This document shows positions 1 to 32,952 of a DNA stretch of 32,952 nucleotides, one piece after another. Source of the DNA: Jimgerdemannia flammicorona. Taxonomy: Eukaryota. A model generated the notes under the pieces. That model saw only the letters and a program-made list of their open reading frames with translations, ran no database searches and was not told the DNA's origin. Numbering within the stretch: the first letter of the stretch is position 1; each line of letters starts with the position of its first letter. The stretch spans positions 1-32,952 of the forward strand of contig RBNJ01000326.1 in NCBI GenBank assembly GCA_003990765.1. The letters run 5' to 3'. Both the position numbers and the translations under genes were made by a program.

Positions 1-25
1 AAAAAAAAAAAAAGAAAAAACATAC

Positions 26-318
26 CGCCTCCGGAACACCGGTGTGCCCGAGCTTCTGTCCACCACGATTTGATTACCGGTCGTCCACGTGACGATGGTC
101 TCCTAAAGTTGGAGTGGCAGAAAGATAAAGTGGTTGGAGGAAGTATAGCGGAGAAGCTGCTGGCAAAACAGGTAAACAGACAAACTGTGAACACATACGA
201 GATCGGAGCGGGGGTCTAGACTTATGGGGGTGTGATTGACCTCAAAGAAAACGCTCGGGAAATCCGCCACGCGGATTTCATCTCTGTCATCAAAACATTT
301 AAGTATGTTTTGGCTCAT
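26..318 (-). CDS. First two coding exons (318-199, 102-26) of an intron-containing gene of unknown product; continues off the left edge of the window
   Basis: ATG at 318 gives 40 codons (MSQNILKCFDDRDEIRVADFPSVFFEVNHTPISLDPRSDL). A GTATGT donor at 198 and CTTTAG acceptor at 103 follow, then an in-frame exon ETIVTWTTGNQIVVDRSSGTPVFRR and a second GTATGT donor at 25. Upstream is a pyrimidine-rich 5' region. Family not recognised. Confidence 0.7.
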
Positions 319-724
319 GTTTGATGGAGAGTGATGAGGAATGAGAAGGTCTGGGTGTGTTGGAGGATTGGAAGGATTGGTTTGAGGAAGGTTTGGTTGG
401 AGAATTGGTTTGTTGGGAAGAAGTCTTGTGGGGAAAAGGTGGTTTATATATGCGTACCCAATGCGTTGGCGTGTACCCACCACTGCTGTGCCCATACAGC
501 GATGCAATCAATGACAGCACAATTACATTCTTGGCTCTTGTTAAACGCTATATCCATGTGATAACCGAGGCGGCAGTCTTACCCTGTTGCGTGAGGCGTT
601 TTTGCCAAACACCCTTTGGCATGTGGCTTCAGTCCCAGCAGCCTTGCAGCCCGCGTTATAATCCGTCTGTGACGTCTGAGCAATGATTCGGAATATGGAT
701 GGATGGACGAAACGCCACGCAAGA

Positions 725-887
725 GTGTAATGCTTGATCACCTGTCCACACGTCAAGCTTCGGCGAGCAAGGAAGCGGTGTAATACTTGATCACCTGTCC
801 AAGCGTCAAGCTTTGGCGGGCAAGGGAGTGGTGTAATATTGATCACATGTCCACGCGTCAAGCTTCAGCGGGCTGAGAGTAATGTAA
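725..887. repeat. Tandem repeat, ~3 x 53 bp
   Basis: Unit GTGTAAT(G/A)CTTGATCACCTGTCCACGCGTCAAGCTTCGGCGGGCAAGGGAGTG-like; copies start at 725, 778 and 831. Confidence 0.9.
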
Positions 888-1270
888 GGGACGTTAATTA
901 AAAGATAATACCGACTTCTCGTCCACATGTAACTTCCTCAATCGAACTTTACATTTCCAACGTTAAAACACTGCCACTCCCCGGATATGTATGTATAACG
1001 CATGATGTGTCATTACACACACCCATCTCCTCCTTTTCATGACGCAACGGAGGCCCATGAGATATGTTAAAGATCAATTTACGATTCCAAAAAACGGTGA
1101 ACTTATATGTATTAAAAGAAAGGCATAATGCATCACAAAATCCTTGTACCATGCGCCATACATTTATGTACGTGTACGCCAAGTATGCCATGTATGTGTG
1201 ACGTGTTTATATAATGTGTAGAAATGTCTTATGCATTGCCTACATGTATACGGGCAACTATCTAAAGCAA

Positions 1271-3797
1271 TTACCCCAAAAAATCCTTGTTGTACTGGCC
1301 CTGCTCTGCCAATTTATGGATATATTCTCTCGCTGGGGCATCATATGCGTACCCGCCAAAACTCTGCGCCATCAATTCAAACGCCCTGCGCACATCCTTG
1401 GAGCGCCACAGATGTAAATAATAGCCTTATGCTCTGTGATGAGATTCCACACGTGGGATGCATTGGCCATGATGTAGTGCTGAACGTATCGCTTGGGGTC
1501 ATTGCTATGGCGCGAAAAGGCGGTGTGAAGTGCGGTCAAGGTTCCGTCCTCGACAAAAACCTCCAGCTCATCGCGATAGATAAAGTCCTGGTCAATATGA
1601 TGGCAGCCGAAGAAAAGGTAGGCATCGGAGACGCCGCCTTTTGCAGTGGATTTAAGGCCGAGCGCCTGGCATCGTAATGATGGGCGTGATTGAGTTGCTG
1701 GGCAAGGCGAAGGTGGTCTTGTGTCGTTTCACAGATGCTCGGAATGTGGCACCCGGCTGTGCTCTTTCGAGAGTTTGTCGTTGACAATATCCTTGGCGAT
1801 TCCGACGGTCTGTTCGTTGGATATTGGAAAGGTGCGTGGATAGGAGACAGATATAAAAAGCATTGAGATATTTGTACACGTATTTTGAATCTTGACTATA
1901 TTTACCAAGTGACCAGCGTTGGGGTGCTTCAAGGGGCTTCTGGCACTCGAGTATCTCCTCGACTACATCACCATCACAGCGCATAGGAACTCCTTCGTTG
2001 ACTATCGGGTATGTATTTTGGAGATCCAACAGGGTCCGATGCTTGGCAACGAATTCGTTACGCTTGGCCTATCCTTCTTCTCCAGGTTGTGTCAGCGACA
2101 AAAGGTGATCCGCAACATTTTTATGACTCTTCTCGAGCCTCGAGGCGAAGCTGTTCAGGACGTACCGTGACGGGGGAGACAACAAGTCGGCGTAGAAAGT
2201 GAGGACGCTGCGAACGGAGCAAGGCCCTTTGATGACGCTGGCAAGGAAGAAACGGACAAATTGTTGACTTCCTTGATTTAGAAGACGGCATCAAGGATGA
2301 GAAGGCGATAGTTTCAACTATGCGTTCGTCATTCTCACTCTGATACTTCCCGTCTTGGAGTACGGCCTACTTGTCGGATCAGTGATAGTAATATCATTAA
2401 AGCCAAAGCTTTGGCCTGCGAGCGAGCTGGCTGGCGTAATCCTGCTAGCTGTCCGTCTGCGTACCAAAAATAAACGTGATTGGAGGCAGAAGATGTTGGC
2501 AACACATGCGGCAGCAACGGTGACGGGCAACGACGGGAGCGACGGGCAACGACGGATAGGCGGTAGCGGCGGGCGAGGTCTGAGGTTCTAAATGAGTGCC
2601 CTCAGTCGGCTTTGGAAGATTGGTATGTAGGTGGATGGTCACGTTGACGTTAAGTGGGCGAAGGTTTGGGATTTGGGTCGTATGTTGCCGGGGTGTCGTC
2701 GACGTACTTGAACTCGAAACCAAGGCCCTCGTCTGACACGGCGTTCAGCATGTATCCTAACAGATCCTTCTCGCTATTCTTGGAATCGGGGCTAAGCTTC
2801 CTAGCTCTGATCACCTCATCAACGATATCCTGCATCCGCTTCCGTTCACGCTCAAACCGACGATTTGCCTTGATAGGAAGGTGCTTGATGCACTGAGCTT
2901 GCAAGTTGCGTTGCATGGATACGGCAAGGCAGAACGCCATGGCCTGGATGAACGGGTGTCGGGGTGCATCGCACGAGTCAAGCAGGTGGAAGTCATACTC
3001 GAACCCGATGCGGCAAATGGTTTCTAAGGTGAGATTTGTTCAAGTGACGATATTACAGGCTCATTTTCCGCGTATTGCTCGAGGACAGTGATGGTCTGCA
3101 TGACAACATCACCTTCTCCTACTGGTAGGTCTTGACGGCCCGGGTGCTAAAGGCTGGCATGAGAAGCTTGTGGGAGAGCCTCCAATCCATCGTGTCGGTG
3201 TCGCTGGTAAATAGGCAGTTTCCGTCGAGGGGCTTGACCCTCGATCAACGGGGCCCCAGTTTTCTTGAAGTATTCAGACTCTTTGAACGCGATCTCGGCC
3301 ACGGCAGGGTCGTTGGTGTGTATGCTTTCACGGCCCATGATATTTAATTTTACCAACGGACCGTGCTCGTTAAAAAGGCGACGCCAGTTGCCAACTCTGC
3401 GGAACGAACATTGGCAGATATAGTATTAAGAAATGCATAATGAGAGGAAAAATACCAAATAAAGTTCATACAAAAAACGTATTAGGTCAAATACATGCAC
3501 ATTGGGCAGAAGCTCGAAGGGTTACCAACAAACGGCAGCGGCACCAGACCAGAGACGACCTTGATCTTATCGGCGACGGAGACGTAGGCGACTTGCTGGT
3601 CCCGGACCGCGTCAACACCAGACAAGGCATTGCCTTCCGCGTCCTCGAACACGATTTCCCGAGGTTAGAACGGGCGGCGAGTCGATGCAGCGTGTCCAGG
3701 TCGGCAGCCAGACCAGGTTTTATAATGACTCCGCTTTTTTTTCATCTTGACCCTTGAGAACCACGACAAGGGATGTAGTTTGCGATTTAGCGGGCGT
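1271..3797 (-). pseudogene. Pseudogene of a self-sufficient (fused) cytochrome P450/NADPH-cytochrome P450 reductase (CYP505/CYP102-like architecture)
   Basis: Pieces in shifting frames: PLPFVGN (N-terminal Pro-rich motif, ~3520); MVKLNIMG..TNDPAVAEIAFKESEYF; MQDIVDEVIRARK..KDLLGYMLN; flavodoxin start PITFIFGTQT..QDYASQLA (~2450); FAD-domain RRYS..SPLKHP (~1940); NADPH-domain LFFGCHHIDQDFIYRDELE..TAFSR..RYVQH..IYICG; C-terminus GQYNKDFLG* (TAA 1273-1271). Many stops, frameshifts and deletions. A GT..AG intron is retained at 1905-1810. The putative start reads ACG at 3797. Confidence 0.9.
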
Positions 3798-4079
3798 GTT
3801 TGTAGTGATGTGTGGATGATGTTGTTTGGTTGGGAGATTGCGGTGGGAGGGGTATTTGAGTCGGGTATGTTAGGTGCAGACGGTGGGATGGATCCATTGA
3901 GCTTGATCTGGTTTTTGTAGTGTTGAGTGTTGCCAATGGAAGACAATGCAAAGCGGTATTTATATAATTCACGTCGAATGGCGGTCTACAGCGCTACATA
4001 GTTTATATATTCTGATATACTTCAATCCACGCTGCCCAAATTATGATGACGACCCAAAAGTGCAATAACCCAAGTTAGC

Positions 4080-4104
4080 TTTATTTATTTATTTATTTAT
4101 TTAT
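4080..4104. repeat. (TTTA)n microsatellite
   Basis: About six TTTA units, directly visible. Confidence 0.9.
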
Positions 4105-4631
4105 GATTTCGTCGCCCAATCCACACTCCCCCACTCCACTTCCCCCCATGGACCACGCACCCAACAGGTCGGATTGGCCAGTTGCATAAATTATCAAGGA
4201 TGTCGAAATAAACAATAGAGACGAGGTTAAAGGCAGCAACCTCCCCAGCGCCTTCACGGCGTCATCCAGATAACCAAAGCCTCGTGCCCAAGTGTAACGT
4301 GAACCAGAATTTCGCCGATATGCTGAGACTGCGTTGGTAACGACGGCAGCCCATGGTCGCGGACATCCGTCGCATATCAGTGCCGAGTCTATGCCAGTAT
4401 AAAATTGTGGCGGGTTGCCGTATCGCGAGTTGAGAGGAGTTGGGTGCCGGCGGAGCAGGTGTTCGAGCCGAGGAACGGGGCTAAAGGGTGTATGTTGAGA
4501 GAAACGAATCACGCAGTCGGAGAGATTCACGTATTGGAAAAAAAAAGTTGATGTTGCACGTCACGCATGACGTCCAGCCCTCTAAGTAGTTTCCATGATG
4601 AGTATTTCAGCCATAGTCCGTGAGATGATGA

Positions 4632-4942
4632 GTGCAGACTTCATTTGGCAGGTCGGTGAGAACTGATGACTGGTGCAAATTTTATTTAGTAGGTCGCATG
4701 GGAGGGGCTTTTCACTTAATGTTCTTGTTTAAATAGTCTGTAAGTACACGGACGATCTGTGTTCAAAGTTAATGTCCTTACGGAAATAGTCTTAAAGAGC
4801 ACGTGACGAGTGAAGACTTTATTTGGCAGGTCGCATGGTAGTGGCTTTTCACTCGGACGATCTGTGTTCAAAGTTAATGTCCTTTAGGTAGGTGACAAAT
4901 GCAGACTTTATTTGGCAGGTCGCATGGTAGTGGCTTTTCACT
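4632..4942. repeat. Compound direct-repeat array of two interleaved motifs
   Basis: Motif A (AGACTTTATTTGGCAGGTCGCATGGTAGTGGCTTTTCACT) is identical at 4814-4853 and 4903-4942, degenerate at ~4673-4716 and partial at ~4632-4654. Motif B (CGGACGATCTGTGTTCAAAGTTAATGTCCTT) is at 4749-4779 and 4854-4884. Confidence 0.9.
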
Positions 4943-5024
4943 TTTGGGGATTGCAACAGTCACAGACCCAAGTGGCCAGATACACATGACTCAAGTTACA
5001 GCAGCCCAGCCACAAGATGCGACG

Positions 5025-5517
5025 AATGAAAATAATAATACAAAAACTCAAGAGTGATAGTTTATTGTCACTATCATCTAAAATTCACCAAAATGAATTA
5101 CAAAATCTCTTCATTATCTTATTTATTTTTAATTATAAATTCTTAGACTCTTTTTGCTTCTCAATTTCAAACTCATAAACTTCAACAACTATATAGTACT
5201 TATATACTAAATAATTATCTATCTCAGCAAATATATCTTGAAAACTTTATCAGATATACTTTATAAATTACTTTATTATTATTTTTTTAATATATATATT
5301 AATTTAATATTAAATAATATATAAAAATTAACAATAATACTCAGTATTGATTAATTCTAAGAAATTTTTTTTCATTTATCAGTAAGAAATTATTAAAGAG
5401 AATAAAAAAATTTATAACTTTTAATATATTATTAATAATAACTTATAGATATAGAATTATAATTTTACTTTTTATTAAACTTAGTAGTCTTTATATATAT
5501 ATATAATTTAAAATATT
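5025..5517. other. Extremely AT-rich degenerate host sequence (left part); continues at 24009-24172 and from 31333
   Basis: Near-total loss of C/G. The TSD of Gypsy B joins 5517 to 24009, and the ends of Gypsy C join 24172 to 31333. Identity unknown. Confidence 0.55.
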
Positions 5518-5546
5518 TGGAATAAATCATTATATATATCTATAAG

Positions 5547-6069
5547 TATAATAAATATATATATTATAGAGAATAATTATATTTATTGAAGTGCAAGACT
5601 GTTTTGATATAGTCAAGTTAGATGAAATCTGAGACTTAGACTATATATTAACAAATGTTAAAATAGAAATATATAACTAGATGTAAGGAATAGAACTTGA
5701 GAAGTTTAATTATCTTCAGAAAATTCAAATAACTATATAATAACTAACTAGACTGAGCTTAATTAAAGTATTTAGAGGAGATATTTATATAAGAAGAATA
5801 GAAAAAAAAAGAACAGATAGAATATTTACTAAGCTAAATATTAAGCAATAAGTCATACTTAGTAGAACTTAGTGGAATATTATAGAGTTACTAAGTATTA
5901 ATTAGTAATTAATAGAATCTTAGCAGAACTATTTAGAAAACAGATTTTTGATAAATGACTAAGTGATTCTGTACTATTATAAGCTATTCTGAAATATTCT
6001 ACTAAGTAATATAATAAAGAAAGAATGATAATTTAGTAAAAGAAAAATAGAATATAGAGGATTATTACA
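5547..6069 (-). repeat. 3' LTR of Gypsy A
   Basis: Collinear with 16090-16612; starts TGTAAT on the minus strand after the PPT; differences are mostly transitions. Confidence 0.93.
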
Positions 6070-6109
6070 TTCTCTCTTACTTGAAAGAGAACATTGTTTT
6101 CAATATTTA

Positions 6110-6256
6110 TATTCATAGAGAGCTCATTGAGTTTTCTTGAGATTTCTAATAGATTCTCAAATACTGTCATACTCAGAATAGTCTATCTATTTAACAAGAT
6201 ACTCAGTATGATTGTAATATATATATTTGTCAAGAATATTCTCATCTTCATACTTG
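6110..6256 (-). pseudogene. Chromodomain at the C-terminus of Gypsy A integrase
   Basis: Translates KYEDENILDKYIYYNHTEYLVK*IDYSEYDSI*ESIRNL, matching the chromodomain pattern YEVE.IL....EYLVKW.GY....TWEP..NL after reversing transitions. Confidence 0.85.
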
Positions 6257-8394
6257 ATATAACTATTAATCAAAAGAGATACTGATGGCTAAGGATTCTA
6301 GTTTAGATACTTGTATAGACTATTACAGTATGACTTAAATAGAGAGATATAGAAGACAGAATATATACAGATATTCTATAGTAGTATTAACTTATATGCT
6401 ATTAGAGATATTTGTTTAGTATCTTATAGAAGTCATTATATCTTACTTGAAGTTCTTAGAAGAGTGGTTAACTTGAGATATTAAATTGAGATTTATAGTA
6501 GATAAGAGTACTTGATTACTAATCTTAAATTTGATCTCCTATCTCCTAATATTGGTATATTTGACTTATTGTGTCTAGGTCTTGAGTAGGTTATCTTTAG
6601 CAACTTGAATTATTGTATTTATATATTTAATGAGATCTTAGATAGCAGAAACTTTAGAAAGTTCTTTTTTAACTTGAGTAAGTAAGCTTAATGGAGTTTA
6701 TATATCTTGACCATATAGTAACTTGAAAGATATAAAGCCTATTGAGACTTATACTGAGTTATTATAGGTAAACTCTACAAAGATAAGATATTGTTCTCAG
6801 TTATCTTATTTGTAAGAAATATAGTTTCTTAGCATTTGCTTGAAGGTCTGATTTGCTTACTTAGTTTGTCTATTAGTTTATAGGTGATATACTATACTTA
6901 GAGCTTGTTGGGCTCTAAGTATCTTAAATAATATCTATCAGAAATAACTTGTAAATTTTGGATCTTAATTGCTAATCATAATTTTTAGAAGATCATTATT
7001 TTAAGAAGAATATTTTGACAGTGTCAGAGATAGTAGTATTGGTTTTGGTTGGCTCCAACTTAATGGTCTTAGTGAGACAGTCTATGAAGATAATGATAGC
7101 ATTATTTCCTTGTAATATCTTGGGCAGTTAGATAATAGAGTCCATAGTAACTTACTTCTATTTAGTAGCTAGAACTGAGAGAGATTGGAGTAGACTATAT
7201 AGCTGTAATCTTAATATCTTATTCTTTTAGCAGTGATTACAGGTAGATATTCTTTGATATATTAATTCATTACAGATTAGAAGAAGTAACAATAAATATT
7301 GTGAATGGTTTTCTGATATCCCATATAACCAGCAAGAAGAGAGTTATGGTTTTTCTGAAGAATCTTAAAGTAAAAATTATTGGAATTTGAGATATATATT
7401 TTGTTATTCTTATATATGATTTTATTAGTAATCTTATATTCTTCTAGTAGACTTGTAAGAATTTTCTTTATAATTAGATCCTGGTAGAATCTTTCTTTTA
7501 ATTCATCTAAAAGAGTCTTATCTAGAGTCATCTTGATAGTACTAAGATTAGGCCTTCTTAATAAAATATCAGCTATTATATTTATCTTATCTGACTTGTA
7601 AATAATCTTGACATTAAAAGCTTAGATATACTTGATCTATTTTGTCTAATTTGAAAACAGACAGAGATCTAAGTTGAGATATATATATGAGTGACTTGTG
7701 ATCAGTAATGATATATATCAAAGTTTTGGTCCTTGAGATAATATTGCCAATTTTGTAGAATCTCATAGATAGTTAGGAGTTCTTTTTTATAGGTAGTATA
7801 TCTTTGTTTAGTCTTATTCAATTTTTGTAAAGAATATACAAATAGCTGAGATCCTTTACTTATATCTTGAGATAATACTATACTGATTATATATATATAT
7901 ATAGATATATCTATAATAACTATAAACTGTAGGGCTAAGTCTAAGTTATGTAGAGTTAGCATAGTTATTAATTTTATCTTCAGGATTTGAAATATCTCTT
8001 GGTAGACAGGAGTTGATTGAAATGAGTTACTGATCTTCAACAATTTGATCATAGGCTTAGCAATATCAGAGTAATCTTCAATAAATCAGTAGTAATATTC
8101 AGAAGTCTTAAGAAAGACCTGATATCATAGATGTTTACTAGAATAGATCAATCTGAGACTACTTGAACCTTCTTGAGATCAGACTAAATACTATTGACTA
8201 AGATAATATAGCCAAGATATTTTATCTCTTTCTTGAAAAATTTATATTTACTAAGCTTATTAAAGCTATTTTCTTATAATTTCTTAAACACTTGTCTGAG
8301 ATACTTAAAGTATTCTTTTTCTGATATACTAAATATTAGAATATCATCCAGATAGATAATGATAAAGGTATCAAGATATAGTTATGAAACATCT

Positions 8395-8547
8395 TGTTGT
8401 GGAATACTTGGAATGGAGGGAGCAACATTCTGTTTATTGCTAATTTTTACATGCTTTTACGTGTTGCAATTAGTGATATTTACATGATGACATAGTCAAG
8501 GAAGGCTGCGCCACCATATATCGAGTTGTAACCTACATATTTCAATA
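8395..8547 (-). repeat. Copia 3' LTR
   Basis: 153 bp, TGTTG..CAATA on the plus strand, ungapped match to the two 5' copies. Confidence 0.97.
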
Positions 8548-8804
8548 CTCCCACTCAACGAGATATGCAAATTCCCAAACTGCAATACTAAGCTATAACC
8601 ACTGCAAATCTCACTGTAATGTTCAGACCGCTATCTAGAAACCGAAAAACACCCGAATTGCCTGCTTAAAGCTCGAAAAATAGGTTGAAAAGTAGAGATG
8701 TGAATGTTCATAGATGAGTAATGTTGGTAGAAATCACCAATACAGGAATCAATGTTAAAGAAGCTTGCTGTTGCTCTATTATCCTATCTCATCCCGAATT
8801 GTCC

Positions 8805-11800
8805 TTAATTACCAGCGTAGAGTCCCGTAATACTCATTCCTTGTATGCATAAGTCAAACTTTGCCTTTGGAAGGGCTTTAGTCAATGAATCTGCCATCAT
8901 ATATTCTGTTGGGGTGTATTCAAGGTGTATAGTGCCGTTTTCCATGCATTCACATATGAAATGATGCTGTATGTCAATGTGTTTCATTCTAGTATGATGT
9001 ATAGGGTTCTTCACCAAAGCAATCATTGATTGGTTATCTTGCTGGAGTAGCATAGAGTGCTGTTGCTTGTATCCCAGCCCCTTTAACAGTTCTCGAAGCC
9101 AGATAGCCTCCTTTGTTGCCATTGACAATGCTTGATATTCCACTTGCATAGAGGATGTTGCCACTGAAGGTTGCTTATGTGTTTGCCACGAAATGGCTCT
9201 GTTGTTTACTTTAAAGATGTATCCAGTTGTAGACCTTCTGTCATCTAAGTCGCTGGCCCAATCAGCATCATAAGAACCGAGTAGACGTATAGTACTCCCG
9301 CTTTGCCCATTATCACCGCCCAAACTGAGTGTATAGTCTACAGTTTCTTTGATGTACCGAAGAATGCACTTAACTACTATCCAATGCGAATTATCGTAGC
9401 ATGACGAGTATTGTGCCACTTTGTTGACTGCAAATGATATGTCAGATCTCGTCCCGAGTATAAGATACATGAGGGATCCCACAGGGGATGTTGTTATTTT
9501 CGAGCATAGTTCCAGACTTCTTTAACCTTACAGACATCTCCATTGGTATTCTGACTGGTTTGCACTCACTCATGCTGAATTACACAAGTATTGTCTGAAT
9601 GTAGGCTTCTTGGCTTAGGTGTATAGTATGTGCACTCCTGTCACATATGATGGATATCTCCAAAAGGAAAGACATGTCACCCATATCTGTCATCTTGAAC
9701 TTCTTGCGTAATGCCACCTTTACTTTGTTGATCTCACTTGTCATCTCGACCAGAATGATATCGTCAACTCAAATTCCCAGATACACCATTCCTGAGGATA
9801 TATGATGAGTGTATATGCATAGGTCTGCTTCGCATCATTTGAACCCATTCTCTTCTATGAGATAATCATCGATCTTTCGATTCCACAGCCTTGCCGCTTG
9901 CTTAATTCCATAGAGCCCTTTGCATAATTTACATACGAGCTCATTTCCATCATTGTCATATAGTTCACATCTTTGTGGTTGAAGAATGTATAGTTCAGTA
10001 TCCATGTCTCCATTTAGGAAGGCTGTCTTAACATCCATTTGATATATCTATAGTCATACTTGGCTCCGATCGCAAGAAGTATTCTAAGTGAAGTAAGCTT
10101 AAATACTGGGGAAAATGTTTCATCGTAGTCGACTCCAAAGTCTTGTGAATACTCCTTTGCCATGAATTGGGCCTTGTATCATTCTATGCTGCCATTGTTA
10201 TCACATTTAATTTTATACACCCATCAGGATCCTATGGCTTGTTGATTTGCCGGAAGAGGGACCAAGTCCCACATGTTATTCTTGATGAGTGAGTTATACT
10301 CCTCGTCTATAGCCTTTTTCCACTCCTTTTTATCATTCAAATGAATGGCTTCATTGTAGTGTGCTGGCTCACCGGTCATTGCTATGTAAGCACATTCGTA
10401 AGAATCAGCATAGTTCATGTGATGTCTGCTATTGTTGCCACGATGGGATATCTTAGATAGGTCCCAATAGCCTCCTAAATCCGTATCTAGAACTCTGGAT
10501 TTGTGCTTTTGTTTGCCCTTCAGAGAGGTATCCTCTTTGTCATCCTCATCCGTAATTTCCATTATCCTTGGTTCTTGTAACTTCATTTCCATTTGCATGG
10601 ATTGTATTTTTGCTGGCATAGGTCCCAAGGATGTCTTTGGCATAGTCTTTGGTATCATTCCGGATATAGATGTTGTTCCGCTAGCCTTTGCAGTTAGCAT
10701 AGATGTCACTGGCTGTATCATCGAATTCACTGTCAGATTTGAGATAGGAATTTCCACGTAAATTTCCTGCTTAGTCTCTTTGAACTGTACGTCATGTGAA
10801 ATGATCATACATCATTTTTGCAGGTTCTAAAGTCTGTATCCCACTCCATCATATCCAAGGAATATATGCTTATCTGCCTTAGGTTTGAACTTGCCTTGGT
10901 TGCCACCTTTGTCCAGAATGTATACCTCGCTTCTGAATATGCGTAAGTGTGAAATGTCAGGCTTGGATCTATTCCATAATTCCTCAGGGGTAAGATTGCT
11001 GTCGTTCCTGGATTGCTTGCTGGGATCCTTGCTTAGAGCTTGAGAGAAACAACGATTTCGAATATATGCTGCCATATTCACTGCTTCCACCCAAAAGGAC
11101 TTTGGTAAGCCGGCCATATTCATCATCGTTCTAGCCATTTCCACTATCATTCGATTGAATTATTTCACTACGCCGTTTTGCTGAGGTGTATAAGGGGCTG
11201 TCATAGAGTGCTGTATACCGTTCTTCTTCAAGAAGTGTCTGAAACCTTTGTTGATGTATTCTTTACCATTATCTGAGTATAGAGTTTGTATTCTATGTCC
11301 CGTCTCATTCTCCATAGCTGCCTTGAATTTCCAGAATTTGTCAAATGCCTCGTTTTTCCCCACAATGAAATATACATAGACTTTGCATGTATAATCAACA
11401 ATGAATGTAATAAAATACTTCTTCCCGGAGTGTGATGCTGTTTGCATGGGGCCACAAATATCCATATGAATCAAATCGAGAATGCTGGCCGCTCGCTTCA
11501 TTCATTCCTGAAAAGGTTGCTGGGAAGCCTTATTGCCATGCATCCATTGCAAAAGAAATCTGGTAGCATATAGTCCAGTAAACCATACATGGACTTGCTC
11601 CTTATCATCCATTCCAGGCTCGTCTTGCCGATATATCCTAAGCGTTCATGCCATATATGCCAGAGATCCTCTCCAGTCATAGTTGCAGAATATGCGAATG
11701 ATGTGCCACTCAGCATGCCATTGATTGCATATAGATTCCCCTTTTTAAATACATACATTAACTCCTTATTGTTCTTCAGATTGATTACTGTTACACTGTT

Positions 11801-13240
11801 CAGACGTATATTTACTCCTCTGTCTCTGCGAGCCATCATCCGGCCTATCGAGAAGAGGTTCTTACCTATATCTGGAGCATATAGTATGTCCACGAAGGTG
11901 TCTGAAGGTTCATCGACGTTTCCATATAGATATATGTCTATATTGCCTTTTCCTTGAGCATAAATGATGTTATTGTTGCCTAGCTTAATAGATATGGGAT
12001 GCTCAAACTTCTCATATGTAGAGAACCACTCTCGGTGAGCCGTCATATACTATATTGCACCCGAATCCATGAGCCAGACCTCTTTGCTGTATGCATAAGT
12101 GCTGTTCGGCATATAGCTTACATTTGCGCTGGCACTGACGTTGATGTCACTATTTTTCACTGTCTGAAAAGTGTTTTGTCGATCAGAATTTGTAGATGTT
12201 GAACTGGTGGAATTGCATCTGCAACTGGCATTGGTGGAACTGGCAGTTGGTTCTGAATTTTCTCCTATTTCAATGGTTTCTGCATATTGATAGGTCGCCG
12301 CTTCTGCGAAGAATAGACCTCTGCCACTGCTGTTTTCGTTGTTGGCATCCACCGCATTTGTCTGCCATTGTCCTTGCTGTTGGCCACCCTTTTCCTTCTT
12401 CTTGCAGTTGCAGTCCTGCTCACGATGTCCATGCTTATTACAGTAAAAGCATTTACCGTCAAATTTCTTGCATTGCTGGCCTCAACCTTTGTTCGGCTTG
12501 CCTTTGCCTTGTCCATGTACTCCACCATAGAATGCTTTCTCATCATATTCCTCATTAGCGTTGTTGCTGCCTAGTCTTGTTTCCTCATTTAAAAGGCTTG
12601 TGACGACATGCTTATAATCTGATAATCTGCTGGATTCCCTCATTGCAGCGACAACCATATTGTATGCTTCGGGAAGGCCTCATATAAGAGCCAGGACCTT
12701 GTCTTCATCCTTGATGGTGTCCGCCAGCATAGATGTAAGGGAATTCACTTGATTTGCCAGCTCATTGACTTGATTGGCATAGTCCCAGATGCTCTTCTTG
12801 GACTTAATTCGAAGATTGAATAGTTGCGCCTTTAAGTGGAATCTGTTTGGTGTGGATGCCTGTTGATGGTGATTGTGTAAAATCTTCCAGGCTTCATTCG
12901 CCATCATAGCATTGATTACCAGCTTCATTTGCGCATTCGAAAGGGTGAACATAATCTCCCTTAGCACTTTGCAATCTTTCGTGGCATTGTATATCATTAC
13001 TTGCACCTGTGGCTTCCAGTAGTCCTCCAAACCACATTCTTCTAGGAGATTCTTCATATAGTACACCCATATGGTATAGTCCTTATCATTAAAGACAGGA
13101 ATCATCCTCTTTACCATTGACATTGGCACCACTGCCGGAATGTTCATCGTTATGGAAGCGAAACCCATTCCGGCTGTGTTTGTGTTTGTGTTACCAGAAC
13201 TTGGCAGCGCGCTGCTAGCACTGCTTAAACTAGTAGCCAT
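8805..13240 (-). pseudogene. gag-pol: Copia gag-pol polyprotein (stops and frameshifts)
   Basis: gag ORF 12680-13240; knuckle CFYCNKHGHREQDC (~12410-12450); protease WLMDSGA; GAG-pre-integrase WHERLG; IN LDLIHMDICGPM..APYTPQQNGV; RT MDVKTAFLNG..LYGIKQA; RNase H DADWASDLDDRRSTTGY..KHIDIQHHFI. Confidence 0.96.
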
Positions 13241-13291
13241 TGTATAGCATAGTGTAGCATATGTGTAAGAGGGGTGTATAGCTGCTAAGTG

Positions 13292-13303
13292 GGGCTCATA
13301 ATC
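13292..13303 (-). promoter_or_regulatory. Copia primer-binding site, internal (half) tRNA-iMet type
   Basis: GATTATGAGCCC lies 3 nt after the LTR and is one transition from GGTTATGAGCCC, the complement of the tRNA-iMet anticodon arm GGGCTCATAACC. Confidence 0.8.
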
Positions 13304-13306
13304 TTT

Positions 13307-13616
13307 TGTTGTGGAATACTTGGAATGGAGGGAGAAGCGTTCTGTTTATTGCTAATTCTTATGCACTTTTACGCATCACAATTAGTGATGTTTACATGAT
13401 GACGTAGTCAAGGAAGGCTGCGCCACCATATATCAAGTTGTAACCTATATATTTCAATACTTTTGTTGTGGAATACTTGGAATGGAGGGAGCAACATTCT
13501 GTTTATTGCTAATTCTTATGTGCTTTTACACATCGCAATTAGTGACATTTACATGATGACATAGTCAAGGAAGGCTGCGCCACCATATATTGAGTTGTAA
13601 CCTACATATTTCAATA
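13307..13616 (-). repeat. Two tandem Copia LTRs (13307-13459, 13464-13616) separated by CTTT
   Basis: Direct ungapped alignment of the two copies. Confidence 0.97.
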
Positions 13617-14679
13617 CATCTTGTATCAATCTCTGAAAGATTGATAATACATTGGTGAGACCAAATAGTATAACTAAAAATTCTCATTAACTATAGCATA
13701 TCTTAAAGGCAGTTTTGGAAATATCTTCTTCCTTGATATAAACTTGATGATAATTAGTATAGATATCCAATTTGAAAAAGACCTTGATATATAGAATTCT
13801 GTTCAATGTTTTATCTATTCTTAATAATAGATATTAGTTCTTAACTGTAATCTTGTTGAGAATATAGTAGTTAATATATATTTACATAGTACTATCCTTT
13901 TTCTTAATAAAAAGAATAGGTATATTATAGAGTGATTTGCTCAGTTGAATATGTTCTTTAGTAGCTAGGTCTTCTAGTTCCTTTTAAAGAAGTTCTAATT
14001 TAGATTGTAACATAGAATATAGCAACTTATGTAGAGGTTCAGAGTCTGGGAGAATTTTTATTTTATAATCTATACTCCTTTTAAGTGGTAGTTCTATAGA
14101 TAGATTATTTAGAAAAATGTCCTTAAATTCTTGAACCAGAAGTTGGACTGCCTTTGGAAGATTCTTTTCTATTTCTGACTTTGAGGATTATATGATTGCT
14201 AAAAATACTTAAAAAGCTTCTTAAATTAGATTGCTGATATGGTTTCTACTGATACTTTTGTAGACTTCTTTACTTCCAGTGTGACCTTCTTTTCTTCTTA
14301 GTTTAGCATAAGCTTGCTTTCTCTCTAATTAATATAACAGTTATGCAGTGCTAACTAGAGTTTTTTCAGAATAATATAGTATCCTTATAGAGATATAATA
14401 TAGAGATTCAATTTTTTTGAAATACTCTTATATTATATAGAGCAACTTGGCTGCTATTCTGTTAACTTGATATTCTTTTCCATCAGCTATAGCAATCTTG
14501 AACTCTACTTATTATAGTAGACTAATAGAGATAATCTTCAGTTTCTTTACTAGTTCTTTACTAATAAAGTTATCAGATATACTACTATTGATAAATATCT
14601 ATTTCTCATCTTTTGACTTTTTCTTTAAATAGTAGTAGGCTGATATTGATGATACTGATATTCTCCTTATAGCTTATAC

Positions 14680-15081
14680 TTCCAGTACTTCTAAATCCTT
14701 TAGTGCTCTAAGTAGTTCCTTCTAGGTTTGTAACTTCCTTAATTTCCAGTACCTTGACTTGTTCTAGGATTAGTTGTACAACTCAGTCTTACTTCTTGAT
14801 TTCAAAAAGTTATATATTATTATTAATTAGTAGTACTTTGATTTCTCTATAATAATCTGGATCAATTACTCCTATATCTAGTTTAGTGTAGTATTTGGTA
14901 CTAAGATCTGATTATGGTACAATTCTTCTATAATATCCTTTGAGTATCTGTATAGCTAGCCCAATAGCAATAAGTTGTATGAATTATTATATCTTAAATG
15001 GCTGCTAGATTTAACTCAATTGCTTCTGAAGTTTTTTACTTCTAGTATAATGATATCAGAATATAGTTTTTGAACTATCAG
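14680..15081 (-). pseudogene. dut: dUTPase domain of Gypsy A, between gag and protease
   Basis: Manual translation GLAIQILKGYYRRIVP*SDLS..DIGVIDPDYYREIKVLLIN..FEIKK*D*VVQLILEQ..T*STKGFRSTG matches trimeric dUTPase motifs 2-5. Not in the ORF track. Confidence 0.9.
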
Positions 15082-16089
15082 ATATACTTATTCAGTTTGA
15101 GTAATGGGTATTACTATTTTCTTTTTAGTAATAGACAGGGCCTTCTTTATTTCTATCTTATCCTTAGTCTTCTTTGGGTATTTAGCTACAATATATTCTT
15201 CTTCTTAGTAATAAAAACAGACTTTACTCTTATATAGTTTTTTCTTTTCTTCTGATGTGAGTCTTGATTTAGTTATAGTATCCAAATCTATTAGAGTGGA
15301 TCCTACAACCTTTTTGAGTTGTCTATATTTTTGTTGGAGCTTCTTGGATTATTTAGAGAAATAGTTTCTTCTAAAAGAGATTATATCAAAGCAGTCAGCA
15401 ATTAATATTGCATCTTTGATAGTATTTAGATCTCATAGTTCTACTTCTCATCTAGTGCAATTCTTGAGTCCTCATATATATCTATTAAGCTTTTCAGCTT
15501 TATTAATATTGTTGATCTCTAAAGCTATATTCATAAAGATAGCAATATAGGCCTTAACTAATCCTATTTATCACAGAGATACTAATTTGTCTCTAGCTAT
15601 CTTTTTTGAGTTGATGGGCTTGAACTACTATATAAGTTAGTCTTGAAACTTATCCTAGTCTGAGAGTTCTTTCTTCTTGTCTCTGGCTATTTGGACTTTT
15701 GTTTTCTACTAAATAACTGTATCTTCTTATAGTAGTACTCTTATATAAGTAACTGACTCCTCATTTGATATATTCATTATTGCTAAGTACTGGTTCATAT
15801 TGAAGAACTAAGTTTCAATATCACTACTTTTTCTATTGTAAAGTTTAGATAGTGGTAACTTAAGATAAGTCTTCTTATCTATAGTAGAGAGACCTACTAT
15901 TAGTTCTTTGTCTTTGAAATCTGATATTATCTCTATTACTTATATCTTCACTTGTATCTCTTAGTAGGTCTATATTAGCTATATTATTTATTCTTAGAGC
16001 TATTATATATTTTCTACAGAGGTCATAATGTTAAAAATGGTTTATACTAGTAAGAAGGTGAGATTTAATTTTTTTTCGCTACTATCAAT

Positions 16090-16612
16090 TATAATAAGCA
16101 TTTATATTATAGAATAATTATGCTTATTAAAGTACAAGAGTACTTTGATATAGTTAAGTTAGATAAAATCTGAGACTTAGACTATACATCAGCAAATATC
16201 CAAATAGAAATATATAACTAAATATAAGAAATCGAACTGAGAAGTTCAATTGCCTTCAGAAGATTCAAGTAACTATATAATAACTAATTAGACTGAGCTT
16301 TATTGAAGTATTCAGAAGGGGTATTTATATAAGAGAAATAGAAAAAAAAAGAAACTAATAGAATATTTACTAAGCTAAATGCTGGGCAATAAGTTATACT
16401 TAGTAGAACTTAGTAGAATATTATAGAGAGTTACTAAGTATCAATTAGTAATTAATGAAATCTTAGTAGAACTATTTGGAAAACAGGTTCTTGGTAAATG
16501 ACTAAGTACTTCTATACTATTCTAAGCTATTCTGGAATATTCTACTGAGTAATATAATAAAGAAAAGATAATAATTTGACAAAATAAAAATAAAATATAG
16601 AGAATTATTACA
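16090..16612 (-). repeat. 5' LTR of Gypsy A
   Basis: Matches 5547-6069; contains TATA-like TATATAAATACCCC on the minus strand (~16331-16318); followed by the PBS. Confidence 0.93.
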
Positions 16613-16617
16613 ATAAG

Positions 16618-17031
16618 TCTCTGGAAATTCCTACAGAATTTCTAACTAGTAATTATAGTTACTCAAAGTAGTATAATTATATATAGATATATCCAGTATA
16701 CTATATTTTGTCATAGTCTTCAAATATATATAAATACTCTCTATACTGAGTATATTGTAACCTCAGATTCACTTTTTCTAAATATAAGAATAAAGTAGTA
16801 TTTTTATCACAAAAAACTATCAGATCTGACTTATTAATAATTCTGAGCCTAATTAACTTAGAATATAAGCATGGCCTTTCCACCAGTACAAGAACTTGAA
16901 AGTAATATCTGAACTCTGCCATAATAAGAAATTGGAACTCAGTACTTCCTTAAGAGCTTAAAACTTATGACCAATAGTTACTATTGATTATCTGCAATAT
17001 ATTAATTTAATCAGTATATAGTTTTATTATA
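16618..17031 (+). repeat. Main part of the 5' LTR of Gypsy B (first 29 bp at 5518-5546)
   Basis: Collinear with 23557-24003. Confidence 0.92.
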
Positions 17032-17139
17032 ATTTGATAGTAGCAGAAGTTACTCTCCACTTATGAGTAATCTTTTTTCAAAGAATCTACTATAGACAAT
17101 CAGAACCAGTCAATATTACTAATATTATTAGTAATAATT

Positions 17140-20100
17140 AAGATGCATCTTTACTCTAAATACTTCCTAGACTCAAGCCAAAGAATTTAATAGAATTATT
17201 ACCAAGTAGACTGAAATCTATATCAGTGAAGAGGAGTTTGACAAACTCAATAACAAAACCATTCAAGAAGTATTCAACACTTTCCTCACACTTAATAAAG
17301 AAGTCTCCTATACTCTTGAACTTAAGAAGAAATTCAACAAGCTAGTCAGTAGTCACTTTTATAAGAAATATATTTAAGAATCCATTGAGGCTACAAGTAA
17401 ACATTTCCTGAACCTCATCCTGAATAATTGCTACTATAAAGTCAAGACATTTCTAAACTATAAGAGATACTATACCTATTAAAAGAAATTCTACTTCTAT
17501 TACTAAATTCTCTATACATAAATAAGAATAATCTAGCAATAATAACTATAAACTATTAGACTTAGTAAGACCCCCACTACATTATCTAGACCTAGGAGAA
17601 TAATTGAAGAAATACCTAAATCTGATATTGGTGACCCTAGTACTATTATAGAATTACTTCTAGGATATTAAGCCTATTAAAAATTACAGCAGATTTAACA
17701 GTTACTTATCAAAATCACCAGTCTATAGACTCACCTACCTCAGTAATATTATAGAAGAATTAATCTCAAATTATGATCAATACATCATAACAATAGAAAA
17801 AGAACTCTAACTATCTCACTAAATAGATGATAGTAACAGCAGAATAATATTAGCAGATAATAAGATAGCAGTATTGGCTGATTAAGTAGCTATACTCACT
17901 CAAGTCCTTTGCCTTAATATTGAAATAAACAAGTCCATAAAAAGCCTCTATCTCTTCCTATTTGAAGATAAAGTAGACTAAGTAATAATATCATAAGACA
18001 AGTTGAGACCAATTATTATACCAATAGTTGGAATGATAATTAAAACCCAGACAGTACTCTCAATAATAATAAATACTATAAGAAGATTGAAGATCTCTAT
18101 ATAACTACAGGCTTATAAATAGAGAAGATTGTCACATACTTTATAGATAAAGCTGCCTAATGATAACACAATCTACCAGTATATCTCCTTATCTGAGAAA
18201 CTTATGCTGAAATTAATATAAGTAAAAAAGATGATAATCACCCTAACTATGAAGCCTATTTAGCTACCATAGGTCTAAAGGAGCTAATTATTCAGTAGTT
18301 CCATAGCTCTGCCCCATATTGCCAAAGTCAGGATCAAGCTTAAAAACTTATAATTCTATAATGATGGAAAAGAAGCATTTGCTATAAGACTGAATACTAT
18401 AGGAGCAGAATATAGCTAGTGAGAACAGACTATAAATAGAATCCAAGCTACTTATTTCTTCAATACTATCTCTGAGTAGTTATTAGAAAAAATCTATAAA
18501 TAAGAATAATCTTATAATTGTCTATATAAGTAATGATATCTAGAACAAACTGTTATCAGAACATATACTATCCTTATAGCTTAAAGACCAAGAGACAATA
18601 GAAATAATAACAAAGAAGACAAATAATACCAATTTGAGAAAAAGTATAAATTCTGAAATGAGTCCTCAAGACTATAAGAAGAATTCAAGAAACTATCTAA
18701 TAAGAAAATAGAAGAACTCATAAAGAAGAGAGAATATATATCTCATGAATGCTCTGATAAGAAGACCAATATAAATAAAGAACTATCCCCCTCATATACT
18801 GTCACTATAATAGAAAGAAATCTCTGAGAAAATCAAGATCAAGAGATTCTATATTATCTTAAAGATCTTAGATAAAGTATATAAATCTAATACTAGCTAT
18901 AATCTCTACTCTAGTATGGAAGTAATCATCAAACCAGACAAGTAAGCAACTATTAGCACAGATATTAAAATAGAAGTTTCTAAAGAAATCTATATCTGAC
19001 TTATAGAAAGAAGTAGTCTGACAAAAGAAGAGAGACTCTATATAGCTAGAGAAGTAGTAGACTAAGGATTCAAAGATGAGATCAAGATCCTACTATATAA
19101 TACTGGACAAAAGACCATTGAAATCATATATGGAAAATAAATCACCTAAGTCATTATCAAAGTGATATATAATAATCTTGAAGTAGAAGAAATAAATGAA
19201 CTGTTACCTTCTGAAAGAGAAGAAAAAGCTTTTGGATCAACAGAAAAGCACTCTGATAAAGCCAAGGAGAAGACTAGTATAGAAGATTATCTAAATTGAA
19301 GAACCTCAAAACTGAGGCCAGAAATAGTATTAGTACATTACTGATAGATATATTTCTATAAGATAAAGGATAATACTCTCACAGAATCAAGATATACTAT
19401 TTCAAATATATGAGAATACATTCCATATATCCTTGAATCTAAGTATAAACTAATATTTCTGGAATAATGAGATAAAGAAATTAAGAACATCAATGATGAA
19501 GATAGAGAAATATAAGATTGAAAAGAAGAAACTACTCTAGAAGCAATTACTATCTGGTAAGAAACTAATATAGAATATATGAAAACTCTGTTGAAGTTCT
19601 TATTGACAGTAGAGTAAGTAAGTACTACCTTGATAATGAAACTACTAACAAATTTGACCTCAATATATAGAGGAATCTAGACTATATTCAGAAATAGAAC
19701 AATACAGAAACTCTCTAAGATATATACTTCTATAACTTGATGACTATACCACAAGACAAACCTTCTATATCACATACCTCTCTAGATATAACCTCATTTT
19801 TGAAAAATCTTGGCTTACTCAGAAAAATCTCCATATTAATTGGCAAATTAATTTAATCTCTCTAAGAGATATCAAGTTACAATCTAAGTATACTAAGAAG
19901 AAACCAAAGCCCAGATGCAATATTATCTCTACTATCCAGATGAAGAAGCTGATTCAAAAACCAGACTAGCATATCTATATATATAGTTAAGGAAATCTCA
20001 GAAGAAGTGATGAAGAACTCTCCAAACTTCTAAAGGATAAAGTTGATGAGAAAGACAACCTCTAAGAACTACTCAAGGAATATGAAGATGTTTTCCAAGA

Positions 20101-22900
20101 AGCTCAAGAACTACCACTAATCTGAGTAGTAGAATATAGTATTAAGACTATCTTTAGTTCAGACCCTCCCTACTATAGAATCTATTGACTAGCTCAATTT
20201 GAGTTAGATACTTGAGAAATAACTAGTAGAATTAACAAGCAAAGGCCTCATCTATATATTAAAATCACTATATGGTATACTAATCCTCTTTGTCTACAAA
20301 AAGGATAGAAGTCTCTATATATATATTAATTACTGAGTACTCAACAAGATCTCAATTAAGAACTAATATATACTCTTAAGAATTGATGAACTATTTGACC
20401 AAATATATAAGATCAAGACCTTCTCACATATTAACCTCATATCCAGATATCATCAAATCTGTATCAAAGAAGAAGATATTCCTAAGACAGCCTTTTAAAT
20501 AAGATTTGAATATTATAAATTCTGTATGATACCATTCAGTCTCACCAATGTATCAGCAATCTTTCAAATACTAATAAATGTCATTTTTTGAAAGTATCTC
20601 AGAGTTTTTATTCTGGTCTATCTGGACAATATTCTGGTATATAATATAAGTAACATCATTCACTAATAATATCTATAAATAGTTTTTGACATACTCTATA
20701 AATATAAACTCTCAGTAAAAAAAAAAAAAACATACTATTTCCTTAAAAAAGAAATTGAATTCCTAGGACATATTATCTCAGAAAATAGTATTACTATTAA
20801 CTCTAAAAAGACTTAAGCAATCTACAATTAGCTCATTTTAAAGACTCTCAAGTCTCTATGAGGATTCAATGGACTAGCAGGATATTATAGAAGATTTATT
20901 TAAGGATTTTCTATAATTATCACCTCACTTACAAGCCTTGCTAAAAAAGGAGTCAATATTAAAAAAGAATAGACAAAAGCATATACTATAACTATGAATA
21001 TCCTTAAGAGAATACTGACTGATATACTAATCTTGATTAGTTCCAACTTAATAAGACTCTTTGTATTTACTACTAATGCTTCAAACATTACTATCAGAGC
21101 TATTATAACTTAATATAAATACCCTATTATCTACCTGTCTCAGAAACTCAATAAATATATAAAAAAAAACTATACTATATAAGATAAAGAACTTCTTACT
21201 ATTATCTAATCTTTGCAAGTATGGAGATATTTCTTTTTTAATAAAATGTTCATCTTATAGACTAACTATTAAGCTCTTTAATATATCTAAATATAGCTAA
21301 TTTTTACAGAAAGACAGGTCTGATAGATATAGATTCTTATACTCTTTAATATTAAAATCAAACATATTACTAGAACTAAGAATAAAGTAACTAATACACT
21401 TTCCTGAAGTACTTAGAAAGATAACCTCACTATAATTAGCAAAATCATTATCAGCTTATTTGAAGAAGTTAAGAAAGAGTATACTAAAGATGTCAATATA
21501 TAAGAAATCACTAAACAAATTCTCAAAGAAGGTAGCAATATTATGAAAAAGGTCTATAAGAATATATATGTTAAAAATAGATATATATATATACTTTGAC
21601 AATACAAGAATCTGGGTCTCTGATACTTCTATCTACTTATGAATCCTATAAGACTATATGATATATCTATTGTTATATATATGGGTTTTGATAAAACATA
21701 TGTACCACACATTGCCCAAGACTTCTACTAACTCAAAATAATATATGATATCAAGAATTATATCATATCCTATGATATCTACTAAAGATATAAGTCTAGT
21801 AACTAGATACTAGCTAGTACTCTATAACTACTACTAATTTCTACCTAAAATTAGAACTATATTGAAATAGACTCTATTATCTAGTTGCCAAAAACCAAGA
21901 AGAAAAGAGATGTAATTATCATCTTTGTCAATTGCCTCAGCAAGCAGACTTACTTTATTATAATGACCACTACTACAATAGTGCTAGAAACAATATAGCT
22001 GTTTATTAATAATGTGTTCTGTCTTATAAACTACCATCAGCAATTTTCTTAGACTGAGATACAAAGTTTATAAGAAACTTTTAGTAAGTACTCTTCAAGA
22101 TCCTAGAAGTATAACTGAAAATATCTATAGCATACTATCTATAAATAGATGGTCAGATAGAAAGAACCAATCAAATCTTAAAGTAGAACTTAGCATTTAT
22201 TATAGCTATAAGTAAAACAATTAGGATGAAAAGCTGACTTTAGTTGAATTTGTATATAACAACTCAAGTACAAGTATTAAGATGATACTATTCTATCTGA
22301 ACTATGGATAATATCTATGAACTCCTATAGTTACTATCCAAACTATAATACTAGCTATATAAGGAATTACTAATACTATATAAAATAATATTCAATAAGT
22401 ATATAAGAGATACTCTCATAGAAGTATAAAGAATACAAATAGTATATACTAAAAAAAAACAGGAAGAATAAGTATTACTAGCACTTAACACCTAACTCTG
22501 AATAACACAGACTCCAAAAAGAAGCTTGGATCTTATTACATTAGAGCATTCAAGATCTTCAAAAAATATGAACCTGTTGTATATAAGTTGGACCTTCTGA
22601 CAATACTAGGAAGAATTCACCCAGTGTTTTATATATCTCAACTTCAGTTATATACTCCAAACACTTTCAAAGGAAGAATTATGCCACTCTCAAATCTAGT
22701 AATTATTGATCAACATTCAGAATATGAAGTAGATTACATTCTAAATTATAAGGATTACTAATTTGGACAAGCTATCAAACCCACTCAGTACTATCTTATA
22801 AAATAGAAAAGATATCTTAAGTATAATACTACCCGTAAAAAGAGGACAATCTTTTACCAAATGTAGAAGAAGCAGTAATCTGATATAGATATCTGATATA
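17140..22900 (+). pseudogene. gag-pol: gag-pol of Gypsy B, heavily mutated
   Basis: Protease VEVLIDSRVS (from DSG, ~19600); RT KDRSLYIYINY*VLNK..RIDELFD and VYLDNILVY (20616); RNase H FVFTTNASN (~21060); IN ~21650-22450; chromodomain EYEVDYIL..YLIK*KRY (22720-22830). The 5' boundary is approximate. Confidence 0.88.
18845..19245 (+). pseudogene. dut: dUTPase domain of Gypsy B, between gag and protease
   Basis: One frame from 18898 reads YNLYSS..ERSSLTK..AREVVD*GFKDEIKILLYN..IT*VII..SEREEKAFGSTE, matching motifs 1-5 (GYDL, RSGL, GGVVD.GF.GEI, IAQ, RG..AFGSTG) after reversing transitions. Confidence 0.88.
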
Positions 22901-23527
22901 ATGAAAATTCTAACAGAATTTCTGAAAGACAGTTATATCTCTAAATAACTCTAGTGAAAAGAAGTATAAATATCCTAAAACAATTCTATATAGATAACTC
23001 ACCCCTCTTTCAATATAAGTACTCAGTAATGATATTAAGAAAAAGTCAAGAATAAGATTACTACTATTATTTTTAGAGCAATCAAATACTAATAGAATTC
23101 CACTGAATCACTATCTATCAATATATGAATCTCTGGAGACTCTGATCCAAATAAAGTCCAATAATATCTTAGAAGGATTCAATACTTTTAGGCTTTCTGC
23201 TACTAATAAGAACTTAAGGAGTACTATAAGATAGAATATCTCATCTATCAATAAGCTACCCTCAGTATTGTCAAATAACAAGCCTATTTTTTTTTATTAA
23301 TAACTATACTTATATAGTTGCCAAAAGACTCTATGTTTTTTTCTACACCTAACTCTAAGTCCTCAACTATCTTTAAGAAGTATCCTCTGAGAATATTGTT
23401 AATTTGAATGATGAACAATAGAGCAAAATTATTTTTCAAGTAGTTCAGTATACTGTTCTTCAATTTGATAAATATCTAAAGTTTAGTACTAAGTCTAATG
23501 AGTAGGCTCAAGCAAAGAAAAGAAGGA

Positions 23528-24003
23528 TGTAACAAATTATTATATATGTTTACAAGTCTCTGGAAATTCTGATAGAAATTTCTATAGAAATTTCTATGAA
23601 ATTTTCAACTAATAGTTATAGTTATTCAAAGTAGTATAATTATATAGATATACTCAGTATATTATATTTAGTCATAGTCTTCTAATATATATATAAATAT
23701 TCAATATATTGAGTATATTATAACCTCAGCTCTACTTTCTTCAAATATAAGAATAAAAAGAATAAAGCAGTATTTTTATTATAAAAAATCCTCAGATCTG
23801 ATTTATTAATAATTCTGAGTCTGATTAACTTAGAATAAAAATATGGTCTTTTCACCAGTATAAGAACCTAAAAGTAATATCTGGACTTTGCTACAATAGA
23901 CAATTAGAACTCAGTACTTCCTCAAGAACTCAAATCTTAGAGTCAATAGTTACTATTAATTATTTGCAATATATTAATTCTATTAGGATATAGATTTACC
24001 ACA
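23528..24003 (+). repeat. 3' LTR of Gypsy B
   Basis: TG..CA termini, preceded by PPT AAAGAAAAGAAGGA and followed by TSD ATATT. Confidence 0.93.
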
Positions 24004-24172
24004 ATATTACTATAAAGTTATAAAATTAATTAAATGTTTATTAATAAATAATAATAATAATATATTCATTAAACTATAAAAAATAATTAAATAGGTTTGA
24101 ACTTACTATAATATAATTCTATAATATTGATAATTAATATTAAAAGTAAAAATAGTAAGTATTAATATATAT

Positions 24173-24860
24173 TGTTACATAGTGGTCACTGAGTTCTTCA
24201 AATATGTCAGATTCTCTCCTCTTATTAGAGTACCTTTCCAAGGTCTTATAGTCCTTAAACTTCTTATCTTTAAACTGTCTTGTTATATCTTAGATTGCTT
24301 GCATGGAATTGAGGATAAGTGAACTTGACTAACTTTATTTTAAAGGAAATAAGAGGGGTATTTATACAAAATATAATTCAATAGTTGCTAAGTTATAAGC
24401 TAAATATAAATTCAAATAAATAAATAAAATACTGGAATACAGAAAACTATGGTTGTAAGTATAAGTTCAAGTATCTATACAAATAGTAATACAAGTTCAG
24501 AATATCAGTAGAATTTTGGTAATATAGAAAAAGGATACCAGAAGAATAATAGTTATATAGAAAAAGGATACTGGTAGAATTCAGTATTATCAAGAACTTA
24601 GAGCAGAAAGTTCAGGACTATGGGGGCTTTATCTTCATCACTATCATTAAGACTAGAGGTTAGAGACAGGATGTCTTCAAAGGAGATGAGGTCTATAAAT
24701 ATTTCATCTATTTCACATATATCATACATTTCACATGCTTCATACATATCATGTGAGATGATGTCATTGCTGATGACATCATTATATTTGGCAGTAGGGG
24801 CTCTTCAATCTATGAGGTTCTTTTCTACAAAATAAGAGACAAATGTGGGGTCTTGGAGAG
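24173..24860 (-). repeat. Truncated 3' LTR of Gypsy C or a sibling family, including the C-terminal part of the U3 ORF (~24855-24598)
   Basis: Homologous, with several indels, to 29824-30514. It abuts integrase-core sequence directly, with no PPT. Confidence 0.85.
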
Positions 24861-24861
24861 A

Positions 24862-27800
24862 TGAAGAGTAGTTCTCTTGGGGTAAAGTGTGTGCTCTATA
24901 ACCATATGTCTTATAGGATAAAGAGGGTAGTTGGGAGGTAGTTATCCCAATTCTCATATGTCTCTGAGATTTTTGCCAGGATGTTCTTGAGGGTCTTATT
25001 GGTTCTCTCTGTCAGTCTATTTCCTTGAGAGTGGTATATAGTAGTCTTGATGTGTTGAATCTTATATTTCTGATACATTATCTCATGAAATCTATTGACA
25101 AATTCTGTGCCATGGTCTGTTGTGATTTGCTTTAGTGTCTTATAGTGGCAGATGATTTCTTGGTACAGGAAGTCGACTATAGAGAGGGCATTAGCTTTTT
25201 GTAATGCTCTTGCTTCTATTCATTTTGTAAAGAGGTCTACAATAACTATAATATAGCGGTTTTCTGATAGTGTTACTGGTAGTGGCCCAATGATATTCAT
25301 TGCAATGTGGTAGAAGTGGATAGGCTCAATTCTTGATGATCTGGATATCTGGTCTTATAGATCTTATTTCTGTTTTTGGCACTTGCCAAACTCTTTGACA
25401 AATTGGCACAGGTCTTCTTCCATTTTGGGCCACCACATGATTCTTCTTGTCTTATTGTATATATTAGTTCCTCCTAGGTGTTCTTGCTCATATACTTTCT
25501 TCATTACTTGATACTTCTTGTTTTCAGGTATTACTAGCTTTCCTCCTTTTCTGAGTATAGTATTGTCTAGTTCAAACTGTTTTCAAGTCTGGTTGATAAT
25601 GGTGATTATCCAGGGTTCAAGATGGTTGGGCATCTTCCACTGCCCAAGATAGCTGATTAATCCATAGTATAGCTCCTTATTCATGTTGAATAGTCTTGGT
25701 GGGGGTGTTTCAGAGTATCCTTGAGAGTATATCAGCATTGGTATTGGTTCTTCCTGAGTAGTGCTTGACAGTACAGTTATACTCTTGCAGTCTGTAGATC
25801 TATCTGGCATATATTCCTTTGGGGTTTAGAGTGTAAAATAGCCAGGTAAGAGCAGAATGGTCTGTTTGAATAGTGAAGTGTTTTTCAGCTAAGTAGTAGT
25901 GGAACTTGTCTACTGCCCAAACTACTGCTAAGTATTCAAGCTTACATGACTTATAGTTCTGTTATGCTCTACAGGTATCTCAGCTTGCATAGGAGATGAC
26001 ATATTCATGTCCATCTTTCTTCTGAGCTAGGACTGCCCCAAGTTCTATAGTACTTACATCTGTCTGCAGGATGAATTCTAGGTTCCAATCTGGTCTTCTG
26101 AGGATAGGTGCTTGGGTCAACTTGGTCTTGAGTTCATTGAAGGTCTCTTGGTACTTCTTGGTCCATTCAAATTTGGTTTCCTTCTTCAGTAGCTTGTAGA
26201 TAGCTGCTGCAATATTGGAGTATCCTTTGATGAATCTTCTGTAGTAGCTGGCCAGTCCAAGGAAGGCATGGACTTCTATAGTTATTCTGGGTCTTGGGTA
26301 GGCTGCAATAGTCTCAATCTTCATGGGGTCTGTATAGATTCTGGTCTGATTGATGAAGTGTCCTAGGTAGGTGATTTCCTGAGCTACAAACTTGTATTTC
26401 TTGGGCTTGATGTAGAGGCCATGCTCCTTGAGCTTCTTGAGGGCTAGCTATATATGATTGACATATTCCCGTATAGTGTTGCTGAAGATAATTATATCAT
26501 CAATATAGATAAAGAGACATTTTCTAATATCATTGCTGAAGACTCTGTTCATCATTCACTAAAAACTTGCTGGGGCATTGCACATTCCAAATGGCATTCA
26601 CAGGTAGATATAGGTGGTATCAGGTATAATGAAGGCTGATTTCTCACTAGCATCTTGAGTGAGATCAATCTGATGAAAGTCTGAGAACAGATCCAAGGTG
26701 GTGTAGTATTTGACTTTACTTCTAAGGGTGGTAAGGATTTCTTGAATATTTGGCAAGGGCTGTCTATCCTTCTTGATAATTGCATTGAGCTTCCTGTAGC
26801 CAATATAGAGTCTTAGTGCAAACTCTCCAGACTTGCTTCCTTTCTTCAGAGCAAAGACAATAGGTAAAGCCCAGGGACTGATAGCTTGCTTGATGATTCC
26901 AGTTTCTTCTATTTCCTTGAGTTCTGCTTGCAGCCATTCTCTGTAGGCAGGTAGTATAGGTCTAGCTTTCTGGTAGATGGGCTTAGTATCACCAGTGTCA
27001 ACTTTATAGTAGTACTTGGATTATTGATTGTGGATATCTCTGAAGTCTGTAGCAAGTACTCCTTTATTCTGGTATAGGATCTTGAGGTATTGTTCTTCCA
27101 GGGGAAAGTTTTCTCCAATAATATATATATATGCTTGTTCTGGTCTCTGTCTTTCTTGTGCTCAAGTTCGGTAATCTTAATGGTGGCATAGACTCCTCTT
27201 CCAGTAGATCCAAAGCCTTGTTCTTCTATCTTGGTCTTGATGAGTTCAATGGCTTTAGTGATCTTGGGCTTTTTGATTTTGTAGATCAGCATCTGGCCAA
27301 TCCTATCATACTTCTTGATTTCAAATAGAGTGGTGGGGTTGTGATTTCTGACTATGAGAAAGATCTCATCAGTGTAATCAGGGTTAATTACTCCTCCTTC
27401 AACTGAGATTTTACTTTTGATCAGACTGCTCCTGGTCTTGATAATTCCAGCATAGTTCTCTGGCAGCTTGACTCCAATTCTAGTGCCAAGTAGGGTGGTG
27501 GTCTGTGGTTTGAGAGTAGTATCTTGAATGCTGACAAGATCCATTCCTATGGCTCCTTCAGTCTTGTATTCTGGGATCTTGGCTTTGGAGTGAAACTTCT
27601 TGACCTTGAGGGTGATATCTGATTCTTGTTCCTCCTAATTGTCACTGTCAGCCTGAAACTCAGGGGGCTAGTCATCTTCTTTGGCTTCCTTTTTGCTTCA
27701 GCAGCTTCTTGCTCATATTTCTATTAGCAGATTTTCCTGACTTCACTGATATAGGACCAGCAGTCATTCAGGTGTTCAGAGCAGTACATCCTAGTACCAT

Positions 27801-29703
27801 GGGAGTATCTTTCTTGAGGGGCATAGCCATCGATGATCTTGTTGTATCACTGCTTATCTGTGAGCTTAGGTGTCTTGTTCTTGTTTTTATTCACTAAGTA
27901 TATAAAGACCTCTGTGTCCTCTTCATCTCCTTCCTCTATGTCTGATAGGACTCCTTTGTGGACATTGATAGAGACTTGTACCTTTCTTTCTCTATAGTTG
28001 ATCTGTATCTTCTGAGCATTGAGGTTGATGATGGCCTTGGCTTTGTAAAGCCATTGGTTGCCAATGAGGATATCATAGTTGGTGGCACTTGTGACAATCA
28101 CATCTACTGAAATAGTAGCTCCTCCTATCTTGATGGAGACTTCTCAGATTTTGCCAAGGGGGGTAGCTTATGTACTATCTGCTGTAACATAGACCATCTT
28201 GGGAGACTCTTCAATGTCCCAGCCTAGGTGGTCAATTGCCTTCTTGCTTATGAGACATCCTCCAGCACCAGTATCAATGATGGCATCAAAGATACAGTCT
28301 TCAATCTGATATAGAGTATAGGCTGATATCTTGTACTGGTTTTCAGATTCTTTACTTGAGTTTTTGGATTCTTCCTATACATTGTGAGCTTCTATAATCT
28401 TGTACTCTTGATTCTTGGCAGTAGTTGCAAGTTCTACTCTCAACTGCTGTCTGAAGGCAGGGACTTCAGCTAGCTGTCCAAAAGTAGCATTGACCTTCTG
28501 TTTCTTGAGGTCCTTATAGATATCATACTGGTGGATCTTGGTCTTGCACAGCTTCTGTTCCTTCTTGCTTTCACTTTCTCCTGAGACTGGAGTAGTGCCT
28601 TCAATAATTTGGTGGGCAGCTTTGTCTAACTCCATGTCTTGATCAATCTCCTCAGGTTGAGTCTTGCTTTGAATAGTGATAGCTGGAGTCTTCTTTGGTC
28701 TTCCAACTGGCTTACTGTTGCTCTTCTTGTCATAGAGCTTGGACTGAGTTCTGGTACCTTCAGTAGTAGGGTAGAATTCGAGCTCCTTATAGTATTCTTT
28801 ATCATCAGTATCACCAATCTCCTCAATGACTACTGTATTGATTTGTTCTTTGGTTCTGCTAGCATTGCTTGGTTGGGCTTTGCATCTTGTTTTGATCATA
28901 TAATTCTTTGCATAGTGGCCTTCTTCTCTATATCTGAAGCATGTGATATTGCATTCTTCTGTAGTAGCTGCAAATCTCTGCACTGGTCTCTTGTTGGCAC
29001 TTCAGACTTCTTTAACAATATCACCAAGGTGTGCAGTCATCTCAGCAAACTGCTTGGTAAGTTCCTCCACTGGGTCGGCTTTGATTGTCTTGGGGGTAGG
29101 TGGGGATGGTTGTCTGTTTACAACTGTGGCAGATATGATACTAGTTGGCTTTGATGGCTCCATCTTGATGTCAGTTATTTTCTCTATTGAGTGTTCAGCA
29201 GAGTATCTGGCAGTCCAATATCTCTATGCAAAGACCACTTTCTTATCAAGAGTCAGTGCAGCTGGGGTAGACCAGATTGCTAGGGCAATTTCAGAGTGAA
29301 CTCCTTTGAGGAAGATTGAATCTGCTATTTATTCCTTGAGGGCATCATCATAGCCAGCTAAGATAATCTGGTGGCAGATTCAGATATAGAATGAGTTGGG
29401 ATCTTTACTGAGTCTCTGGCAGATAGTATTGAGTTGATCCTTGAGAGCTTGCTTGATCTCTTCAGTATAGTATGTTGTTCTGAGGAAGGCCTTCATGTTG
29501 GCAAGTTTGGCTACACCATTATTAGCAATAGTAGCTATATTGAACTTGTCTCTGGCAGATCATCTGAGGCTGACTGGTAGAAGGGCCAATTGTACATCTA
29601 TACCAAGAGCTCATATGGTAGTGAATTGTTCAAAGTCTTCAATGAAGATCAGAATTGACTCTTCAGTAGTATATCCATAGAATGTGGGGGAGTGCATTTC
29701 CAT
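24862..29703 (-). pseudogene. gag-pol: gag-pol of Gypsy C
   Basis: ATG at 29703 (MEMHSPTFYG..); knuckle CFRYREEGHYAKNY; protease AIIDTGAG (~28270) and YDILIGNQWL; RT ~26950-26340; FLGLASYYRRFIKGY and FILQTDVS (ORF 25980-26324); IN HLGG..WWPKM and IIGPLP..RYIIVIVDLFTK. The IN C-terminus is missing. Confidence 0.92.
27200..27616 (-). pseudogene. dut: dUTPase domain of Gypsy C, between protease and RT
   Basis: LKVKKFH..GAIGMDLVS..RSSL..EGGVINPDYTDEI..DRIGQM..QGFGSTG (ORF 26909-27544 plus upstream codons). Confidence 0.95.
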
Positions 29704-29823
29704 CTTGTCTTGAATTCTTGCAGGGGTGACTCTTGTAGTCAGGGTAGTTGTTGTGGGGGTTATTTATTTTTCAGCTTGAAAGTGAGGAATTCATCTTGAA
29801 TCACCAGCCAATGGGCACCAAGT

Positions 29824-31332
29824 TGTCATGTAGTAGTTGCTGAGTCCTTCAAATATGCCAGATTCTCTTCAAGGTGTATCTCTTAGACTAACTCAAGTTT
29901 GTTATAAGCAAGTTTTTATTGTAGTGCCTTCTTAAGATATTATAGTCCTCAAACTTCTTATCTTTAAAGTGTCTTGTTATCTCTTAGATTGCTTGCAAGA
30001 GATTGTATGTAAGTGAACCAGAACTAACTTTATTTCAAAGAAAATAAGAGGGATATTTATACAAAATATAATTCAATGGTTGCTAAGATATAAAGTTAAA
30101 TATAAATTCCAATAACTAAAATAAAATGCCAGGATCGAAAAAACTGCTAAGTTCCAGGGTTGGCACTGATAGTTGTATAGATTCAGAATATTGGTATAAT
30201 TCAGTATTACCTCAGAATACCAGTACTGGCATTATTTGGTATCACATCAGAATATTAGTACTGGCATCATTCACTATAACCAAAGGACTTTTAGAGTAGA
30301 ATGTTCAAGACCATGGGGGCTTCATCCTCATCAGAGGTCAGGATGTCTTCGAAGGAGATGAGGTCCATGAATTCATCATTATCACATAGGATGACATCCT
30401 CACCAATGACATCATCACATTTAGTAGTAGTGGCAGGAACAAGGAGATCTGGGACTCTCCAGTTTATGAGGTTCTCTTCCACAAAATAGGGAACAAATGT
30501 GGGGTCTTGGGGAGGTCTAACCTGGATACTTGGGCCTTGGAATACTGAGATCAATCCTTGTAGGAATTGGTCTAGGTTGTCCTGAAGGATGGGGTACCAG
30601 AAGTCTTCTACTTCATCACTGTCAAGGATGATAGTGGACTGGGCTTCTGTAGCCATTCTGGCTTCTAATGCATTGATATGGTGGGCTGACAGGTCTCTGA
30701 AGTCTGAGACTCTAATATACTTTAAGTTGAGGATTGACCATAGTATATGCCTGAAGATCTGATGGATCTTCTTAGCTGTTCTTATTTCATGTATATCTAT
30801 GAGAGTGGTATCTTGTAGCTCTTGAGTACTGGCCTATGGAAACTCCTGGCAGAGGAGATTTCCTATTTCATATTTCTGCCACATTTGGAGGCATTCAGTA
30901 GCAATGGTGATCCTTGTTTCCATTTCATAGTAGTAGAGGATATAATTATAAGGGTCATCAGTACCTAGGTTTATACTAGGAGTCCTTCTTGAGCAGGTCC
31001 TCATGGCTCTTCTGATGTCTTGGAACATCCTTTCTTCAACTGAGGTGCCTTGGTAGTTCCTTGACCTTGAGGTTTGGCAAGCAGCAGGCATTTTGTTCAT
31101 AGTAAGTCTTTGTGCTATTTTGGGATTGGTAGGTCTTATTGGTTACTGCTACTGCAGTTTCTTGATCCTTCTTTATATTCCTCAAGATACCTATACTGTG
31201 GTCACAATGACTCACAGTTGGTCATCATTGCTCATCTTATATATCATATGATCTTCTTGTGCTCTGATCTAGTGACTTATAAGAAAAGGCTGTCTCCTGT
31301 ACTGATGTCATCATTCTGGGGTCACCATTACA
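29824..31332 (-). repeat. 5' LTR of Gypsy C (~1509 bp)
   Basis: TG..CA ends; PBS 3 nt downstream; TATA-like TATAAATATCCC at ~30061-30050; composition changes abruptly at 31333. Only the part up to 30514 has a second copy here, so the right end is inferred. Confidence 0.75.
30291..31100 (-). pseudogene. Unknown accessory ORF (~269 codons, one premature TAG at 30836-30834) inside the Gypsy C LTR
   Basis: Track ORFs 30834-31100 and 30291-30656 are in the same frame, and the interval between them is open (ASTQELQDTTLIDIHEIRTAKKIHQIFRHILWSILNLKYIRVSDFRDLSAHHINALEAR). The homologous C-terminus is preserved in the other LTR. Confidence 0.8.
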
Positions 31333-32952
31333 ATATTTATAATATTTTATTTATTTTTATTAATATATTTAGTATAATATACTGGCTCAATAAAGACTAA
31401 TTATAAGATTGAGACTGCTATTTAGATTAGCTTGAGCTTCTAGTTACTTTGTTAAAAAGTAATAAAATGTTTAATATTTTTGCTTAGATATAGATATAAA
31501 TTCTATTTTATATAATGTAGACAATTTTGATAATTTTCTAATTAGGTAGTAAATTCCTAGATAGTACAGAATTTTCTTAAGTAGTAGATTATTCAAAAAT
31601 AGCAGACTTCTCTTAAGTAAAGTTATATTAAAGACTGCTTTATTTATGCAAATAAATTTACTGTAAAGGTATATCTTATTCTAAACTGACTTTGTATAAG
31701 AAATAGTGACAGACTTTTTCTTTTTATCAGAAAGTAGACCAGAGTGTAAATTTGAAATAAGGCTTACAATCTTCTAAAAGTAGCTTTAGAGCAGGTATTT
31801 CTCCTAAGTATTACAATCTTTTCTAGATCAAGTAGCTCTTGGCAGCCATATTTCTTGAAGTATAGTATGTAGACTTAACTTTTACTATTGAACTTTTTGG
31901 ATAGAGGTTTATTTACTTGAATCTCTGAGATATTTTATATAGTTATAGTTATTATCTAGTTACTATCTGAGTAATTATAAAATATACAGTAATGCTATTT
32001 TAGAGAGAGAGTGATCAGGTATGCTTGCTGAAGACAGGTATATCTACTGGATATAGATATATCTGCTGAGTATAGATATATTCTTAGAATATTGATCAAT
32101 ATATTTAATTTAGTATATCTGACTAATTATATAAGTTAAAATATATATAAGTAAACTATGCTATACTGAGTATTTGTATCATCTGGCTATACTATATTAT
32201 TTACTTATTATATTAGCTCTTACTAAAGATTAGTCTATCTCCAGACTGTATTTTAGTTATTATTGTAGTATTTATAGATATTTTCTACATCTATATCTGT
32301 GATATTATCTTCTTCAGTATCTGAATTATTTTATTCTAGAGGCTCTTCTTCTTCTTCAGAGAACAGAACTTTAATGTAGTTGATAATACTTAGGTAGATG
32401 AGTAGAGTTATTCTTTGAAAGTTGTTTAAAGAGAACTTGACCTAAGTCAGTAGGGTAATATTTATTTATAGATTATATAGAGTCTGTCTGCAGCAATAAT
32501 ATTTCTTGGGCAAGCTGGGGGATTTGTACAAATACTGAAACATTGGCTAGGAGAATGTGAGGTGCTGGGGGACTTTTGGATAGCTATAGGGGACCGGCTA
32601 GGGGTTGAAAGGAGATCAGATGGAGAGAGAGATCACTGGGAAGATTTGGAATCTAGACTTGTGGGAGGTGTTGGCAATGGGTGGCTTACTGTAGGGTGGG
32701 TTATGGCAGTGTGGGTGGGGTTGGCTGGACATTGGCTCTTTGTTTTTGAGGAGGGACAATAGATAGGGATATGGAAGAAGTTGTTGAGATGGAAGGAGTT
32801 GGTGGCAGATCTGCTGACTGAGTGGTAGATTAGATAGAGACCCCAAGGTGGGCGACATCATCATCTGGTAGAAGGGATCTGTGAACAGAGTGGTGGGCAG
32901 ATGGAGATAGTGTTTGATAAAGTGGTCTTTCATCAAGAAGGGGTAGGGGGGG
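31333..32952. other. Degenerate CpG-poor sequence of unknown origin; AT-rich to ~32480, then G-rich on the plus strand
   Basis: Composition only; no domain recognised. Confidence 0.4.

Follow-up and report, generated by a model that had tools for sequence, protein, structure and literature searches.

A selected accessory gene inside the long terminal repeats of Ty3/Gypsy retrotransposons from Jimgerdemannia flammicorona

We describe an accessory gene whose product defines a new protein family and which lies inside the long terminal repeats (LTRs) of a Ty3/Gypsy retrotransposon family of Jimgerdemannia flammicorona, in a place known from retroviruses. The gene is present as a broken open reading frame (ORF) in positions 1 to 32,952 of contig RBNJ01000326.1, the whole stretch of 32,952 nucleotides analyzed here, hereafter the window. 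The ORF was under purifying selection as a protein while the family that carries it, family A, amplified. Related ORFs occur in three further families (B, C, and D) of the same genome, and sequence comparison indicates that the gene has probably been exchanged between Ty3/Gypsy lineages, with a change of its position relative to the polypurine tract (PPT).

Results

The window element carries a long ORF in its LTR

The window element is an env-less, dUTPase-bearing member of the Ty3/Gypsy group. Family A displays paired LTRs with TG...CA ends, a target-site duplication (TSD), a primer-binding site (PBS), a PPT, and the domain order protease (PR), reverse transcriptase (RT), RNase H (RH), and integrase (IN). 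A related open gag-pol frame (L098) contains a CCHC knuckle and reads CCHC-PR-dUTPase-RT-RH. The family A integrase tail, as found in element L099, gives no match to the Chromo domain that marks chromoviruses. No primer tRNA match was assigned to the PBS-like site. The features of the element are as follows.

24169..24172: 4-bp TSD to the right of the 3' LTR, bases identical to 31333-31336
24173..24860, minus strand: 3' LTR remnant, the second and incomplete LTR copy
24598..24855, minus strand: what remains of the ORF within the 3' LTR, a C-terminal part with one TGA and then the matching TAA at 24600-24598
24860..24864: deletion junction joining the integrase core to LTR nucleotide ~820, relative to L099
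24911..25219, minus strand: piece of the integrase core, C-terminal part lost (PF00665, weak, E 0.0024)
25980..27020, minus strand: RT and RH, broken (PF00078, PF17919, PF17917)
27200..27586, minus strand: dUTPase domain in the PR/RT interval (PF00692, E 9.7e-26)
28375..29703 (start approximate), minus strand: gag region, decayed
29808..29823, minus strand: PBS-like site directly after the 5' LTR
29824..31332, minus strand: 5' LTR, 1,509 bp, TGT...ACA (TG...CA ends), ends matching those of other copies
30291..31091, minus strand: LTR-encoded accessory ORF, 266 codons from the MP start common to its relatives
30834..30836, minus strand: premature TAG that breaks the window copy
31333..31336: 4-bp TSD to the left of the 5' LTR, bases identical to 24169-24172

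The ORF lies on the minus strand and measures 269 codons when counted from the ATG chosen in the original prediction (31100) to the TAA ending at 30291; the frame from 31142 to 30291 can be read through with an X at its single stop. The prediction of such a frame with one TAG in a Gypsy LTR of about 1.5 kb is borne out, as is the claim that the second LTR (24173-24860) keeps the ORF C-terminus and the same TAA. It had also stated that no PPT separates the ORF from the rest of the LTR, and inspection by eye agrees, with no PPT remnant past the family A stop codon. This copy of the element is dead and its 3' LTR truncated: with L099 as reference, ~1.56 kb has been deleted, with loss of the PPT and of the greater part of the second ORF copy. 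Because its 3' LTR is a remnant without a PPT, the window alone cannot prove that the ORF is located in the LTR.

Elsewhere in the window, a fragmented P450/NADPH-reductase fusion gene resembling BM3/CYP505 and probably containing introns occupies positions 1300-4000 (minus strand), flanked by tandem arrays at 725-882 (three 53-nt units) and 4625-4942 (four related 51-nt units); a P450 of this type suggests a fungal host. A Ty1/Copia-like element at 8377-13617 (minus strand) is better preserved than its AT-rich neighbors and has repeats of ~170 nt (8377-8548, 13289-13460, and 13446-13617) that are doubled at one end. Two LTR-like pairs (5540-6069/16082-16612 and 16618-17026/23581-23998) mark old, very AT-rich elements, both apparently nested around the Copia-like element.

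Paired and solo LTRs alike carry the ORF

A search of the same genome returned 6,107 candidate places, a figure that is not a copy number, and 150 of these were scored. Four of the six two-hit regions examined contain complete LTR pairs; in the remaining two the 5' LTR is truncated. The complete pairs have LTRs of 1.51-1.56 kb that are 86-91% identical and carry the ORF in both members, with a purine tract (PPT) abutting the TG of the 3' LTR. L099 provides a further family A pair (94% identical). The predicted location in both LTRs, 3' of the PPT, is thereby seen in 4/4 complete-pair elements and L099, as well as in TSD-flanked solo LTRs. The opposing layout, pol-ORF-PPT-LTR, is absent from the window's family and present only in the homolog from the chromoviral family C.

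Among 79 LTR copies, 65 are full-length with flanks: 31 follow a PPT, 22 precede the PBS-like site, and 12 do neither. An exact 4-bp TSD surrounds ten of these last 12, identifying them as solo LTRs, and six of the 12 hold an open frame of 270-284 codons. In most long-frame copies the ORF start codon occupies LTR nucleotides 241-243. An ORF 3' of the PPT that is present in both LTRs and in solo LTRs corresponds to a sag-type layout.

Family A insertions have 4-bp TSDs, mostly in alternating AT-rich DNA (ATAT, ATAG, GTAG). Fungal chromoviruses, unlike family A, usually have TSDs of 5 bp. At one locus (L066:632-993) the 5' end of a family A LTR abuts the start of a family B LTR, head-to-head.

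The ORF evolved under purifying selection as a protein

Selection was assessed on a 212-codon core in 80 family A copies by counting changes per column, with CpG columns excluded and deamination-type transitions separated from other changes; the resulting ratios are not codon-model estimates. Non-deamination changes shared by at least two copies comprise 39 synonymous and 15 nonsynonymous changes (pN/pS 0.08, p 2e-18), far below the value of ~1 that would speak against selection and in line with the original prediction. Private changes give a pN/pS of 0.44, and deamination-type changes one of 0.94-1.04, as expected from decay after insertion. Reading the same columns in two shifted frames yields 1.94 and 4.30. 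For comparison, the RT-RH region of the same family gives 0.03 in 39 copies, and shared changes in the ORFs of families C (16 copies) and D (23 copies) give 0.34 and 0.23. Copies were picked as best protein matches or for open frames, which lowers the private pN/pS and inflates the share of open frames; since the deamination class stays at 0.94-1.04, the choice of copies does not account for the 0.08.

Insertions and deletions tell the same story. There are no shared indels within the ORF core, and 27/30 shared indels in the tail preserve the frame (three shift it), versus 2/23 in the non-coding LTR (21 shift it), which upholds the earlier argument from frame-preserving indels to selection on a protein. 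It is extremely improbable that this is no protein gene, its frame being open by chance or through a constraint on DNA or RNA, and as regards past function that proposal is already refuted. Most sampled older copies are broken, as it would predict, but it is at odds with the frame-specific synonymous excess, the in-frame indels, and a protein homology that spans four families, with identities of 28-61% and BLASTP E values against family A no worse than 3.7e-21.

The product has a basic N-terminus and an acidic tail

The ORF product comprises a basic, arginine-rich N-terminus (net charge +1 to +8 over the first 40 residues in 8/9 proteins), a conserved core of ~200 residues, and an acidic, indel-tolerant, strongly negative tail of variable length that contains 17-36% Asp/Glu. 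DLIxF is found in 6/10 tails and PxxLNF in 7/10. Both motifs occur in families A and C and PxxLNF in family B; family D has neither and contains W/F/Y-rich acidic stretches instead. The motifs are kept while the spacer changes length in frame. All nine proteins lack a transmembrane segment, the maximal 19-residue Kyte-Doolittle mean being 0.39-1.05. The description of the product as not env-like therefore stands, and the position between pol and PPT is found only in family C.

The protein had been called unknown, and homology searches name no family for it. Window, intact, and remote proteins have no match in Pfam; 23 alignment members have none in PHROGs; a four-family profile finds 0 matches among PDB sequences at E 10; and the ESM Atlas returns nothing at 0.9 or TM 0.5. 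No homolog was confirmed among 74 candidate stretches in a viral contig set. In a metagenome contig set, one candidate of 287 matched 19 residues of the ORF core (E 5e-5; L097:8001-8057, on a 42-kb contig) and was set aside as probably due to chance. No DNA-binding motif was recognized in the product. AlphaFold2 run on 14 family A copies gave a mean pLDDT of 33; this model is unusable and no fold search was made from it.

We tentatively interpret the LTR as a cassette for a nuclear regulator, either an activator or an antagonist of silencing, a reading by analogy to which we give slightly less than an even chance. The basic N-terminus, a folded core, and the acidic tail with its hydrophobic motifs would make up such a regulator, which is the weakest step of the proposal; a tail of this kind would suit many functions, which counts against it.

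Another candidate role is that of a Nef-like cytoplasmic adaptor, whose tail motifs (DLISF/DLIDF and PxxLNF) would recruit the coat, autophagy, or ubiquitin machinery for the removal of a host restriction factor or for particle traffic. The frequency of the motifs and their persistence through in-frame spacer changes favor this role, and the motifs may resemble clathrin-box and LIR motifs. Such short motifs are nevertheless frequent in acidic tails, both are absent from family D, and the N-terminus is not of the myristoylation type, so we hold an adaptor to be unlikely. The arginine-rich N-terminus could also belong to a factor that acts on RNA, exporting or stabilizing unspliced genomic RNA in the manner of Rev or CERV (CERV of Cer1 is said to be an LTR-retrotransposon export factor) or suppressing RNA silencing; the swapping of the gene between lineages, described below, would suit a host-directed RNAi suppressor. 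Against this stand the shortness of the basic stretch, the lack of any RNA-binding domain in Pfam searches, and the lack of any visible splice route, and an RNA-level role is rather improbable.

Four families share the ORF across Ty3/Gypsy lineages

Protein searches, both word-based and with full HMMs, returned as relatives only members of this family, which are unnamed or 'hypothetical' metagenome proteins. These metagenome relatives, used as probes, led to three further ORF families in the same genome, whose identity to the family A ORF is 61% (B), 41% (C), and 28-29% (D). The family B ORF starts ~280 nt into the LTR, and DNA alignment between the LTRs of A and B is limited to the ORF and the stretch just before it. 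Family D has a 2,350-bp LTR pair with 92% identity, and both members contain the ORF, after a purine tract. Family C is a chromovirus (PF00385, E 1.4e-12; PF24626) with an ORF-free LTR of 808 bp; here the ORF fills the interval from chromodomain to PPT, and its stop codon runs into the PPT. The dUTPase precedes the protease in family C (L142, L145) and occupies the PR/RT interval in A and D (L098, L155).

The RTs of A, C, and D are only 39-42% identical to one another. The pol of family B, read from two decayed loci, resembles that of D (RT 74-78%, RH 77-80%, PR and dUTPase 66-69%) and matches that of A at only 45-46%. Among the B loci found, none is a full element with its LTR pair. Its DNA before the LTR is 74-78% identical to that of D, and its PPT and PBS are D-like. 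The B ORF, by contrast, is 61% identical to A and 30% to D. In an ORF tree A groups with B at 98/97, and a topology constrained to pair B with D is rejected with moderate support (p-AU 0.0275, in a quick tree with long branches). The combination of a D-type pol with an A-type ORF in family B suggests that the gene probably moves between lineages.

Such exchange between backbones makes a partner in Gag or Pol less likely and favors the host, or signals borne on the cassette, as the target. The product could be a particle component or a copy-number control factor directed at Gag or Pol, for which Ty1 p22 is the model; selection about as strong as that on pol and retention of the ORF in a pol-deleted family C derivative (L143) would fit. 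It shows no similarity to Gag, however, and its tree conflicts with the pol relationships, where Gag partners would be expected to co-descend, which makes this role quite unlikely. For a regulator, too, the foreign backbone of family B is awkward if the product activates the downstream promoter in a sequence-specific manner.

The family C derivative (L143:5685-9599) has two LTRs that are 92% identical and has lost gag and most of pol. It still has its accessory ORF and the region of the integrase tail, and may represent a non-autonomous family that keeps the gene. Downstream of one family D ORF lies a long tandem repeat array (L153:2800-5450), and internal repeats make the LTRs of this family differ in length.

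Each LTR contains two candidate promoters

The window LTR contains the following candidate expression signals.

30029..30034, minus strand: polyadenylation signal AATAAA
30054..30061, minus strand: downstream TATA box of sequence TATAAATA, candidate genomic RNA promoter
31172..31178, minus strand: upstream TATA-like box, candidate ORF promoter, ~85 nt before the ORF start
31208..31214, minus strand: TGAGTCA box in an RTGAC-rich stretch upstream of the ORF

The upstream box, ATATAAAA, lies near LTR nucleotide 155 (nt 141-175) in 67/74 family A copies, and a TATA-like box precedes the MP start by 60-85 nt in every family (in B and D as judged by eye). In family C, TATAAATA stands before the internal ORF in 11/11 copies. 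Another candidate for the ORF promoter, TATATAAG near LTR nucleotide 90 in the window, was rejected as a decay product present in only 3/74 copies. TGAGTCA, which we take to be an AP-1/Gcn4-type site, is found in 57/74 family A 5' ends. RTGAC occurs five times in each of two young family A copies versus 1.2-1.4 expected, and modestly exceeds shuffled sequences in A, B, and D (p 0.003-0.05, uncorrected and for a motif picked by eye); family C shows no enrichment (p 0.13-0.38). The motif was not recovered when the 5-mers of all four families were screened without bias.

Downstream of the ORF, TATAAATA precedes AATAAA by 26-27 nt in 65/71 family A LTRs, forming a block ~235 nt before the LTR end that is also found in family D LTRs and in the ORF-free LTR of family C. 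The position of this block would place the ORF in U3 and make R very short. The original prediction had put the ORF in U3 upstream of the LTR TATA box; its order relative to that box holds, while the assignment to U3 itself is read from the same block. Located in U3, an ORF would come last in the genomic RNA, at its 3' extremity, and would need a message of its own.

We propose that each LTR has two promoters. The upstream TATA box and the bZIP-type boxes would drive a short ORF mRNA ending at the AATAAA of the same LTR, and the downstream TATA box would start the genomic RNA at or just past that signal, so that every LTR, solo LTRs included, could be a complete promoter-ORF-poly(A) unit. Two contig sets guessed to be RNA were compared with one LTR and the internal region of L099. 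Contigs of the X2 set, possibly DNA and of unrankable depth, cover the L099 LTR, including the ORF, plus U5; they depart from the reference near both LTR ends, and no discrete ORF mRNA is present among these possibly genomic sequences.

Fungal mobile DNA carries toxin/antidote and drive genes, and a selfish toxin/antidote or nuclear-drive factor that favors element-bearing nuclei or spores would be well served by a self-contained cassette present at thousands of loci. We consider this very unlikely, as there is no second gene, toxin fold, or toxin motif, and a very high copy number cancels the advantage.

Discussion

The closest layout is that of mouse mammary tumor virus (MMTV) sag. Sag is a superantigen and a membrane protein, whereas the product described here has no Pfam match to that family and no membrane anchor. 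Like sag and the LTR ORFs of betaretroviruses, the present ORF is a selected gene, probably in the U3 of a long LTR, that is kept in solo LTRs and has a candidate LTR-internal promoter; it differs in lacking detected homology and in being confined to the LTR of a Ty3/Gypsy element without env. The virus that carries sag is an enveloped mammalian retrovirus, and the ORF family here also has a relative outside the LTR, in family C. Sag is described as lying mostly in U3 with several promoters, one of them inside U3 (PMC4667437), and long LTR ORFs as known from MMTV sag and some betaretrovirus-like elements (PMC4667437, PMC2664473).

A second parallel is foamy virus Tas/Bel1, a protein of ~300 residues; searches of Pfam and PDB sequences with the ORF products returned no match to it. 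The likenesses are an acidic C-terminal region and an own promoter (here a candidate) upstream of the 3' LTR, and the family C layout of pol, TATA, ORF, PPT, and LTR mirrors that of Tas/Bel1. The differences are that the whole unit sits inside the LTR in A, B, and D and that an activator role is proposed here by analogy only. The activation domain of Tas is acidic and C-terminal, and its gene has an internal promoter (PMC517496).

Additional ORFs (aORFs) of LTR retrotransposons have been placed in the internal region, mostly between pol and the 3' LTR; the review describes none inside an LTR and reports sense aORFs to be env-like with transmembrane domains, with Grande gene23 having its own promoter and a nuclear product (PMC7264820). 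In bdelloid rotifers, ORF3 types are common to several lineages (PMC5408684). The present ORF shares with these aORFs its conservation, sense orientation, place after pol and before the 3' LTR in family C, and occurrence of one ORF type across distant lineages, and is unlike them in its LTR position in A, B, and D and its lack of a transmembrane domain. The backbone is like that of Tmt1 and PosPlaTy3, with gag-PR-dUTPase-RT-RH-IN in A and D, and with dUTPase ahead of PR plus a chromodomain in C. dUTPase is known from these fungal Ty3/Gypsy elements, and in the portion at hand a figure legend mentions an 'add. ORF' of unassigned function, which may bear on novelty, and no LTR gene is described (PMC2864245). 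The accessible part of PMC4299795 contains nothing relevant to this comparison. A literature search with most matches at title level and thin coverage of subscription literature found no LTR-encoded ORF in a retrotransposon.

The preferred interpretation, a nuclear regulator, would follow the logic of foamy virus Tas: made first from an internal promoter, the product would then switch on the LTR, raising transcription of the element in trans either as an activator or against host silencing. Older family A copies retain 0-6 CpGs versus 28-39 in young ones, and this heavy loss suggests methylation-based silencing as the pressure. VANC-type anti-silencing factors of transposons cause sequence-specific loss of methylation on cognate copies, and the ORF product has no Pfam match to them. 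The broader scenario, in which a mobile gene-in-LTR cassette of a new protein family was swapped among lineages, passed from the env position into U3, and encodes a trans-acting activator or silencing antagonist with solo LTRs as sources of the factor, is doubtful when taken as a whole.

LTRs are treated as non-coding and are masked by annotation pipelines, and a selected gene inside them runs counter to this practice. It gives high-copy Ty3/Gypsy families a layout reminiscent of complex retroviruses and makes solo LTRs possible gene copies and not dead ends. The internal position in a chromovirus and the LTR-borne position elsewhere offer a possible natural before-and-after pair for tracing the growth of an LTR around a gene. 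Should the product counter silencing, it would offer a direct handle on the retrotransposon overrun of some fungal genomes, and thousands of dispersed solo LTRs could supply a factor that would allow bursts of the whole family and would have helped to inflate the genome.
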